In this document: positions 1 through 10,743 of the stretch, piece after piece | How the letters are laid out: the number at the start of each line of letters is the position of its first letter | Position numbering within the stretch: position 1 is the stretch's first letter | The notes under the pieces: generated by a model | Told to the model about the DNA's origin: nothing | The model's input: the letters and a program-made list of their open reading frames with translations, nothing else | Databases searched by the model: none | DNA from: a virus | Lineage: Duplodnaviria > Heunggongvirae > Uroviricota > Caudoviricetes | Virus record (IMG/VR): IMGVR_UViG_2690316267_000013 | Length of the DNA stretch: 10,743 nucleotides | Reading direction: 5' to 3' (one strand) | Program-made: the position numbers and the translations under genes

Positions 1-2334
1 TCAGGTTGTTGCAGGGTCGTCACATTTTGGCAGCCAGTCGCCGTAGCTTTCCTCTTTCAGCGTCAGGTTGGTCTGTATCCCCTGTTTGGTATGGCGCTTC
101 TCGTAATTCAGTCCGTATTCCTTCAGCATCACCGGCAGCCCCAGCCCGAACATTTTCAGACTGAGTACGTTCCGGTAGCCGTTTGCCTCCATGTAGGCCA
201 GATAGGCGTGATAGAGGTATTTACGGTAATTGCGCGGGATGATACTCGCGTTCCCCATATACATGCCGCTGGTCTGCGGCAGGGTTTCCAGATAGCCGAT
301 AAAATCAAACGTCGGGTCGGCATCCCGTTTGATGTTCAGCGCCTCGTCTGAGTTCTGCTGGGACTGAAGCAGTGACCGGGCGAGCATCGGGTCGCTGAAC
401 TTCTGCATCAGGTGACGCACGATGACCGCCAGCTCGCGGGTGATTTTGTCCTTAAGCTGCGGGTCGCGCTCCTGCGGGGCTATCTGTTCCGGGAAGTGAA
501 TAATCACCCGCCGGCGTGACACGCCGCCGCTGCGGTCGGTGAAGCGCATCGGGTTATTGTTCACGGCCAGAATCACCGCCGGGATGTGCGTGGAGTACGC
601 ATCCCGGTATTTCGGGTCAACGGACACCGCATCGCCGCCGGTGATGGCCTTGAGTCCGGCTCCGTCGCCGCTCCATTTTTCCTGGTCCGGCAGGCGTATC
701 AGTGAGAAGCCAGTTAACGCGGCACGTTCACGCGGGGATTCCAGCGTCTCAATGGTGGCCGACGTGGCGTTATCTTCCCCGGCCAGCAGGGTGGCTATTT
801 CGGCCATGATACTTTTGCCGCTGCCGCCGGGACCGGTCACCTCCAGAAAGAGCTGCCAGTCGTAGCGGTTTGCCAGCACCATAAACAGTGCGGCCAGAAT
901 CACGTCGCGTTTTTCCGCACGACCACCGGCGGCACGGTCAAGCCAGCGCCAGAACGCGGGGGCGTGGGTTTCCAGCGTTTCCCCTTCCACCGGCGGGGTG
1001 AAATCCACATCGCACAGGGTGCGCATCCAGTGTGACGGACTGTGCGGGTGGAACGTGCCGCTCTGCGTGTCGAGCACGCCGTTACGAAAGCCAATCAGGC
1101 GGCGGGAGGGGGCTTCCTGCTGCGGAATAATCAGCTTCAGGGTGTCCACCACGGAGGCCACCTTCCCGGAGGAGAACGGCGCGCGCAGCCGCTGAAACAG
1201 CCCGGCCACATCCCGGGCAAAGTCCTGTGGTGGCAGCACCTTCCAGACACCATTTTCATAACGGGACAGAAGCTGGCCGTTGGCATCGACCGCGAGCGCC
1301 TCGCCGTAATGCTCATAGATACGCATGGCCTTTTCGCTGGTACTCATGGCGGAAAACTCCGCTTCGCTCATGGTGTCGAACGGGCTTTCAGCCGGTGGCC
1401 GGATGGCATCATAAATGGCCTTACGGGTGGCTTCCCCGCCGTACTGCGTGAAGGCATCATTCCAGTCACCGAAGACCGGCGGCAGGGCAACAACACCTTC
1501 ACACGCATCTGCGGCTGCGGCGGCTTTTGTCTGGCCGTCACCGCTGAGGTCACGGTCAGCAGCAAGGACAATATGACAGGCCGGATGCTTCTGCCGGGCA
1601 AGGCTGGCCAGAGAAAGGAGGTTCACGGAAGAAAGCGCCACCATCACCGTTTCACCGGTCAGGTGATGTACGGTAAGTGCGGTCGCGTATCCCTCCGCTA
1701 TCCACAGACGTTTTCCGGCCTGATTCTGTCCTTCAAGGGTGTGACAGGTGCCCCTGACCTGTCCGCCTTTCAGGGTACGCTTACGGCCGTCAGCACTGAT
1801 TAACTGAAGGTTAACCAGTTCGCCGCTGTCGTCATACAGTGGCACCACAAGGTCACCGGCGCGCCAGCTCACGCCACCGGCTCTGTGTGTGCCGGTCAGC
1901 ATCCGGCATTCCCGGCCGGGAAAGCCCTTGCGGGTCAGGTAGGCGTTACCGGTTCCGGGACGGGTTTTTGCCATCAGGGTTTGTGCCAGTGCGGCGGCGT
2001 TCTTCCGGGCAGCGTCTGTTTCAGCAACGGCGGCGGCCGTCACTGCCGGGTCAGCCGGGGGCAGACTGCCGGTCACGGCAGCCACCTTTGCGGCCGCGTC
2101 GGACGGGGAGACACCAAACACCTTTTCAACCAGTTTCAGGCCGTCACCGGCACCACACTGATTGCAGTACCAGGTGCCGCGCCCCTCCCTGTCATCAAAA
2201 CGGAAGCGGTCACTCCCGCCACAGACCGGACAGGGCTGATGACGGTTTTTCAGCACCTGAATCCCCAGCGCCGGGAGAATACGCGGCCAGTGGCCGAGCG
2301 CATGGCTGACGGTGGCGGTTACGTTCATTTTCAT
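1..2334 (-). CDS. alpha: P4-type alpha replication protein: zinc-ribbon/TOPRIM primase fused to a P-loop helicase, 777 aa
   Basis: N-terminal Cys4 motif (CPVCGG...CNQCG), TOPRIM acidic motif (LAADRD), Walker A (GPGGSGKS). Length is identical to P4 alpha. SD aaggag lies about 9 nt upstream of the ATG at 2332-2334. Stop codon at 1-3. Confidence 0.9.
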   Translation of the reverse strand: MKMNVTATVSHALGHWPRILPALGIQVLKNRHQPCPVCGGSDRFRFDDREGRGTWYCNQCGAGDGLKLVEKVFGVSPSDAAAKVAAVTGSLPPADPAVTAAAVAETDAARKNAAALAQTLMAKTRPGTGNAYLTRKGFPGRECRMLTGTHRAGGVSWRAGDLVVPLYDDSGELVNLQLISADGRKRTLKGGQVRGTCHTLEGQNQAGKRLWIAEGYATALTVHHLTGETVMVALSSVNLLSLASLARQKHPACHIVLAADRDLSGDGQTKAAAAADACEGVVALPPVFGDWNDAFTQYGGEATRKAIYDAIRPPAESPFDTMSEAEFSAMSTSEKAMRIYEHYGEALAVDANGQLLSRYENGVWKVLPPQDFARDVAGLFQRLRAPFSSGKVASVVDTLKLIIPQQEAPSRRLIGFRNGVLDTQSGTFHPHSPSHWMRTLCDVDFTPPVEGETLETHAPAFWRWLDRAAGGRAEKRDVILAALFMVLANRYDWQLFLEVTGPGGSGKSIMAEIATLLAGEDNATSATIETLESPRERAALTGFSLIRLPDQEKWSGDGAGLKAITGGDAVSVDPKYRDAYSTHIPAVILAVNNNPMRFTDRSGGVSRRRVIIHFPEQIAPQERDPQLKDKITRELAVIVRHLMQKFSDPMLARSLLQSQQNSDEALNIKRDADPTFDFIGYLETLPQTSGMYMGNASIIPRNYRKYLYHAYLAYMEANGYRNVLSLKMFGLGLPVMLKEYGLNYEKRHTKQGIQTNLTLKEESYGDWLPKCDDPATT

Positions 2335-2348
2335 GGTGTTGTTCTCCT

Positions 2349-2669
2349 TCAGTGCAGTACCGGCGCTTTTATGTGACGGGCACAGAGTTCATCCATCACA
2401 ACCAGCCCGAGAAAGGACAGCGACGGCGCGGCCTTCAGGGGGCCGGATTCCATTAAATCTTCCAGCAGGGCACAGGCTATCTGACGCCCTTTTTCCTCAC
2501 CGTGCTGGCGCAGATAAAAGCCTTCCAGCTCAGCGGCGATGGCCGCCTCCAGTGACTCAAGGGTGAGATGCGGGTAGCGGTGCTGACGTTCGCACACGGT
2601 CAGCCAGGCACAGGCGACAGCGCGACGGTAAAGGGCAGCGCGTAAGACGGGCGGTAAGGGTGTTTTCAT
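2349..2669 (-). CDS. cnr: 106-aa protein immediately upstream of alpha; Cnr-like (P4 copy-number regulator) by size and synteny
   Basis: ORF of 106 aa with SD gggagg about 7 nt upstream of the ATG. Its stop (2349-2351) overlaps the alpha SD region. Same size and position as P4 orf106/cnr. The functional call is by synteny only. Confidence 0.55.
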
Positions 2670-2804
2670 TTGCTTTCCTCCCTGTGACAGATGACTGCAT
2701 TCCGTGCCGGTTGCATTAACTGATAAGGCATATCTGCGTCTCCTGAAGACGTGCGTATCCCTGCGCGAATACGCACATTTAATTTTTCGGGTGTCGTTTT
2801 TTAA

Positions 2805-3260
2805 TTACAGATAATTGCGGTAACTGTTATCCGGGGTGATTTCCGGGTCAGGCTCCGTGCGGGGAATTTCCCGCCATTCCCGCGCCACCGGTGCCGCCCG
2901 GCTGACCGGAACAGTGTCCTGCGGGTAAATATCCAGATATTTCTCCCGCCATTTCTGTAATTCCGGGTCTCCGGCCATTTCTTTCAGTACCGCATGCCGG
3001 TTTACGGGGCTGCGTTTGAACAGGTCAGGACGGTCACAGGTAAATTCCCGCAGAAAACGCCCCAGCGGGATGTCTGTGGTGCGCCCGTCAGCGAGGATAC
3101 GCACAAGGATACTGAATTTACGGCGGTACGGGTTCCAGACAATGTCCGGGCAGCGGTACGGCATTTCCCACGGAATACCGTCTTCCAGAATGCCGACCAC
3201 GGCCACATCGGGAAAACCGGCAGAACGGTAAATCTCACCGGGCTGGGGAAAATCAAACAT
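2805..3260 (-). CDS. Hypothetical 151-aa left-operon protein (P4 orf151 position and size)
   Basis: ORF of 151 aa. Its ATG (3258-3260) overlaps the stop of the upstream 95-aa gene by 8 nt (ATGTTTGA), suggesting translational coupling. No motif recognised. Confidence 0.6.
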   Translation of the reverse strand: MFDFPQPGEIYRSAGFPDVAVVGILEDGIPWEMPYRCPDIVWNPYRRKFSILVRILADGRTTDIPLGRFLREFTCDRPDLFKRSPVNRHAVLKEMAGDPELQKWREKYLDIYPQDTVPVSRAAPVAREWREIPRTEPDPEITPDNSYRNYL

Positions 3261-3540
3261 GCGTCCTGTCTCCCCGGTCTTTCTGCTGGGCGAGAAAATC
3301 GCGGCACAGGCCTTTGGCTTTCAGCTCATTCAGCACAAAATCAATATCTTCATTCAGGTAGCTGAAAATATGCGGAATGTAGAGCTGATGCAGGCCGGAG
3401 AGTTCACGGTGAATCAAATCACCCCCAACAAACTGGGATACGGCGCTGGCGCGGTTGAGCTTATGGTAAGCCTCAATGCTGAGGTGTTCACGGGCGTCAT
3501 GACGTGCTGAGACGGTCTGAGGGGCTTTTTTATTACGCAC
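3253..3540 (-). CDS. 95-aa protein with GTG start; possible equivalent of P4 epsilon (helper-prophage derepression) by position
   Basis: GTG at 3538-3540 is preceded by a strong SD (GGAGG, 6-nt spacer). It reads to TGA at 3253-3255. The ORF track merges this into a longer 177-aa ORF, but the SD-GTG context supports the 95-aa product. The functional call is positional only. Confidence 0.45.
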
Positions 3541-3730
3541 GGGACACCTCCACCACCGGCAGACGGGCAGCAAGGGAGAGCACATAGTCACGGACAAGGG
3601 AACGGCGGGCGCTGCGTTCATCACCGGCGACGGTGCGAAGCATACAGATACGGGGATGACGGCCTGCGCGACGGACAGCCGCAAACACAAAGACAAATTC
3701 AGGGTGTGAGGGGGTAAGGGTTGTAGCCAT
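3533..3730 (-). CDS. 65-aa first ORF of the left operon, Kil-like by position; its SD overlaps a seqC-like RNA target site
   Basis: ATG at 3728-3730 with SD AAGGAGG (plus-strand 3739-3745). Its stop overlaps the GTG of the next gene (GTGCGTAA). The ORF track extends this frame to 199 aa, but the upstream part is low-complexity and covers the immunity RNA region. Confidence 0.45.
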
Positions 3731-3741
3731 GATGGCAGCCT

Positions 3742-3782
3742 CCTTGAAGTAACAGTTACAGCTACCACTGGAGTTCCTACGC
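3742..3782 (-). promoter_or_regulatory. seqC-like target site (ccttgaagtaac ... gagttcctacgc) complementary to seqB of the candidate CI RNA
   Basis: Shares two sequence blocks with the site at 3963-3990. Both blocks are complementary to 3805-3828. Overlaps the SD of the 65-aa ORF. Confidence 0.5.
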
Positions 3783-3789
3783 TCATGGG

Positions 3790-3875
3790 TGGTAGCCCGG
3801 ACGGGGGTAGGAATACCGGCCTTCAAGGAAACCGGCCAGCCCGAAGGCTGCCCCGCCCGGACCACCATTATCTGA
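3790..3875 (-). ncRNA. cI: Candidate CI-like immunity RNA containing a seqB element (approximate boundaries)
   Basis: Non-coding stretch between the two target-like sites. It contains 3805-3828 (gggggtaggaataccggccttcaagg), the reverse complement of blocks in both flanking sites. A stable hairpin with a UUCG tetraloop on the minus-strand RNA lies at 3837-3850, and a possible closing stem pairs ggtggtccgg with ccgggctaccacc. Ends were not determined. Confidence 0.4.
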
Positions 3876-3962
3876 CAGAGGCTACGGTTTAAAAACCACA
3901 GCCAGAAAAACAGGTGTGCCGAAGCAACGACGTAAAAAAAGACGCATGGCGCGTCATATGTC

Positions 3963-3990
3963 GCCTTGAAGTAACTCGGGTTCCTACGCC
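3963..3990 (-). promoter_or_regulatory. seqA-like target site in the leader of the early leftward transcript
   Basis: ccttgaagtaac at 3964-3975 and ggttcctacgcc at 3979-3990, both complementary to the seqB-like element at 3805-3828. Confidence 0.5.
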
Positions 3991-4018
3991 CGGCTGCCGA
4001 TTTTGCGGCAGCGGAAAA

Positions 4019-4048
4019 ACTATATCCGCAAATGCCGGAAAAAGGCAA
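4019..4048 (-). promoter_or_regulatory. Candidate sigma70 early leftward promoter (PLE-like)
   Basis: On the minus strand: -35 TTGCCT (4043-4048), 18-nt spacer, -10 TATAGT (4019-4024). This would start the transcript about 20 nt upstream of the seqA-like site. By eye only. Confidence 0.35.
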
Positions 4049-4083
4049 GCCAGAAAAAGGGAGTTTTTGCAGAGCGGGCATCA

Positions 4084-4350
4084 TCATGCGTCGTACCCCC
4101 GTTTGCGTCCGGCAATGCGTCCGGCCATCCATGCGGTGACTTCAGAGTGCAGCCAGGCCACATTTTTACCGCCAAGACTCACCTGCGGCGGAAATTCCCC
4201 CTTACGGATGAGTTCATAGATGGTCGAGCGTGACAGGCCGCACAGGTGCATCACTTCCGGCAGACGTAAAAAACGCTCCTGCGTGATGTCCGGCAGCGGC
4301 ATCAGTGGCGTCACAGGGGCGGGAGACGGGGAAGAAAAAACAGCTTGCAT
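4084..4350 (-). CDS. vis: Vis/AlpA-family small HTH DNA-binding protein (late-promoter regulator and excision factor), 88 aa
   Basis: 88-aa ORF with SD gaggt about 7 nt upstream of the ATG. AlpA-like signature (LRLPEV...[16 protein letters not shown]). Same size and position as P4 vis (orf88). Confidence 0.75.
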
Positions 4351-4452
4351 CGGGCTACCTCGTTAATGTCCATACAGCACCGGATAAGTCCGTCCGGCTT
4401 CGGGTAGCGCTTTATTTTGTGAATATTTTTGGCAGACGCAACAGGGGGGATT

Positions 4453-4470
4453 TGTTCCGGCAGCCTTACA
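4453..4470 (-). promoter_or_regulatory. TGT-N12-ACA box (Delta/Ogr-type activator site) for the leftward late promoter (PLL-like) upstream of vis
   Basis: TGTtccggcagccttACA with exact 12-nt spacing, centred about 110 bp upstream of the vis ATG. Confidence 0.4.
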
Positions 4471-4496
4471 ATGACTGTGTGTTTTTTGTTCATTCC

Positions 4497-4525
4497 CACT
4501 TAAAGTCATTTAAAGCCACTTAAAG
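4497..4525. repeat. Three tandem 10-bp repeats CA(C/T)TTAAAG with one-helical-turn periodicity
   Basis: cacttaaag at 4497-4505, catttaaag at 4507-4515, cacttaaag at 4517-4525. Confidence 0.6.
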
Positions 4526-4629
4526 CAATTCGTAATTTTTATAGTGAAATACAAATCGTTTCTTCTTATTCATTCACGGCGAATTAATAAAAACAAACAG
4601 TAGTAAACAGCACAAAAAGTCCATGAGCG

Positions 4630-4733
4630 GGTGAACAGTGGTGAACAGACGGTGAACAGTCATTACTGCGATTGTTCACCCTTTAACTTACTGTATTACT
4701 TATCTTTTTTCTTATGGTGAACAGAGGTGAACA
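4630..4733. repeat. Iteron cluster: six copies of the P4 type-I octamer TGTTCACC (five as GGTGAACA, one inverted); putative alpha-binding origin
   Basis: GGTGAACA at 4630-4637, 4640-4647, 4651-4658, 4716-4723 and 4726-4733; TGTTCACC at 4673-4680. The cluster is flanked by a direct repeat aaacaaacagta at 4591-4602 and 4748-4759. Confidence 0.6.
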
Positions 4734-4812
4734 GTAAAATATAAAAAAACAAACAGTAAGCCGGTTTTTCCTGCGACCTTTTCCTGGCTTGCCGGTCTGA
4801 GGATGAGTCTCC

Positions 4813-4830
4813 TGTGTCAGGGCTGGCACA
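4813..4830 (+). promoter_or_regulatory. TGT-N12-ACA box (Delta/Ogr-type activator site) of the sid late promoter (Psid-like)
   Basis: TGTgtcagggctggcACA with exact 12-nt spacing, centred about 80 bp upstream of the sid ATG, consistent with a -55 activator site. Confidence 0.5.
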
Positions 4831-4902
4831 TCTGCAATGCGTCGTGTTGTTGTCCGGTGTACGTCACAATTTTCTTAATCTGAAGTGACGAGGAGCCGGA
4901 AA

Positions 4903-5637
4903 ATGTCTGACAACACCATCCCTGAATATCTGCAACCCGCACTGGCACAACTGGAAAAGGCCAGAGCCGCTCATCTTGAGAACGCCCGACTGATGGATGA
5001 GACCGTCAAGGCCATTGAACGGGCAGAGCAGGAAAAAAATGCGCTGGCGCAGGCCGACGGAAATGACGCTGATGACTGGCGCACAGCCTTTCGTGCAGCC
5101 GGTGGTGTCCTGAGCGACGAGCTGAAACAGCGCCACATTGAGCGCGTGGCACGCCGGGAGCTGGTACAGGAATATGACAATCTGGCCGTGGTGCTGAATT
5201 TTGAACGTGAACGCCTGAAAGGGGCGTGTGACAGCACGGCCACCGCCTACCGGAAGGCACATCATCACCTTCTGAGTCTGTATGCAGAGCATGAGCTGGA
5301 ACACGCCCTGAATGAAACCTGTGAGGCGCTTGTCCGGGCAATGCATCTGAGTATCCTGGTACAGGAAAATCCGCTCGCCAACACCACCGGCCATCAGGGC
5401 TACGTCGCACCGGAAAAGGCTGTCATGCAGCAGGTGAAATCATCGCTGGAACAGAAAATTAAACAGATGCAAATCAGCCTCACCGGCGAGCCGGTTCTCC
5501 GGCTGACCGGACTGTCAGCGGCAACACTCCCGCACATGGATTATGAGGTGGCAGGCACACCGGCACAGCGCAAGGTGTGGCAGGACAAAATAGACCAGCA
5601 GGGAGCAGAGCTTAAGGCCAGAGGACTGCTGTCATGA
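4903..5637 (+). CDS. sid: Sid, capsid size-determination external scaffold protein, 244 aa
   Basis: ATG at 4903 preceded by SD aggag with a 7-nt spacer; the ORF track starts 18 nt earlier at an in-frame GTG at 4885. Length from the ATG equals P4 Sid. Coiled-coil-like, Ala/Glu/Leu-rich sequence. Stop overlaps the delta start (ATGA). Confidence 0.85.
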   Translation: MSDNTIPEYLQPALAQLEKARAAHLENARLMDETVKAIERAEQEKNALAQADGNDADDWRTAFRAAGGVLSDELKQRHIERVARRELVQEYDNLAVVLNFERERLKGACDSTATAYRKAHHHLLSLYAEHELEHALNETCEALVRAMHLSILVQENPLANTTGHQGYVAPEKAVMQQVKSSLEQKIKQMQISLTGEPVLRLTGLSAATLPHMDYEVAGTPAQRKVWQDKIDQQGAELKARGLLS

Positions 5638-6134
5638 TTTACTGCCCGTCGTGTGGACATGTTGCTCACACCCGTCGCGCACATTTCATGGACGATGGCA
5701 CCAAGATAATGATTGCACAGTGCCGGAATATTTATTGCTCTGCGACATTTGAAGCGAGTGAAAGCTTTTTCTCTGACAGTAAAGATTCAGGAATGGAATA
5801 CATTTCAGGCAAACAGAGATACCGCGATTCACTGACGTCGGCCTCCGGCAGTATGAAACGCCCGAAAAGAATGCTTGTTACCGGATATTGTTGTCGGAGA
5901 TGTAAAGGCCTTGCACTGTCAAGAACATCGCGGCGTCTGTCTCAGGAAGTCACCGAGCGTTTTTATGTGTGCACGGATCCGGGCTGTGGTCTGGTGTTTA
6001 AAACGCTTCAGACCATCACCCGCTTCATTGTCCGCCCGGTCACGCCGGACGAACTGGCAGAACGCCTGCATGAAAAACAGGAACTGCCGCCAGTACGGTT
6101 AAAAACACAATCATATTCGCTGCGTCTGGAATGA
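5634..6134 (+). CDS. delta: Delta, late transcription activator with two Ogr-like zinc-finger modules, 166 aa
   Basis: Two Cys4 modules (CPSCGH...CRNIYC and CRRCKG...CTDPGC). Length equals P4 Delta. Start is coupled to the sid stop. Confidence 0.85.
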   Translation: MIYCPSCGHVAHTRRAHFMDDGTKIMIAQCRNIYCSATFEASESFFSDSKDSGMEYISGKQRYRDSLTSASGSMKRPKRMLVTGYCCRRCKGLALSRTSRRLSQEVTERFYVCTDPGCGLVFKTLQTITRFIVRPVTPDELAERLHEKQELPPVRLKTQSYSLRLE

Positions 6135-6207
6135 GGGCTGCCGGTTAACACCGGCCGTCGCCACACACCGTATTTTTATTCTTCAGCATGATGAGAAAGA
6201 GATAACG

Positions 6208-6780
6208 ATGGAAAGCACAGCCTTACAGCAGGCCTTTGACACCTGTCAGAATAACAAAGCAGCATGGCTGCAACGCAAAAATGAGCTGGCTGCGGCCGAA
6301 CAGGAATATCTGCGGCTTCTGTCAGGAGAAGGCAGAAACGTCAGTCGCCTGGACGAATTACGCAATATTATCGAAGTCAGAAAATGGCAGGTGAATCAGG
6401 CCGCCGGTCGTTATATTCGTTCGCATGAAGCCGTTCAGCACATCAGCATCCGCGACCGGCTGAATGATTTTATGCAGCAGCACGGCACAGCACTGGCGGC
6501 GGCACTGGCACCGGAGCTGATGGGCTACAGTGATCTGACGGCCATTGCCCGAAACTGTGCCATACAGCGTGCCACAGATGCCCTGCGTGAAGCCCTCCTG
6601 TCCTGGCTTGCGAAGGGTGAAAAAATTAATTATTCCGCACAGGATAGCGACATTTTAACGACCATCGGATTCAGGCCTGACGCGGCTTCGGTGGATGACA
6701 GCCGTGAAAAATTCACCCCTGCGCAGAACATGATTTTTTCGCGTAAAAGTGCGCAACTGGCATCACGTCAGTCTGTGTAA
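6208..6780 (+). CDS. psu: Psu, polarity suppression (Rho antagonist) and capsid decoration protein, 190 aa
   Basis: 190-aa ORF, last gene of the sid-delta-psu operon, directly upstream of cos. Same length and position as P4 Psu. Confidence 0.85.
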   Translation: MESTALQQAFDTCQNNKAAWLQRKNELAAAEQEYLRLLSGEGRNVSRLDELRNIIEVRKWQVNQAAGRYIRSHEAVQHISIRDRLNDFMQQHGTALAAALAPELMGYSDLTAIARNCAIQRATDALREALLSWLAKGEKINYSAQDSDILTTIGFRPDAASVDDSREKFTPAQNMIFSRKSAQLASRQSV

Positions 6781-6810
6781 AATTCCCCGAAAATCCGCCC
6801 GTTTTTACTG

Positions 6811-6849
6811 AAAAAAGCCATGCATCGATAAGGTGCATGGCTTTGCATG
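6811..6849. terminator. Hairpin terminator after psu, bidirectional (strong on minus strand, weaker on plus)
   Basis: 9-bp stem agccatgca/tgcatggct (6816-6824 and 6834-6842) with a 9-nt loop. It is flanked by A6 on the left (a U6 tract for minus-strand transcripts) and ttgcatgcgttt on the right. Confidence 0.5.
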
Positions 6850-6944
6850 CGTTTCCCTGCCTCATTTTCTGCAGACCGCGCCATTCCCGGCGCGGTCTGA
6901 GCGTGTCAGTGCAACTGCATTAAAACCGCCCCGCAAAGCGGGCG

Positions 6945-6963
6945 GGCGAGGCGGGGAAAGCAC
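6945..6963. other. cos site: 19-nt P2/P4-type cohesive-end sequence GGCGAGGCGGGGAAAGCAC
   Basis: Exact match to the 19-nt cohesive end shared by P2 and P4 as I recall it. Located between psu and the cargo gene, as in P4. Flanked by inverted repeats at 6872-6899 and 6977-7015. Confidence 0.7.
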
Positions 6964-7198
6964 TGCGCGCCCCCGGTTGGTGCTCGTTACTAATGTTTTT
7001 TGCGCCCGAGCACCGTCGGGAAGGGGCTGGGGGGGATAGGGGAGGTGCCTGACGTCGCGCGGTAATGTTGGTAAGTGTGCCGCTGATGGCTTCTGAGGGG
7101 AGTGGTAAATAGCCGCCTTTCGACGGTGTAGTGGGGAGAGTATTGCTTACAAACGTAATGAAATTGTTTGAGTAGCTAGGCTACTGCATAGGATTATT

Positions 7199-7228
7199 TT
7201 GTTCTGTTAATATATCCGTTAATATAGA
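7199..7228 (+). promoter_or_regulatory. Candidate sigma70 promoter of the cargo gene
   Basis: -35 TTGTTC (7199-7204), about 18-nt spacer, -10 TATAGA (7223-7228) in an AT-rich stretch. Direct repeat gttaatata at 7202/7205-7213 and 7219-7227 overlaps the spacer. By eye only. Confidence 0.3.
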
Positions 7229-7254
7229 TAGATTGATCCAATTGAGTTTAAGGA

Positions 7255-8964
7255 ATGAGTATGTTTCAGATATCAGCTGGAGTGTTCTTTGATTTAGATA
7301 AAATAGAAAAACACGATGGCACATTTGTTTTTTATTCAAATGTTGATGTGTCTTTCTCGGTGGAAAACACCTCCCCTCTTTTTAAAGCAAATAAAATAAG
7401 TCATGATGGTATAAACTGTTATGTGGTAAACTATACTCTCCTGACCGAAAAACCAGAACGAATTGAAGCTGGAGTCGTAGTTAGGGCTGGTGATGAGGAT
7501 TATAGGCAACAATTTATTTTATTATGGGAATTCTATTTTGATTGTGTGGCTAGAGTAGAAAAAGAATCGGTTAAAAAAATATGTGCATTATCAAATTTTA
7601 ATAAACATCACTCAAAAATTGCGCTTGAAGTTGCCCCATATTTAGTGGAGATTAATCGAAGAGTTTCATTTGATGATGTCTCTGGGTTTTCTGCTTTTAT
7701 TAAAGATGTAGTGAATCTAAATAGATCTGCCTTTAAATCTTTAATGGCAGCGTTAAAAATAATTAGTGATTCAAAAGAATCATTGTCAACCAACTTTGAC
7801 CTGACTTATTCCATGTTAGTCTATGCCTTGGAGTCTTTGTCTCAAAGAAATGATAACTATAAGTCTGATTGGGATGACTACGATCAAAAAACCAGAGGTG
7901 AATTAGAGTCTGTATTTGAGCATATGCCTGGTGAGGATGTTTGTAAAATTAAATCAATACTTATTGAAGGCAAACAATTCAGATTACAAAAAAGGTTCAA
8001 AGATTTTATACTGAAAAATCTTGAAGAAAATTATTTCAATGAAACAGAGAGATATCCAATCCGCTATAGCTTCCTTAGTAGAGCTTTAGATAATTTATAC
8101 AAAATCAGGTCTTCTTTTGTCCATGAGCTTAAGCCACTTGATGCAATGATCTCGAAAGCCTACAATCCTGTTGGTGATTGTCTGGTTCTTTTTGGCGAAC
8201 CTCACTTCAGTTACTCTGGATTGCTTCGACTTCTTCGCCATGTGATAATAAATTTTTGCCGTAAAAACTACAGTCAAAAAAGAGAGTCTGTTAATTGGGT
8301 GATGGAAACATCGGGTGTAATGGTTGCAGAGATATCTGCACAATATTGGCTCTGGAATGCAGACGGATTTACAGCTAAAAGTATAGCGAAGTGGTTTAGT
8401 GAATACCTAAATATGTTAAATTTAGGCGAAGTCACTGATTTGCAGTCTATCATGGACAAAATTGAGATAATCTATGATCAATCCAAAAAAGAATATAAAA
8501 ATGGGTTGTTGCATTTTTATTTCTTATATAACTTAATGCATAATGGAAATAAGGGTGAATGGCTTGAGTTTGCGAACAAGCGAAGTTCTATACTTGTTTG
8601 TGATATATATTGGTATTCATGCTCTCCATATTTATATAAATCATTTACTAATGTTTCAAATGGTATTGCTGATATAAAAACATTGAGAAACTTTTTGTCT
8701 TGTTTTAACGAATATGATAAAAATAAATTTAAGCCAAATCGTTTAAATCTCCCTGCAATGACCGAAGTAATTATGTTGGCTTGCGCAGCAAATTCATTCT
8801 TCAGAATTGGAATGTATCAAGACTATGTTTTAATGGGCAATAGAGCGATGAGAGAAATTGCTTCAGTAAAAGATGTATTTTATTATATAAAAGAACGATT
8901 AAGTAATTCACAACTTATTGAATTGGACGAGTGCTTGAGATTGTATAGAAAAAAGGGGGGCTAA
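7255..8964 (+). CDS. Low-GC cargo protein of unknown function in the cos-int hotspot (569 aa from the first ATG; 567 aa from the better-placed ATG at 7261); candidate anti-phage or abortive-infection protein
   Basis: Long uninterrupted ORF with SD aagga 6 nt before the ATG at 7261. Composition is AT-rich and Lys/Asn/Ile/Phe/Tyr-rich, contrasting with the GC-rich satellite core. No Walker A and no YxDD motif. One R-x4-H motif (IRSSFVHE, codons at 8104-8127). Occupies the position where P4 carries gop-beta-cII. Confidence 0.8.
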   Translation: MSMFQISAGVFFDLDKIEKHDGTFVFYSNVDVSFSVENTSPLFKANKISHDGINCYVVNYTLLTEKPERIEAGVVVRAGDEDYRQQFILLWEFYFDCVARVEKESVKKICALSNFNKHHSKIALEVAPYLVEINRRVSFDDVSGFSAFIKDVVNLNRSAFKSLMAALKIISDSKESLSTNFDLTYSMLVYALESLSQRNDNYKSDWDDYDQKTRGELESVFEHMPGEDVCKIKSILIEGKQFRLQKRFKDFILKNLEENYFNETERYPIRYSFLSRALDNLYKIRSSFVHELKPLDAMISKAYNPVGDCLVLFGEPHFSYSGLLRLLRHVIINFCRKNYSQKRESVNWVMETSGVMVAEISAQYWLWNADGFTAKSIAKWFSEYLNMLNLGEVTDLQSIMDKIEIIYDQSKKEYKNGLLHFYFLYNLMHNGNKGEWLEFANKRSSILVCDIYWYSCSPYLYKSFTNVSNGIADIKTLRNFLSCFNEYDKNKFKPNRLNLPAMTEVIMLACAANSFFRIGMYQDYVLMGNRAMREIASVKDVFYYIKERLSNSQLIELDECLRLYRKKGG

Positions 8965-8980
8965 CCCCTTTTATTTTTAA
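8949..8980. terminator. Bidirectional intrinsic terminator shared by the convergent cargo and int genes
   Basis: aaaagggggg-ctaa-cccctttt hairpin (G/C stem 8955-8968) with T-tracts on both sides (tttatttttaa on plus; U6 on minus). The stop codons of both genes (8962-8964 and 8961-8963) lie inside the loop. Confidence 0.5.
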
Positions 8981-10157
8981 CGTATTCTCCCCACCAATCC
9001 ATCAATTCAATTCGCTGCACGAGATAAGTAGAACGATTGTATGCTTTTCTAACTTCATTTTTATCACTGTGGGCTAAGGCAGACTCGATAACATCAGGAT
9101 TTAATCCAGCTTCATTCATGGCTGTACTTGCTATTGAACGTAATCCATGGGCAACTAATTTTCCGCCAAAACCAATACGTTTTAAAGCTGCATTTGCAGT
9201 CTGACTGTTCATTGGTTTCTTTGGGTCATTCCGACTCGGAAAAACATATTCACGATGAGCACTAATAGGCTTCATCACATTAAGAATCTCTAATGCCTGA
9301 GATGATAGAGGAATTATGTGTTCCCGTTTAGCCTTCATCCGTTCGGCAGGAATCGTCCAGAGCTTTGCATGAAGATCGATTTCTTCCCACCGAGTACTGG
9401 AGGCTTCAGAAGGGCGCACAAGAGTCAGGAGTTGCCATTCAATTAGACAGCGAGTCGGGATAGACAGATTTGACATGACTAAAGAACGCATCAGCTTTGG
9501 TAATTCTTCAGGTCGAAGCGTCGGCATGTTTTGTTTTTTTGGCTTTTCGAAGGCCATGCCAACACCTGATGCTGGGTTTGCATCAATCAAGCCAGTGTTA
9601 ACCGCATAAATCATTATTTCGTTAATGCGTTGCACCAGACGACGTACAGTCTCTAATGCCCCACGAGCTTTGACTGGCTCAAGTGCTTCGACCAATGTTC
9701 TAGCTTTGATCTGCTGAACGGGCATCTCACCAACGGCGGGGAATACATCTTTTTCCAATGAGCGCCAAATATCTTTTGCATAATCAGGGGTAACACTTTT
9801 GCTTTTGAGCTGAAACCAATTAGCGGCGACCGTCGAGAAAATACTGTCCTGTGCGATTTGCTGCTGTTCCTCTGCAATTTCAGCTTGAATTTGCGGGTCA
9901 ATTCCGTTGGCTAACAAGGAAAGGTAATCCGCTCTTAAGCGTCGGGCGTCAGCAAGTGAAAGGGCTGGGAAGGCTCCTAGCCCCATCATTGTCCGTTGCT
10001 TTGTTGCCGGACGTTGATAACGGAAACGCCATAACTTCTTACCGTTCGTTTTAACGAGTAGAAAAAGACCATCGCCATCATGCAACGTTAGATCCTTTTC
10101 TAACGCTTTAGCGCGCAGTACTTCTGTGTTGGTCAGGGGGCGTGTCGTTCTTGCCAA
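8961..10157 (-). CDS. int: P4-type tyrosine integrase (N-terminal arm-binding domain plus catalytic domain), 398 aa, TTG start
   Basis: N-terminus typical of P4-family integrases (LTNTEV...GLFLLVKTNGKKLWRFRYQ...LGAFPALSLADAR). Catalytic-type HGLR and C-terminal Tyr region (RKAYNRSTY). SD gaaggag lies 8 nt upstream of the TTG at 10155-10157. Adjacent to and co-oriented with ssrA. Confidence 0.9.
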   Translation of the reverse strand: MARTTRPLTNTEVLRAKALEKDLTLHDGDGLFLLVKTNGKKLWRFRYQRPATKQRTMMGLGAFPALSLADARRLRADYLSLLANGIDPQIQAEIAEEQQQIAQDSIFSTVAANWFQLKSKSVTPDYAKDIWRSLEKDVFPAVGEMPVQQIKARTLVEALEPVKARGALETVRRLVQRINEIMIYAVNTGLIDANPASGVGMAFEKPKKQNMPTLRPEELPKLMRSLVMSNLSIPTRCLIEWQLLTLVRPSEASSTRWEEIDLHAKLWTIPAERMKAKREHIIPLSSQALEILNVMKPISAHREYVFPSRNDPKKPMNSQTANAALKRIGFGGKLVAHGLRSIASTAMNEAGLNPDVIESALAHSDKNEVRKAYNRSTYLVQRIELMDWWGEYVKNKRG

Positions 10158-10176
10158 TTTGGCCGCTCCTTCATGA

Positions 10177-10230
10177 ATTGGTATACGCGTTTAGGTATAC
10201 ATCCTACCGTATACCTAAACGTATACCAAT
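10177..10230. promoter_or_regulatory. Imperfect palindrome with four GGTATAC motifs between the int SD and ssrA; candidate Int/Vis operator or attP arm-type sites
   Basis: Left arm attggtatacgcgtttaggtatac (10177-10200) and right arm gtatacctaaacgtataccaat (10209-10230) are near-perfect reverse complements separated by 8 bp. GGTATAC occurs at 10180-10186 and 10194-10200, and inverted at 10209-10215 and 10222-10228. Confidence 0.5.
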
Positions 10231-10271
10231 AATCACTGGATTTAGCTGGATATCCTCGGACAACGGTAGAC

Positions 10272-10306
10272 ACAAAAAAGCCCGCAGAGCTTGTGCTATG
10301 CGGGCT
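10272..10306 (-). terminator. Intrinsic terminator downstream of ssrA, lying inside the element
   Basis: 8-bp stem agcccgca/tgcgggct (10279-10286 and 10299-10306) with a 12-nt loop, followed on the minus strand by UUUUUGUG (plus 10271-10278). Confidence 0.5.
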
Positions 10307-10341
10307 TTCAGGATTTCTCCGGACGTATCCGGAAGAGCAAG

Positions 10342-10704
10342 TGGTGGAGCTGGCGGGAGTTGAACCCGCGTCCGAAATTCCTACATCCTCGGTACTACAT
10401 GCTTAGTCAGTCTTTACATTCGCTTGCCAGCTGCGGACGGACACGCCACTAACAAACTAGCCTGATTAAGTTTTAACGCTTCAACCCCAGGCAGGGCTTC
10501 CACGCGATCTCTTTTGGGTTTGACCTCTCTTGATCCCCGTCCTAAGAGCGGAGGCTAGGGAGAGAGGGCTCTAAGCAGGTTATTAAGCTGCTAAAGCGTA
10601 GTTTTCGTCGTTTGCGACTATTTTTTGCGGCTTTTTACGAGGCCAACCGCCCCTCGGCATGCACCTTGGGTTTCGCAAATCCCGTCGAATCCAGAATCAG
10701 CCCC
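10342..10704 (-). ncRNA. ssrA: tmRNA (SsrA), 363 nt, enterobacterial type
   Basis: The reverse complement reads GGGGCTGATTCTGGATTCGACGGG ... and ends ...GTTCAACTCCCGCCAGCTCCACCA, matching E. coli tmRNA as I recall it. It includes the tag-peptide reading frame GCAAACGACGAAAACTACGCTTTAGCAGCTTAA (ANDENYALAA stop) at 10583-10615. Confidence 0.95.
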
Positions 10705-10743
10705 AATGTGTAAAGGTAAGTATACCAGATTTATGAGCGCCAT
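10705..10743 (-). promoter_or_regulatory. ssrA promoter region (-10 TATACT at 10719-10724 on the minus strand; -35 truncated by the window edge)
   Basis: TATACT lies 15-20 nt upstream of the mature tmRNA 5' end, consistent with a short precursor leader. Confidence 0.35.

Follow-up and report, generated by a model that had tools for sequence, protein, structure and literature searches.

In the 10,743-nt stretch of phage DNA analysed here (the window), the sequence directly upstream of a small toxin-like gene, kil, is likely to be the downstream target of a P4-type immunity RNA, whose annealing would occlude the Shine-Dalgarno (SD) sequence of kil and lead to Rho-dependent termination within the gene. 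We put the probability of this reading at roughly 80%, and we lean towards a translational step that is also quantitatively important. The design is the textbook one of phages P4 and P1, wherein a single small RNA masks the ribosome site of a toxic division inhibitor and also brings transcription to an early end. Both the arrangement and the proposed mechanism have already been described for these phages; the only thing specific to the window is its immunity allele, a predicted heteroimmune variant within a known system.

All elements of the site are on the minus strand. The target, seqC (or b2), reads CUUCAAGGAGG (3749-3739) and is composed of six specificity nucleotides followed by the GGAGG of the kil SD (AAGGAGG, 3745-3739); the ATG of kil (3730-3728) starts 8 nt past the SD, and the mRNA around the start reads ...GUAACUGUUA-CUUCAAGG-AGG-CUGCCAUC-AUG. 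An earlier note on this DNA had drawn attention to a seqC-like block (3742-3749) overlapping the SD (3739-3745) of a 65-aa ORF that starts at 3730; on re-checking, these coordinates are exact, and the overlap is confirmed in its positions and on the minus strand. Four copies of the 8-mer CUUCAAGG of seqC (3749-3742) or of its complement are present in the window, compared with 0.44 expected, and three of them form a trio: seqA (3971-3964), seqB (as CCUUGAAG, 3828-3821), and seqC itself. The remaining copy (1731-1738, plus strand, within the primase gene) is seqB-like in the mRNA sense and lacks the target sense; we discarded it as a chance occurrence. A CUCC near 3773-3770, together with GGAG, is a candidate for a local anti-SD hairpin, and both arms are invariant among relatives.

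Which RNA would anneal here? The gene for an immunity RNA of the C4 family, corresponding to the CI RNA of P4, is found at 3785-3872 (minus strand; full-length Rfam C4 match, 86.1 bits), between a PLE-like promoter and kil and hence in the leader of the operon under control. This match and those to the Rfam families isrK and c4-a1b1, described below, all exceed the gathering threshold of their own family. The predicted fold of the RNA (-53.3 kcal/mol) leaves two segments exposed, namely a 12-nt hairpin loop, UUUCCUUGAAGG (3831-3820), that contains seqB (b'), and, immediately 3' to the hairpin that bears this loop, the unpaired a' block UUCCUAC (3813-3807). Between the loop (U3831 to G3821) and seqC (G3739 to C3749), 11 base pairs can form, nine of them Watson-Crick and two G-U, and these cover the entire SD. 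In a loop-only scan, seqC was the strongest site for the loop across the entire 4-kb transcript (-14.8 kcal/mol). The seqB-like partner that the earlier note had postulated for seqC is therefore the complementary loop of an Rfam-recognized C4 RNA, and the pairing is borne out by covariation in 56 relatives (see below). A second complementary block was absent from that note: GUAGGAA, which matches the a' block (3813-3807), precedes both targets (3987-3981 and 3780-3774), the latter copy (a2, minus strand) being the first part of the downstream target. Block a2 also lies in the loop of an alternative hairpin (3761-3796, minus strand), in which the 3' arm (3796-3789) of the CI stem pairs with 3768-3761; among 56 sequences, 99.8% of its cells are paired and four of its pairs have changed on both sides. 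This hairpin competes with the CI RNA stem, a copy of whose 5' arm recurs downstream and takes up the 3' arm.

The upstream part of the cassette mirrors the downstream target. The promoter scan identified a PLE-like constitutive promoter (TTGCCT-18 nt-TATAGT; 4019-4048, minus strand) that is identical to that of P4 in alignment A1. It is followed by a leader RNA carrying the upstream targets (3935-4012, minus strand), which matches Rfam isrK with 73.4 bits (gathering score 50) and overlaps a 49.6-bit match to c4-a1b1 ("a1,b1 targets of C4") at 4025-3973, so that two Rfam families here describe one element. Within the leader, block a1 (GUAGGAA, 3987-3981) sits inside a hairpin loop, block b1 (seqA) reads CUUCAAGG (3971-3964), and the end is formed by a hairpin plus U-run (3955-3935) that the terminator scan revealed as the counterpart of P4 't1'. 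Between 3785 and 3730, the terminator scan found neither an intrinsic terminator nor a U-run. Inside kil (3574-3730, minus strand) lies a C-rich, G-poor homologue of the Rho-dependent terminator fragment timm of P4. The P4 fragment (X51522:8365-8209; PMC3177188) maps to L001:2416-2572, from the kil ATG, and the window stretch is nearly identical to it in alignment A1. This counterpart comprises the first 157 nt of kil, and nowhere else in the region is the C/G ratio as high (1.5-1.8).

Evidence that these blocks work together comes from related loci, of which we collected 205 (viral-contig scans, and a genome-contig scan with the Kil protein; at least five loci). Immunity cassettes could be parsed for 197 of them and fall into 50 combinations of loop and a' block, the window's allele being the commonest (17/197). 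In every parsed cassette, seqC ends in GGAG directly before the start of an Icd-like ORF. From these loci, 56 diverse representatives were aligned with the window as first row (alignment A2). For the RNA and its downstream target (a2 plus seqC), 94.6% of cells are paired in the 56 sequences, against 72.6% upon shuffling (the observed value being reached in none of 500 shuffles) and 38-50% when the partners are slid against each other, and 12 of the 18 pairs have changed on both sides. The values for the upstream target (a1 plus seqA) are 98.6% paired versus 71.3% shuffled (again 0/500) and 40-51% slid, with 12 of 15 pairs changed on both sides. In both counts the a helix is 100% paired, and in a2:a' both sides have changed in six of the seven pairs across the 56 relatives. 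Of the pairs that enter the SD, G3743-C3827 is kept in 56/56, G3742-C3828 in 55/56 and A3741-U3829 in 50/56 sequences; further out, G3739-U3831 is retained in 52/56 and G3740-U3830 only in 29/56. GGAG is invariant throughout the 56 sequences, of which 54 have ATG and two have TTG as start codon, as read from alignment A2, since a pattern match on 85 cassettes was confounded by a TTG inside GGAGGTTGCC. When 85 distinct cassettes were considered, at least eight contiguous pairs were present in 78, and the contiguous helix extended over at least 3 nt of GGAG in 71. Judged from sequence comparison, this covariation shows that the pairing between RNA and target is under selection. The a and b blocks assort independently, and the loop type of the window was found with four a' types. 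A new block type needs matched changes at three places, which raises the question of how types arise without passing through a non-immune intermediate.

What could such pairing achieve in the cell? In P4, base-pairing of the CI RNA to seqA and seqC results in termination (PMC4825925). In the window, the constitutive PLE promoter would give rise to a transcript that opens with the leader and its target pair, continues with the CI RNA and the downstream target pair, and then reaches kil; the CI RNA would be processed out of this very transcript. It would then bind through its two exposed segments, UUCCUAC annealing to GUAGGAA (3780-3774) and the hairpin loop UUUCCUUGAAG to seqC (3749-3739), thereby burying the kil SD and blocking ribosome loading. 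Left untranslated, the C-rich start of kil (the timm homologue) would be open to Rho, and transcription would stop before epsilon, orf151, orf106 and alpha. The CI RNA would also promote earlier termination at the leader terminator by seqA (3955-3935) and possibly at a further RNA-dependent site between the CI RNA and kil. As an outcome, the Kil/Icd-like toxin and satellite replication would be kept off, both in the lysogen and against superinfecting satellites of the same type. The translational block and its coupling to Rho-dependent termination are modelled on experiments with P4 and P1; for P4, Forti 1999 is said to have proposed that immunity negatively controls kil translation, which allows termination at timm. 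With this analogy, the sequence data support the view that the RNA would mask the ribosome site of the toxic first gene besides causing termination.

In a simple energy estimate, the b and a duplexes came to -13.2 and -7.7 kcal/mol, respectively, and the cost of opening at about 16 kcal/mol (~4.4 for the RNA and ~11.6 for the mRNA), leaving a net balance that is slightly favourable. Given this small gain, binding is probably co-transcriptional and occurs on the nascent RNA. We used the loop-only scan and the opening-energy estimate in place of duplex folding of whole RNA segments, in which the hairpin stems pair as well and shuffled targets reach similar energies.

Alternatively, seqC might be a termination signal only: binding of the CI RNA to nascent a2 plus seqC would trigger a factor-independent stop ('t4') before kil. 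This we consider unlikely, yet it is the rival that fares best. The upstream seqA target has both blocks as well and is immediately followed by an intrinsic terminator, and its GG facing the CC of the loop is as conserved as in seqC, despite there being no ORF; part of the SD overlap hence reflects the needs of the RNA-RNA helix. Moreover, a2 is located inside a conserved hairpin. Briani et al. 2000 reportedly concluded that P4 lysogens depend mainly on a Rho-independent terminator, t4, located between cI and timm, and that timm is dispensable for lysogeny. If t4 is indeed the main terminator, repression of translation may serve as a back-up and the principal switch may lie elsewhere. However, a stop of this kind would not account for the GGAG found 5-9 nt before an Icd-like start codon in 56/56 cassettes and in a P1-like phage, nor for a helix that enters the SD in the great majority of cassettes, and the stretch from 3785 to 3730 lacks the U-run or intrinsic terminator to go with it. 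In addition, the homologous site of P1/P7 acts via translational repression.

The gene behind the SD, kil (3533-3730, minus strand), encodes a 65-aa Icd-like inhibitor of cell division and, of all genes on the PLE transcript, is translated first. Its product matches the NCBIfam model phage_ICD_like ("host cell division inhibitor Icd-like") with an E-value of 1.4e-20 and shares 64 of 65 residues with P4 Kil, the lone difference being at residue 23; calling the ORF Kil-like, as had been done before, was thus apt as regards both the single substitution and the division-inhibitor family. The gene is nested in frame within a longer ORF, eta (3533-4087, minus strand), assigned by Pfam Phage_ASH and Icd-like matches and by the frame arithmetic of P4, a nesting that the earlier note did not mention. 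The start codons of eta, ATGATGATG (4087-4079), share bases with the stop codon of vis, and Eta is 182-184 aa long in the window and 197-199 aa in P4, which has 45 extra in-frame nucleotides. A mechanical ORF of 199 aa from 4132 was rejected as the start of eta, as P4 homology favours ATGATGATG and the matching length is a coincidence. According to PMC10111431, eta is translated only from an upstream late promoter, and Forti 1999, as cited there, reported that eta translation prevents termination in P4 and that Kil is a truncated Eta which is made on read-through and kills cells.

Could the 65-aa ORF lack initiation of its own, being just the C-terminus of Eta, with the apparent SD merely an RNA target? 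With kil in the eta frame throughout, coding conservation cannot separate the two. Nevertheless, this alternative is very improbable, as the SD and ATG are conserved, the free-standing icd of P1-like phages starts at the homologous Met, PGAP calls a separate 65-aa protein, annotated as Icd-like, in a genome of identical sequence, and P4 Kil has been identified as a 65-aa product (Forti 1999, as cited in PMC10111431). The probability that the complementarity is a chance match is negligible: while 8-mers can recur by chance, and one extra copy is indeed present in the primase gene, four copies were reached in 0/200 shuffles, a second independent block pairs as well, and the massive double-sided covariation already refutes the idea.

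Pfam Phage_ASH matches the translated stretch of seqA, t1 and CI RNA (window 3533-4132, minus strand; L208 5255-5632), and PGAP annotates the seqA-t1-CI RNA stretch in the identical genome as an 'ash family protein' pseudogene and no RNA. Part of the Phage_ASH protein-family signal may reflect constraints on RNA.

How does the cassette compare with that of P4, whose immunity was reportedly described in Ghisotti 1992, Sabbattini 1995, Forti 1999 and Briani 2000? Over 1.2 kb around the site, the immunity region is ~95% identical to P4, and its parts follow one another as in P4, with promoter, leader hairpins, RNA scaffold, GGAGG, spacer, ATG, kil and timm region nearly identical in alignment A1; the set of satellite genes (alpha, epsilon, sid-like, delta, psu) is shared as well. 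A C4/CI RNA resides in the operon leader, with seqB complementary to seqA and seqC, and kil, 65 aa long, is the first translated gene, in frame in eta and with seqC at its start. The core genes of a P4-like satellite are present, and the site has every feature by which P4-type RNA immunity can be recognized at the sequence level; at the RNA level, systems of this type rely on maturation by RNase P and PNPase and on immunity exerted in trans. Against this background, five short patches differ from P4 in matched fashion (alignment A1). Both seqA and seqC read CUUCAAGG in the window and UUCACAGG in P4, and seqB is CCUUGAAG in the former and CCUGUGAA in the latter; likewise, the two a targets are GUAGGAA instead of GUGAGAA, and the a' block of the RNA is UUCCUAC instead of UUCUCAC. 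Because the specificity nucleotides are unlike those of P4, the two are predicted to be heteroimmune; by its pairing blocks, the window is a P4 relative of different, self-consistent immunity specificity. Further differences are integration beside ssrA, a different cargo gene and, from t1 to the RNA, a length difference of 45 nt that keeps the frame (window 3880-3935, minus strand; L001 2167-2270). As most relatives have the short form, P4 appears to carry a 45-nt insertion.

The site is likewise reminiscent of the immI operon of P1/P7 (c4, icd, ant), reportedly treated in Citron and Schuster 1990, Biere et al. 1992 and Riedel et al. 1993. There, too, an RNA of the C4 family is processed from the transcript under its own control, and its a'/b' blocks pair with a1/b1 and a2/b2, b2 lying over the ribosome site of an Icd-like gene, the configuration that we find in the window. 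Biere, Citron and Schuster 1992 are said to have shown that the c4 RNA of P1/P7 covers the ribosome site of icd (orfx) and blocks its translation, upon which Rho-dependent termination ensues before ant. The P1-like phage D6 possesses an isrK-like leader, a C4 RNA and a b2 (GCAAAAGGAGG) over the icd SD, and its icd product starts with MATIPTPTH, compared to MATTLTPSH in the window. In contrast to P1, with its antirepressor Ant downstream of icd, the window has P4 replication and derepression genes: Pfam searches of the ORFs downstream of kil, namely epsilon (Derepression family), orf151, DUF5375 and primase, detected no Ant, KilA or Rha domain. Since no ant follows kil, the site does not belong to the P1/P7 operon type, even though it would work alike. 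Furthermore, P1 has a protein repressor, C1, and Icd and Kil share just ~35% identity.

A third point of reference is IsrK (STnc1160) of the Salmonella prophage Gifsy-1, as the window leader matches Rfam isrK. IsrK is a structural homologue of the P4 seqA RNA, just as C4 corresponds to the CI RNA (PMC4825925, PMC3632133). However, according to published work IsrK acts in trans to switch on translation of orf45-anrP, whereas in the window the leader would serve the immunity RNA as target or decoy, with kil as the regulated gene. Lastly, the linear plasmid-prophages N15, phiKO2 and PY54 (CB RNA) and lambdoid Stx phages with C4-like RNAs gave DNA matches over the RNA plus the first part of an icd-like gene; they differ from the window in having antirepressor or Rha-type genes downstream. 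Many lambdoid phages (records H24-H72, including Stx phages, mEp460, phiP27 and others) have a C4-like RNA and then an icd-like start that leads into an antirepressor or Rha gene; in most of these records, the C4-like RNA is unannotated.

The window is a P4-type satellite prophage of E. coli. Several E. coli chromosomes match its whole length with 100% identity, and at least 80% of it is present in 241 complete genomes. While P4 itself integrates at leuX, this element is located between ypjA and ssrA (tmRNA 10704-10342), with the satellite integrase at 10157-8961 (minus strand). Upstream of the cassette lies a vis/alpA-like gene for an 88-aa regulator (4084-4350, minus strand; Pfam Phage_AlpA, 7e-21), the counterpart of P4 ORF88. 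Pfam matches and synteny with NC_001609 identified vis/alpA and the integrase, the primase-helicase gene alpha (2334-1), epsilon (Derepression family), delta (Ogr/Delta zinc finger) and psu as core satellite genes, and DUF5375/orf106 and orf151 are present in addition. A sid-like ORF was assigned by its syntenic position relative to NC_001609 and had no Pfam match. Between psu and the integrase, at the variable cargo position of P4-like satellites, a 569-aa ORF (7255-8964, plus strand) is without a Pfam domain, and PADLOC relates it only weakly to Cas13-ApeA (7e-6). A role of this ORF in anti-phage defence is possible.

Given that the idea had been published before, a fact absent from the earlier note, the use of the present analysis lies elsewhere. 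RefSeq records with the exact sequence annotate neither the RNA gene nor its targets and treat the eta part as a pseudogene, and the comparative set amounts to a catalogue of immunity types that could predict which satellites exclude each other. A more far-reaching idea, which we regard as doubtful, is that the cassette constitutes a two-part, freely reassorting address code that forms an RNA-based immunity network between elements. If true, the code would combine a 7-nt block a with a 6-nt block b that is fused to a constant, anti-SD-like UUUCC/GGAGG clamp, and at least 50 combinations would be in circulation. C4-family RNAs of resident prophages, be they helpers or unrelated (P1-like, N15-like, Stx), that share one block could then cross-silence the kil or icd of satellites in the same cell, or fail to do so, and hybrid cassettes with a seqB that mismatches its own seqC could be escape or 'virulent' variants. 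Four loci in our collection (L095, L087, L137 and L185) have a seqB loop that mismatches the seqC of the same cassette. Recombination, decay, escape from immunity or chimeric assembly may lie behind them; in L095, the loop matches neither seqA nor seqC.

Follow-up and report, generated by a model that had tools for sequence, protein, structure and literature searches.

The immunity mechanism of satellite phage P4 has been known since the 1990s. Its CI is a small stable RNA of about 69 nt that is cut from the PLE transcript, a step in which PNPase takes part besides RNase P. CI, the sites seqA and seqC, and the premature termination of PLE transcripts have been described for P4 (PMC4825925), CI-dependent premature termination and superinfection immunity are both stated in the literature (PMC4825925, PMC10111431), and CI RNA is listed among the substrates of RNase P (PMC5499578). 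The seqA RNA of P4 has IsrK as its structural homolog, and the IsrK-like and C4-like RNAs of P4-like prophages are the seqA and CI RNAs of the P4 literature (PMC3632133, PMC4825925). At the protein level, kil is the nested 3' part of eta (PMC10111431), and translation of eta, which is coupled to an alpA homolog, depends on transcripts of the upstream late promoter PLL alone and prevents termination (PMC10111431, summarising Forti et al. 1999). A large survey of P4-like satellites leaves RNA immunity untreated (PMC8628076).

Here we describe a counterpart of this system in a stretch of 10,743 nucleotides, referred to as the window. With high confidence we assign positions 3730-4048 on its minus strand to a P4-type immunity region that would work as in P4. 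For this region we observed the anatomy, the membership in RNA covariance models, the near-identity to P4, the complementarity and covariation of the boxes, and the conservation of the eta frame. The system itself is textbook P4 biology, detected by Rfam at default thresholds, and what is new is at most its specificity allele and the picture of two reassorting boxes.

The element and its predicted leftward transcript

Positions 1-6944 of the window are 98.1% identical to satellite phage P4 (X51522 4636-11624), over a stretch that spans alpha, orf106, orf151, epsilon, the immunity region, ORF88, ori, sid, delta and psu. Beyond the cos end of P4, on the right, the window continues with a 569-aa ORF, a gene for a tyrosine integrase (8961-10157, minus strand) and, at 10342-10704, the tmRNA gene ssrA (minus strand, 296 bits). 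The right-hand part of the window (6900-10743) matches E. coli chromosomes, e.g., that of ATCC 8739, at 99.8%. The identity to P4, the match to E. coli chromosomes and the presence of ssrA together mark the window, judged by its sequence, as a P4-like satellite prophage of E. coli integrated adjoining ssrA. ORF88, the counterpart of P4 ORF88, encodes a Vis/AlpA-type helix-turn-helix protein (4084-4350, minus strand; Pfam Phage_AlpA, 74 bits) and is positioned upstream of eta in the PLL transcript. Downstream of the immunity region, which occupies the leader of the left (replication) operon, epsilon, which follows kil and carries a Pfam Derepression match, orf151, orf106 and a full-length 777-aa alpha are open reading frames that are about 98% identical to P4.

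The element is common in E. coli: a related immunity region occurs in 1713 of 5426 complete genomes, at 2085 places in all, and the exact allele of the 301-nt immunity region (conserved at 99% or above) in 132 complete E. coli records. Strains 504237 and JNE25-001 are 100% identical to the window over 3730-4030.

The sole promoter-like site within 3400-4600 lies at 4048-4019 on the minus strand, where a PLE-type constitutive promoter is predicted with a -35 TTGCCT (4048-4043), an 18-nt spacer and a -10 TATAGT (4024-4019). Its sequence is identical to that of P4, and its -10, mapped via the alignment, falls on the feature that record X02534 of P4 labels 'consensus -10 sequence'. Transcription would start at about 4012, the position at which the Rfam isrK model begins. 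The leader RNA (seqA RNA, IsrK-like; 3935-4012, minus strand) matches isrK (RF01394) over the full length of the model with 73.4 bits, the gathering score being 50, and c4-a1b1 (RF03163), the model for the upstream targets of C4 RNA, matches at 3973-4025 (minus strand) with 49.6 bits, above its gathering score. In the predicted fold of the leader, a 5' hairpin (4012-3993) is followed by a small hairpin that holds b2' in its loop, by a single-stranded b1', and then by an intrinsic terminator. These two boxes belong to seqA, the upstream target (GGGCGUAGGAACCCGAGUUACUUCAAGGCG; 3962-3991, minus strand), with b2' GUAGGAA at 3987-3981 and b1' CUUCAAGG at 3971-3964. Directly after seqA stands the intrinsic-terminator-like hairpin, GACGCGCCAUGCGUC followed by U7 (3934-3955, minus strand), which is the 3' hairpin of the isrK model and is kept in all 15 CI types. 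The variable spacer from this terminator to CI (3873-3933, minus strand) measures 61 nt, is 45 nt shorter than that of P4 and strongly diverged, and the eta frame is open across it.

The CI RNA gene (3785-3872, minus strand) falls in the C4 antisense RNA family: the Rfam model C4 (RF01695), which has a gathering score of 45, matches at 86.1 bits over all of its 87 positions, and the MFE structure agrees with the model. The predicted fold consists of a 17-bp outer stem (3868-3852 with 3806-3790), then hairpin 1 and hairpin 2. The b1 box CCUUGAAG (3828-3821) lies in the 12-nt loop of hairpin 2 and the b2 box UUCCUAC (3813-3807) in an 8-nt single-stranded junction; together they make up seqB. The minus strand folds with an MFE of -53.3 kcal/mol (z = -5.0), compared with -39.8 kcal/mol (z = -1.8) for the plus strand. 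Among 15 distinct CI sequences the stems are paired in 100% of cells, and three pairs show compensatory changes. P4, used as a positive control, gave matches to C4 (74.9 bits) and isrK (60.8 bits) at the corresponding places, while c4-a1b1 stayed below threshold on P4 in the same Rfam search, and nine relatives also match both C4 and isrK.

A coding or RNA reading of the plus strand was rejected: its ORFs at 3914-4219 and 4003-4233 have no Pfam match, and CI folds much less well on that strand.

The downstream target, seqC (3741-3784, minus strand), carries b2' GUAGGAA at 3780-3774 and b1' CUUCAAGGA at 3749-3741, the latter overlapping the Shine-Dalgarno GGAGG of kil (3743-3739). The kil gene itself (65 aa, Icd-like; 3533-3730, minus strand, ATG at 3730) matches the NCBIfam model phage_ICD_like (NF033153) with 73 bits, is nearly identical to P4 kil and is nested in eta; by analogy with P4, it would be the first gene translated from PLE transcripts. 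Current annotation treats the locus differently. In an identical E. coli locus PGAP labels kil an Icd-like protein, annotates no RNA and splits eta into a pseudogene and this Icd-like protein, and both the RefSeq record of P4 and PHROGs still call the immunity region a protein repressor. In terms of annotation, the locus is a clear case of a real regulator missed by current pipelines.

Boxes and their alleles

The complementary boxes are visible as a set of direct and inverted repeats. CCTTGAAGTAAC occurs at 3742-3753 and, 100% identical, at 3964-3975, and ACTGGAGTTCCTACGC (3767-3782) recurs with 88% identity as ACTCGGGTTCCTACGC (3974-3989), the block (A)GTTCCTACGC being located at both of these last two places. 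The reverse complements of both direct-repeat blocks sit between the copies, at 3802-3813 and 3821-3829. Inverted repeats link 3741-3749 with 3821-3829 (9 nt, 100%), 3821-3828 with 3964-3971 (8 nt, 100%) and 3802-3813 with 3981-3992 (12 nt, 92%). On one transcript, both CI boxes have exact complements of 7-9 nt at both sites, seqA upstream and seqC downstream.

Aligned with P4, the window is virtually identical between ORF88 and the PLE leader and once more starting at the kil Shine-Dalgarno, with flanks at about 100% identity, while all six boxes differ from those of P4, and differ in a matched way. The target boxes read GUGAGAA and UUCACAGG in P4 and GUAGGAA and CUUCAAGG in the window; the corresponding CI boxes read CCUGUGAA and UUCUCAC in P4 and CCUUGAAG and UUCCUAC in the window. 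Because all six boxes have changed in this matched manner, the element is probably heteroimmune to P4, with a predicted specificity different from that of P4. Predicted duplex energies follow the same pattern: seqA pairs with the window's own seqB at -31.6 kcal/mol versus -18.9 kcal/mol with P4 seqB, and seqC at -25.7 versus -14.6 kcal/mol. The reverse crosses, with window seqB on P4 targets, behave similarly in prediction, cognate duplexes being better by 10-13 kcal/mol. Since the scaffold between the boxes is shared, the predicted cross duplexes of window and P4 still reach -15 to -21 kcal/mol, and the modelled residual energy thus leaves room for partial cross-immunity, which may exist between the two elements.

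To place these alleles among relatives we assembled a kil-anchored sample of 85 loci, five of them from among the genome matches listed and 80 from IMG/VR. Together with P4 and the window they gave 64 distinct upstream regions, and 63 were analysed, one locus (L079) with too little upstream sequence being left out. The sample consists of close relatives, with kil at least 62% and mostly at least 95% identical, and for that reason each box allele may stand for few independent events. Nine b1 alleles and six b2 alleles are present among the 63 distinct loci. About 15 pairings of the two occur, and each is spelled out in agreement at seqA, CI and seqC, three places that lie apart. In 58 of the 63 loci the CI finds an exact complement (at least 7 nt) in each of the four target boxes of the same locus, and of the 3272 non-cognate combinations in which b1 is of another allele, none matches at both sites. 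This covariation provides strong comparative evidence for the model in which CI pairs with seqA and seqC, and the catalogue of matched alleles offers independent in-silico support for that pairing.

These results agree with the preliminary description of this DNA, which had proposed P4-type immunity in which the seqB element of CI is complementary to seqA and seqC on a leftward transcript; alignment, Rfam and literature concur on this point. It had noted two same-strand sites that share sequence blocks with the reverse complement between them, and every block was recovered at the position given there. The order that it read along the minus strand, a target (seqA), an antisense element (CI) and a second target (seqC), is borne out by the Rfam matches and by the covariation in 63 loci. 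It had further named an RNA fold of the minus strand, an alignment with the P4 cI region and the conservation of the blocks in related elements as checks, and here the CI structure turned out to be strand-specific (z = -5.0) and C4-like, the P4 region aligned with almost 100% identical flanks, and complementarity was kept at all four targets in the 58 loci counted above.

It is possible, although we would rate it a little below an even chance, that immunity specificity in P4-like satellites is set by a modular RNA code of two boxes. We found no published catalogue of box alleles and no account of a reassorting two-box code in the literature searched, a search of limited reach. In the two genomes of the sample that hold two loci each, one pair differs in both boxes and the other shares its type. 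If the code is real, and both boxes are needed for repression, nature would have provided a diversified and programmable set of orthogonal antisense switches, and box diversification would be driven by competition between satellites. Such a code also poses an evolutionary puzzle, namely how three interleaved sites change together. From a practical point of view, the allele catalogue points to a possible panel of orthogonal antisense switches and to a means of predicting mutual exclusion of satellites.

The same sample bears on the role of the leader. The short PLE leader (3935-4012) might act mainly as a trans-acting IsrK-like small RNA and not just as a passive target of CI, a role that could hold alongside the main explanation. 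The full-length Rfam match to isrK at 73.4 bits is in keeping with it, as are the description of seqA RNA as a structural homolog of IsrK (PMC4825925) and the finding that P4-like prophages of S. Typhi need their IsrK-like elements in TraDIS, by a mechanism that is unclear there (PMC3632133). However, variation of the leader among the 63 loci is essentially confined to the two boxes that match CI, which points to CI pairing as the selected function, and we consider a mainly trans-acting role unlikely.

Proposed mechanism, the eta frame and alternative readings

CI processing, termination, the translational block of kil and immunity are carried over here from P4, by analogy with which the region would operate as follows. 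A leftward transcript from the PLE-type promoter would run through seqA (3991-3962), the terminator (3955-3934), the spacer, CI (3872-3785) and seqC (3784-3741). CI would be cut from this transcript as a small stable RNA that exposes b1 in a loop and b2 in a single-stranded junction, and through these it would base-pair with the corresponding boxes in seqA and seqC of newly made PLE transcripts. Pairing at seqC would mask the kil Shine-Dalgarno and leave kil untranslated, and the untranslated RNA would be terminated ahead of the replication genes (epsilon, orf151, cnr, alpha); pairing at seqA would favour a stop at the early terminator. In this way the prophage would be kept silent, as would any superinfecting element whose boxes are the same. 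Transcripts from the late promoter PLL would instead translate eta through the region, and so read through and escape termination.

An alternative is a defective remnant, with RNA elements intact in sequence and a switch that is no longer expressed or no longer controls anything; many genomic P4-like elements are cryptic, and the left end of this one lies outside the window. We nevertheless hold this to be quite improbable. The promoter, the terminator, CI, the four target boxes, the kil start and the eta frame are all intact and P4-like, the replication genes from epsilon through orf151 and orf106 to the 777-aa alpha are open and about 98% identical to P4, integrase and sid, delta and psu are present, and the 301-nt region is at least 99% conserved across the 132 E. 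coli records.

The region is at the same time part of a reading frame. The counterpart of eta (3533-4087, minus strand) comprises 184 aa from a ATGATGATG start and spans PLE, seqA, CI and seqC; ORF88 ends in a stop codon (4086-4084) that overlaps the first ATG of ATGATGATG (4087-4085), and Pfam Phage_ASH matches over aa 37-146. Taken mechanically, the ORF of this frame begins at an ATG at 4132 and comprises 199 aa (3533-4132, minus strand), and the same frame in P4 is a 214-aa ORF, or 197-199 aa from the MMM start. Upstream of kil, its frame is open over 118 codons or more in 84 of 86 relatives, whereas the other two run for 5-46 and 9-16 codons before they close. Spacer lengths in relatives (75, 81, 99, 111 and 120 nt) are all multiples of 3; two loci depart from this rule, and it is in these two that the frame is broken. 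Between P4 and the window the frame is kept through the spacer part, but the amino-acid sequence is not. Selection on eta therefore seems to act on translatability rather than on a particular peptide, which fits a role in read-through.

RNA function and translation coexist on the same stretch. The preliminary description had taken the first half of the 199-aa ORF to be probably non-coding, and this part of it did not hold: the ORF is P4 eta, with a frame open in those 84 of 86 relatives and spacers that are multiples of 3. It had also counted translation of the ORF as a refutation of the RNA reading, a false dichotomy because the two coexist.

The opposite view, that the stretch is simply protein-coding (an Ash or 'cI' repressor) with incidental repeats and a protein-based immunity, has database labels on its side, including the 137-aa ORF called 'transcriptional repressor' in NC_001609, PHROG 6928 under the same name at 289 bits and the Phage_ASH match over aa 37-146, in addition to the conserved open frame. 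We judge it very improbable. Three RNA covariance models score above threshold, the RNA stems are kept by compensatory changes, reverse-complementary covariation links the boxes of three sites, a pattern inexplicable by protein constraint, and the amino acids of the spacer part differ between P4 and the window though the frame is kept. In P4, an ORF nonsense mutation that leaves the RNA structure and boxes intact is reported not to abolish immunity. The literature likewise names CI RNA as the immunity factor (PMC4825925, PMC10111431).

In shuffled sequence the box words are rare: CCTTGAAG, present in four copies in the window, three of them in the immunity region, averages 0.36 copies per shuffle and reaches four in 0 of 200 shuffles, and GTAGGAA, likewise with four copies and three in the immunity region, averages 0.80 and reaches four in two of 200. 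A chance arrangement of short words is thereby discarded outright: single blocks are indeed short (7-12 nt), but no shuffle attains the observed count of CCTTGAAG, the blocks covary across relatives, and the Rfam matches have E-values of 1e-10 to 1e-16.

Comparison with known systems

With the C4 systems of P1 and P7 the region shares an Rfam family and clan (C4 RF01695, c4-a1b1 RF03163) and a two-box logic, in which targets (a1/b1, a2/b2) lie upstream and at the ribosome-binding site of an Icd-like gene. Processing by RNase P is a further likeness (PMC5499578), which on the side of the window would hold by analogy with P4. In contrast, the P1 operon ends in the antirepressor gene ant, whereas that of the window leads to replication genes (epsilon, alpha). 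An ant gene is absent after kil, where epsilon, orf151, orf106 and alpha come next, and the c4-icd-ant arrangement of P1 and P7 was thus not found. The window also differs from both in having no protein C1 repressor as a partner.

The IsrK/STnc1160 locus of Salmonella Gifsy-1 resembles the region in the full-length isrK match, terminator included, and in the C4-like RNA that lies downstream in both (PMC4825925). There, however, the short isoform, IsrK, activates in trans the translation of orf45-anrP, which lies downstream on the long isoform (PMC4825925). Binding of IsrK to Hfq, too, is described there for Salmonella only. The downstream genes differ as well.

A further known system is that of the P4-like phiR73, which Sabbattini et al. 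in 1996 (Virology 216:389) reportedly found to have the same CI/seqA/seqC design with a specificity that differs from P4's. It integrates at selC, unlike the window element, which sits at ssrA. That work on the immunity of retronphage phiR73 is cited in PMC7567579. It makes phiR73 a published precedent for heteroimmune alleles.

P4 itself has the same gene order, promoter, terminator hairpin, CI scaffold, kil start and nested eta and kil, and the same C4 and isrK matches; identity is about 100% where the boxes are excluded and 98% across 6.9 kb. Apart from the six boxes, the outer stem of CI carries compensated substitutions in the window, and the spacer from seqA to CI is shorter by 45 nt, which gives an eta of 184 aa instead of the 199 aa of P4. 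Finally, P4 has its integration site at leuX, whereas the window element lies at ssrA, with another integrase and other cargo.

The immunity cassette and its box alleles

Pairwise alignment of the immunity region with P4 revealed a divergent island at window positions 3741-3991, which is only ~70-80% identical to its P4 counterpart, is 45 nt shorter, and ends at sharp boundaries within flanks that are near-identical to P4. From the alignment, this cassette, which carries seqC (3741-3784), the C4-family antisense CI RNA (3785-3872, minus strand) and seqA (3962-3991), looks like a product of recombinational cassette exchange.

Across related loci anchored on kil (L009-L088), comparison of CI with its target boxes showed that the alleles of the two CI recognition boxes, b1 and b2, reassort freely, and the b1 allele UUCUUCGAGG was found together with three different b2 alleles. 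Every box allele has to be spelled out at three interleaved sites within ~290 nt, and the joint change of these sites could have proceeded either by patchy recombination or by mutation followed by compensation. Two genomes in the sample carry two satellites each: L011 and L084 share one (IMG 2531839450), and L027 and L028 the other (IMG 2529293142). The members of one pair have different alleles at both boxes, whereas those of the other are of the same type; two pairs are too few to show whether co-resident satellites avoid a common immunity type.

The CI type with b1 CCUAUGAC, found in L018 and L066 (CI at ~1362-1449), matches neither of its own targets perfectly: seqA carries one mismatch and seqC a deletion. 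The frame of eta, the long minus-strand ORF that spans seqA, CI and seqC, is broken in just two loci, L066 and L076. Loci with imperfect targets (L018, L066) or a broken eta (L066, L076) may represent decaying or immunity-escape variants.

Phage_ASH and the annotation of eta and kil

The Pfam Phage_ASH match (PF10554) covers 3695-4024 on the minus strand, corresponding to residues 37-146 of the 199-aa ORF, and this span coincides exactly with the stretch encoding seqA, CI and seqC. Therefore, the RNA elements, and not a protein domain, may be the source of much of the conservation of the Phage_ASH family.

Current annotation of the eta/kil region is outdated or fragmented in both the E. coli locus L089 (NZ_AP045049.1) and P4 (NC_001609). 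In L089 (1004-1552), PGAP calls upstream eta an 'ash family protein' pseudogene, names kil, the nested 3' part of eta, an Icd-like protein, and annotates zero ncRNAs. In the RefSeq record of P4, a superseded 137-aa 'cI' ORF (P4p10) still appears as a transcriptional repressor, and the name of PHROG 6928 was taken over from this label.

Cargo and integration beyond the P4 homology

P4 homology stops at the cos end (window 6944), and between this point and the integrase lies a 569-aa ORF (7255-8964, plus strand) that had no match in Pfam, NCBIfam or PHROG; its sole match was a weak PADLOC hit to Cas13-ApeA at residues 150-275 (E = 7e-6). P4-like satellites have a variable cargo hotspot at the corresponding position (PMC9122126), so this ORF may be an uncharacterised anti-phage gene. 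At least 80% of window 6900-10743 was present in only 18 of the 5426 E. coli genomes.

The right end encodes a 398-aa tyrosine integrase (within 8961-10704, minus strand) with Arm-DNA-bind_3, Phage_int_M and Phage_integrase domains, which directly adjoins ssrA/tmRNA (10342-10704, minus strand; 296 bits). Because of this adjacency, we conclude that ssrA is the site used by this P4-like element. Although the left 6.9 kb of the window is 98% P4, its integrase is not that of P4.

Follow-up and report, generated by a model that had tools for sequence, protein, structure and literature searches.

The three head-to-tail 10-bp repeats upstream of the leftward late promoter PLL are very probably a helper-sensing operator, namely a site at which the Cox protein of helper phage P2 would bind, because they match the cox-box consensus, keep its spacing and resemble the Pc operator of P2. 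For these three decamers in particular, the assignment as a Cox site is drawn from the consensus, the published location and orientation and the uniqueness of the array, and not from a comparison of footprint coordinates. The nature of the repeats is already known, as the 'type 2 repeats' of satellite phage P4 are the P2 Cox boxes at PLL. The original footprint of the P2 Cox site upstream of P4 PLL is reportedly that of Saha, Haggard-Ljungquist and Nordstrom in 1989. The public label 'ori type 2 repeat' hides this helper-sensing role and points to a replication reading instead. The repeats would be the place where the satellite listens for its helper, and the value of the finding lies in their correct labelling.

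The window (the whole stretch of 10,743 nucleotides that was analysed, virus record IMGVR_UViG_2690316267_000013) is a P4-type satellite prophage with the gene order of satellite phage P4, and its positions 4300-4900 are 97% identical to P4 (X51522 / NC_001609). E. coli STEC308 carries an intergenic region identical to that of the window. The genes are as follows:

1-2334, minus strand: alpha (777 aa)
2349-2669: cnr
between cnr and the Ash-family ORF in gene order: orf151 and the derepression (epsilon-family) ORF
3533-4132: Ash-family ORF
4084-4350, minus strand: vis (orf88), first gene of the PLL transcript, AlpA family (PF05930, E 7e-21)
plus strand: sid, delta, psu operon, with sid at 4903-5637
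7255-8964, plus strand: 569-aa ORF in the psu-int hotspot, replacing gop/beta/cII of P4
8961-10157, minus strand: int, tyrosine integrase
10342-10704, minus strand: complete tmRNA gene (tag ANDENYALAA), adjoining the element

The complete tmRNA gene that abuts the element places the integration site of the satellite at ssrA, whereas P4 uses a leucine tRNA. The Int of the satellite shares only 36% identity with that of P4, and GGTATAC-containing repeats are present as an inverted pair at about 10180-10230. No Pfam family covers the 569-aa ORF, and PADLOC matched it weakly to Cas13-ApeA (residues 150-275, E 7e-6). The ORF is regarded as a candidate cargo gene with an anti-phage role.

The repeats and the late promoter elements around them are located at the following positions:

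4454-4471: TGT-N12-ACA activator box (Delta/Ogr site) of the leftward promoter PLL, by pattern match
4496-4525, plus strand: three head-to-tail 10-bp units, CCACTTAAAG / TCATTTAAAG / CCACTTAAAG, by Tandem Repeats Finder and the X51522 annotation
4814-4831: TGT-N12-ACA activator box of Psid, for the rightward sid-delta-psu operon, by pattern match

Tandem Repeats Finder delimited the array at 4496-4526 (period 10, 3.1 copies, consensus CCACTTAAAG), and CAYTTAAAG was found exactly at 4497, 4507 and 4517 on the plus strand, with no other zero-mismatch match in the window. Both searches confirm the three tandem 10-bp repeats that a sequence-only reading had reported at 4497-4525, and their position between the leftward activator box (4454-4471) and the iterons (4630-4733) was given correctly as well. 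A single 9-mer of the type CAYTTAAAG is common, with 5 matches against 4.7 expected in the window when one mismatch is allowed. The phased triple TTAAASNCM (same strand, 10-11 bp apart, at most one mismatch in total) is present once in the window, at 4500, and was reached in none of 1000 dinucleotide-preserving shuffles; with up to three mismatches it was reached in one of 1000. The repeats are real and far from chance. In the whole genome of P4, phased cox-box triples are likewise confined to the same region upstream of PLL, and the 30-base array is identical at 30/30 bases to P4 X51522 9176-9205 (window coordinate + 4680 = P4 coordinate). The P4 records annotate three copies of 'ori type 2 repeat' there, at 9176-9185, 9186-9195 and 9196-9205, within 'rep_origin 9086-9809'.

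The cox boxes start 29 bp past the TGT-N12-ACA box of PLL, on the side away from vis. The Delta/Ogr boxes of P2 and P4 late promoters are centred near -55; by this rule the start of PLL would lie near 4408 and the cox boxes at about -92 to -120. A scan of 4300-4920 for the sigma-70 consensus found no promoter, which is expected for activator-dependent late promoters. On the rightward side, a second TGT-N12-ACA (TGTCCGGTGTACGTCACA) is present at 4851-4868, 37 bp downstream of the Psid activator box and near the inferred Psid start. P4 Delta has an additional promoter-proximal site at Psid.

The 10-bp units become cox boxes when they are read with a four-base shift. The consensus of the P2 cox box is TTAAA(G/C)NC(A/C), with box starts 10-11 bases apart (PMC3936717, PMC5009727), and the following boxes were found against it:

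4489-4497, plus strand: TTCATTCCC, a weak box on the promoter-proximal side, 11 bp ahead of box 1, 3 mismatches
4500-4508, plus strand: cox box 1, TTAAAGTCA, 0 mismatches
4510-4518, plus strand: cox box 2, TTAAAGCCA, 0 mismatches
4520-4528, plus strand: cox box 3, TTAAAGCAA, 1 mismatch; GCAATTC comes next, as it does in the Pc operator of P2

The weak box at 4489, which reads TTCATCTCC in P4 with 2 mismatches, is polymorphic among satellites, and its role is uncertain. Boxes 1 to 3 all lie on the plus strand and read 5' to 3' away from PLL. In P4, the Cox site is located upstream of PLL with its boxes facing away from the promoter, and derepression of the lysogen needs P2 cox (PMC3936717, PMC5009727). 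The RefSeq annotation of P2 also states that cox activates a promoter of satellite phage P4. Published Cox sites have at least six boxes, with at least 70 nt protected and the DNA bent (PMC3936717, PMC5009727), whereas the consensus recognises only three strong boxes and one weak box here, the in-phase positions to the right having 4-6 mismatches.

The region occupied by the array, at offsets of about 130-200 from the vis ATG and just past the PLL box, is referred to below as the slot. The P2-type slot was compared with helper phage operators by consensus scanning and by Smith-Waterman scores against shuffles. With the Pe-Pc operator of P2, CACTTAAAGTCATTTAAAGCCACTTAAAGCAATTC aligned against CACTAAAAGGCATTATAAGACATTAAACGCAATTC at 27/35 bases (z = 8.5), a score reached by none of 300 shuffles, and the slot also aligned with the annotated Cox site at P2 attP (z = 4.6). 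No alignment of the slot with the operators of WPhi or 186 was obtained by Smith-Waterman against shuffles. Plain BLAST of the P2-type slot against P2-like loci returned nothing specific, because the boxes of P2 itself are degenerate. Cooperative binding of a small DNA-binding protein on one face of the helix, as first suggested from the letters of the repeats, is supported by these findings, three copies one helical turn apart being the signature of such a protein. The idea of a switch element beside the leftward late promoter is also strengthened, since the array matches cox boxes upstream of PLL.

The P4 records invite a different explanation, in which the repeats are an accessory origin element ('type 2 iterons') that ori1 requires and to which alpha or a host factor binds. 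In P4, the 'ori type 2 repeat' does fall within the rep_origin feature, with about 105 bp separating it from the type 1 iterons. The features concerned are:

4630-4733: ori1 core, six type 1 iterons (GGTGAACA/TGTTCACC) flanking a 35-bp AT-rich spacer
4630-4637, 4640-4647, 4651-4658, 4673-4680, 4716-4723 and 4726-4733: the type 1 iterons

This cluster had been recognised as origin-like from the sequence, and rightly so, as the P4 annotation lists six 'ori type 1 repeats' of ori1 here. Its identification as crr was considered and rejected, since the annotation gives ori1 and crr lies outside the window. Tocchetti et al. reportedly narrowed the minimal ori1 in 1999 to 123 bp with six type 1 iterons and a 35-bp AT-rich stretch. 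This minimal origin presumably maps to about 4625-4750 here, which excludes the repeats. The ori1 iteron core was kept in all P4-like loci examined. In about 20 P4-like loci from other genera, the type 1 iterons, alpha (79-88%) and Cnr (80-92%) are conserved, but the slot is replaced wholesale; for crr, the second origin component, the P4 annotation contains only type 1 repeats. An accessory origin function is for these reasons highly improbable, and the repeats behave as a transcriptional operator and not as an initiator site. Binding of Cox here may nevertheless be compatible with a second protein using the same DNA.

Conservation of the array was assessed at two levels. Among 5426 complete E. 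coli genomes, 441 contain the 66-nt region around it with an identity of at least 90%. In addition, 49 satellites were retrieved from viral contigs (L252-L300) by anchoring on the exact 22-nt PLL box, and these fell into three slot cassettes: the P2-type array in 28, a second cassette (…GCTTTAAAACGCTCTGGAAGGAGCTGGAAAAAATT…) in 16 and a third (…CCGGACTGGAAGGGTCTCAAAGGGTTCTGAAGGACCTGGAA…) in 5. In 27 of the 28 P2-type satellites the three boxes are invariant, the 29-bp core having one singleton change, and the flanks of the array are polymorphic at 5-10 of 28. This invariance gives modest support for constraint, divergence being low. Conservation in related satellites, which had been proposed as a check, was seen among the carriers of the P2-type cassette and did not extend to other P4-like satellites, which have different arrays.

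Of the 5426 complete E. coli genomes, 373 carry the second E. coli cassette (the CTGGAAGGAGCTGGAA type, seen at 1625-1700 of L170/L171). It bears a weak resemblance to the Pe-Pc region of phages with a Cox that shares 80-84% identity with WPhi Cox (z = 3.1-4.1). The third, WPhi-type cassette shares GGACTGGAAGGG…GTTCTGA with the attP region of WPhi (z = 6.8). Most of the WPhi-like viral contigs begin at int. Since the same Vis and the same PLL box occur with three unrelated cassettes, these comparisons suggest that the slot recombines as a module.

The three cassettes also bear on the binding proteins that had been named as candidates at the outset, namely Vis, Int and IHF. Under the first of these proposals, the repeats would be sites of the satellite's own Vis, an AlpA-type excisionase/regulator that would act through them to repress PLL and to stimulate Psid. 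As a small recombination directionality factor, Vis belongs to a kind of protein that binds direct repeats one helical turn apart (PMC7498355). In the RefSeq record of P4 it is called 'excisionase and transcriptional regulator'. Polo et al. reportedly described in 1996 that Vis regulates PLL. However, Vis is identical to that of the window at 87-88 of 88 residues in satellites of all three unrelated cassettes (P2-type, L170-type and WPhi-type), with the exception of two outliers (84 and 39), so the slot varies while the protein does not. The int-att regions of the element and of P4, moreover, share phased YGGA triples that are unlike TTAAAG, despite the 36%-identical Int and the different arm sites. 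With a 10-bp spacing, YGGA is found at 10237/10247/10257 and 10320/10330 in the window and at 3973/3983/3993 and 4046/4056/4066 in P4. The full sites extend over 10237-10260 and 10320-10333 in the window, and over 3973-3996 and 4046-4069 in P4 (L044). Vis probably binds at these phased YGGA sites instead. In 2004, Cali et al. reportedly described a pair of Vis boxes located between int and the core of attP. One further site of this kind is proposed in the leader of PLL:

4369-4392, minus strand: putative Vis site, TGGA / CGGT / CGGA at exact 10-bp spacing, inferred by analogy

Vis as the protein that binds the TTAAAG repeats is accordingly considered very unlikely.

Practically negligible probability is given to the repeats as Int arm-type or IHF sites, in a region with a recombinational or architectural function. 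It is true in general that Int and IHF bind AT-rich or repeated sites in the regulatory DNA of satellites and phages, but the array lies more than 5 kb from the att site, and no IHF consensus (WATCAANNNNTTR) with at most one mismatch was found within 4380-4780, which speaks against IHF. As for Int, the protein is only distantly related to that of P4 and the arm-type repeats beside int are of the GGTATAC type here against the ATGCCCCCAAT type in P4, yet the array is identical in both.

An explanation without any protein was weighed as well, in which phased A-tracts (TTAAAG every 10 bp) bend the DNA and tune PLL, or in which the array is a neutral product of slippage. Helically phased short A-tracts are expected to curve DNA, and the units here are short. 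Against this explanation, the match to the published 9-bp consensus includes positions 6, 8 and 9, which lie outside the A-tract; the array also resembles the operator of P2 itself, and it is invariant in 27 of 28 satellites with polymorphic flanks. In other satellites, furthermore, the arrays match operators of other helpers, including the GC-richer TGGCAA type, which is not expected to bend alike. Intrinsic bending or slippage is hence regarded as extremely improbable, and binding of P2 Cox remains the preferred reading of the repeats.

Beyond E. coli, the same slot holds 3-6 units of TGGCAAnnnn, inverted once, in satellites of Klebsiella, Raoultella, Citrobacter, Enterobacter, Kluyvera, Tatumella and others. 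The Apl operators of phage 186 (L167) are TGGCAA-type hexamers every 10-11 bp, at 2157-2224 and 176-222, and are annotated as seven at pR-pL and five at attP. Satellites with TGGCAAnnnn arrays are among L004-L040, L085, L096, L135 and L153, and the phages with such arrays are L051, L066, L082, L107, L111, L126, L131 and L140. When viral contigs were scanned by pattern for TGGCAA-type arrays, four P4-like satellites and some ten 186-like phages were obtained. The array of these phages lies upstream of an Apl homologue that shares 92% identity with 186 Apl, and in five of the eight 186-like loci examined in detail it is also found beside the 3' end of int.

When a strict chain was defined as at least three phased hexamers, each within one mismatch of TGGCAA, 9 of 25 satellite loci contained such chains, in each case within the slot and nowhere else in 328 kb. 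In 186-like phages they are restricted to the switch and attP, and in 854 kb of other P2-like loci one chain was found. A search of 80 P2-like loci for phased hexamer chains of at least four units yielded two arrays, this search definition being too strict. The many satellites with arrays of the 186 Apl operator type in the slot suggest, from these sequence matches, helper-specific operator mimicry.

Further slot arrays were encountered during these comparisons. Those of the TTGGCCATTA type (L009, L012, L032, L033, L168) are moderate in their likeness to Apl operators (z of about 6), and the slot arrays of L027 and L029 matched no helper operator class in the sample. In a WPhi-like phage, L179, four phased TTGCAT units with an 11-bp period were observed at 8563-8598 (also in L182, at about 8572-8598); their position is not in the switch but upstream of a gene of 827 aa, in the hotspot that adjoins gpQ. 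The TGCAAT-type array of L029 shares a 14-nt exact match with the L179 array, which was set aside as probably due to chance, the L179 array lying outside the switch. A viral-contig scan for the TTGGCC-type array returned 12 satellites and no phage. In L304 and L327, the vis-eta-cnr block was observed twice at a distance of about 2.6 kb, with a TTGGCC-type slot array at either copy; this could represent a tandem or partially duplicated satellite.

Four slot types can be distinguished: the P2 type (TTAAAGNCA), the 186 Apl type (TGGCAAnnnn in 3-6 copies), the WPhi type (GGACTGGAAGGG) and a fourth from E. coli (CTGGAAGGAGCTGGAA). We lean slightly towards the view that the slot is a swappable helper-sensor cassette, in which phased arrays mimic the Cox or Apl operators of helpers and decide which helper wakes the satellite. 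WPhi Cox does not bind cox boxes and does not activate P4 (PMC5009727), and the array type should therefore matter for helper specificity. The matches of other satellites' arrays to helper operators in turn support the logic of a Cox operator in the window. No description of slot diversification was found in the literature searched, which covered little of the older P4/P2 work, and the exchange of helper-specific operator mimics as cassettes is possibly new. If this view is true, the slot sequence would predict which helper phage activates which P4-like satellite. It would also be a concrete case of a parasite copying the operator of its host virus and swapping it as a cassette, and would offer a handle for engineering helper specificity in P4-based delivery systems. 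This cassette-like exchange is the part that deserves follow-up.

For the satellite in the window, the following course of events is proposed. On infection of a satellite-carrying cell by P2, or on derepression of a resident P2, Cox would accumulate; this 91-aa protein, the product of the first early gene of P2, would be supplied in trans by the helper and not by the satellite. Cox is a winged-helix protein, and each protomer would contact one 9-bp box TTAAA(G/C)NC(A/C). It assembles into a filament, a left-handed helix in which the DNA-binding elements face outwards and one protomer per helical turn contacts the major groove; in the published proposal, the cox boxes start such a filament, and its growth follows the direction in which they point (PMC3936717). 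The near-perfect boxes at 4500, 4510 and 4520 would thus nucleate cooperative binding, and Cox would spread from them rightward, away from PLL, leaving the promoter free and bending or wrapping at least 70 bp of DNA. The remaining footprint beyond the visible boxes would need non-specific spreading, which is documented for Cox (PMC3936717) and Apl (PMC7498355). PLL would then be activated leftward, with transcription of vis, eta, the immunity region, epsilon, cnr and alpha, and the prophage would escape immunity, excise and replicate from the adjacent origin. In this scheme the sequence match, phasing, orientation, position, identity to P4 and likeness to the P2 operator come from the present analysis; the binding of Cox upstream of PLL, its protection of at least 70 nt, activation and derepression are taken from the literature.

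Compared with named systems, the array is closest to the Cox site at P4 PLL (Berntsson et al. 2014, PMC3936717), with the same 30-bp array, position, orientation and 10-bp spacing. The satellite differs from P4 proper in its location at ssrA, its 36%-identical Int and its different cargo gene. The type 1 iterons of P4, which are bound by alpha, are similar in being short direct repeats near helical periodicity in the annotated origin. However, they are of another sequence, and the repeats described here are absent from crr and not conserved together with alpha. The Apl operators of 186 are alike in consisting of direct-repeat hexamers with a period of 10-11 bp, to which a small recombination directionality factor with an additional role in transcriptional regulation binds cooperatively (PMC7498355). 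They differ in the recognised sequence, TGGCAA, and in the protein, and they are absent from the window but occupy the same slot in many P4-like satellites. The Pc operator and the attP Cox site of P2 share with the array the same consensus boxes at 9-10 bp spacing, and 27/35 bases including the trailing GCAATTC. The boxes of the satellite are even closer to the cox-box consensus than those of P2 itself, with 0, 0 and 1 mismatches against 1, 2 and 0. In P2 the boxes overlap Pc and repress it, whereas in the satellite they lie upstream of PLL, face away from it and would activate it.

Follow-up and report, generated by a model that had tools for sequence, protein, structure and literature searches.

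What is the function of six identical octamers packed into the spacer between the vis and sid genes of a P4-like element? The question is raised by the window analysed here, a 10,743-bp stretch of viral DNA (IMG/VR record IMGVR_UViG_2690316267_000013), in which the octamer TGTTCACC had been predicted to occur six times within about 105 bp, five times in one orientation and once inverted, and to mark a replication origin. An exact-match search recovered six copies in the whole 10,743 bp, every one of them inside 4630–4733 (104 bp), with five on the minus strand (starting at 4630, 4640, 4651, 4716 and 4726) and one on the plus strand (4673), which bears out both the count and the arrangement. 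This number was never matched in 200 dinucleotide-preserving shuffles (mean 0.34 copies, maximum 3). Variants of TGTTCACC with one mismatch gave no extra sites in or near the array, and elsewhere in the window they occurred at chance level. The array lies in the sid-vis intergenic region, as had also been claimed: vis/orf88 (4084–4350, minus strand), encoding an AlpA-family protein, is on the P_LL side, and sid (4903–5637, plus strand), on the P_sid side, forms the right flank of this 552-bp region.

Comparison with phage P4 provides the answer. Positions 1–6944 of the window are 98% identical to P4 4636–11624 (X51522 / NC_001609), and 4300–5000 aligns with P4 8980–9680 over its full length at 97% identity. 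The matched P4 segment is annotated ‘origin of DNA replication’ (rep_origin <9086..9809) and contains an ‘ori type 1 repeat (x6)’ and an ‘ori type 2 repeat (x3)’. Each octamer falls on a type 1 repeat of P4 (9310, 9320, 9331, 9353, 9396 and 9406, within 9310–9413) at a constant offset of 4680, and in the pairwise alignment, one of the checks proposed with the original prediction, the iterons and their spacings are all unchanged. The 5 + 1 orientation at P4 spacing and the position between vis and sid are likewise those of P4 ori1, as are the 35-bp spacer between iterons 4 and 5 (with two substitutions), the type 2 repeats, a 14-bp flanking repeat, and the presence of alpha and Cnr; three further substitutions fall just left of iteron 1 (4620–4628). 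The array is, on this sequence evidence, almost certainly ori1, the principal replication origin of a P4-type satellite that is carried as a prophage at ssrA in E. coli; the predicted origin function agrees with the annotation of its P4 counterpart.

This origin is already known. Work in the 1980s–1990s established the origin of P4, with its six type I iterons and alpha's recognition of them, and the reference P4 GenBank records list each iteron as a separate feature. As a discovery the array carries little weight; its value is as a calibration point, since a genuine functional cis element was picked out from sequence alone. What the comparison adds is the extent of a core (~4629–4758), a left repeat copy and type 2 repeats that appear dispensable in evolution, and use of the identical octamer by a second satellite family, the Gram-negative PICIs.

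Of 5426 complete E. coli genomes, 1067 contain the 231-bp origin segment, and in every one of them it is chromosomal. We scanned IMG/VR with an iteron-pair DNA pattern, which returned 120 loci and 60 unique vis-sid spacers, 18 of them from P4-near and 42 from diverged elements; because the loci were retrieved with this pattern, one iteron pair is intact by construction, and it is the other sites and the spacers that are informative. Within the diverged set (n = 42), alpha is 82–86% and Vis about 70% identical, and the six-site spacing (0, 10, 21, 43 inverted, 86, 96) recurs there as in P4-near elements. Identity to the window in the diverged set is 0.96–1.00 for iterons 1–5, 0.84 for iteron 6, 0.86 for the AT-rich spacer and 0.86 for the right copy of the flanking repeat; it is 0.53 for the left copy, 0.30 for the type 2 repeats and 0.24–0.64 for the other flanks. 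Consistently, the most diverged copies in a six-sequence alignment keep the DNA from iteron 1 through the right-hand A-tract/ACAAACAG and not the DNA leftward of it. The conserved origin core is the segment ~4629–4758, in which the iterons, the spacer and the A-rich block on the right are under purifying selection. A search of genome contigs with the Sid protein gave a single locus (L011, URND01000141.1), labelled ‘uncultured Clostridiales bacterium’ and 99% identical; the contig probably stems from Enterobacterales and ended up in a metagenome-assembled genome by mis-binning.

All six type I iterons are exact copies of the octamer. Iterons 1 (4630–4637), 2 (4640–4647) and 3 (4651–4658), on the minus strand, correspond to P4 9310–9317 (‘ori type 1 repeat’ in X51522), 9320–9327 and 9331–9338, and show conservation of 0.99, 0.96 and 1.00 across the 42 diverged elements. 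The sole inverted copy, iteron 4 (4673–4680, plus strand; P4 9353–9360; conservation 0.97), forms an 11-nt inverted repeat with iteron 3, and is followed on the minus strand by iterons 5 (4716–4723; P4 9396–9403; 0.96) and 6 (4726–4733; P4 9406–9413; 0.84). In most diverged elements iteron 6 is a one-mismatch variant, mostly GGTGAATA, or AGTGAATA. The start-to-start steps of 10, 11, 22, 43 and 10 bp bring the iteron starts into agreement within 0.07 turn at 10.75 bp per turn, and at about this pitch the six iterons share one helical face. The AT-rich spacer (4681–4715; 35 bp, 80% A+T, local GC minimum 0.14), which separates iterons 4 and 5, is the likely unwinding region; its conservation of 0.86 in diverged elements is well above that of adjacent non-iteron DNA. 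A second A+T trough (4734–4760, 81%) is found 3′ of iteron 6. The hairpin formed by iterons 3 and 4 (4651–4680) had been flagged as terminator-like; we rejected a terminator role, as both promoters beside it are directed outwards and the origin core shows no significant single-strand fold (z = −1.5).

Helical phasing and an AT-rich tract reportedly define minimal ori1, and the array has both, in the near-helical spacing of its iterons and the internal AT-rich tract of ~35 bp. The minimal origin is reportedly a 123-bp fragment in which six type I iterons, in helical phase, accompany an AT-rich region of 35 bp; deleting any iteron, or inserting 6 or 10 bp, is said to inactivate it. Since the iterons span 104 bp, such a fragment cannot hold the left copy of the flanking repeat (39 extra bp) or the whole of the right copy (25 extra bp). 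Two P4-near elements in IMG/VR (L068 1745–1858 and L090 8774–8887) carry a seventh exact TGTTCACC 10 bp past the usual array, in the pattern 0, 10, 53, 75, 86, 96, 106, so the number of iterons in ori1 appears to be variable by tandem gain.

The array resembles the iteron origins of plasmids such as pSC101, P1, F, R6K and RK2, which likewise combine phased direct repeats, a winged-helix initiator and an AT-rich unwinding element, and in which, as at ori1, copy number is controlled through the initiator. Unlike those origins, it lacks DnaA box and IHF consensus sequences, its initiator brings its own helicase and primase, and a distant site, crr, is needed. No match to the DnaA box TTWTNCACA lies beside the iterons or near the array, the single match in the window (6774–6782) being at chance level, and the IHF consensus was not found in or near the array. 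The absence of both fits the independence from host initiators that has been reported for P4.

The element encodes its own initiator. The gene for alpha (777 aa), which unites primase, helicase and origin-binding functions, occupies 1–2334 on the minus strand, and 9 of the 777 residues of its product are substituted relative to P4 alpha. Residues 671–770, encoded by about 25–324, match PDB 1KA8, the solved structure of the P4 origin-binding domain (E = 1e-63), a C-terminal winged-helix domain in which none of the nine substitutions falls. The neighbouring cnr gene (orf106; 2349–2669, minus strand), which we take to encode the copy-number regulator of the ori1 replicon, specifies a 106-aa protein identical to P4 ORF106. 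In the computed comparison alpha, its origin-binding domain and Cnr are all intact, and Vis, Sid, Delta and Psu each differ from their P4 counterparts by only 1–3 residues (Vis by 1, Sid by 2). On this machinery PMC4234260 cites Ziegelin and Lanka 1995 and Yeo et al.

The origin is bipartite, and the ori1 cluster makes up just one half; the other, crr, which is required in cis, lies outside the window. In P4, crr is annotated as ‘cis required region’ at 4291–4590, left of the alpha stop codon and hence beyond the first base of the window. In the genome of E. coli SCPM-O-B-12142 (NZ_CP144928.1), the same element, save for a 1-bp length difference, sits between ypjA and ssrA. Five exact octamers in the P4 crr pattern are present there, 51–313 bp outside the left end of the window, and the DNA that holds them matches P4 4291–4635 at 96% identity. 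The element thus has both halves of the origin, of which the window includes only ori1. The two halves share the TGTTCACC octamer, the alpha domain that would recognise it and a cis requirement for the same replicon. They differ in layout: P4 crr (X51522 4291–4590) consists of two 120-bp direct repeats downstream of alpha, and in each of these five type I repeats of mixed orientation are annotated, whereas ori1 is a single array of six octamers with an internal AT-rich spacer.

We infer the binding, unwinding and priming steps, and the requirement for crr, from the P4 literature. By this analogy the element's own alpha would bind the six TGTTCACC type I iterons through its C-terminal winged-helix domain, the hexameric SF3 helicase of alpha would melt the adjoining AT-rich DNA, and the N-terminal primase would lay the first primers. 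Replication would then proceed bidirectionally with host Pol III and would not require DnaA, DnaB, DnaC or DnaG. Firing would also need crr, the second iteron cluster in cis downstream of alpha, and Cnr would act on alpha to restrain initiation.

Two other roles for the octamers have to be weighed against ori1. An alternative origin, ori2, reportedly lies inside alpha, and ori1 is said not to be the sole possible start; the cluster might be an auxiliary alpha-loading or handcuffing site like crr, with initiation at ori2 or at crr itself. The same octamers do occur in crr, and titles cited in PMC6092414 (Tocchetti 1998/1999 and Magnoni 2006) point to a second P4 replicon using ori2 plus crr. 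However, the P4 records give the rep_origin label to this region and label crr ‘cis required region’, and six phased iterons around an AT-rich tract, conserved above every flank, have the architecture of an initiation site; we regard an auxiliary role as extremely unlikely. It is also very improbable that the cluster is mainly a transcriptional control site, at which bound alpha represses or activates P_LL and P_sid and so couples replication to late transcription. The array sits inside the vis-sid spacer between dyads of the form TGT-N12-ACA, which we take to be the Ogr/Delta activator-site pattern, at 4453–4470 on the vis side and at 4813–4830 and 4851–4868 on the sid side. The placement between divergent late promoters is therefore as predicted, and the conserved right-hand A-rich block lies 55 bp upstream of the P_sid dyad. 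The original prediction had gone further, holding that initiation and late-promoter activation share one small control region. This is correct as to position, but the iterons are 160 and 80 bp from the dyads, with no overlap, and no dyad falls within 4589–4758, as it would in a Delta/Ogr late-promoter operator, whose dyad is placed about 55 bp before a late transcription start. In diverged elements the core is fixed and the stretches separating it from the dyads drift (0.24–0.64), which is the pattern of two independent modules. A 123-bp ori1 fragment is moreover enough for replication, and rifampicin does not block P4 replication in vitro, both of which count against such coupling. In Gram-negative PICIs an array of the same octamer serves as the origin module downstream of pri (PMC6092414), where late promoters are not nearby.

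A sigma-70 promoter scan of 4300–4950 gave no match, as expected for activator-dependent late promoters, and is uninformative on the positions of P_LL and P_sid. The 90 bp upstream of the vis start codon (4351–4440) are very strongly conserved even in diverged elements and include a GC-rich, hairpin-like CCGTCCGGCTTCGGGTAGCG at about 4390–4409; the rep_origin annotation of P4 starts at the equivalent of 4406. This segment is presumably the P_LL core promoter and leader.

The identification as ori1 leaves the direct repeat around the array to be explained. A 12-bp repeat had been predicted on both sides, and AAACAAACAGTA indeed has two exact copies, the first at 4591–4602 as claimed and the second at 4747–4758 rather than 4748–4759; the exact repeat extends to 14 bp (AAAAACAAACAGTA; 4589–4602 and 4745–4758, both on the plus strand). 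When the 552-bp intergenic region was shuffled 2000 times with dinucleotide counts preserved, three of the shuffles contained a non-overlapping direct repeat of at least 14 bp and 28 contained one of at least 12 bp, and we rejected chance as the source of the 14-bp pair on this basis. The repeat could mark functional boundaries of the origin, either as a pair of sites for an accessory protein or as a recombination/duplication scar of a mobile ori cassette. Its improbability by chance and its presence in P4 itself favour such a role, as does a third copy, imperfect and inverted, at 4473–4487 (ACTGTGTGTTTTTT, complement of AAAAAACACACAGT), which abuts the vis-side dyad 4453–4470. Yet only the right copy is conserved in the 42 diverged elements (0.86, compared with 0.53 for the left, where the sequence is typically AAATAAAGTCTA), and a function for the pair was rejected on these grounds. 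In the P4-like copies of O157 and of a dog isolate, the six iterons are intact and one or both exact repeat copies are gone. The copies are also asymmetric about the array, 27 bp from iteron 1 and 13 bp from iteron 6, and no IHF or DnaA consensus accompanies them. The left region instead resembles a degenerate pair of iterons: 4592–4610 is 68% identical to the iteron pair GGTGAACAGTGGTGAACAG, and the left copy together with 4603–4611 is probably a decayed iteron-like pair. A boundary function is, in our view, improbable. The repeat does bracket the array in the window, but bracketing is a feature of the P4-near lineage and not of the origin type.

The right copy belongs to an A-rich block 3′ of iteron 6, with a local GC minimum of 0.10. 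Here AACAAACAGT begins 22 bp (two helical turns) past the start of iteron 6 and has 7 of 10 bases in common with GGTGAACAGT. The overlapping TAAAAAAACAAACAG (4742–4756) is near-invariant over the 60 unique P4-like vis-sid spacers and carries no origin annotation; we know of no documented role for this block. It may be part of ori1, as a weak seventh iteron or as a melting/priming site. The three 10-bp ‘ori type 2 repeats’ (4496–4525, plus strand; X51522 9176–9205) lie outside the interval of the original prediction and, given their low conservation (0.30 in diverged and 0.64 in P4-near elements), are probably dispensable.

The octamer is not confined to P4-like elements. About 45 IMG/VR loci and E. 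coli CREC-629 (L009/L133), none of them P4-like, carry nine exact copies of TGTTCACC in about 213 bp, in the pattern 0+, 10+, 53−, 74+, 93+, 127−, 137−, 169+, 213−, about 50 bp downstream of a primase-helicase gene (L009 475–696; L133 8473–8760 with a tandem second copy; also L016, L019, L021, L024, L025, L030, L035 and L038). E. coli CREC-629 carries the entire island as a tandem duplication. The primase-helicase is 48% identical to alpha 290–771, origin-binding domain included, and alpha's N-terminal primase region is missing in the alignment. The islands encode an integrase, an AlpA-like HTH protein, an Icd-like protein, primase, SSB, major capsid protein, head decoration protein and small terminase, with no sid, delta or psu among their genes, a set that identifies them as capsid-encoding Gram-negative PICIs. 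Like ori1, Gram-negative PICI origins of the EcCICFT073 type are iteron arrays flanking an AT-rich region, according to Fillol-Salom et al. 2018 (PMC6092414); PMC10111431 also treats PICI origins. The PICI array differs from ori1 in iteron number and spacing and lies directly downstream of the primase gene, as crr does, not between late promoters. The window array is placed differently: it lies between vis and sid, with 2.3 kb and five genes separating it from the alpha start. A full-text literature search found TGTTCACC in no P4-related open-access text. With the octamer and the origin-binding domain in common, P4-type satellites and PICIs could conceivably cross-fire, titrate or handcuff each other's origins in one cell, a doubtful prospect that, if true, would mean incompatibility or piracy between satellites.

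The remainder of the element departs from P4. Homology ends at cos (window 6944 = P4 11624), and gop/beta/cII/int are replaced in 6945–10743, so that, in contrast to P4, another cargo ORF and another integrase follow cos and the element sits at ssrA rather than at P4's own attachment site. The tyrosine integrase (398 aa; 8961–10157, minus strand) adjoins ssrA/tmRNA (10342–10704, minus strand), the integration site. On the other side of cos, Rfam models identify the P4 immunity RNA system on the minus strand, comprising the C4 antisense RNA (CI RNA; 3785–3872), isrK (3935–4012) and the c4 a1b1 target (3973–4025). For an ORF of 199 aa (3533–4132), the annotation of RefSeq relatives is that of a split or pseudogenised Icd-like/ash region. 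The cargo ORF (569 aa; 7255–8964, plus strand) belongs to no Pfam family and gives a weak PADLOC match to Cas13-ApeA (E = 7e-6), making it a candidate defence gene in a known variable hotspot of the P4-type satellite at ssrA.

Follow-up and report, generated by a model that had tools for sequence, protein, structure and literature searches.

Conserved sequence boxes and palindromes at the cos site of a P4-type satellite prophage integrated at ssrA

Introduction

How much of the DNA around a cohesive-end site serves packaging? The question is raised by a 10,743-nt stretch of viral DNA (hereafter the window) in which the 19-nt cohesive end of phages P2 and P4 lies among several inverted repeats. 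An earlier note on this DNA took the intact cos to mean that the element can still be packaged by a P2-type terminase, and proposed the flanking palindromes as candidates for terminase recognition or for the insulation of the late operon. The cos site itself is already known, being a textbook element, and what possibly goes beyond its current description is only an extended tripartite conservation.

As judged from its gene content and from its alignment with P4, the region very probably represents the cos of a P4-type satellite prophage that is intact and lies at ssrA. According to the established biology of P2 and P4, excision and alpha-dependent replication would convert such an element into a circle of ~10.85 kb, which the terminase of a P2-family helper (gpM and gpP) would cut at cos. 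The linear genome, with the cargo gene first and psu last, would then be packed into small capsids remodeled by Sid. In the following sections, the element and its cos core are described first, and the palindromes are then considered in the light of helper and satellite relatives.

Results and discussion

A P4-like satellite at ssrA

By sequence comparison, the window corresponds to what reads as a complete P4-like satellite of E. coli, integrated at ssrA and with a size of ~10.85 kb. Positions 1-6944 are 98% identical to P4 4636-11624, that is, from alpha to cos, and chromosomal DNA 100% identical to the window is found in several E. coli strains; E. coli ATCC 8739 carries an element with 98.4% identity. 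None of the genes alpha, orf151, epsilon, orf88/vis, sid, delta, and psu is truncated, and their products share 98 to 100% amino acid identity with the P4 proteins. The last gene of the late operon (sid-delta-psu) is psu, at 6208-6780 on the plus strand (Pfam Psu, E 1.6e-88; 98.9% amino acid identity to P4 Psu), whose end falls 165 nt short of the cohesive end; Pfam also matched Ogr_Delta among the window proteins. Moreover, an Rfam scan of the window located the P4 immunity RNAs (C4/CI, c4-a1b1, and isrK) at 3785-4025, and two 120-nt crr repeats stand directly to the left of the window.

The other end of the element is formed by a tyrosine integrase gene at 8961-10157 on the minus strand (Pfam Phage_integrase, Phage_int_M, and Arm-DNA-bind_3), whose product is only 36% identical to P4 Int, and by ssrA (tmRNA) at 10342-10704, also on the minus strand, which serves as the attachment target in the chromosome and delimits the element (Rfam RF00023, 295.8 bits, and annotation). 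A partial repeat of the ssrA 3' end is present at the other side, 10.85 kb from its partner and beside paired arm-type repeats. The annotated order in NZ_CP144928 is ypjA, alpha primase-helicase, DUF5375, two small ORFs, an icd-like gene, and an HTH regulator, followed by sid, ogr/delta, psu, a hypothetical protein, the integrase, and ssrA. Thus, the features by which a P4-like satellite is recognized (core genes, integrase, CI (C4) RNA, and crr) are all found in this element. In the immunity region, RefSeq marks one pseudogene of the 'ash family'.

Many P4-like islands of E. coli are degraded, as exemplified by CP4-57, which occupies this ssrA site in K-12, and the cos site could be the dead relic of a cryptic, immobile prophage. 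How common such islands are and the pseudogene in the immunity region are the points that speak for this explanation. Nonetheless, the genes for replication, derepression, capsid size, and late control are conserved over their full length, as described above; the CI RNA, the crr repeats, the integrase, and the att repeat are all present; the cos core is nearly identical to that of P4; and a genome of ~10.85 kb suits the P4 capsid. A relic is therefore very improbable, and the same observations support the intactness of the element that carries the cos. For an intact P4-type satellite with a P4-like cos core, packaging by a P2-type helper would be the expected behavior.

The cohesive end and the 55-bp core

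The 19-nt cohesive end GGCGAGGCGGGGAAAGCAC, quoted in PMC3931495, occupies 6945-6963 on the plus strand and is identical to P4 nt 1-19 and to the annotated P2 cosL/cosR, which confirms the exact match that had been noted before. When compared with phage records by blastn, 6700-6944 matches the last 245 nt of P4 with 98.8% identity, and the match stops precisely where P4 itself ends on the right, its nt 11624 being window 6944. By this alignment, the mature ends of P4 map exactly to 6944|6945. The terminase would be expected to nick the top strand at this point and the bottom strand at 6963|6964, the second position following from a 5' overhang of 19 nt, so that 19-nt 5' cohesive ends would be left.

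Around the cohesive end, the 55-bp P2/P4 cos core (29 bp to the left of the nick, the 19-nt end, and TGCGCGC) is located at 6916-6970. The same block is obtained when the two ends of the P4 genome, or those of P2, are joined. Its alignment shows 54 identities out of 55 with P4 and 53 out of 55 with P2, in agreement with the identification of the site as a P2/P4 cos. In the accessible text of PMC9594776, PMC5694545, and PMC3931495, this conserved core is attributed to Ziermann & Calendar 1990 and is the only sequence named as a packaging requirement; the recognized packaging signal is the published core at 6916-6970. Both hallmarks of the P2/P4 family are found here, namely the core and an exact 19-nt end, even though the family admits 186-type variants of the latter. 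The position of the site is also that of satellites, between the end of psu at 6780 and the start of the cargo gene at 7255, with int at 8961-10157.

Next to the left nick, the core contains a CCGCCC-N8-GGGCGG dyad (6926-6945), a G+C hairpin that was absent from the earlier note. It is kept as sequence, not as structure: its predicted fold is no better than those of shuffled sequences (z -1.2), and its outermost pair is broken in 11 of 21 P4-like relatives. This nick-proximal hairpin, on the minus strand and inside the conserved core, was the sole call of a pattern-based terminator scan. An ORF at 6833-7039 (68 amino acids, GTG start) was rejected as spurious, since it spans the cleavage site in conserved non-coding DNA.

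Palindromes around cos and their chance expectation

The three inverted repeats previously described are all present. The first, AAAGCCATGCA-N9-TGCATGGCTTT, extends over 6814-6844 with perfect 11-bp arms (6814-6824 and 6834-6844), which corrects by ~2 nt the limits given before (6816-6842). The second, CAGACCGCGCC-N6-GGCGCGGTCTG, is a G+C-rich dyad centered at -59.5 (6872-6899; arms 6872-6882 and 6889-6899), of 11 perfect base pairs exactly as had been reported. For the third, GGTGCTCG-N20-CGAGCACC, which has 8-bp arms (6979-6986 and 7007-7014) and a T-rich loop (+16 to +51; 6979-7014), a similar correction of ~2 nt applies (6977-7015 before).

To evaluate how often such repeats arise by chance, 6811-7015 was subjected to 5000 rounds of dinucleotide shuffling. 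Inverted repeats whose arms reach 11 bp or more appear in 0.18% of the shuffles (p ~0.002 for each of the 11-bp repeats), and those whose arms reach 8 bp or more, with a loop of 3 to 20 nt, appear in 9.4%. Both 11-bp repeats are far beyond chance, whereas the 8-bp repeat alone is within it. As for RNA folding, the second repeat has the lowest z score against shuffles (-4.7), followed by the first (-3.9) and the third (-3.3, for a 51-nt segment). No RNA family was found by Rfam in the cos region, neither when the window was scanned at the gathering threshold nor for 6700-7300 at E<=1.

Boxes at fixed distances from the nick in helpers and satellites

For the comparison, 120 IMG/VR contigs with the exact 19-mer were collected, 93 of them classed by their neighboring genes as P2-like (gpQ on the right) and 20 as P4-like (psu on the left), along with 120 more bearing the 186-type end GGCGTGGCGGGGARAGCAT (75 P2-like and 35 P4-like). 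A search for Psu in genome contigs contributed six P4-like loci from other genera, a small sampling of satellites across genera. All sequences were stacked on the nick without gaps, and the box offsets were counted from the first base of the cohesive end. Two groups of P2-like left flanks are used below: set 1, with 61 flanks dereplicated to <70% identity, and set 2, an independent group of 35 flanks of 186-type cos.

When ~100 dereplicated cos regions of the P2-like and P4-like classes are considered, the conserved part extends from ~-124 to +7 (window 6821-6970). The left flank of P2-like phages is a hotspot of its own and is extremely variable; its information content is zero to the left of ~-125, and the 60 bp between the conserved blocks are also highly variable. 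The leftmost conserved block, block A (6820-6849), comprises ATGCAT at 6820-6825 (TGCA at -124), TGCAT at 6834-6838 (-111), and TGCAT at 6844-6848 (-101). In set 1, 56% of the flanks have a TGCA that begins at -111 and 59% have one that begins at -101, figures that rise to 79% and 82% with a tolerance of +/-1 nt, and a box at -121 to -125 is present in 52%. In set 2, the values for -111 and -101 are 74% and 69%. With a background of 0.5% per position for TGCA, these boxes are more than 100-fold enriched at their positions in helper phages. Closer to the nick, two further TGCA boxes (TGCAACTGCAT; 6910-6920) lie at -35 and -29, the second of them being the start of the 55-bp core, and they are found in 80% and 92% of set 1 and in 89% and 97% of set 2.

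In the helpers, the boxes at -121, -111, and -101 show a phasing of ~10 bp and an exact spacing to the nick. The P2-like consensus for -124 to -96 is tgcat.cattaggTGCATgaaTTTGCATt, compared with TGCATCGATAAGGTGCATGGCTTTGCATG in the window. Block A is also kept in P4-like elements of Enterobacter, Tatumella, Citrobacter, Kluyvera, and Photorhabdus. In the P4-like elements, the complementarity around the self-complementary TGCA boxes is stretched to 7 to 11 bp. The first hairpin is thus built from the -124 and -111 boxes.

A second conserved block is the GGCGCGG box (6889-6895; -56 to -50), which lies in the right arm of the second palindrome, is the part of that palindrome that is conserved, and is found at the same offset in many P2-like helpers. 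The P4-like consensus, CCCGGCGCGGyCTGAGC, is kept even in elements whose Psu is only 38 to 62% identical, and the P2-like consensus at -65 to -47 is gCCAG.gCTGGCgcGGcTt (186-type set and many P2-like phages); the left arm of the palindrome is not conserved. Also, the perfect 11-bp palindrome is found in this variant alone: the G at position 6874 is replaced by A in P4, which is left with 8 pairs, and 19 other relatives have 0 to 8. Dyads centered at -59.5 are common to the P4-like elements and a subset of the P2-like elements. However, in a scan for dyad symmetry over the 61 P2-like left flanks of set 1 the signal at -59.5 is weak (z 2.7), and for this reason a conserved cruciform is not claimed.

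Pairing and possible transcriptional punctuation in the left flank

If the palindromes acted as structures, pairing should be maintained among relatives. In 21 distinct P4-like left flanks, the three left-hand helices are paired in 90%, 71%, and 80% of the cells, the first two values corresponding to the first and second palindromes. In the first palindrome, nothing has changed except for GC to GU and, once, AU to UA. In the second, the inner GCGCC/GGCGC pairs are usually kept, and the outer pairs are broken in most P4-like relatives. Taking the 27 pairs of the three helices over the 21 sequences, just five cells are changed on both sides, and the changes amount to one GC-to-GU replacement, a few isolated cells, and many broken pairs. 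Two-sided pair changes in these helices are no better than in shuffles (219 of 500). The covariation score and the percentage of paired cells do exceed nearly all shuffles (2 of 500 and 0 of 500), although related sequences can produce such values without any structure. A reading of the left helices based on structure was accordingly rejected, two-sided changes being no commoner than in shuffles.

These data bear on the idea that the palindromes are extruded as DNA hairpins or cruciforms whose shape is read by the terminase. The two perfect 11-bp repeats, each beyond chance, their strong predicted folds, and the dyad center shared at -59.5 by the P4-like elements and some P2-like elements speak for such a model. 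Against it, compensatory changes were not found in the 21 P4-like sequences; the second repeat is perfect only here, the P2-like dyad signal is weak, and the nick hairpin folds no better than shuffles. The pairing data across relatives weakly refute the cruciform model, which we regard as quite improbable. Constraint appears to act on the sequence of the boxes and on their spacing, and not on hairpin formation, which suggests that the first two palindromes are largely by-products of self-complementary boxes.

A different alternative is that the palindromes serve only as transcriptional punctuation, the first hairpin terminating the late operon and blocking antisense transcription from the cargo side and the other palindromes being incidental, with all of the cos function residing in the 55-bp core. 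The first palindrome is indeed terminator-like on both strands. Its RNA fold is predicted at -22 kcal/mol, the minus-strand stem is followed by UUUUUU, and the plus-strand tail UUUGCAUGCGUUU (UUUG..UUU) is a weak U-tract that in relatives from other genera becomes UUUU after the stem. A consensus terminator scan left this hairpin uncalled, its loop of 9 nt being above the limit of 8. Moreover, Psu blocks Rho, and with Rho blocked an intrinsic terminator after psu would make sense. The restriction of the named packaging requirement to the 55-bp core, in the accessible text of the three papers mentioned above, also agrees with punctuation.

Nevertheless, the TGCAT boxes stand at the same offsets in P2-like helpers, where there is no psu operon end and the neighboring genes vary. 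A terminator would keep its pairing and its U-tract, not the sequence of the boxes and an exact distance to the nick, and the second palindrome lacks a U-tract on both strands. Punctuation as the whole explanation is thus rather unlikely, yet it deserves to be kept in view. As one part of the picture it fares better: the first hairpin, placed between the late operon and cos, probably doubles as an intrinsic terminator that works in both directions. In this likely dual role, it would end late transcription and block antisense transcription from the cargo side. The suggestion that the palindromes insulate the late operon is plausible for the first hairpin only, whose shape is terminator-like, above all on the minus strand. 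The suggestion of terminase recognition survives in another form, since the two left palindromes sit on blocks conserved at fixed distances in helpers and satellites; what is conserved there is the boxes (TGCAT and GGCGCGG) and not the pairing, for which no meaningful covariation was detected.

A possible extension of the packaging signal

Between two hotspots of fast turnover, block A and the GGCGCGG dyad are the only islands to be kept, each at an exact distance from the nick. Helpers and satellites have both blocks in common, and the only machinery that they share at this place is the terminase. On these grounds, a role of both blocks as accessory sites of recognition or architecture (docking or bending) for the packaging machinery is a serious possibility, which we put forward tentatively. 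A broader proposal, to be held with still more reserve, is that the P2/P4 packaging signal is a module of ~150 bp (-124 to +7), larger than the textbook 55 bp. Such a module would consist of three phased TGCAT boxes (-124/-121, -111, and -101) and the GGCGCGG dyad (-59.5) at fixed spacing from the nick, boxes and dyad together forming an array on which the small terminase subunit, or else a host bending protein, could dock. Flanked by defense-gene hotspots on either side, helpers and satellites would have been trimmed by them to exactly this module.

The closest known object is the cos of P4 (NC_001609/X51522, with its junction at nt 11624/nt 1). The cohesive end is identical in both elements and stands in the same place after psu, and the 164 nt from psu to the nick contain no more than two substitutions (6855 and 6874). 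The first hairpin and the second dyad are shared, the latter with 8 perfect pairs in P4 and 11 here. On the other hand, everything beyond +7 is different, with gop, beta, and cII in P4 and a 569-aa ORF here, and the integrase and the attachment site also differ. The attachment site of P4 is leuX, instead of the ssrA used by this element.

A comparison with P2 (NC_001895, Peduoviridae) separates the conserved blocks from their surroundings. P2 has the identical 19-nt end and TGCAT boxes at ~-123, -111, -101, and -29, whereas between the blocks no relationship is left. On its right side, the P2 cos is followed by an intergenic region of P2's own that leads to gpQ, and on its left side the place of psu is taken by the old/tin hotspot. 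P2 also lacks a good copy of the GGCGCGG dyad and the TGCA box at -35. P2 is a fully functional phage, and therefore neither the GGCGCGG block nor the -35 box is essential. The P2 substrate has been described, reportedly by Pruss & Calendar and Bowden & Modrich, as monomeric circles, not concatemers.

In the cos of lambda (cosQ-cosN-cosB), a nick site that yields 5' cohesive ends of 12 nt is combined with sites for accessory proteins at fixed distances. The site described here would be similar in logic, but not in sequence or layout: its ends are of 19 nt, and the conserved candidate accessory blocks are one-sided, at the right end of the mature genome. In a literature search, TGCAT boxes, cosB, or gpM binding in P2-like phages were not found, although further papers may cover them.

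The ~100 independent cos contexts mark which flanking bases are constrained (window 6821-6970), and in this sense they are modestly useful. The conserved boxes become a candidate binding array for the P2 small terminase, and the map of constraint could be turned into a design rule for P2/P4 cosmid and phage-like-particle vectors. In published work, transduction efficiency differs widely, and in an unexplained manner, between cos fragments of different length (PMC9594776).

The right flank and the cargo gene

To the right of the cohesive end, the situation is different. P4-like right flanks share TGCGCGC (up to +7), and then all similarity is lost; beyond +7, the right flank of the window shows no similarity to P4. 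In several P2-like phages, cargo is inserted between cos and gpQ, and divergence also begins right after +7. Moreover, the flank at 6964-7254 is present in 19 of 5426 complete E. coli genomes, in the company of the cargo gene WP_000486481. The third palindrome, part of a variable hotspot cassette, falls outside the conserved signal because the similarity ends at +7. In consequence, it reads as cargo-linked DNA with no role in cos, and the earlier assignment of this repeat to the cos region is not supported.

The right palindrome and its T-rich loop could instead be a cosB-like site derived from a helper, acquired by recombination with a P2-like phage at cos. Right flanks of P2-like phages do contain a T-run hairpin, GGTGCTGA-N10-TCAGC, at a similar offset, followed by a box CTGAGCGCG, and relative to it the palindrome of the window would amount to two compensatory changes; recombination through the cohesive ends has been proposed by Rousset et al. 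(PMC9122126). Nonetheless, the similarity of the two right flanks beyond +7 is marginal (z 2.8; 7 of 300 shuffles), and the candidate of a 'P2-like right flank' was rejected because most of its signal came from the shared core. The module is also absent from P4, from most P4-like elements, and from several P2-like phages with right-hand cargo; chance alone produces 8-bp repeats whose loop does not exceed 20 nt in 9% of shuffled sequences; and the flank travels with one rare cargo gene. A helper-derived cosB-like site is thus improbable.

The cargo ORF itself (569 amino acids, WP_000486481; 7255-8964, plus strand) would come first among the genes of the packaged genome, at its left end. The hotspot of P4-like elements, between psu/cos and int, directly adjoins cos, and the window is one more instance of those already catalogued, its ORF being listed as 'hypothetical' P4-hotspot cargo in Table S1 of Rousset et al. 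2022 (PMC9122126). If the prophage is, as its sequence suggests, a mobilizable P4-type satellite, this gene could spread by helper-mediated transduction. No Pfam family was matched by the product of the cargo ORF. A weak PADLOC match to Cas13-ApeA was obtained for it (E 7e-6).

Cargo DNA and sequence tracts to the right of cos

Some P2-like prophages (L013, L022, L055, L096, L101, and L102 among the loci collected for comparison) have cos separated from the portal gene gpQ by 1 to 3 kb of additional DNA, and this insert constitutes a second cargo position, on the other side of cos from the described old/tin hotspot. A comparison of the DNA following the cohesive end shows that, in most P2-like phages, the GCGCGCT that comes after it has its complement in a conserved CTGAGCGCG box located ~40 nt downstream. 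In these P2-like loci, both elements flank the A/T-rich tract ATTTATTTT, giving a long and imperfect dyad between +2 and +50 to the right of cos (for example, in L108, L039, and L058). P4 does not have this long dyad, and neither do P2-like phages with cargo to the right of cos.

Further right, a G-rich tract (GGGGGGGATAGGGG) is observed at window positions 7033 to 7046, and L050, a P4-like locus with unrelated cargo, holds a near-exact counterpart (GGGGGGGATAGTGG) at an equal offset, being +58 to +72 past TGCGCGC. Also, the tract resembles GAGGGGGGATGACGGGG, found ~135 nt to the right of the P2 cos. A GTG-started ORF of 68 amino acids (6833-7039, plus strand) runs over the cos cleavage site and is almost certainly spurious.

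The hotspot cargo itself is an ORF of 569 amino acids (7255-8964, plus strand; WP_000486481), which Rousset 2022 (PMC9122126) entered as a "hypothetical" P4-hotspot cargo. No Pfam family was found for it, and the PADLOC match of residues 150-275 to the HEPN-type protein Cas13-ApeA is only weak (E 7e-6). Among 5426 complete Escherichia coli genomes, just 19 contain the DNA flank upstream of this ORF. The ORF is put forward as a candidate uncharacterized defense gene.

Integration site, immunity region, and a related contig

The element lies integrated at the ssrA 3' end (tmRNA; 10342-10704, minus strand), adjoining ypjA, and CP4-57 occupies this same site in K-12. At the far junction, ~10.85 kb off, the end of ssrA is repeated as an imperfect 18-nt sequence (3498-3515 and 14346-14363 in L002, the longer locus holding the window). 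The integrase of the element shares only 36% identity with P4 Int. Moreover, tandem CGTATACC(T/A)A(A/T) repeats make up a 23-nt unit with one copy near either element end (L002 3569-3591 and 14207-14229, the latter at window ~10207-10229), the copies being 96% identical; these units are probably arm-type integrase binding sites.

The P4 immunity region (3785-4025, minus strand) is intact. It holds the C4/CI antisense RNA (3785-3872), the c4-a1b1 target (3973-4025), and isrK (3935-4012), each of which scores above its Rfam gathering threshold.

Finally, L125 (URND01000141.1), labeled "uncultured Clostridiales bacterium", has a psu-cos region that is 99% identical, and it has the look of a P4-like contig from E. 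coli that was wrongly binned into a metagenome-assembled genome.

Follow-up and report, generated by a model that had tools for sequence, protein, structure and literature searches.

What occupies the space between the cohesive-end site and the integrase gene of a P4-like satellite, and how was it placed there? We addressed this question in a window of 10,743 nucleotides, which is an Escherichia coli P4-like satellite prophage inserted at ssrA. The backbone from alpha to psu shares 98% nucleotide identity with P4, and this homology spans window positions 1-6944, at which point the P4 record ends on its right side. Positions 6945-6970 correspond to P4 1-26, and beyond these and the backbone there is no further P4 match. 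A search for att-site repeats in ATCC 8739 gave only one 22-nt repeat, with its two copies 10,673 nt apart. The 3' end of ssrA is also the target of the integrase of CP4-57, an ssrA-integrated P4-like cryptic prophage of E. coli K-12. Unlike that larger, degenerate prophage, the element in the window retains a complete P4-type backbone and cos.

The region between cos and int is very probably a cos-proximal accessory (defence) hotspot of a P4-like satellite, with the anatomy given in Table 1. A variable defence hotspot of these satellites, in the order psu-cos-hotspot-int, has already been described (Rousset et al. 2022, Cell Host Microbe; PMC9122126), and Table S1A of that study includes NC_010468 / WP_000486482. 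The two share the position, the left junction at cos, the variable content and the occurrence of cargo in either orientation, and nothing essential differs from the hotspot as presented in the available part of PMC9122126. Hotspot and protein are thus both published, and the first-pass annotation, which recognised the hotspot, was correct without being new: it re-derived a published feature from the raw sequence and adds no new biology. Our additions are a right boundary inside int, a mosaic int, a probable fossil cos, and a hairpin and int tail linked to the cargo, none of which was found in the available parts of PMC9122126 and PMC13586616.

Table 1 Features of the hotspot and its surroundings in window coordinates.
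Feature	Position	Strand	Remarks
psu, last backbone gene ahead of the hotspot	6208-6780	+	Pfam Psu, E 1.6e-88; 98% nucleotide identity to P4
Hairpin 3' of psu	6814-6844	+	Inside P4-homologous backbone; 13-bp stem, dG -21.5, z -2.9, followed by UUUGCAUGCGUUU
cos, 19-nt cohesive-end sequence of P4/P2, GGCGAGGCGGGGAAAGCAC	6945-6963	.	Exact match to P4 1-19
Conserved heptamer TGCGCGC	6964-6970	.	Last bases common to satellites with different cargo
GC-rich filler (~0.6) with strong G skew	6971-7124	+	Confined to E. coli carriers of this cargo
Decayed cos-like sequence GGTGTAGTGGGGAGAGTAT	7125-7143	+	14 of 19 bases as in the Pectobacterium cos type (GGCGTGGCGGGGATAGCAT)
AT-rich upstream region, travels with the cargo	7130-7260	+	74-76% identity to the region 5' of the Enterobacter and Erwinia orthologues
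Promoter candidate	-35 TGCATA 7185-7190; extended -10 TGTTAATAT 7205-7213	+	-35 poor
Cargo gene, 567-aa protein, WP_000486482 family, 'HEPN-TPR'	7261-8964	+	
Bidirectional terminator-like hairpin	8951-8972	.	8-bp stem, both stop codons inside
int, ssrA-type tyrosine integrase, 398 aa	8961-10157	-	Pfam Arm-DNA-bind_3, Phage_int_M, Phage_integrase
Cargo-linked int tail, last 8 codons (EYVKNKRG) and stop	8961-8987	-	Right junction of sequence homology
ssrA (tmRNA), integration target	10342-10704	-	Context only; ARAGORN, RefSeq annotation of ATCC 8739

The content of the slot varies among related elements. Four other E. coli ssrA satellites, whose integrases are 89-92% identical to that of the window, have other, unrelated cargo in this position: a 293-aa hypothetical protein, a NACHT protein, SIR2 with an ATPase, and a restriction endonuclease. 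Therefore the region is variable, and the claim of an accessory slot between cos and int holds, with five different cargos among related ssrA satellites. The present cargo was found in 19 of 5426 complete E. coli genomes and the psu/cos flank in 2250; P4 and more than 99% of E. coli satellites lack the region. In P4 the same slot holds gop-beta-cII, a module reported to protect against lambda and P1 (PMC9122126). Its absence from the window, also claimed, agrees with tblastn, which finds no gop, beta or cII. The P4 module has no sequence similarity to the cargo and consists of three genes instead of one; cII adjoins int on the strand of int, and gop and beta point away from cos, in the direction of int.

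The left border of the variable region is sharp. The predicted cos is present as the exact P4 sequence, and it is conserved in three of the four comparison satellites (L003, L004 and L006), in which conservation runs through cos+TGCGCGC and the sequences beyond are unrelated. The left junction is thus placed at 6970/6971, where these three satellites and P4 all diverge directly; megablast matches of other satellites stop at 6971-6979. The inserts of plasmids pFR83 and pFR86 show the identical junction. Upstream of cos, the hairpin 3' of psu is likely the terminator of the sid-delta-psu operon, a candidate that would insulate the cargo from late transcription. An Rfam scan of 6600-9200 gave no RNA family at E 1 or better.

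The base composition changes farther to the right. In a three-segment likelihood model, the GC content falls from 0.53 to 0.33 at 7141 (support 7127-7158, log-likelihood gain 76.7), about 170 nt to the right of the cos+TGCGCGC junction and inside the interval of ~7040-7250 where a sharp change had been noticed. The cargo gene is AT-rich, with 33% GC against 53-56%. A second sharp break had been proposed at the int stop and was not found there: the right-hand change is gradual, with its maximum-likelihood position at 9065 (support 8917-9340), inside int, where GC is ~0.38-0.40 across the 3' third and rises to 0.47 only afterwards. Relatives with backbone-like GC in the same gene would speak against an accessory module; the gene is AT-rich in Pantoea and Pectobacterium satellites as well (0.32, against 0.50-0.57 for the backbone).

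Between the left junction and the AT-rich region lie two segments of different kinds. The filler was detected by blastn in only the 19 cargo-carrying genomes; in Enterobacter, Erwinia, Pantoea and Pectobacterium, the homologous gene is not preceded by it. It contains the sole G-quadruplex-type motif of the window (7018-7042). Local alignment of the filler gave no significant match (z -1.1 to 2.7) with P4, with the psu-cos spacer of the window, or with the cos regions of Pectobacterium, Pantoea, Erwinia and Enterobacter. The cos-like sequence that follows is contiguous with the block of homology to Enterobacter and lies 117-135 nt 5' of the ATG; the functional Pectobacterium cos lies at 129-147 nt. 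A match of 14 of 19 bases has a chance expectation of 0.29 hits window-wide, and its significance depends on position alone. On this basis, the sequence is probably a fossil cos of the donor satellite. A second cos-like stretch at 7024-7042 was rejected, as it requires 6 mismatches or a gap.

The cargo itself is a single long open reading frame starting at 7255 or 7261, and the RefSeq start is the second ATG (7261), 6 nt beyond a Shine-Dalgarno sequence, AAGGA, at 7250-7254. The note that the gene has its own promoter region stands as far as the AT-rich upstream region is concerned, which has 30% GC at 7151-7260 and contains the direct repeat GTTAATATA. The promoter itself was less clear. A scan of the + strand from cos to the ATG for the sigma-70 consensus (-35 and -10 hexamers, 16-18 nt spacing, at least 9 of 12 matches) found no match at this threshold. 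The best candidates upstream of the cargo match at 7-8 of 12 positions, one of them with an extended -10 TG. Because no candidate reaches 9 of 12 and the best one has a poor -35, use of a promoter within the AT-rich region by the cargo is only plausible.

At the other end, the cargo and int converge, as had been described, and their stop codons overlap (cargo TAA 8962-8964, + strand; int TAG 8961-8963, - strand) within the hairpin they were said to share. The hairpin has a dG of -14.1 on the + strand and -10.4 on the - strand (z about -2.5 and -2.3), and it is flanked by an A-run and, on the opposite side, by a T-run; the - strand stem is followed by UUUUUUCUAU. It combines a GC-rich stem with a U tract, as in rho-independent terminators, and the + strand was flagged by the terminator scan, suggesting that it may act as a terminator. 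The hairpin is retained in Erwinia and Enterobacter and weak in Pantoea. Pectobacterium retains it with the stem altered on both sides (AAAGAGGG/CCCUCUUU, z -4.2), and L006, with the restriction endonuclease cargo, has an unrelated 12-bp hairpin at the same place (z -6.7). The cassette-like insulation attributed to the hotspot is not general: the NACHT cargo of L004 lies on the strand of int and begins 3 nt past the int stop, in an arrangement that looks operon-like.

Comparison of the integrases shows that the right boundary of the exchanged segment is not the int stop. All of them are conserved up to the residues WWG (8988-8996), after which follows a cargo-specific tail of 5-13 codons, and megablast matches of other int alleles begin at 8984-8989. 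The Pectobacterium satellite with the same cargo has the tail VFIKNKEG. By these alignments, the hairpin and the final 8 codons of int move together with the cargo. A conserved CCCCACCA at this junction was considered as a Chi-like recombination signal and dropped; it is conserved because it encodes the residues WWG. The difference between alleles continues into the gene. At 9160-8973, int is 76-81% identical to the E. coli satellite L003, which has another cargo, but 86-87% identical to Erwinia with the same cargo; at 10157-9860, the att-proximal 300 nt, it is 94-99% identical to L003 and 66-80% to Erwinia and Pantoea. Read from these identities, int is a mosaic with an Erwinia-like cargo-proximal end and an E. 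coli-like att-proximal end.

These observations suggest how the slot may have been refilled. A backbone 98% identical to P4 would have been joined right after cos+TGCGCGC to a block foreign to P4, comprising the filler, the decayed donor cos, the AT-rich upstream region, the 567-aa gene, the hairpin and the last 8 int codons, with the diverged cargo-proximal end of int lying beyond these codons. One crossover would have occurred at cos or directly beside it, and another, between homologous sequences, inside int, which would account for a sharp left border and a gradient at the right border; we infer this order of events from the sequence. In the published model, recombination at the cos end may drive exchange together with a second homologous crossover (PMC9122126), and the limits of the exchanged segment found here (cos+7 and inside int) bear on this proposed mechanism. 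The locus may preserve a record of the exchange, in the decayed donor cos 117-135 nt 5' of the gene and in a cargo-proximal int end from an Erwinia/Pantoea-type satellite. If true, such a record would support directly, at the sequence level, the proposed exchange by a cos end and a homologous crossover in int. The idea of an exchangeable module accordingly needs to be qualified: the slot content varies, and the exchanged unit extends into int, past its stop codon.

Alternatively, the movable unit could be a module of cargo plus integrase, possibly with the att region, so that the whole cos-distal arm is swapped and the cargo has long been inherited with int. We consider this unlikely, and several observations nevertheless point towards it. 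All E. coli carriers share one int allele (identity at least 99%), and the same cargo-int junction occurs in four genera; therefore free, independent swapping of this particular cargo has not been seen. Pantoea and Pectobacterium show the same 4-nt stop overlap between the cargo and a 398-aa int, and in Erwinia the cargo directly abuts int. In these three, the cargo is 69-82% and Int 77-89% identical to those of the window, on backbones whose alpha is only 58-60% identical. The entire side from cos to att also differs from P4, with Int only 36% identical to P4 Int. Against this reading, the att-proximal part of int resembles that of an E. coli satellite with another cargo, and therefore int was not imported whole; integrases 89-92% identical accompany four unrelated cargos; and homologues of the cargo occur without any int in Klebsiella and Vibrio.

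The second part of the question is what the cargo does. The protein is predicted to contain a beta domain (15-63), a central HEPN domain (~125-345) and helical repeats (372-566). The Rx4H motif RSSFVH lies at R283-H288, and neither R283 nor H288 varies among 28 sequences with identities as low as 28%; the predicted structures, none of them solved, show the HEPN helical bundle. We therefore describe the cargo as a HEPN-type protein with predicted helical-repeat and beta domains. A Pfam search of the protein gave no family and no TPR, and TPR_14 had one weak match (E 0.074) in a distant family member. A search of PDB sequences with the family profile gave nothing (best E 0.55), and Foldseek with the full-length model gave no PDB match at E 0.001 or better. 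The family is a sizeable, uncharacterised HEPN family of ~775 representative clusters at 50% identity from many phyla, almost all full length. With dN/dS of 0.05-0.11, including the remnant in Enterobacter, the cargo is a functional gene under purifying selection.

Among known HEPN proteins, the cargo has weak profile similarity to ApeA-type models (ApeA, Gao et al. 2020), and 16 of 28 family members are hit by the PADLOC Cas13-ApeA model. Pfam HEPN_Apea (PF18739) does not match the window protein, and the gathering score is never reached in the family: sub-threshold matches occur in 7 of 28 members (best E 0.011), and a Vibrio member scores 16.8 bits against a cut-off of 24.4. True ApeA is also present in P4 hotspots, as HEPN_Apea entries in Table S1A of PMC9122126. 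ApeA is built entirely of alpha domains in the order N, Mid and HEPN, the HEPN domain being at the C-terminus (residues 335-583 in Ec2ApeA); it cleaves tRNA anticodon loops and forms ring-shaped oligomers activated by a small ligand (bioRxiv 10.64898/2026.01.26.701840). In the cargo, by contrast, the HEPN domain is predicted to be central, with a beta domain before it and helical repeats after it. As the domain order differs and the PF18739 threshold is not reached, we rejected the assignment as an ApeA orthologue. Minimal HEPN toxins and Abi proteins, such as HepT (of HepT-MntA) and AbiV, are 130-150 aa long, and their control comes from a partner antitoxin or from expression. The cargo, in contrast, is a single chain of 567 aa that has two additional domains and lacks a partner gene beside it.

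By analogy with other HEPN defence proteins, the cargo would probably be a latent RNase, switched on when its non-catalytic domains sense a phage cue, and the activated RNase would cut host or phage RNA and thereby abort infection. Whether the cargo acts as an anti-phage abortive-infection RNase is, in our view, evenly balanced, and both the RNase activity and the defence role are proposed from this analogy. Packaging of the gene does not result from the adjacency to cos, to which it had been attributed; everything between the att sites is packaged, and the whole excised satellite would travel from cell to cell in helper-phage (P2-type) capsids. As a joint proposal, which we hold tentatively and would sooner doubt than assert, the 567-aa beta-HEPN-helical-repeat protein would be the founding member of an unvalidated family of single-gene abortive-infection RNases, and the locus a readable record of cargo exchange.

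The cargo could instead be a silent or non-defensive passenger: a foreign gene silenced by H-NS, an addiction-type toxin that stabilises the satellite, or a factor against the helper or rival satellites instead of unrelated phages. Gene and leader have 30-33% GC, which is typical of H-NS-bound DNA in E. coli, and no consensus promoter lies upstream. IS elements (IS1, IS5) disrupt the gene in 2 of ~20 E. coli carriers, and the gene persists in remnants devoid of cos and backbone (XJ34, Enterobacter). The published test points the same way. According to Table S2B of PMC9122126, the ATCC 8739 copy, 99.6% identical to the window locus, was cloned with its native upstream region as pFR83 'HEPN-TPR', and it appears only among the 'additional tested systems', outside the seven that protected against eight phages. 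As pFR83 is absent from the validated systems in the available part of that study, no anti-phage activity has been observed so far. A panel of few phages, or weak native expression, may account for this negative. In a 2026 follow-up (PMC13586616), eight unknown P4 hotspot loci were picked at random, and 6 of them were protective when induced and tested with 28 phages; therefore one negative on eight phages is weak evidence; the newly validated systems named in its available part do not include this gene. Searches of main-text literature for 'WP_000486482' and 'HEPN-TPR' gave no papers, with matches in supplementary tables only. The strong purifying selection, which extends to the Enterobacter remnant, and the invariance of the predicted catalytic Rx4H across the aligned family also argue against a passenger, as do the neighbours of homologues that lie outside satellites in unrelated bacteria, namely Gabija-like genes (Vibrio), an OLD/GajA-like ATPase (Paenibacillus) and a type ISP restriction-modification enzyme (Acidithiobacillus). 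We therefore regard a passenger role as improbable.

Finally, that the composition shift and the hairpin are chance features of ordinary backbone is a negligible possibility: the z scores of the hairpin in the window are modest, but this reading is refuted by the gain of the three-segment GC model with its ~30-nt left support interval, by the lack of the region in P4 and nearly all E. coli satellites, and by the Pectobacterium hairpin, which is conserved with both sides of its stem altered.

The window is a 10.7-kb P4-like satellite prophage of E. coli, and its annotated features are collected in the table. Positions 1-6944 are 98% identical to P4 (X51522 / NC_001609) 4636-11624, from alpha to the right cohesive end. 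An exact 19-nt P4 cos lies at 6945-6963, as claimed in the first-pass annotation; P4 1-26 corresponds to window 6945-6970, and similarity to P4 stops there. The reported absence of the gop-beta-cII module also holds, as tblastn searches with P4 Gop, Beta, and CII gave no match in the window, and the P4 and window integrases are only 36% identical. Over 6700-9100, E. coli SCPM-O-B-9504 is 100% and ATCC 8739 is 99.6% identical to the window, and the ATCC 8739 element is located between ypjA and ssrA-smpB. We note that a 22-nt direct repeat, GTATACCTAA(T/A)CGTATACCAAT, occurs near both ends of the ATCC 8739 element (L002:1836-1857 and 12509-12530, spacing 10,673 nt), and may represent integrase arm sites or element boundaries. 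A 68-aa GTG open reading frame at 6833-7039 spans cos and is listed in some RefSeq records as hypothetical protein WP_071587287. It is probably not a gene, because the linear genome that is packaged would carry it in two parts, and Pfam found no match for it.

Annotated features of the satellite prophage, in window coordinates
Feature	Position	Strand	Basis
alpha	1-2334	-	ORF calls and Pfam
sid			ORF calls and Pfam
delta (Ogr_Delta)			ORF calls and Pfam
psu	6208-6780		Pfam Psu, E 1.6e-88
int, tyrosine integrase	8961-10157	-	ORF calls and Pfam
ssrA	10342-10704	-	ARAGORN

The region between cos and int is a variable slot whose left limit is cos plus 7 nt and whose right limit is the conserved core of int. 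The psu-cos flank was matched in 2250 of 5426 complete E. coli genomes and the cargo gene in 19, which supports the proposal of an exchangeable module. Flank matches of other satellites terminate at 6971-6979. In four other ssrA satellites with integrases 89-92% identical, unrelated cargo fills the space between psu and int (a 293-aa hypothetical protein, a NACHT protein, SIR2 plus an ATPase, and a restriction endonuclease), and cargo orientation differs between satellites. P4 and the three of these four in which cos was found share sequence through cos and the following TGCGCGC and are unrelated beyond. The same cargo gene with backbone-like composition would have argued against an exchangeable module; its GC content is 0.32-0.33 in every host examined.

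This organization is on record. According to Rousset et al. 2022 (PMC9122126), a hotspot with the order psu, cos, variable locus, and int occurs at 5,251 E. coli loci, the conserved-to-variable transition adjoins cos, and the slot of P4 holds gop-beta-cII, which is protective against lambda and P1. The hotspot was confirmed in thousands of elements in a 2026 follow-up (PMC13586616). Table S1A of PMC9122126 includes NC_010468 with WP_000486482, and Table S2B ("additional tested systems") includes pFR83 "HEPN-TPR", a one-gene P4 locus from ATCC 8739. The cloned pFR83 sequence begins in psu, and its protein start, MFQISAGVFF, is that of the window cargo. Robust resistance was reported for 7 of the 19 systems tested, pFR83 HEPN-TPR not among them. 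In the follow-up, eight unknown P4 loci picked at random were induced and challenged with 28 phages, and six were protective. No system named in PMC13586616 resembles the cargo protein, and a literature search found neither WP_000486482 nor "HEPN-TPR" in any main text. The first-pass observation is largely correct and its interpretation right, both being already published down to the locus of the window. The present analysis refines this picture modestly, by placing the right boundary inside int, by showing int to be mosaic, and by identifying a probable fossil cos and an int tail and hairpin that are linked to the cargo.

The cargo gene is conserved and of HEPN type. It has a conserved upstream region of its own, and a hairpin lies where it converges with int. 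One long open reading frame (7255-8964) follows cos and int lies on the - strand, consistent with the single convergent cargo gene originally described; the RefSeq start is the second ATG (7261), 6 nt 3' of AAGGA. The GC content is 0.56 in the backbone, 0.60 in 6964-7150, 0.30 in 7151-7260, 0.33 in the cargo gene, and 0.45 in int. Sharp composition changes had been described near the start of the cargo region and at the int stop. When the breaks were placed by a three-segment likelihood model, the left change was indeed sharp (7141, support 7127-7158), but the right one (9065) is a gradient within int with no step at the stop codon, as its support interval is wide (8917-9340).

The claim of an own promoter stands in part: the upstream region is conserved with the cargo and has 30% GC (7151-7260), but no sigma-70 match of at least 9/12 was found on the + strand 5' of the cargo gene. 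An extended -10 element, TGTTAATAT, at 7205-7213 comes closest to a promoter, and a weak or regulated promoter in 7185-7230 would drive the cargo. The sequence GTTAATATA is present twice 5' of the cargo (7205-7226), 13 nt apart, and one copy is missing in Enterobacter through a 12-nt gap; the repeat may be bound by a regulator or may represent overlapping -10 elements. An Rfam search over 6600-9200 found no known RNA. At the other end, the hairpin proposed to be shared by cargo and int is present, enclosing the overlapping stop codons (8961-8964), with a stem of 8 bp and A and T runs on its flanks (dG -14.1 and -10.4 for the two strands, z about -2.4). Such a hairpin would stop both transcripts in a compact genome.

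A word-indexed search placed full-length homologues of the cargo protein in 54 clusters, and an exhaustive profile search recovered 775 representatives at E <=1e-3 (377 at <=1e-30), nearly all 560-620 aa long, with distant members in Acidobacteriota, Firmicutes, Betaproteobacteria, and others. The genes found beside distant homologues encode, among others, an OLD/GajA-like ATPase, a type ISP restriction-modification enzyme, and a PRTase-CE protein. The dN/dS values against four orthologues are 0.05-0.11, and R283 and H288 (RSSFVHELKP) are invariant. The AF2 model (pLDDT 85.5) contains a beta domain (15-63), a helical central domain, a beta hairpin (307-316), and helical repeats (372-566). From the invariant motif and the predicted fold, we assign the protein to the HEPN superfamily. 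Pfam gave no match above threshold for the protein, with HEPN_Apea appearing as sub-threshold matches only, and the PADLOC model Cas13-ApeA matched 16 of 28 family members (best E 7e-6). It is nevertheless no orthologue of ApeA, an all-alpha protein whose HEPN domain is C-terminal and which assembles into decameric rings and cleaves the tRNA anticodon loop upon deoxydinucleotide binding, whereas the cargo protein has a beta domain and C-terminal helical repeats. The cargo protein may be a latent RNase triggered by infection.

On the left side, cos is separated from the cargo ATG by 291 nt that occur only in the 19 carriers. The sole part common to the regions upstream of the Enterobacter and Erwinia orthologues is 7130-7243 (74-76%), and the GC-rich, G-skewed 6971-7124 is missing there. 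This strongly G-skewed filler of ~150 nt is confined to E. coli carriers of the cargo and contains the only G-quadruplex-type motif of the window, GGGAAGGGGCTGGGGGGGATAGGGG (7018-7042). The ATG of the cargo gene is preceded, at a distance of about 120-150 nt, by a cos or cos-like sequence in Erwinia, Pantoea, and Pectobacterium. The sequence GGTGTAGTGGGGAGAGTAT at 7125-7143 shares 14 of 19 positions with the Pectobacterium cos type and adjoins the homology block, and its distance from the ATG of the cargo is that of the functional cos in related satellites. We interpret it as the decayed cos of a donor on the basis of its position, given that 0.29 matches as good are expected by chance per whole window.

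On the right side, all integrases are conserved up to WWG (8988-8996) and then end in a cargo-specific tail of 5-13 codons plus stop; other int alleles start aligning at 8984-8989. The tail tracks the cargo (EYVKNKRG in the window, VFIKNKEG in Pectobacterium). The stop-codon hairpin is kept in Erwinia and Enterobacter, weak in Pantoea, and kept in Pectobacterium with both stem sides changed (AAAGAGGG/CCCUCUUU, z -4.2). In E. coli MCJCHV-1 (L006:5963-5990), which carries an unrelated convergent restriction endonuclease, a different and stronger 12-bp hairpin (dG -20.7, z -6.7) also contains the int stop codon at the same junction position, suggesting that terminators recur at the cargo-int junction. 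Cassette-like insulation, as first proposed, would apply to the window cassette, with its upstream region and hairpin, but not to the slot as a whole. In E. coli ST2747 (L004:5956-5964), the NACHT cargo starts 3 nt past the int stop on the same strand, which suggests co-transcription with int; a putative own promoter and shared terminator are thus traits of the window cassette.

The att-proximal 300 nt of int share 94-99% identity with an E. coli satellite that has different cargo and 66-80% with Erwinia and Pantoea, whereas the cargo-proximal 200 nt are 86-87% identical to Erwinia, with the same cargo, and 76-81% to that E. coli satellite. With its two ends closest to different relatives, int (8973-10157) is mosaic, which implies a crossover within the gene. 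Such a structure agrees with a model put forward, though not demonstrated, in PMC9122126, in which recombination at the cos end is accompanied by a second homologous crossover. The adjacency of cos had been taken as the reason for packaging and spread, but the entire excised element is packaged, so packaging is independent of the gene's place beside cos; adjacency would matter, if at all, to recombination. The element, including its cargo, would be spread by P2-type helpers.

The E. coli cargo is paired with one int allele only. Its 4-nt overlap with a 398-aa int also occurs in Pantoea and Pectobacterium P4-like satellites, and in Erwinia the cargo directly adjoins int; in these relatives the cargo is 69-82% and alpha 58-60% identical. 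Klebsiella and Vibrio carry the gene without any int or P4 genes; its neighbors are resolvase, UmuD-like, and SRAP genes in Klebsiella and an IS-disrupted Gabija-like pair in Vibrio. Several carriers show decay, in which the satellite is lost around the cargo or the cargo itself is disrupted: XJ34 lacks everything from ypjA to about 7031, cos included; EC2641 starts at about 7108; in Enterobacter asburiae the gene persists at ssrA, accompanied only by a fragment of psu and a cos with an internal deletion; in TOK-001 an IS5-family element truncates the gene; and in SCPM-O-B-7615 IS1 lies inside it. In Erwinia rhapontici (L018:6001-7700), tblastn recovered the orthologue in two pieces (residues 1-247 and 231-567), whose overlap suggests a frameshift, and the gene may therefore be a pseudogene there.

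Follow-up and report, generated by a model that had tools for sequence, protein, structure and literature searches.

A foreign cargo gene in the cos-int slot of a P4-like satellite encodes a predicted HEPN-type ribonuclease with a TPR-like tail, a candidate single-gene anti-phage protein

The window that we analyzed, a stretch of 10,743 nucleotides, contains a P4-like satellite integrated at ssrA, which carries a long AT-rich ORF in the slot between cos and int. The tmRNA that serves as the attachment site of the satellite lies within the window. The satellite backbone comprises the primase gene (1-2334), the C4 RNA (3785-3872) and a delta-like gene together with psu (5634-6780). The conserved left landmark of the hotspot is a 19-nt cohesive-end sequence, GGCGAGGCGGGGAAAGCAC, read directly at 6945-6963 (unstranded), which we take to be the P2/P4 cos end. 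The same sequence is also found upstream of differing cargos in Rousset's cloned sequences. The GC-rich leader that follows (6972..7140, + strand, GC 0.60) is already part of the variable region, since identity with pFR86, a RexAB-like P4 cargo locus, stops just past ...GCACTGCGCGCC. The right border of the hotspot is formed by the P4-type integrase gene int (8961..10157, - strand). Its stop codon (8961-8963) overlaps that of the convergent cargo ORF (CTAA, 8961-8964), and a hairpin, AAAAGGGGGGCTAACCCCTTTT (8951..8972, unstranded), covers both stops and is terminator-like in both directions. The C-terminus of the integrase reads ...WWGEYVKNKRG here and ...WWGEFVHNRHRLMQAI at the pFR88 locus. 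As the last ~8 int codons are not the ones seen in a satellite that carries another cargo, the swap junction lies inside the 3' end of int.

The ORF between these borders (7255..8964, + strand, 569 aa) is of a length that would arise by chance with a probability of about 1e-21 at this composition. The original prediction had described a long ORF at 7255-8964 between cos and int, and both its position and its overlap with the int stop were confirmed. The foreign composition claimed for it was also borne out: the GC content of the cargo gene is 0.33 and its GC3 0.28, against 0.61 and 0.71 for the primase gene and 0.53 and 0.55 for psu, and its commonest codons are AAA, AAT, TTT, GAT and TAT. A survey of the slot, likewise proposed in the original prediction, found the hotspot flanks in 2250 of the 5426 complete E. 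coli genomes and the full locus in just 19. The slot is variable among otherwise similar satellites and its cargo is compositionally foreign; the gene at 7255-8964 is a foreign, swappable cargo of the P4 psu/cos-int hotspot.

The ATG at 7255, with which the original prediction began the protein, is the less favored of two starts. The true start is more likely the ATG at 7261, which gives a 567-aa product (7261..8964, + strand), since AAGGA (7250-7254) lies 6 nt upstream of it, the RefSeq protein has 567 aa and all homologues start M-F/L-Q-I. The upstream region (7141..7260, + strand) is AT-rich (GC 0.30) and holds, in addition to this ribosome-binding site, two weak sigma-70-like candidates, TTGAGT-18-GATTAT (7168-7197) and TTAATA-16-TAGATT (7207-7234). 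Upstream of the cargo gene, a strict promoter scan returned zero + strand sites and a relaxed scan nothing better than 8-of-12 matches. The protein is identical to WP_000486482 of E. coli ATCC 8739 (cluster P0001, 100% identity, 344 member sequences). Of the 19 carrier genomes, 18 keep the 567-aa frame intact at 99-100% identity, and in one it is split by IS1A. The split allele indicates that the gene is dispensable, which fits a cost to the host and fits a useless gene too. A 3' remnant of the gene is present in other strains.

We then considered the architecture of the protein; residue numbers follow the 569-aa scheme unless stated, E193, R285 and H290 being E191, R283 and H288 in the 567-aa numbering. 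The AlphaFold model (mean pLDDT 84) shows strands at aa 17-78 and helices thereafter, in agreement with the beta-rich N-terminus and helical body of the original prediction. Its other structural statements also held, in that neither a Walker A nor a YxDD motif was present in the cargo protein and no transmembrane stretch was apparent (maximum 19-aa hydropathy 1.20). According to the model and to a conservation analysis, the N-terminal module (aa 1-112; 7255..7590, + strand) consists of five beta-strands (aa 17-78) followed by two helices, and its N-terminus, M-L/F-Q-I..K-F, is near-invariant; N27 also belongs to its conserved positions. The central domain (aa 139-337; 7669..8265, + strand) has an all-alpha HEPN fold, with a core up-down helical bundle and an insert of ~60 residues between its two motif helices. 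E193-S194-L195 (7831..7839, + strand) lies in the helix before the putative catalytic helix; E193 is invariant in 66 homologues, S194 and L195 are invariant in a 27-sequence set, and the leucine reaches a frequency of 0.88 over the 66. The putative HEPN catalytic site is R285-S-S-F-V-H290 (8107..8124, + strand), the sole R-x(4-6)-H motif in the protein, of which the R, S and H are invariant in both the 27 and the 66 homologues, down to 18% identity. Over the 66 homologues (18-42% identity) the only invariant positions are E191, W204, Y280, R283, S284, H288 and L290, in 567-aa numbering. Since the R-x4-H residues are invariant across such divergent homologues, selection acts on the putative catalytic site. 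The C-terminal TPR-like helical-repeat domain (aa 374-567; 8374..8955, + strand), a putative sensor or oligomerization domain, is the most variable part of the family, the mean top-residue frequency being 0.32 in these repeats versus 0.46 in the HEPN core. In the alignments, a conserved effector is joined to a variable putative sensor. The original prediction had found the protein unplaceable in any named defense family from sequence alone and had overlooked the R285-H290 motif. We place it as a HEPN protein, distantly Apea-like, with a TPR-like C-terminus, and by analogy with known nucleases it is probably a stand-alone ribonuclease of the HEPN type whose tail is TPR-like.

The profile and structure searches that the original prediction had advised were in part empty. 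With the cargo protein as query, Pfam, NCBIfam and PHROGs gave nothing significant (for Pfam, no match at E <= 1), and Foldseek with the whole chain found no significant match in the PDB. When the PDB was searched by sequence and by profile, the only matches were TPR-like and insignificant, so that no solved relative is detectable by sequence. The PADLOC Cas13-ApeA HEPN model did give a match, a weak one (E = 7.3e-6 over aa 150-275), and it matched 8 of the 27 members; beyond this model, PADLOC-DB v2 gave just CSD_V at an insignificant E = 0.057, with DARNA/PD-T7-3, PD-T4-2 and the other HEPN systems unmatched. This match, together with the label 'HEPN_Apea' in Table S1B of Rousset et al. (2022), suggests that the protein could be a member of the ApeA family (Gao_Ape) and act in the ApeA mode, in which a doughnut-shaped decamer takes up 5'-phosphorylated deoxydinucleotides in a pocket and cleaves tRNA anticodon loops. 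An hhalign comparison with an Apea-like HEPN family points the same way, with 147 collinear columns and both motif helices in register (E = 4.7e-4), but its probability is only 33%. PF18739 (HEPN_Apea) has no match to the cargo protein itself, matches 2 of the 27 members (best E = 0.024) and matches none of the 66 homologues at E <= 0.01, and the sole further PADLOC hit is to CSD_V. Moreover, the HEPN domain is C-terminal and split in ApeA (catalytic Arg 502/521), whereas it is central here (R285), and the ligand pocket of ApeA is built by its N-terminal and HEPN domains, a feature with no demonstrated counterpart in the cargo protein. We therefore regard an ApeA-type enzyme as very unlikely, membership of ApeA being rejected on the missing PF18739 match and the different domain order. 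The cargo protein was also judged to be none of the newly named P4 systems (Crouga, Bandua, Aernus, Toga, Reve and Hailong), whose described domains differ, and, on architecture, to be neither DARNA nor HepS.

The family to which the cargo protein belongs comprises 1217 clusters at 50% identity, mostly of full-length proteins, and ranges over Proteobacteria, Firmicutes, Actinobacteria and Cyanobacteria. This large family lacks a model in Pfam and NCBIfam, and PADLOC picks it up weakly, via one ApeA-type HEPN model, so that current annotation pipelines label all its members 'hypothetical'. It sits repeatedly on mobile elements and beside known defense systems: homologues adjoin Gabija-like pairs in Vibrio and, on a plasmid, in Acinetobacter, a B. 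thuringiensis plasmid carries another ~3.5 kb away from Cas9, and one is inserted between the terminase and portal genes of a Lacrimispora prophage. A conserved neighbor or partner gene was sought over the contexts examined and none was found; the gene is solitary.

The novelty implied by the original prediction did not hold, as the exact protein is system #38 of Rousset et al. (2022), listed in Tables S1A and S1B as 'HEPN_Apea', 'Likely a RNAse', in 42 of 5251 loci. In that study the gene was cloned with its native upstream region as pFR83 'HEPN-TPR' and counted among the 'additional tested systems'. With 8 coliphages, a small panel, 7 systems gave MG1655 protection, and pFR83 was not one of them; nor was it one of those that protected E. 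coli C against P2 and 4 P2-like phages; P4 cargo was generally without restriction of P2-like helpers (Rousset et al. 2022). The clone-and-challenge experiment put forward in the original prediction had thus largely been done in 2022, and the absence of protection on that panel is, in part, the outcome named there as counting against a defense role. A full-text literature search on 'HEPN-TPR' and on the accession WP_000486482 found no follow-up paper. DefensePredictor (2026) lists the exact protein as a 'Predicted novel defense gene' with a mean log-odds of 7.09, as a prediction alone. The candidate is consequently not new: the 2022 study had already catalogued and cloned it and had seen no phenotype on testing, and machine learning predicted it again in 2026. 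As a single-gene anti-phage system it is favored by its solitary gene, its HEPN domain, its defense neighbors and DefensePredictor, and disfavored by the negative phage test of 2022; that it is a suicide-type anti-phage protein is plausible but unproven.

The negative phage tests bear on two other explanations. The gene could be a decaying, silent or non-catalytic passenger, one that is unexpressed or whose product only binds RNA or protein, and that currently serves no selected function in E. coli. Such a passenger would agree with those tests (Rousset et al. 2022), with upstream scans that gave no convincing promoter, with the rarity of the locus (19 of 5426 complete genomes) and with the IS1-disrupted allele and the 3' remnant in other strains; some HEPN domains are indeed non-catalytic (Anantharaman 2013). 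However, most members of the 1217 clusters are full-length, and 18 of the 19 genomes retain a nearly identical, intact frame, for which a good ribosome-binding site is available. The putative catalytic R and H are invariant, too, the reverse of the pattern in non-catalytic HEPNs (Anantharaman 2013). We find a passenger distinctly unlikely. Alternatively, the protein might be a functional HEPN RNase that serves the satellite's own conflicts and not general anti-phage defense: it might stabilize the satellite as an addiction or post-segregational toxin, attack rival satellites or prophages that compete for the same helper or attachment site, or modulate helper exploitation. That none of the 8 coliphages and none of the 5 P2-like phages was kept off would be expected of such a protein, as would carriage on mobile elements (satellite, prophage and plasmids) and the physical coupling of the gene to int by the swap junction and the shared terminator. 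HEPN toxins are, moreover, common in toxin-antitoxin systems (Anantharaman 2013). Yet an antitoxin-like small neighbor is conserved in none of the contexts, some homologues lie in chromosomal islands beside Gabija-like genes, with nothing that needs stabilisation, and a simple addiction toxin needs no large sensor-like domain. The hotspot is also rich in true defense systems, with success for 7 of 19 constructs in one experimental study (Rousset et al. 2022) and for 14 of 19 candidate or unknown loci in another, in which 2 of 8 'unknown' loci were unprotective (NAR 2026 gkag898). On balance, we consider a role in the satellite's own conflicts unlikely.

The explanation that we favor, with somewhat better than even confidence, is that this swappable cargo of the hotspot codes for a HEPN ribonuclease that is stand-alone, has three parts and would abort infection when activated by a trigger. 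Its RNase activity, its oligomerization, sensing by the TPR-like domain and the tRNA target are what we infer by analogy with the single-protein HEPN defense RNases ApeA, DARNA (PD-T7-3), HepS and DS-11. The protein would be made in an inactive and probably oligomeric form, in which paired HEPN domains may form a composite active site. A non-catalytic part, for which the variable TPR-like domain is the prime candidate, would sense a phage-derived cue, which could be a protein, a peptide or a nucleic-acid product, and this sensing might open or align the active site. The enzyme would then cut cellular RNA, most likely tRNA anticodon loops, so that translation would halt and infection would abort ahead of progeny release. 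The P2-type helper, which the satellite needs, would be expected not to trigger the protein.

Several known systems resemble parts of this scheme. ApeA is a tRNA anticodon nuclease that causes abortive infection and is activated allosterically, via a pocket apart from the active site (Gao et al. 2020; Juozapaitis et al. 2026, doi 10.64898/2026.01.26.701840). The two proteins share a single-gene organization and a length of ~570-600 aa, and PADLOC and hhalign link them weakly through an Apea-like flavor of the HEPN domain, with A-L-E-S-L and R-S-x3-H helices that align in register. In contrast, ApeA is ordered as a helical N-domain, a Mid domain and a C-terminal split HEPN (R502/R521), and the cargo protein as a beta module, a central HEPN (R285) and TPR-like repeats. 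DARNA/PD-T7-3, which is another tRNA anticodon nuclease and whose HEPN dimers assemble into a higher-order oligomer, likewise joins a HEPN RNase in one polypeptide to a large all-helical, non-catalytic C-terminal domain, which in DARNA senses (SSB-bound) ssDNA (Puteikiene et al. 2026, doi 10.64898/2026.02.22.705581). Unlike the cargo protein, DARNA has 456 aa, carries its HEPN at the N-terminus (R117x4H122) and lacks a beta module. The PADLOC model for DARNA gave no match here, and its C-terminal domain is Pds5-like where that of the cargo protein resembles TPR proteins. HepS, a HEPN abortive-infection nuclease of mobile elements that cuts tRNA anticodon loops, senses a phage structural protein, the tail-tip protein, and spares its own prophage (Nature 2026, PMC13043305), which is the logic expected of a satellite cargo that must spare its helper. 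It differs in having fewer than 250 aa, a minimal HEPN (R100/H105) and no extra domains, forms a tetramer and has no detectable sequence relationship with the cargo protein.

If active, the cargo protein would stand out among single-protein HEPN abortive-infection RNases by its architecture, in which a central HEPN lies between a beta module and a TPR-like tail and no NTPase is present, and it would pose the clean question of what is sensed by the TPR-like domain. It is possible, although we would put the chance a little below even, that the protein is the E. coli founding example of a widespread beta-module/HEPN/TPR-like family of immune sensors (at least 1200 clusters), that its cue was absent from the 2022 panel, that RNA cleavage aborts infection and that its activation is unlike that of ApeA, DARNA and HepS.

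Two further comparisons concern another protein of the P4 hotspot and immune proteins with TPR sensors. The 318-aa protein #24, 'HEPN_Apea', is also encoded by a single gene of this hotspot and also called 'Likely a RNAse' (Rousset et al. 2022). BLASTP and single-sequence hhalign between it and the cargo protein were not significant, and #24 itself has no Pfam match; both motif helices (CSALESLFS and NIRSKVTHG in #24) are nevertheless common to the two, with a weak profile-profile match. #24 is half as long and has neither the TPR-like domain nor the ~60-residue insert between the motif helices. Proteins with TPR sensors, such as the P4 TIR-NLR with its C-terminal TPRs (Rousset 2022) and the Avs/STAND families, resemble the cargo protein in the fusion of C-terminal helical repeats, the proposed sensor, to a toxic effector. 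They differ from it in possessing a STAND/NTPase module and in using TIR, SIR2 or DNase effectors where a predicted RNase is found here; as the cargo protein has no Walker A, its oligomerization cannot be NTP-driven. The TIR-NLR is carried in this same hotspot.

By gene content the window is a P4-like satellite, with a primase-helicase gene (1-2334, minus strand), DUF5375 and Icd-like genes, delta-like and psu genes (5634-6780), a 19-nt cos end (6945-6963) and a P4-type integrase gene (8961-10157, minus strand). Rfam matches to the P4-type antisense C4 immunity RNA (3785-3872), isrK (3935-4012) and the c4 a1b1 target (3973-4025), all on the minus strand, confirmed a P4-like immunity region at 3785-4025. 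About 185 bp past the int start lies the attachment site, a complete ssrA tmRNA gene (10342-10704, minus strand; tag peptide ANDENYALAA). This places the integration site at ssrA, matching the arrangement in E. coli ATCC 8739, in which smpB comes next.

The original prediction placed a long foreign ORF between cos and int. A single long ORF of 569 aa is present there (7255-8964, plus strand), with a GC of 0.33 and a GC3 of 0.28, compared to 0.61 and 0.71 for the primase gene; given the local base composition, the chance of 569 stop-free codons is about 1e-21. The true start, however, is probably not 7255 but the second ATG at 7261, since AAGGA (7250-7254) lies 6 nt upstream, the RefSeq protein has 567 aa and every homologue starts with M-F/L-Q-I. 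Directly past psu lies a hairpin with a T-run behind it (GCCATGCA...TGCATGGCTTTG; 6812-6850, plus strand), missing from the list of the automatic scan; it looks like the late-operon terminator, which implies that expression of the cargo gene depends on a separate promoter; upstream promoter candidates are weak. Cargo gene and int have overlapping stop codons (CTAA) within the loop of a second hairpin (AAAAGGGGGG/CCCCTTTT; 8951-8972), a potential bidirectional terminator. Compared with a satellite bearing different cargo, int diverges over its final ~8 codons, which suggests that recombination during cargo exchange takes place within the int 3' end.

The survey of slot variability that had been proposed was borne out: the locus flanks were found in 2250 of 5426 complete E. 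coli genomes and the cargo gene in only 19, confirming that the slot is variable. In E. coli SCPM-O-B-7615 (locus L012, NZ_CP144926.1, 762-3244), an IS1A lies inside an otherwise 100%-identical copy, which is annotated as ORFs of 152 and 424 aa. E. coli TOK-001 (H20, NZ_AP018395.1) carries just the final ~590 bp of the gene beside int (99.6% identity, matching 8375-9100 of the window), a fragment that may be the leftover of a cargo swap.

Scans of the cargo protein against Pfam, NCBIfam and PHROGs returned nothing significant, and its sole PADLOC match was the "Cas13-ApeA" HEPN model (E = 7.3e-6, aa 150-275), which also matches 8 of 27 diverse family members; no other model does. As originally stated, the protein has no Walker A, YxDD or hydrophobic segment; what had been overlooked is an R-x4-H motif, present exactly once (R285-H290). 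When 27 homologues are aligned, 15 columns are invariant, among them E193-S-L, Y282, R285, S286, H290 and L292, and only seven persist in 66 sequences of 18-42% identity (E191, W204, Y280, R283, S284, H288 and L290 in the numbering of the 567-aa protein). Thus, the strongest constraint on the family falls on the classical HEPN R-x4-H helix and the preceding helix. The AlphaFold model (mean pLDDT 84) agrees with the predicted beta-rich N-terminus and helical body. In the list of HEPN structures compared with the cargo protein, the leading entries were AbiV (9bj5, 7.5), a "HEPN domain protein" (4nqf, 7.5), a HEPN toxin (8xdj, 6.8), Csm6 (8jbc, 6.4), AbiA (8oz7, 6.2) and the sacsin HEPN (3o10, 6.2); 1wol, 1ufb, HepT (7ae2), 1ylm, LAS1L (9dun) and 1jog were placed lower. 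The protein thus falls into three parts: a beta module at the N-terminus (aa 1-112), a HEPN domain in the middle (about aa 139-337), whose two motif helices are separated by a ~60-residue insert, and TPR-like repeats at the C-terminus. We are highly confident that the protein has a HEPN fold and that its catalytic motif is intact. It is not a true ApeA member: there is no PF18739 match, and domain order and catalytic position differ, only a weak HEPN kinship being seen.

An exhaustive profile search collected 1217 clusters at 50% identity, 484 of them at E <= 1e-30; among the best 150, nearly all proteins are 555-625 aa long and match end to end. The family is large and architecturally stable, and has no Pfam model. 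Conservation peaks in the HEPN core and at the very start of the protein and is lowest in the C-terminal repeats (mean top-residue frequency 0.32, versus 0.46 in the HEPN core), as expected for a conserved effector joined to a diversifying sensor. In the 66 distant homologues, conservation of aa 1-29 (7255-7341; M-L/F-Q-I..G-K-F, N27/N29) nearly equals that of the catalytic helix, and this segment may contact either the catalytic site or an interface between oligomer subunits.

Homologues occupy varied contexts. One adjoins a Gabija-like pair and a trypsin/NACHT-like giant protein amid transposases in Vibrio navarrensis, one an AAA ATPase and UvrD helicase pair on an Acinetobacter baumannii plasmid, one resolvase and umuD in a variable island of Klebsiella, and one DUF4145 (a HEPN family) and a kinase/phosphatase pair in Ferrimonas; on a Bacillus thuringiensis plasmid Cas9 is ~3.5 kb away, and in a Lacrimispora prophage the gene is inserted between those for the terminase large subunit and portal. 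No neighbour is common to these six contexts; the gene therefore acts alone. A Gabija-like AAA/OLD-TOPRIM and UvrD-helicase pair lies directly beside the homologue in two unrelated hosts (V. navarrensis chromosome, locus L007, 3131-7492; A. baumannii plasmid, locus L014, 7937-11675), which may reflect either a recurring association or no more than co-residence in islands. The distant Lacrimispora homologue (locus L008, 8001-10355) is directly followed, in the same orientation, by an unannotated gene for 215 aa, a neighbour absent from the other contexts examined.

The cargo protein is identical to WP_000486482 of E. coli ATCC 8739, listed by Rousset et al. 2022 (PMC9122126) in Table S1A; system #38 of Table S1B is "HEPN_Apea" (42 loci, "Likely a RNAse"), and Table S2B ("additional tested systems") includes the gene as plasmid pFR83, "HEPN-TPR", a pSC101 construct whose insert starts at the psu 3' end and extends through the native promoter and the gene. 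In that study, 18 systems and the P4 reference set were challenged with eight coliphages in MG1655, seven giving robust resistance (Table S2A), and all P4 systems were challenged with P2 and four P2-like phages in E. coli C, where the TIR-NLR system alone protected. The cloning and phage challenge originally proposed had thus largely been done with pFR83, with a negative outcome on a small panel. ATCC 8739 (NC_010468) has a second P4-like hotspot locus with other cargo, an AAA_22 protein (Tables S1A/S2B), cloned as pFR82 "NOD-1" and tested without reported phenotype (PMC9122126). DefensePredictor (Science 2026, PMC13092281) scored WP_000486482, located at a contig end, as a "Predicted novel defense gene" (mean log-odds 7.09), with HHblits connecting it to no known defence protein; the tables of cloned systems do not contain it. 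None of the six newly active P4 loci named in a NAR 2026 study of P2/P4 hotspots shares its architecture, as judged by description, and a full-text search found neither "HEPN-TPR" nor WP_000486482 in the main text of any paper. The suggestion of a hotspot-borne abortive-infection candidate was reasonable, but the gene is an already published HEPN candidate tested without phenotype: an open candidate and no discovery, encoding a putative single-protein HEPN RNase with a distinct architecture not covered by any current family model.

The negative phage tests would fit a HEPN toxin that works for its own satellite, in addiction or in competition with rival elements; we regard this as rather unlikely, as no antitoxin-like partner was found and chromosomal homologues adjoin Gabija-like genes. 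The same tests, the weak promoter candidates, the rarity of the locus and the IS1A-split allele would also suit a silent or non-catalytic passenger, which is quite improbable given the strict conservation of frame and catalytic residues across a very large family. We favor, with moderate confidence, a trigger-activated defence or abortive-infection RNase: the gene is solitary, carried on mobile elements and associated with defence loci, and its product joins a HEPN fold and invariant R-x4-H to a TPR-like tail of greater variability. If it works like the characterised single-protein HEPN defence RNases, the protein would be synthesised in an inactive state in which paired HEPN domains form a composite site; a cue from the phage would be detected away from the catalytic centre, and the activated enzyme would cleave tRNA anticodon loops or other RNA, aborting the infection. 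Among the precedents, ApeA is an anticodon nuclease that assembles into a decameric ring and is switched on when 5'-phosphorylated deoxydinucleotides occupy a distal pocket (doi 10.64898/2026.01.26.701840); DARNA/PD-T7-3 couples HEPN to a C-terminal helical domain whose ligand is ssDNA presented by SSB (doi 10.64898/2026.02.22.705581); HepS is activated by a tail-tip protein and spares its own prophage (PMC13043305); and DS-11 has CBS and HEPN domains. That tRNA anticodon loops are the target is, on these analogies, a tentative proposal. The satellite-borne version should not be triggered by its own P2-type helper, in agreement with the general finding for P4 cargo (PMC9122126).

Follow-up and report, generated by a model that had tools for sequence, protein, structure and literature searches.

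The window considered here, that is, the whole stretch of 10,743 nucleotides that was analysed, is a P4-like satellite prophage of E. coli located at ssrA, an identity given by the presence of psu, delta, the alpha primase, int, the C4 RNA and ssrA itself (Table 1). A low-GC gene of opposite orientation to int, hereafter the cargo, lies between psu/cos and int. The names "cargo" and "int" had been given to the two genes in an initial annotation made from the sequence alone, and they are right, since the element is a P4-like satellite in which a tyrosine integrase gene adjoins a low-GC gene of the psu-int hotspot. The translation of int begins with a TTG codon. The segment 6945-6963, on the other side of the hotspot, is the 19-nt P2/P4 cohesive end.

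Table 1. Features of the satellite around the cargo/int junction (window coordinates).
Feature	Position	Strand	Remarks
Psu	6208-6780		
cos core, GGCGAGGCGGGGAAAGCAC	6945-6963	+	psu/cos side of the hotspot
Cargo cassette, approximate extent	7130-8978	+	promoter region, ORF, hairpin and T-tract; delimited by homology and GC drop
Cargo ORF	7255-8964	+	569 aa; ends ...RKKGG-TAA
A-tract, ATAGAAAAAA (+ letters)	8945-8954	-	U-tract UUUUUUCUAU for int-sense RNA
Palindromic hairpin, AAAAGGGG-GGCTAA-CCCCTTTT	8951-8972	none	sequence, terminator scan, folding
CTAA, overlapping stops	8961-8964		int TAG = complement of 8961-8963; cargo TAA = 8962-8964
int, P4-type tyrosine integrase	8961-10157	-	398 aa; ends ...KNKRG-TAG
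T-tract, TTTTATTTTT	8969-8978	+	U-tract for cargo-sense RNA; opposite strand codes int K-N-K
Conserved WWG codons of int	8988-8996	-	final invariant block before the cassette-specific tail; tail comparison
ssrA (tmRNA)	10342-10704	-	integration site adjoining int

According to Rousset et al. 2022 (PMC9122126), the psu-int hotspot of P4-like satellites carries defence systems in either orientation. In other E. coli elements found at ssrA, NACHT, SIR2+ATPase or hypothetical genes replace the cargo. The element studied here resembles the hotspot as presented in that paper and in a more recent one (NAR 2026, PMC13586616), where low-GC variable cassettes adjoin cos in either orientation, and differs from it in that the cargo family is putative and not a validated defence system. 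Term searches of both papers found neither the int-side boundary nor terminators described, nor an int tail that the cassette supplies.

The cargo probably starts at the ATG at 7261, as annotated in RefSeq, which yields a protein of 567 aa. In the cassette region the GC content falls to ~32%, and in two Enterobacter asburiae loci without int (L009 and L010) homology covers exactly 7130-8978, although in L009 the homology breaks off at an IS200-family insertion, and 8978 could therefore mark an IS event rather than the end of the cassette. Judging from its sequence, the cargo is probably an ApeA-like, HEPN-motif gene and a candidate anti-phage function. In common with ApeA and ApeA-like HEPN anti-phage proteins, it has an R-x4-H motif that is invariant (R283...H288 in the 567-aa form) and weak profile matches, namely to Cas13-ApeA of PADLOC (E = 7e-6) and, in the case of one homologue, to HEPN_Apea of Pfam (E = 0.024), both below the curated thresholds; one homologue is named "Apea-like HEPN domain-containing protein" in UniRef. 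Unlike those proteins, it gave no match at the level of curated thresholds, PDB sequences or folds: a Pfam search with the cargo and 19 homologues returned nothing above threshold, a sequence profile search of the PDB returned 0 matches, and the AF2 model of the cargo (pLDDT 75.6) had no fold match in the PDB at E below 0.001. The recently described HEPN protein DARNA was considered as an identity for the cargo and discarded, with no link in a text search and no PDB profile match.

The cargo and int meet tail to tail at a palindromic hairpin positioned exactly at their junction, which is the sole convergent gene junction of the window (positions 8940-8985 read attgtatagaAAAAAGGGGGGCTAACCCCTTTTATTTTTaacgtat). 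As initially annotated, the cargo ends in KKGG-TAA and int, on the opposite strand, in KRG-TAG, in agreement with the ORFs at 7255-8964 (+) and 8961-10157 (-), and the two stop codons have 2 nt in common (8962-8963) inside the tetranucleotide CTAA, which lies in the hairpin loop. Two pairing registers can be drawn. In the first, 8951-8958 pairs with 8965-8972 around the loop GGCTAA; in the second, which is that of the initial annotation, G8957-8960 pairs with C8965-8968, leaving CTAA as the loop. The G/C core corresponds to 8955-8960 with 8965-8968, and the stem is composed of four G-C pairs plus either four A-U or two G-U pairs. On the + strand the hairpin is flanked by an A-tract on one side (with its A-run at 8949-8954) and by a T-tract on the other, and on both strands the stem is immediately followed by a U-rich tract, UUUUAUUUUU on the + strand (8969-8978) and UUUUUUCUAU on the - strand (complement of 8945-8954); the T-tracts reported on both sides of the G/C stem are therefore real. 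All these segments are also coding, with 8945-8954 specifying the cargo residues R-K-K, and the final five int codons (KNKRG) and the int stop falling within the hairpin and the T-tract.

This organization is like that of bidirectional Rho-independent terminators, where a G/C stem-loop preceded by an A-tract and followed by a T-tract separates tail-to-tail genes, an arrangement explicitly described for TransTermHP (PMC1852404). It is unlike them in that the core has four G-C pairs, the intergenic spacer is zero, and the arms and tracts are all coding, with both stops in the loop. The 46-nt region folds with -14.1 kcal/mol as + RNA (z -2.7) and -10.4 kcal/mol as - RNA (z -1.9), the dG of the hairpin core being -6 to -8 kcal/mol and reaching -10 to -13 once the A:U extension is counted. 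A terminator scan with maximal stem extension called the junction hairpin on the + strand only, since on the - strand this extension consumes the U-tract; in our own scan, in which sub-maximal stems were allowed, it was called on both strands, and it was the sole site in the 10.7-kb window to qualify as a terminator on both. Dinucleotide shuffles produced a mean of 0.17 bidirectional sites per window and of 0.036 for the low-GC segment 7130-9300, any such site appearing in 3.4% of the shuffles of that segment. Stems of intrinsic terminators usually have at least 5 bp. The TransTermHP rules discard stems of 4 pairs or fewer and discourage pairing between A-tail and T-tail (PMC1852404), meaning that a hairpin with a four-pair core would be borderline or rejected under them. 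An Rfam search of the junction matched no known RNA family.

The layout is common at the psu-int locus. P4-like integrases were collected from IMG/VR, a collection of viral contigs, and counted by junction class, of which 63 were found. A hairpin of -10 kcal/mol or better occurs in 16 of 20 convergent classes (median -13) against 0 of 25 co-directional ones (median -3.7; Mann-Whitney p = 1e-6). At the convergent junctions, a T-tract satisfying the terminator rules occurs in the cargo sense in 14/20 classes and in the int sense in 8/20, whereas in co-directional cassettes the start site abuts or overlaps the int stop and there is no hairpin. The junction had initially been qualified as unusually compact, which is an exaggeration: convergent junctions at the hotspot normally measure 0-63 nt, a stop codon lies inside the span of the best hairpin in 9 of the 20 convergent classes, and the present case is a very compact example, at the extreme of a continuum, and not a new kind of element. 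The location of the palindrome, where the variable region meets int, could also evoke a recombination or cassette-exchange site, used for swapping the hotspot contents. This was rejected as extremely improbable, because the junction hairpins of different cassettes were found to have no sequence in common and because hairpins are absent from co-directional cassettes, even though these are likewise swapped.

Scans for cargo relatives yielded 3 loci in genome contigs and 14 in metagenomes, 5 of the latter being useful. Eight variants, with cargo identities as low as 69%, share the 4-nt stop overlap; they come from Erwinia, Pantoea, Pectobacterium and metagenomes and show it as CTAA, TTAA or CTAG. 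The 20 E. coli genomes compared have either C or T at 8961 and hence CTAA or TTAA, the TTAA form being carried, for example, by E. coli ATCC 8739 (genes ECOLC_RS05685/RS05690). In the relatives, the tetranucleotide begins with C or T in all cases with int, and with G in the one int-less lineage (L009). Other relatives have a 15-nt overlap, a 51-nt overlap or a 137-nt gap. In Pectobacterium the stem is a perfect palindrome, AAAGAGGGTTAACCCTCTTT, and in a relative of 54% identity lying 137 nt from int (L041) the corresponding structure is AAAGGGAGC-TAA-GCTCCCTTT, with the cargo stop again within the loop. On alignment A3, the pairing holds in 93% of cells, both partners have changed in 3 pairs, and 0 of 500 shuffles reach the observed pairing. 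However, slid registers on the same alignment still pair at 78-85%, as the arms are purine and pyrimidine tracts, and this weakens the case for covariation; the differing stems of Pectobacterium and L041 are apparently compensatory. Two lineages, Pantoea L011 and metagenomic L024, keep the stop overlap but have little or nothing left of the hairpin (z about 0).

These last cases, together with the longer overlaps and the gap, would suit a hairpin that is a functionless by-product of joining an AT-rich cassette to int, in which int simply runs to the first stop and the tracts pair by accident, almost equally well when slid. Moreover, with the cassette stop already in the loop, int would be expected to stop there in about 1 in 6 cases (an estimate obtained from frame times C/T). 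This explanation seems nevertheless quite unlikely in view of the strong enrichment of hairpins at convergent junctions, of the apparently compensatory stems of unrelated sequence in Pectobacterium and L041, and of the rarity of bidirectional sites in the shuffled low-GC segment.

The hairpin enrichment restricted to convergent junctions, the apparently compensatory stem changes and the T-tracts on both flanks make a two-way terminator the best reading. With a probability of roughly 0.55, the junction hairpin would be the 3' terminator of a defence-gene cassette of the psu-int hotspot, most likely functioning as a two-way intrinsic terminator and insulator. Termination of RNA polymerase at the hairpin, which the initial annotation took to be kept in both directions, is predicted from these features, and it may be weak, given the 4-bp G/C stem and the decay of the hairpin in two lineages. 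In E. coli, a stop codon located 5 bp from the terminator tR2 was found to lower its efficiency from ~90% to under 10% owing to ribosome occlusion (PMC4824070); with both stops inside the loop, tightly coupled translation should similarly suppress termination.

Such occlusion, expected when a stop codon lies in or near a terminator, and the weakness of the G/C core fit a different role, in which the hairpin would act mainly as a 3'-end stabiliser or processing barrier: polymerases would read through, Rho would stop the untranslated antisense RNA, and exonucleases would trim it back. Read-through RNA would contain more C than G on either side, a composition favourable to Rho loading (the GC skew of the + strand is +0.10 to +0.27 in the cargo 3' half and -0.10 at the int 3' end), and in the cargo sense the palindrome of L041 is followed by a poor U-tract, UUUGAGGC. 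In the window, however, good U-tracts directly follow the stem on both flanks, and the cargo-sense T-tract recurs at most of the convergent junctions surveyed. In addition, the Psu protein encoded by the satellite inhibits Rho (PMC11718236), and a purely Rho-based stop would therefore fail whenever Psu is made. A role of this kind is thus judged rather unlikely, without being negligible.

A weak stem would also fit an element unable to terminate transcription alone, as in collision-type bidirectional termination, where the stem-loop only positions the head-on encounters of int and cargo polymerases and it is the collisions that release them. According to Wang et al. (bioRxiv 10.1101/2022.10.23.513370), Ju et al. 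2019 found numerous bidirectional terminators where E. coli genes converge, and a stem-loop is needed there to set the place of collision. The same text describes those terminators as unlike intrinsic ones, whereas here canonical U-tracts are found on both sides. Besides, int, with its TTG start, is presumably weakly transcribed in the lysogen, which makes frequent collisions doubtful. The whole proposal seems improbable.

In the model proposed for the two-way terminator, a cassette spanning about 7130-8978 would supply not only the HEPN-motif ORF but also a promoter region and a terminator, short and symmetric, formed by the A-tract, the G/C stem and the T-tract. It would have been joined to the satellite backbone inside a dispensable C-terminal tail of int, ~3 codons past WWG. 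From there, the int frame would run backwards through the T-tract and the 3' arm (AAA AAT AAA AGG GGT = KNKRG) and halt at the first in-frame stop, the C/TTA in the loop, overlapping the cargo TAA by 2 nt. Transcription would stop at UUUUAUUUUU in the cargo direction and at UUUUUUCU in the int direction, curbing the antisense transcription of each gene by its neighbour.

The hairpin moves together with the cargo cassette. That the cassette carries its own terminator, into which the int ORF runs, is suggested by three observations: the homology of the int-less Enterobacter copies extends to 8978; across the 63 junction classes the integrase tails show no conservation beyond WWG-x-[FKY]-[VI], diverging ~3 codons past WWG; and in two loci with backbones 99% identical (L045 and L068) divergence begins directly after WWG. 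Among nearly identical int backbones that carry different cassettes, only this one pair was informative, which does not suffice to establish a fixed breakpoint or recombination hotspot. The idea that the cargo had been fitted flush against int should accordingly be turned around, as the reverse probably occurred, with the int-less homology ending at 8978 and the int tails diverging after WWG. The int-side edge of the hotspot would then lie inside the integrase gene, each cassette supplying its own int ending, with convergent cassettes bringing a terminator hairpin and co-directional ones a start site at the int stop. Such an edge would help to delimit cassettes precisely for cloning with their native signals, and cassette orientation would predict which defence genes are co-transcribed with int.

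A more speculative extension, to which we assign a low likelihood, is that the hairpin works as a translation-gated reciprocal terminator, the ribosome that finishes either ORF melting the stem. A well-translated cargo mRNA would in that case read through and silence int by antisense or collision, the reverse also applying, while poorly translated RNA would terminate. Defence-gene expression would become coupled to the stability of satellite integration, and the int tail encoded by the cassette would serve as a built-in "adapter" shared by all hotspot cassettes. Taken alone, the junction is a small regulatory detail, a probable two-way terminator; the influence of translation on terminators placed on stop codons could be studied on it as a natural test case.

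As in other convergent gene pairs with a 4-nt stop overlap (YTAR), the two stops share the central TA. CTAA, CTAG, TTAA and TTAG are the sole tetranucleotides permitting such an overlap, and three of the four were seen among the relatives. In contrast to those pairs, the overlap here sits in a hairpin loop, and overlap and hairpin are conserved together across genera.

The convergent cargo and integrase (int) genes of this P4-like satellite prophage, which is integrated at ssrA, end within a single hairpin that encloses both stop codons. Intrinsic terminators that act in both directions are textbook elements of convergent gene pairs, and convergent genes with overlapping stops also form a known class; the present junction is an unusually compact example of a known element type. 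The region 8940-8985 reads attgtatagaAAAAAGGGGGGCTAACCCCTTTTATTTTTaacgtat, with the cargo (569 aa) ending in ...LYRKKGG-TAA and int (398 aa) in ...WWGEYVKNKRG-TAG. The initial annotation had described two stops sharing two bases of CTAA, this tetranucleotide forming the loop between paired GGGG and CCCC, with T-tracts on both sides; all of this was confirmed, and the arrangement exceeds chance. Six A residues stand upstream and the tract TTTTATTTTT downstream. In another register, AAAAGGGG pairs with CCCCTTTT. When 46 nt were folded, the cargo-sense RNA gave -14.1 kcal/mol (z -2.7) and the int-sense RNA -10.4 kcal/mol (z -1.9), the G/C core by itself contributing only -6 to -8 kcal/mol. A built-in scan called the junction terminator-like on the plus strand alone, its total for the window (14 sites vs 12.5 expected) being not above chance; when a site had to qualify as a terminator in both directions, the window yielded exactly one, at 8961-8962, against 0.17 per window, or 0.036 for the low-GC segment, in dinucleotide shuffles.

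Features of the satellite and of the cargo/int junction
Feature	Coordinates	Strand	Remark
Alpha-type primase-helicase	1-2334	-	
DUF5375			in window
C4 immunity RNA and isrK	3785-4025	-	
Sid-position ORF			in window
Delta	5634-6134		
Psu	6208-6780		
Strong G/C hairpin CCGCCCCGCAAAGCGGGCGG	within 6922-6963		terminator-like on -; adjoins and partly overlaps cos core
cos core GGCGAGGCGGGGAAAGCAC	6945-6963		followed by cargo, then int
Cargo ORF	7255-8964	+	
A tract (six A)	8949-8954		
5' arm	8951-8958		
int stop	8961-8963	-	complement of CTA
Cargo stop	8962-8964	+	TAA
3' arm	8965-8972		
Downstream tract	8969-8978		
int ORF	8961-10157	-	three-domain tyrosine integrase
tmRNA	10342-10704	-	

The most likely mechanism, to which we assign a confidence of 0.55, is that the hairpin would function as a two-way intrinsic terminator insulating both genes. 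Caution is called for, as TransTermHP (PMC1852404), by its stated rules, would drop a 4-bp G/C core such as this one. In addition, when a stop codon was shifted to 5 bp from the terminator tR2, ribosome occlusion lowered termination from ~90% to <10% (PMC4824070); since the loop here contains both stops, the element would be expected to act mainly on RNA whose leading ribosome trails the polymerase. Alternatively, the hairpin could serve as a 3'-end stabiliser while Rho performs the actual termination, for which the read-through RNAs, untranslated and richer in C than in G, would be suitable, but the satellite's own Psu inhibits Rho (PMC11718236). Bidirectional termination of the collision type (bioRxiv 10.1101/2022.10.23.513370) is another alternative.

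The exact junction was found in 20 of 5,426 complete E. coli genomes, including ATCC 8739. Over the 121 nt compared, the sole polymorphism among the 20 is C/T at 8961 (CTAA in 9 genomes, TTAA in 11, ATCC 8739 among the latter), which is silent in the cargo and gives int a TAG or a TAA stop, respectively. The 4-nt stop overlap is retained in relatives with as little as 69% cargo identity, as TTAA in L022, Pantoea (L011) and Pectobacterium (L016), as CTAG in L036, L037 and the metagenomic L024, and as CTAA in Erwinia (L019), so that three of the four tetranucleotides permitting two overlapping stops are in use. Every lineage with int has C or T at the first position, and the int-less cargo lineage L009 has G, a pattern consistent with selection acting on both stops.

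The hairpin is near-identical across E. coli, Erwinia, L036 and L037, and in Pectobacterium it is a perfect palindrome (AAAGAGGGTTAACCCTCTTT; -12.6 and -11.1 kcal/mol, z ~ -3.4). Those of Pantoea L011 and L024 are decayed (z ~ 0), and loss of the hairpin in two lineages calls for caution with the terminator reading; a further alternative is that the hairpin and shared stops are a functionless by-product. In a pair count over nine sequences, 93% of cells were paired, with both-sided changes in three pairs, and none of 500 shuffles matched the observed pairing. Since the arms consist of purine and pyrimidine tracts, slid registers still gave 78-85% pairing; covariation is supportive but not decisive. 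Among more distant relatives, cargo and int overlap by 15 nt in L040, with a strong hairpin right behind the cargo stop, and by 51 nt in L026; L041 has a 137-nt gap, yet a perfect palindrome, AAAGGGAGC-TAA-GCTCCCTTT, again holds its cargo stop in the loop. The cargo of Erwinia rhapontici (L019:3495-5203) is a pseudogene, being split between two or more ORFs (3495-4253, 4385-4792), the junction hairpin and CTAA overlap remaining intact nonetheless.

Cargo homologues of Enterobacter asburiae (L009, L010) lie in another ssrA island, without integrase, and their homology to the window covers 7130-8978, spanning the hairpin and T-tract and going no further. The base preceding their TAA is G, making an int stop on the other strand impossible. 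The homology break in L009 could be IS-related, since at L009:5704-6546, as at L010:5704-6545, an IS200/IS605-family (Y1 transposase) element directly follows the cargo with its hairpin, together with a partial ssrA att copy. The same boundary, ~3 codons past WWG, emerged from int tails, and one backbone pair, 99% identical, splits right after WWG. Together, these limits place the hairpin within the cassette. The cargo tail KKGG is a reading of the A-tract and 5' arm, and the int tail KNKRG plus stop an opposite-strand reading of T-tract (AAA AAT AAA), 3' arm (AGG GGT) and loop (TAG). The earlier picture of a cargo fitted against int is thus probably better inverted: int runs into the terminator of the cassette, as the homology end at 8978 and the int tails indicate.

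The locus is the psu-int defence hotspot of Rousset et al. 2022 (PMC9122126), in which, according to that paper, defence systems occur in both orientations; the hotspot itself is already published. Both orientations were also seen in our sample, eighty loci from the viral-contig collection IMG/VR with close integrase relatives plus other loci, giving 63 distinct int-tail classes. Throughout these, the integrase is invariant through WWG, followed by three weakly conserved codons, x-[FKY]-[VI], the whole block lying at 8979-8996 in the window; beyond it, tail and stop differ with each cassette (loci L042-L121, L001-L007). The int gene ends 7-12 codons past WW, the cassette-specific remainder being 4-15 residues. 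The int-side edge of the hotspot accordingly lies inside the int ORF. GC drops from ~55% to ~32% across the cargo and rises again only gradually within int, the 3' third of which (9000-9300) has ~39% vs ~47% in the rest, a difference hinting at possible joint inheritance of part of the gene and the low-GC cassette.

Hairpins followed cargo orientation. Convergent junctions (20 classes; gap to the int stop -15 to +63 nt) had a best-hairpin median of -13 kcal/mol, 16 being at or below -10 kcal/mol, whereas the 25 co-directional classes (-26 to +118 nt) had a median of -3.7 kcal/mol and none at that level (Mann-Whitney p = 1e-6). This dependence favours a transcriptional role and counts against a recombination site. 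No common sequence was found among hairpins of different cassettes. The best-hairpin span includes the int stop in six convergent classes (clearly in loop or arm in L045, L051, L072 and L107) and the cargo stop in three; T-tract criteria held in the cargo sense in 14/20, in the int sense in 8/20 and in both in 6/20. The junction called unusually compact is indeed at the compact extreme, but of a design common at the hotspot. Co-directional cargos have their start at -26 to ~ +40 nt relative to the end of int, in many cases with an ATGA-type 4-nt overlap, and lack a hairpin (L001-L004, L006-L007, L052, L055, L061, L066, L071, L081, L102, L103, L105, L120), which suggests int-defence operons with translational coupling. 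Term searches of PMC9122126 and PMC13586616 found no description of a cassette-supplied int tail and stop, nor of hairpins marking convergent cassettes and absent from co-directional ones, which adjoin or overlap the stop of int; both points are modest yet useful generalisations.

The cargo itself has no Pfam family, and neither a PDB sequence match for its family nor a PDB fold match for its AF2 model (pLDDT 75.6) was found. A weak match to PADLOC Cas13-ApeA (E = 7e-6), an R-x4-H motif invariant in the family and the UniRef name of one homologue ('Apea-like HEPN') were obtained. Judged by its sequence, it is an ApeA-like HEPN-motif protein, its family (~70 clusters in Enterobacterales, Vibrio, Aeromonas and others) being an uncharacterised candidate defence protein. 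The ORF finder placed its start at ATG 7255; ATG 7261 is likelier, given the spacing from AGGA (7251-7254) and the 567 aa recorded in RefSeq and the protein database. A 69%-identical homologue is present in a P2-like phage (L038:2501-4210), flanked by the tail genes gpS and gpV. P4 and P2 almost never have defence genes in common, according to a NAR 2026 study (PMC13586616), so the family may be an exception. Further homologues occur in a Klebsiella island (L012-L015) and in L039, and two-gene P4-like hotspots (L040:647-4195, L115) pair an AIPR-domain protein with a 60%-identical cargo homologue, the convergent overlap with int there being 15 nt.

Follow-up and report, generated by a model that had tools for sequence, protein, structure and literature searches.

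Which protein reads the 54-bp imperfect palindrome, with its four copies of the motif GGTATAC, that precedes the integrase gene (int) of this satellite prophage? The window, i.e., the whole 10,743-bp stretch of DNA that was analyzed, holds int, the adjoining ssrA gene, and the gene for the excisionase Vis. The original prediction for this DNA offered three functions for the palindrome: arm-type integrase sites, an operator for int autoregulation, or an operator for Vis. Comparison with other elements strongly favored the arm-type sites and made autoregulation plausible, while Vis was an unlikely reader of GGTATAC. We consider it likely that the palindrome comprises P-arm sites for Int, bridged with the core, that also act as an Int-bound operator shutting off int, with Vis acting at neighboring nTCCrn boxes. 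This arrangement is most likely an ordinary feature already known from phage P4.

The window was 100% identical to Escherichia coli NZ_CP144930 and two sister strains, and strain ATCC 8739 (locus L001) is a close relative, about 98% identical across most of the window. Positions 1 to 6944 had approximately 98% identity to satellite phage P4, from alpha through psu. The window is a P4-type satellite prophage at ssrA, with an int/att module other than that of P4. Vis was identical to P4 ORF88/Vis at 87 of 88 residues (99%), whereas Int was only 36% identical to P4 Int and was 60% identical to IntA of the cryptic prophage CP4-57. The N-terminal Arm DNA-binding domain of Int spans residues 8 to 91 (Pfam Arm-DNA-bind_3, E = 9.6e-23).

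Between psu/cos and int, where P4 has gop-beta-cII, there is a plus-strand open reading frame of 569 amino acids (7255 to 8964), for which a Pfam search matched no family. The psu/cos-int interval is a variable anti-phage defense hotspot of P4-like satellites. A 70-bp segment (3858 to 3927) within the P4 immunity region (cI/ash/icd) had no blastn match to P4 (8493 to 8607) or to the ATCC 8739 copy, with flanks about 98% identical. RefSeq annotates a partial ash pseudogene and a short Icd-like coding sequence there, and the segment may represent another allele of the immunity region or result from a rearrangement. Defense hotspots of P4 are mentioned, with no location given, in the abstract of PMC13586616. 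A search of a plasmid collection returned only mislabeled chromosomal pieces.

The int gene adjoins its target RNA gene and is transcribed away from ssrA, with a 184-bp gap between the tmRNA 3' end and the int start (Table 1). The palindrome does lie directly upstream of the int Shine-Dalgarno sequence (SD), as had been proposed, followed on the minus strand by the SD and then the start codon. The unusual TTG start was also confirmed, because RefSeq uses the same start and it aligns with residue 1 of CP4-57 IntA. At the inferred start position, close relatives have GTG and more distant ones have ATG. A weak TTG start may be expected to lower Int expression. Just past the regenerated ssrA 3' end the element supplies an intrinsic terminator (GGGCTTTTTT), which is kept in relatives and should block read-through from ssrA into int. 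Because this terminator lies between the tmRNA 3' end and the palindrome, any int promoter would be expected within approximately positions 10158 to 10272.

The palindrome itself is real, with two GGTATAC motifs on each strand and near-perfect symmetry. A 2-nt CG bulge on the left is the only departure of its two arms from perfect reverse complementarity, and a repeat search recovered two perfect inverted pairs within it, of 13 nt (I3) and 11 nt (I7), both 100% identical. The whole window contains five copies of GGTATAC against an expectation of 0.53; at least five copies were found in none of 200 shuffles. The predicted fold was -38.7 kcal/mol as RNA (z = -6.8) and -18.4 kcal/mol as DNA (z = -7.1), and neither value was matched in 200 shuffles. 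The fifth motif (10720 to 10726, minus strand) belongs to the host DNA. It is part of TGGTATACT, 16 nt before the 5' end of the tmRNA gene, which resembles the extended -10 element of the ssrA promoter. This copy is probably a coincidence rather than an Int site.

Table 1. Features of the int-ssrA region and of the P4 attachment site used for comparison
Feature	Position	Strand	Remarks
vis, AlpA-family excisionase	4084-4350	-	Pfam Phage_AlpA, 7.3e-21
int, P4-family tyrosine integrase	8961-10157	-	398 aa; Pfam Arm-DNA-bind_3, Phage_int_M, Phage_integrase
int start codon, TTG	10157-10155	-	8 nt past SD
int SD, AAGGAG	10171-10166	-	5 nt past palindrome end (10177)
Palindrome, left arm	10177-10200	+	ATTGGTATACGCGTTTAGGTATAC
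Palindrome, center	10201-10208	+	catcctac, 8 nt
Palindrome, right arm	10209-10230	+	GTATACCTAAACGTATACCAAT
GGTATAC positions	10180, 10194	+
GGTATAC positions	10209, 10221	-
Arm-type unit 1	10220-10229	-	int-sense TTGGTATACG; nearest the core
Arm-type unit 2	10208-10217	-	int-sense TAGGTATACG; 12 nt after unit 1
Arm-type unit 3, inverted	10192-10201	+	TAGGTATACA; least conserved unit
Arm-type unit 4, inverted	10178-10187	+	TTGGTATACG; 6 nt upstream of SD in int sense
Proposed -35 of Pint, TTGGTA	10229-10224	-	First six bases of unit 1
Proposed -10 of Pint, TAGGAT	10201-10206	-	Palindrome center; 17-nt spacer from TTGGTA
Three direct nTCCrn boxes	10236-10261	-	10-bp period; between ssrA terminator and unit 1
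nTCCrn box GTCCGA	10261-10256	-
nTCCrn box ATCCAG	10251-10246	-
nTCCrn box ATCCAG	10241-10236	-
Intrinsic terminator, element supplied	10273-10308	-	Inverted pair I5; just past regenerated ssrA 3' end
tmRNA 3' end, core of int-proximal attachment site	10342-10365	-	ARAGORN, Rfam
tmRNA gene (ssrA)	10342-10704	-	ARAGORN, Rfam
P4 arm repeat (X51522)	3915-3926		Opposite strand; overlaps int start
P4 arm repeats, tandem two (X51522)	3942-3965
P4 core (X51522)	4078-4097		20 bp
P4 arm repeats, second tandem two (X51522)	4151-4174		53 bp beyond core

Probable arm-type sites on both sides of the ssrA core

Among the closest known systems are the "attP arm sequence repeats" of P4, entered as 12-bp features in its record (X51522), and the P4 int promoter (Pint), which Int and Vis repress (Pierson and Kahn 1987, Cali 2004, and Piazzolla 2006). 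Both elements have the gene order alpha ... att ... int, a tandem pair of units by int with inversion toward the int start, and a core supplied by a small RNA gene at its 3' end, from the CCA onward. The core and the unit nearest to it are 112 bp apart both in this element (10229 to 10342) and in P4 (3965 to 4078), the two P arms align without gaps over this 112-bp stretch, and the units have a 12-bp period like that of the annotated P4 tandem repeats. Given the common distance and the ungapped alignment, the palindrome corresponds by position to the P-arm repeats of P4. The two elements differ in their targets (leuX in P4, ssrA here) and in their int-sense units (TTGGGGGCAT in P4, TTGGTATACG and TAGGTATACG here). 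P4 has one inverted unit, which lies over the start codon, whereas the element described here has two, upstream of the SD, which complete the near-perfect palindrome.

Arm-type repeats would be expected at the other end of the element as well, and they were found there. A 22-nt double unit, GTATACCTAATCGTATACCAAT, which is identical to 10209 to 10230 at 21 of 22 positions, is located on the same strand, outside the window and 431 bp from its position 1 (NZ_CP144930, L083 1070 to 1091) and is also present in ATCC 8739. The arm repeats are different from the core and are found at both ends of the integrated element. Approximately 52 to 53 nt outward of the far-end pair there is a core that resembles the ssrA 3' end (GCTGGCGGAGTTTGAA on the plus strand); the equivalent distance in P4 is 53 bp, again with a second tandem pair on that side. 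In other genera the far-end core is a clean ATTCAGACTCCGCCAGC(CCACCA). The E. coli copy is degenerate, with two 1-nt deletions (L083 996 to 1015, L001 7361 to 7380), which makes the excision competence of this copy uncertain. This degenerate copy adjoins ypjA and remnants of the CP4-57 region. A search of both arms with the strict IHF consensus WATCAANNNNTTR gave no match, whereas P4 has an IHF site. A literature search for GGTATAC in connection with integrases returned nothing relevant, and a paper on promoter switching in ICEKp1 was without arm-site content.

These comparisons strongly support the four GGTATAC units as int-side (P-arm) arm-type sites that would be read by the element's own Int. 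What the comparison shows directly is how the repeats are arranged, that a copy lies at the far end, that the geometry is that of P4, and that the motif covaries with the N-terminal domain of Int; Int binding itself, the position of the promoter, repression, and the Vis sites are deduced from it. Int would use its N-terminal arm-binding domain to read the four P-arm units and the fifth and sixth units on the other arm, outside the window. In integration and excision, Int molecules would connect these arm sites with the core that the 3' end of ssrA provides. Phage lambda offers a likeness, in that its heterobivalent Int uses its N-terminal domain to bind arm repeats flanking the core (P1, P2, and P'1 to P'3), and lambda Xis sites adjoin an arm site. 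However, lambda Int has an arm-binding domain of another family, the spacing of the lambda sites is different, and lambda int has no promoter within the attachment site and is not known to be autoregulated in such a manner.

Motif classes and the Int N-terminal domain

A search with the Int protein against one genome per species yielded 79 loci with Int identities of 47% to 92%. Most were from Enterobacterales, with the addition of Colwellia and an Alteromonadaceae genome. About 48 of the loci had a P4 alpha-like primase, and 47 had a Vis-like gene. The repeats are also present in homologous elements, with the layout found in about 60 relatives from many genera. The 62 distinct upstream sequences had a constant order of terminator, three TCC boxes, unit 1, unit 2 (beginning 12 nt after unit 1), center, inverted units 3 and 4, and SD. 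The 7-mer of the units was GGTATAC in 31 of these sequences, GGTACAC in 23, and GGCCTAC in 5. Units 1, 2, and 4 carried an identical 7-mer in 53 of the 62 relatives and switched as a set, while the 7-mer of unit 3 was that of unit 2 in only 13. Therefore, the repeat family is general, and the perfect four-unit palindrome is a trait of the lineage to which the window belongs.

More distant relatives had motifs of their own. The Colwellia locus, with an Int 55% identical, has the motif TAGTAACA in a similar layout, and the Alteromonadaceae genome, with an Int 47% identical, has TAGTACCA. Read by eye, the regions upstream of int in the Alteromonadaceae genome, P4, and CP4-57 had a like layout. 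In the Pectobacterium relatives L042, L045, and L047, unit 4 is separated from the SD by one or two additional inverted GTATACCAAT units, which bring the int-side total to five or six.

Apart from ATCC 8739, 16 relatives had a same-strand pair at the far end, 1.6 to 11 kb downstream of int, and in 15 of these, Colwellia included, the motif of the pair was the locus's own int-side motif. The exception, L044 (Citrobacter amalonaticus), combines an int of the GGTACAC class with a far-end pair of the GGTATAC class at +7484 from the int start. In this locus the next P arm is truncated, exactly at unit 1. L044 may be a hybrid or decayed element that is incapable of excision.

To relate the motifs to Int, loci were grouped by motif class (GGTATAC, 27 loci; GGTACAC, 22; GGCCTAC, 5), and a residue was considered class discriminating if it was at least 90% fixed inside every class and different between classes. 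There were 19 such residues, 17 of them within amino acids 1 to 100 and none within amino acids 201 to 398. Between-class Int identity was 0.60 to 0.65 over amino acids 1 to 100, compared with 0.72 to 0.85 elsewhere, and within-class identity was about even along the whole protein. This pattern is what co-evolution of a DNA-reading domain and its sites would produce. Physical linkage could account for part of the association, because in the circular form attP is no more than approximately 600 bp from the 5' end of int, and the two might be inherited jointly as a module. However, linkage cannot account for the same base change at the same position in five separate units.

Candidate int promoter and candidate Vis boxes, and alternative functions

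The combination of TTGGTA, a 17-nt spacer, and TAGGAT inside the palindrome is probably Pint, with a predicted transcription start near position 10194. The hexamer at the palindrome center fits TAnnnT in 60 of 62 relatives (most often TAGGAT, 13; TATACT, 13; TAAGAT, 10; TATAAT, 9; and TATCAT, 5), and in relatives with GGTACAC units it is TATAAT or TATACT. A sigma-70 consensus scan of positions 9900 to 10743 at a threshold of 9/12 called no promoter, the proposed elements scoring 8/12. Because the scan called nothing, it is conservation that argues for this promoter.

With the Pint elements inside the palindrome, Int bound there would be expected to repress its own gene. Unit 1 would overlie the -35 element and unit 2 the spacer, with units 3 and 4 spanning the first 20 or so nucleotides of the transcript. 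Int on the palindrome would exclude RNA polymerase and shut off int transcription, and this repression, added to the effect of the TTG start, would hold Int at a low level in the lysogen. Autoregulation of Int via the palindrome is plausible by analogy with P4 and with KplE1 of E. coli K-12. According to PMC7286903, which cites Piazzolla 2006 and Cali 2004, Pint of P4 is repressed by Int and by Vis. In KplE1, IntS represses its own promoter through arm sites that overlap the -10 element, and TorI, the recombination directionality factor (RDF), also represses PintS (PMC2951348). The KplE1 attL further resembles the arrangement proposed here in that int adjoins an RNA-gene target, the attachment region encloses the promoter, and RDF sites adjoin arm sites (PMC2951348). 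It differs in integrase lineage, target (argW), and RDF family, and binding and repression were shown there by experiment. For the P4-family IntS of ICEMlSymR7A, there are arm sites P1 to P5 with the consensus TGKTGGTATC, which has TGGTAT in common with the motif found here; attP-bound IntS blocks intS transcription, and the RDF binds beside an arm site (PMC11963761). Unlike the satellite, ICEMlSymR7A is a Mesorhizobium ICE with a tRNA-gene target, and its RdfS activates intS when the element is integrated (PMC11963761).

RDF sites are typically direct repeats one helix turn (10 to 11 bp) apart (PMC7498355). The nTCCrn boxes adjoining unit 1 have this form and are common to elements with the same RDF, whereas the GGTATAC units do not fit this description. 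The corresponding boxes in P4 are TTCCGA, GTCCGT, and ATCCGG, and the boxes are also conserved in the consensus line of the 62-sequence alignment. A footprint of P4 Vis within attP has been reported (PMC2603039). The nTCCrn boxes are probably the sites of Vis/AlpA.

Three other functions for the palindrome were weighed. The GGTATAC units might be the operator of Vis, or of another regulator of the element or host, rather than Int sites. P4 Vis does bind the attP region, in which the palindrome lies, and does repress Pint, but P4, with a near-identical Vis, has GGGGGCA arm repeats and no GGTATAC. Vis was rejected as the GGTATAC reader for this reason. The 12-bp period and partial inversion of the units are also not those of usual RDF sites, a host factor would not be expected to have a motif that varies among relatives in related hosts, and the motif tracks the Int N-terminal domain. 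Taken together, these points make an operator for Vis or any such regulator extremely improbable. A second proposal is that the four units are Int sites used for recombination only, with the int promoter elsewhere or unaffected and no autoregulation. Many systems do have arm sites without a regulatory role, the far-end pair is itself a purely recombinational use of the motif, and the failure of the consensus scan to call a promoter would be as expected. However, the terminator and the SD leave only about 100 bp for an int promoter, half of which is filled by the palindrome, and TAnnnT is kept at the center in nearly all relatives, as TATAAT or TATACT in those with GGTACAC units. In addition, the integrases of P4, KplE1, and PAI I536, which have the same gene layout, are autoregulated. 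We therefore regard a role in recombination only as unlikely, but as the most serious of the alternatives.

The palindrome might instead act through its structure, as an RNA hairpin in the int leader that affects stability, termination, or translation or as a DNA cruciform, with protein sites secondary. The very stable RNA fold reported above speaks for this explanation; the relatives' RNA folds range from -17 to -32 kcal/mol, and pairing in the outer stem is kept at 95%, three of its positions showing double changes. In P4 lysogens, Piazzolla and coworkers in 2006 reportedly observed short 5' int transcripts. P4 Vis has been described as RNA binding, too (PMC2951348, PMC2603039). Yet pairing follows the units, at 95% in the outer units and 86% in the inner units but 41% in the spacers, and inverted copies of any co-evolving protein site would give the same pattern. 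A hairpin leaves unexplained why units 1 and 2 are direct copies, why the double unit recurs approximately 10 kb away at the far end and covaries, and why the center is promoter-like. Unit 3 equals unit 2 in only 13 of 62 relatives, no T-run follows the stem, and a transcript from the proposed promoter, if that promoter is correct, would begin within the palindrome and so not include its 5' arm. The Rfam search gave only tmRNA above threshold; sub-threshold matches of the palindrome to miRNA-like hairpins are due to chance. The hairpin was therefore rejected as the main selected feature, on the grounds that pairing tracks units rather than spacers and that there are direct and far-end copies. 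A structural role in place of protein sites is quite improbable, and there is a small probability of a secondary one.

Reading the palindrome as Int arm sites with a promoter inside gives it a concrete function and maps the attachment site, with its core, both arms, candidate Vis boxes, and probable int promoter. The mapped site belongs to a widespread family of ssrA-targeting P4-like satellites. It leaves the current picture of how P4-type integrases work unchanged.

Divergent arm motifs at a shared target

The most interesting by-product of the comparison is a natural series of arm motifs among integrases with one chromosomal target. CP4-57 of E. coli K-12 is a further member of this kind. 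It has the ssrA target, a terminator, and phased TCC boxes like those described here. Its unit is different, however (TAGGCCCA), and it is an island that is not a P4-type satellite. Upstream of intA (L082 760 to 850) there are TTAGGCCCATTG and ATAGGCCCAACG as direct units, followed by CGTTGGGCCTAAA as an inverted unit, and TTGATA and TATTGT lie across the units with a 17-nt spacing. No description of CP4-57 arm sites was found in the literature searched.

The pairing of motif variants with changes in the Int N-terminal domain provides a data set for the specificity code of arm binding. One tentative idea, which we regard as possible but doubtful, is that the many integrase lineages competing for the ssrA 3' end have diversified their arm code (GGTATAC, GGTACAC, GGCCTAC, TAGGCCCA, GGACCCA...) by a few N-terminal changes, selected for orthogonality of co-resident elements. 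Under this idea, candidate specificity positions in Int would be residues 11, 13, 18, 23, 52, 54, 57, 59, and 67. If it is true, satellites and islands could lie in tandem such that neither integrase excises, mis-joins, or cross-represses its neighbor, and the tightest version of the operator would be that of the window's lineage, in which the four units form a fully symmetrical palindrome. The motif series could also guide the design of orthogonal integrases with one common chromosomal target.

Tandem arrays at ssrA were observed in L006, L038, and L063, in which the far end of one element is directly followed by the terminator, boxes, and units of a second that belongs to another arm class. 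In L006 an element of the GGTATAC type is followed by one of the GGTACAC class (approximately +10337 and +10556 from the int start), and in L038 a GGTACAC element is followed by one of the GGTATAC class. The GGTATAC-type far end in L063 is followed by GGACCCA-type units. At other loci, the far end adjoins a CP4-57-like junction.

Follow-up and report, generated by a model that had tools for sequence, protein, structure and literature searches.

The 3′ end of the tmRNA gene ssrA in the DNA analysed here (a stretch of 10,743 nucleotides, hereafter the window) very probably forms the left junction, attL, of an integrated P4 satellite prophage of ~10.9 kb, which carries an integrase/attP module of the CP4-57 type. 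The sequence-only reading had proposed a P4-type integration at the 3′ end of ssrA with the gene rebuilt by the element, and both the repeat found at the far end and the break of homology at empty sites are favourable to this proposal. We refine it in that, besides the terminator, both the 3′ trailer and the final 15 nt of ssrA are provided by the element. The junction itself, the empty sites, the far-end repeat, the arm repeats and the conservation of the terminator are direct observations, and the features around the junction are as follows.

8961..10157, minus strand: int, a gene for a P4/CP4-57-type tyrosine integrase, with a TTG start after AAGGAG, oriented like ssrA
10177..10231: integrase arm-type repeats (P arm), comprising the tandem 12-mers CGTATACCTAAA and CGTATACCAATA and the inverted GGTATACG copies
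10270..10309, minus strand: intrinsic terminator, with a 14-pair stem at 10276-10309 and a U-run at 10270-10279 that starts inside the 3′ arm of the stem
10316..10336, minus strand: trailer hairpin (CCGGAUACGUCCGG core), predicted by folding of the window trailer and situated in the part of pre-tmRNA (3′ trailer) that the element supplies
10342..10356: core identity block TGGTGGAGCTGGCGG, formed by the final 15 nt of ssrA and common to attB and the presumed attP
10357..10364: T-loop segment GAGTTGAA, matched imperfectly at the far end by AGTTTGAA, which adjoins the core from the element side
10342..10704, minus strand: ssrA (tmRNA gene), complete, with CCA at 10342-10344 and the tag ANDENYALAA

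The tmRNA gene had been described as complete through its CCA at 10342, and ARAGORN and Rfam RF00023 (295.8 bits, full-length model 1-374) agree on this. A match to ssrA was obtained in all 5426 complete E. coli genomes, and in 2639 of them, about half, the site proved to be empty. There, ssrA is joined directly to the ypjA-side flank, ...ccgtccaatcatgat|TGGTGGAGC... (also read as ...ccgtccaatcatgat|TGGTGGAGCTGGCGGG... in strain PD7, L003). The homology between the empty sites and the window breaks exactly at 10342, at the CCA, thus indicating that the DNA to the left of this position belongs to the element. The earlier statement that element DNA follows immediately downstream of ssrA is therefore upheld by the 2639 empty-site genomes, all of which carry another flank. 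As the comparison with these uninterrupted loci (PD7 among them) also clearly showed, the terminator of the window is missing from them and has no counterpart in the empty sites, in line with the claim that the element provides the terminator of the tmRNA gene. In the empty loci, the next terminator-like hairpin, which is common to ypjA, lies ~140-165 nt beyond the CCA.

The terminator and the trailer might, conversely, represent the native chromosomal end of ssrA, the element having been inserted downstream of them. A very similar terminator does follow ssrA in K-12, and the similarity to the window extends through the terminator to ~10267-10271, and then diverges, in 1876 of the 5426 genomes, K-12 included. 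However, this sequence is absent from all 2639 empty sites, which diverge at the first base after the CCA, and the matching trailer/terminator stretch of K-12 falls within the annotated CP4-57 prophage, whose annotated start is located within the last ~15 nt of ssrA. Moreover, the lambdoid prophages inserted at the same site bear yet another downstream sequence (L004), and in other species the trailer-terminator module always accompanies the integrase. The native-end reading is refuted by the empty-site comparison, and we regard it as extremely improbable.

The evidence from other species comes from a search for integrase relatives, with one genome taken per species, which gave 80 loci from about 50 taxa of Enterobacterales. 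A complete tmRNA gene lies on the same strand beside the integrase gene in 62 of the 80 loci, and the distance from the CCA to int is about 175-220 nt in most of these 62. The plan of the spacer between ssrA and int is constant: a trailer hairpin, a short linker and a terminator of the form AAAGCCCGC...GCGGGCUUUUUU.

As to the flank of the E. coli empty site (L003 2840-3000), its first 25 nt after the CCA, AUCAUGAUUGGACGGUGUAAGGAC, resemble the Citrobacter/Kluyvera family trailer AAUCAUGAUCCGGAUACGUCCGGUGAAGUAC minus the hairpin. The resemblance is weak (p about 0.02 in the best comparisons), and the empty-site trailer of E. coli may itself be a relic of an older element.

A direct repeat of the ssrA 3′ end, 15-25 nt long, had been expected at the opposite end of the element beyond the window. 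The window is E. coli DNA: over all 10743 nt it is 99.99% identical to the genome of strain SCPM-O-B-12142 (L006), and it is ~98% identical to that of ATCC 8739 (L001). No far-end repeat was found inside the window because it is located outside, ~490 nt to the left of window position 1 in L006. An intact far junction, attR, is present in strain 09-02E (L089) and in a prophage from IMG/VR (L091), where TGGTGGAGCTGGCGG, a perfect 15-nt repeat, is followed by AGTTTGAA at the place occupied by GAGTTGAA in ssrA. The expectation holds for these two copies and only in part for the lineage of the window itself, which has lost 8 nt. In L006, the far junction reads ...ccgtccaatcatga|GCTGGCGGAGTTTGAA|taaatgc..., the far copy being atcatga|GCTGGCGGAGTTTGAA, and the deletion includes the CCA and leaves GCTGGCGG plus AGTTTGAA, i.e., 8 exact and 8 imperfect nt. 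In the 24.8 kb of L006, the only two occurrences of the pattern GCTGGCGG(N)AGTT(N)GAA are at the two ends of the element (0 expected by chance). In the ATCC 8739 locus, the far-end copy was missed by a generic repeat search because it differs by indels.

Altogether, attR was met in five forms: intact (09-02E and the IMG/VR prophage), with a 1-nt deletion in TUM9757 (L087), the same as in psaA of K-12, with a 4-nt deletion in CFS3292 (L088), with a 5-nt deletion in ATCC 8739, and with the 8-nt deletion in the lineage of the window. All five have one and the same ypjA-side flank and one and the same element end, and all the deletions can be written as starting from a single base, just 3′ of CCGCCAGC in the ssrA sense. 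This common start could mark the site of cleavage by Int, or it could reflect selection for locking the element in. Islands at the ssrA 3′ end, which use the same integration site as the element studied here, are said to have been described by Williams in 2003 (J Bacteriol, "Traffic at the tmRNA gene"), their displaced ends lacking 1, 4 or 5 nt right after CGCCAGC and tandem arrays being among them. The displaced end differs between the present lineage and K-12 in that it lacks 8 nt in the former and 1 nt in the latter. Table 1 of PMC10107115, compiled largely from Williams 2003, gives 1-, 4- and 5-nt deletions at many ssrA islands, and the 8-nt deletion that removes the CCA is not among the variants in that table.

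As the intact form of attR shows, the part of ssrA that the presumed attP shares is precisely its final 15 nt, next to which stands the T-loop segment in imperfect form. The attP junction of the element is predicted to read ...CCGGAAGAGCAAG-TGGTGGAGCTGGCGG-AGTTTGAATAAAT..., and the attB junction left by excision in the lineage of the window is predicted to read ...CCGCCAGC|tcatgattgg, in which the CCA is missing.

The product of int contains the Pfam domains Arm-DNA-bind_3 (PF13356), Phage_int_M (PF22022) and Phage_integrase (PF00589), all well above the cut-offs. It is 60% identical over 394 aa to IntA of the K-12 prophage CP4-57, and the R...HxxR...H...Y motifs are visible in the alignment of the two proteins. 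Since int starts at 10157 and ssrA ends at 10342, both on the minus strand, the integrase gene adjoins the intact 3′ end of its target gene. The stretch between them was found to contain local inverted and direct repeats, the inverted copy being closer to the int start. The sequence-only reading had mentioned a palindromic int operator here. A palindrome does exist, at 10177-10231, but it lies outside the range to which it had been assigned and is best read as a set of putative Int arm-type binding sites. The 23-mer CGTATACCTAAWCGTATACCAAT, which consists of two tandem 12-mers (window 10208-10230), occurs only twice in L006, near int and 55-60 nt inside the far-end core, with 0 occurrences expected. 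The arm repeats are thus separated from the core by ~110 nt on the int side and by 53-61 bp on the far side, and their number, orientation and spacing match those of the annotated arm repeats of P4 attP. In P4, the repeats near int repress this gene, providing autoregulation, and by analogy the repeats of the window may also serve to repress int. A search of the palindrome against Rfam at a permissive threshold gave only matches to microRNA families, which were rejected as spurious.

The likeness to P4 (NC_001609), which integrates at leuX, extends to the whole layout of the attachment site. On the int side, both have int, one inverted and two tandem 12-bp arm repeats, a spacer of ~110-112 bp and the core; on the far side, the core, which in both repeats the end of an RNA gene (3′), is followed by ~53 bp, two tandem arm repeats and crr. 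The difference is in the target, as the core of P4 matches tRNA-Leu and the core described here matches ssrA. The sequence of the arm repeats also distinguishes the element from K-12 CP4-57, with GTATACC in the former and the GGGCC(T/C)A type in the latter.

A metagenome contig (OJJY01000154.1, L129, ~420 nt around the core) shows a different integrase module, with repeats of the GGGTCCCA/GGGTGCCA type and an IsrM-type trailer and terminator, joined through an intact 15-nt core to the far side of the present element, namely its arm repeats, crr and alpha. This arrangement could be either a tandem array or a swap of the int module.

The integration at ssrA can be pictured as follows. The integrase would bind the 12-bp arm repeats flanking the 15-bp core, whose sequence matches the final 15 nt of ssrA exactly; the crossover would take place within the core, probably in the CCGCCAG(C) segment. 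After integration, the host would contribute ssrA up to the crossover, and the element would contribute the remaining bases through the CCA, so that in this junction the part of the core 3′ of the crossover should be element-derived. The element would also give the trailer with its small hairpin and the terminator, whose end lies ~72 nt beyond the CCA. Transcripts started at the ssrA promoter would then end inside the element, and the normal 3′ processing enzymes would trim the precursor back to the CCA. The terminator, situated ~115 nt upstream of the co-oriented int, probably shields int from read-through of ssrA, which is strongly transcribed. The native 3′ end of ssrA would be displaced to attR, and its copy in the lineage of the window is devoid of the CCA and of the greater part of the acceptor-stem 3′ strand. 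As the displaced native end is damaged, precise excision in the L006 lineage would be expected to leave a dead, defective tmRNA gene, as with CP4-57.

The terminator had been placed at 10272-10306, which is correct to within a few bases (stem 10276-10309). On the sense strand of ssrA, it consists of a 14-pair G+C-rich hairpin followed by UUUUUUGUGU, and it is also picked by a simple pattern scan. The 84-nt stretch folds with -32.1 kcal/mol against -18.9 +/- 3.0 for shuffled sequences (z = -4.45), none of the 200 shuffles being as good. Across 60 distinct relatives, 96.8% of the cells are paired and 4 pairs are changed on both sides, and the observed score was not reached in any of 500 shuffles. 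The covariation is modest (9 cells in the 4 pairs), most of the signal being plain conservation among 60 mutually related sequences, and the comparison is supportive rather than decisive for a terminator structure maintained across the relatives.

The hairpin at 10276-10309 might mainly serve the element, either as an insulator of int or as a structural or protein-binding part of attP, the termination of tmRNA transcription being incidental; we consider the chances of this as appreciable, if somewhat short of even. It is suggested by the position of the co-oriented int, which starts ~115 nt beyond the U-run, by the joint travel of the module and the integrase across genera, and by the same layout of P4 attP with its comparable stretch between core and arm. 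On the other hand, the hairpin has the textbook form of an RNA terminator, with a U-run on the sense strand of ssrA only. Besides, a benefit for the element is compatible with the rebuilding of the ssrA end proposed above, as a terminator at this place ends the ssrA transcript whatever it was selected for.

Several data on related RNAs bear on this part of the transcript. The homologous hairpin is the annotated terminator of IsrM, a Salmonella small RNA detected by Northern hybridization (PMC2330248, PMC3174252), and this analogy argues indirectly for a terminator that is functional in the cell. The RNase E cuts that start the 3′ maturation of K-12 tmRNA are given as CACCA|A|A|AUU in the passage of PMC5291269 that cites Lin-Chao 1999. 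In the K-12 genome, these sites fall in the trailer DNA supplied by CP4-57, and the maturation of tmRNA evidently tolerates the differing trailers brought by different elements. The K-12 pre-tmRNA is reportedly 457 nt long (Komine, 1994), a length that would fit termination at the CP4-57 copy of the terminator.

A further hairpin, that of the trailer, is predicted at the same place in all 60 distinct members of the family, with several classes of stem sequence. The number of cells changed on both sides is 32 versus 12 in shuffles, as counted on a sequence-based alignment that does not fit every subclass, and this gives partial support to the view that the hairpin is conserved as a structure. 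It could act as a signal for processing, bind a protein or form part of a small RNA that is released. The stem classes comprise a short one (CCGGAUACGUCCGG) and longer ones, CAUCGG...UACCAGA...CCGAUG and CUUC..GAUGG...CCAUC..GAAG; the window has the short CCGG class, in contrast to the long CAUCGG...CCGAUG class in CP4-57.

The ~70-nt piece 3′ of the CCA, which is cut from pre-tmRNA, might even be an element-encoded small RNA of the 3′-external-spacer type, abundant owing to the strong ssrA promoter, an idea to which we assign a low probability. Such an RNA could comprise the hairpin, the short conserved linker and the U-tailed terminator, and could be carried between hosts by elements of this integrase family. 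A precedent is IsrM, a functional Salmonella small RNA in which the same module makes up the 3′ third. IsrM was detected experimentally by Northern hybridization and is located between STM2762 and STM2763 (PMC2330248). Positions 212-329 (the last ~118) of the IsrM model (Rfam RF02763) align to 10274-10360 on the minus strand of the window (30.6 bits, E = 3e-7), and this 3′ third is made up of an ssrA end in degenerate form, then a trailer and a terminator almost the same as that of the window. The 5′ two thirds, with the target-pairing regions, have no counterpart in the window. It appears from the alignment that the 3′ third of IsrM is a displaced ssrA end together with the trailer-terminator module carried by an island whose integrase belongs to this family. 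The window itself was rejected as an isrM gene, as the match is partial and scores 30.6 bits against a gathering score of 376.

Traces of excision were sought among the same 5426 genomes. The natural isolate WB61 (NZ_CP020025.1; L005 2998-3020) has no element, and its ssrA ends with ...CCCGCCAG-CCA, which means that the 5-nt-deleted end is joined to the ssrA body; no other genome of the 5426 shows this. The 5 nt that the WB61 gene lacks belong to the acceptor stem (3′ strand), and U357, which forms the G3:U357 wobble pair, is one of them; the tmRNA is predicted to be inactive. Such a site is expected if attL and a deleted attR recombine within CTGGCGG; alternatively, it is the target that was used by the ATCC 8739 element. 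Either origin would place the crossover in this segment, and the WB61 site is the sole hint of an earlier recombination event. A 1-nt scar was detected in the empty site of only one genome, that of the laboratory strain DTU-1, and an 8-nt scar in none of the 5426.

The attP junction of this element, whether excised or packaged, was not found in IMG/VR or in metagenome contigs. In IMG/VR, a 28-nt pattern gave a single match, the intact attR of the prophage mentioned above (L091). In the metagenome contigs, a 23-nt pattern gave 95 matches: 92 of the loci read share one unrelated flank, apparently inside a gene, two (L143 and L174) have a variant or cut-off copy of this flank, and the remaining one is the junction with another int module described above (L129).

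These results bear on the question of whether the element is still mobile. It may be a fixed, immobile remnant, in which case the junction would be the fossil record of an ancient integration event and attR would be eroding by neutral decay. In the L006 lineage, attR lacks 8 nt of the core, and having lost this outer half it may have ceased to be a substrate for excision by Int; the failure to find an attP form or an 8-nt scar in the 5426 genomes points in the same direction. Against this, the element has retained Int, AlpA/Vis, alpha, sid, delta, psu and cos in intact form, its backbone shares 98% identity with that of the functional P4, and related copies have an intact attR. Furthermore, the slot holds different elements in different strains and is cleanly empty in half of them, which argues for ongoing traffic. 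We therefore hold the remnant view to be rather unlikely, though by no means negligible; it is compatible with the reading of the region as attL and differs from it only on present-day mobility.

The closest known counterpart is CP4-57 of K-12 (intA/slpA, alpA; attL in ssrA and attR as psaA). The two elements have the same target, the same 15-nt overlap and the same outer attR flank; both bear an AlpA-type regulator, and their terminators are homologous, with roughly 95% DNA similarity from ssrA to ~10271. Their bodies, in contrast, are unrelated, with a 22-kb mosaic in CP4-57 and P4 satellite genes here. Excision of CP4-57 deletes T357 of ssrA, so that tagging is lost, the tmRNA becomes inactive and the cells switch to ArfA (PMC10107115). 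By analogy, the loss of the satellite by precise excision in the L006 lineage would abolish trans-translation and shift ribosome rescue to ArfA.

In essence, the window contains an ordinary attL, and the picture is already familiar from CP4-57 of K-12. P4-type integration at ssrA, the rebuilding of the gene end and the damage to displaced ends are known in kind (Kirby 1994; Williams 2003; Onodera 2022), as is the exchange of int and cargo modules among P4-like satellites. What may be new is small: the complete loss of the CCA end from an attR, the occurrence of several attR forms in a single element family of a single species, the conservation of the hairpin in the trailer, and the homology between the 3′ end of IsrM and the module. 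These attR forms (intact, -1, -4, -5 and -8) could help to locate the Int cleavage site and to examine whether the erosion is selected for locking the element in. It also follows from the genome comparison that in about one third of E. coli genomes, including K-12, the last 15 nt of ssrA, the context for 3′ processing and the terminator come from a mobile element.

The remaining part of the window confirms the satellite nature of the element. Its main features are as follows.

1..6963: P4 backbone, comprising the alpha primase gene (1-2334), epsilon, the cI/CI-RNA region, sid, delta, psu and the cos end
4084..4350, minus strand: gene for an AlpA/Vis-type small DNA-binding protein (Pfam Phage_AlpA, E = 7e-21)
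6945-6963: cos cohesive end GGCGAGGCGGGGAAAGCAC, 19 nt, present as in P4
7255..8964, plus strand: cargo ORF of 569 aa between cos/psu and int, in the variable hotspot of P4

Positions 1-6944 are 98.1% identical to positions 4636-11624 of satellite phage P4 (NC_001609), and the 98% identity of the two satellites runs from alpha to cos. The homology starts at the alpha stop codon and is lost a few bases past the cohesive end, at ~6971. Pfam matches in the backbone include Psu, Ogr_Delta and primase domains, and Rfam matches to C4 and isrK were obtained in the immunity region at 3785-4025. The set characteristic of P4-like satellites is all present: sid, delta, psu, the alpha primase, the CI RNA immunity region and cos. 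The window is thus a nearly complete P4 variant that ends just before the far junction. The AlpA/Vis-type protein is the counterpart of P4 ORF88, given in the P4 record as excisionase and transcriptional regulator, and on the strength of this homology it is likely to be the excision and directionality factor.

Unlike P4, the element carries a CP4-57-type integrase and the 569-aa ORF as cargo. The gop-beta-cII-int-attP segment of P4 (P4 positions 1-4290) is replaced by this ORF and the ssrA-specific int/att module, the cargo, int and attP having been exchanged as one block. The 569-aa ORF, which belongs to the swapped module and lies outside the att site, gave no match in a Pfam search of 7255-8964 and a weak PADLOC match to Cas13-ApeA (E = 7e-6, residues 150-275), and it may be regarded as a candidate anti-phage gene of unspecified type.

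Finally, ~70 nt of the window (3858-3927), within the C4/CI-RNA and isrK-like immunity region, cannot be aligned to ATCC 8739, whereas the flanks on both sides are ~98% identical. This divergence may reflect a difference in immunity specificity between otherwise nearly identical satellites.
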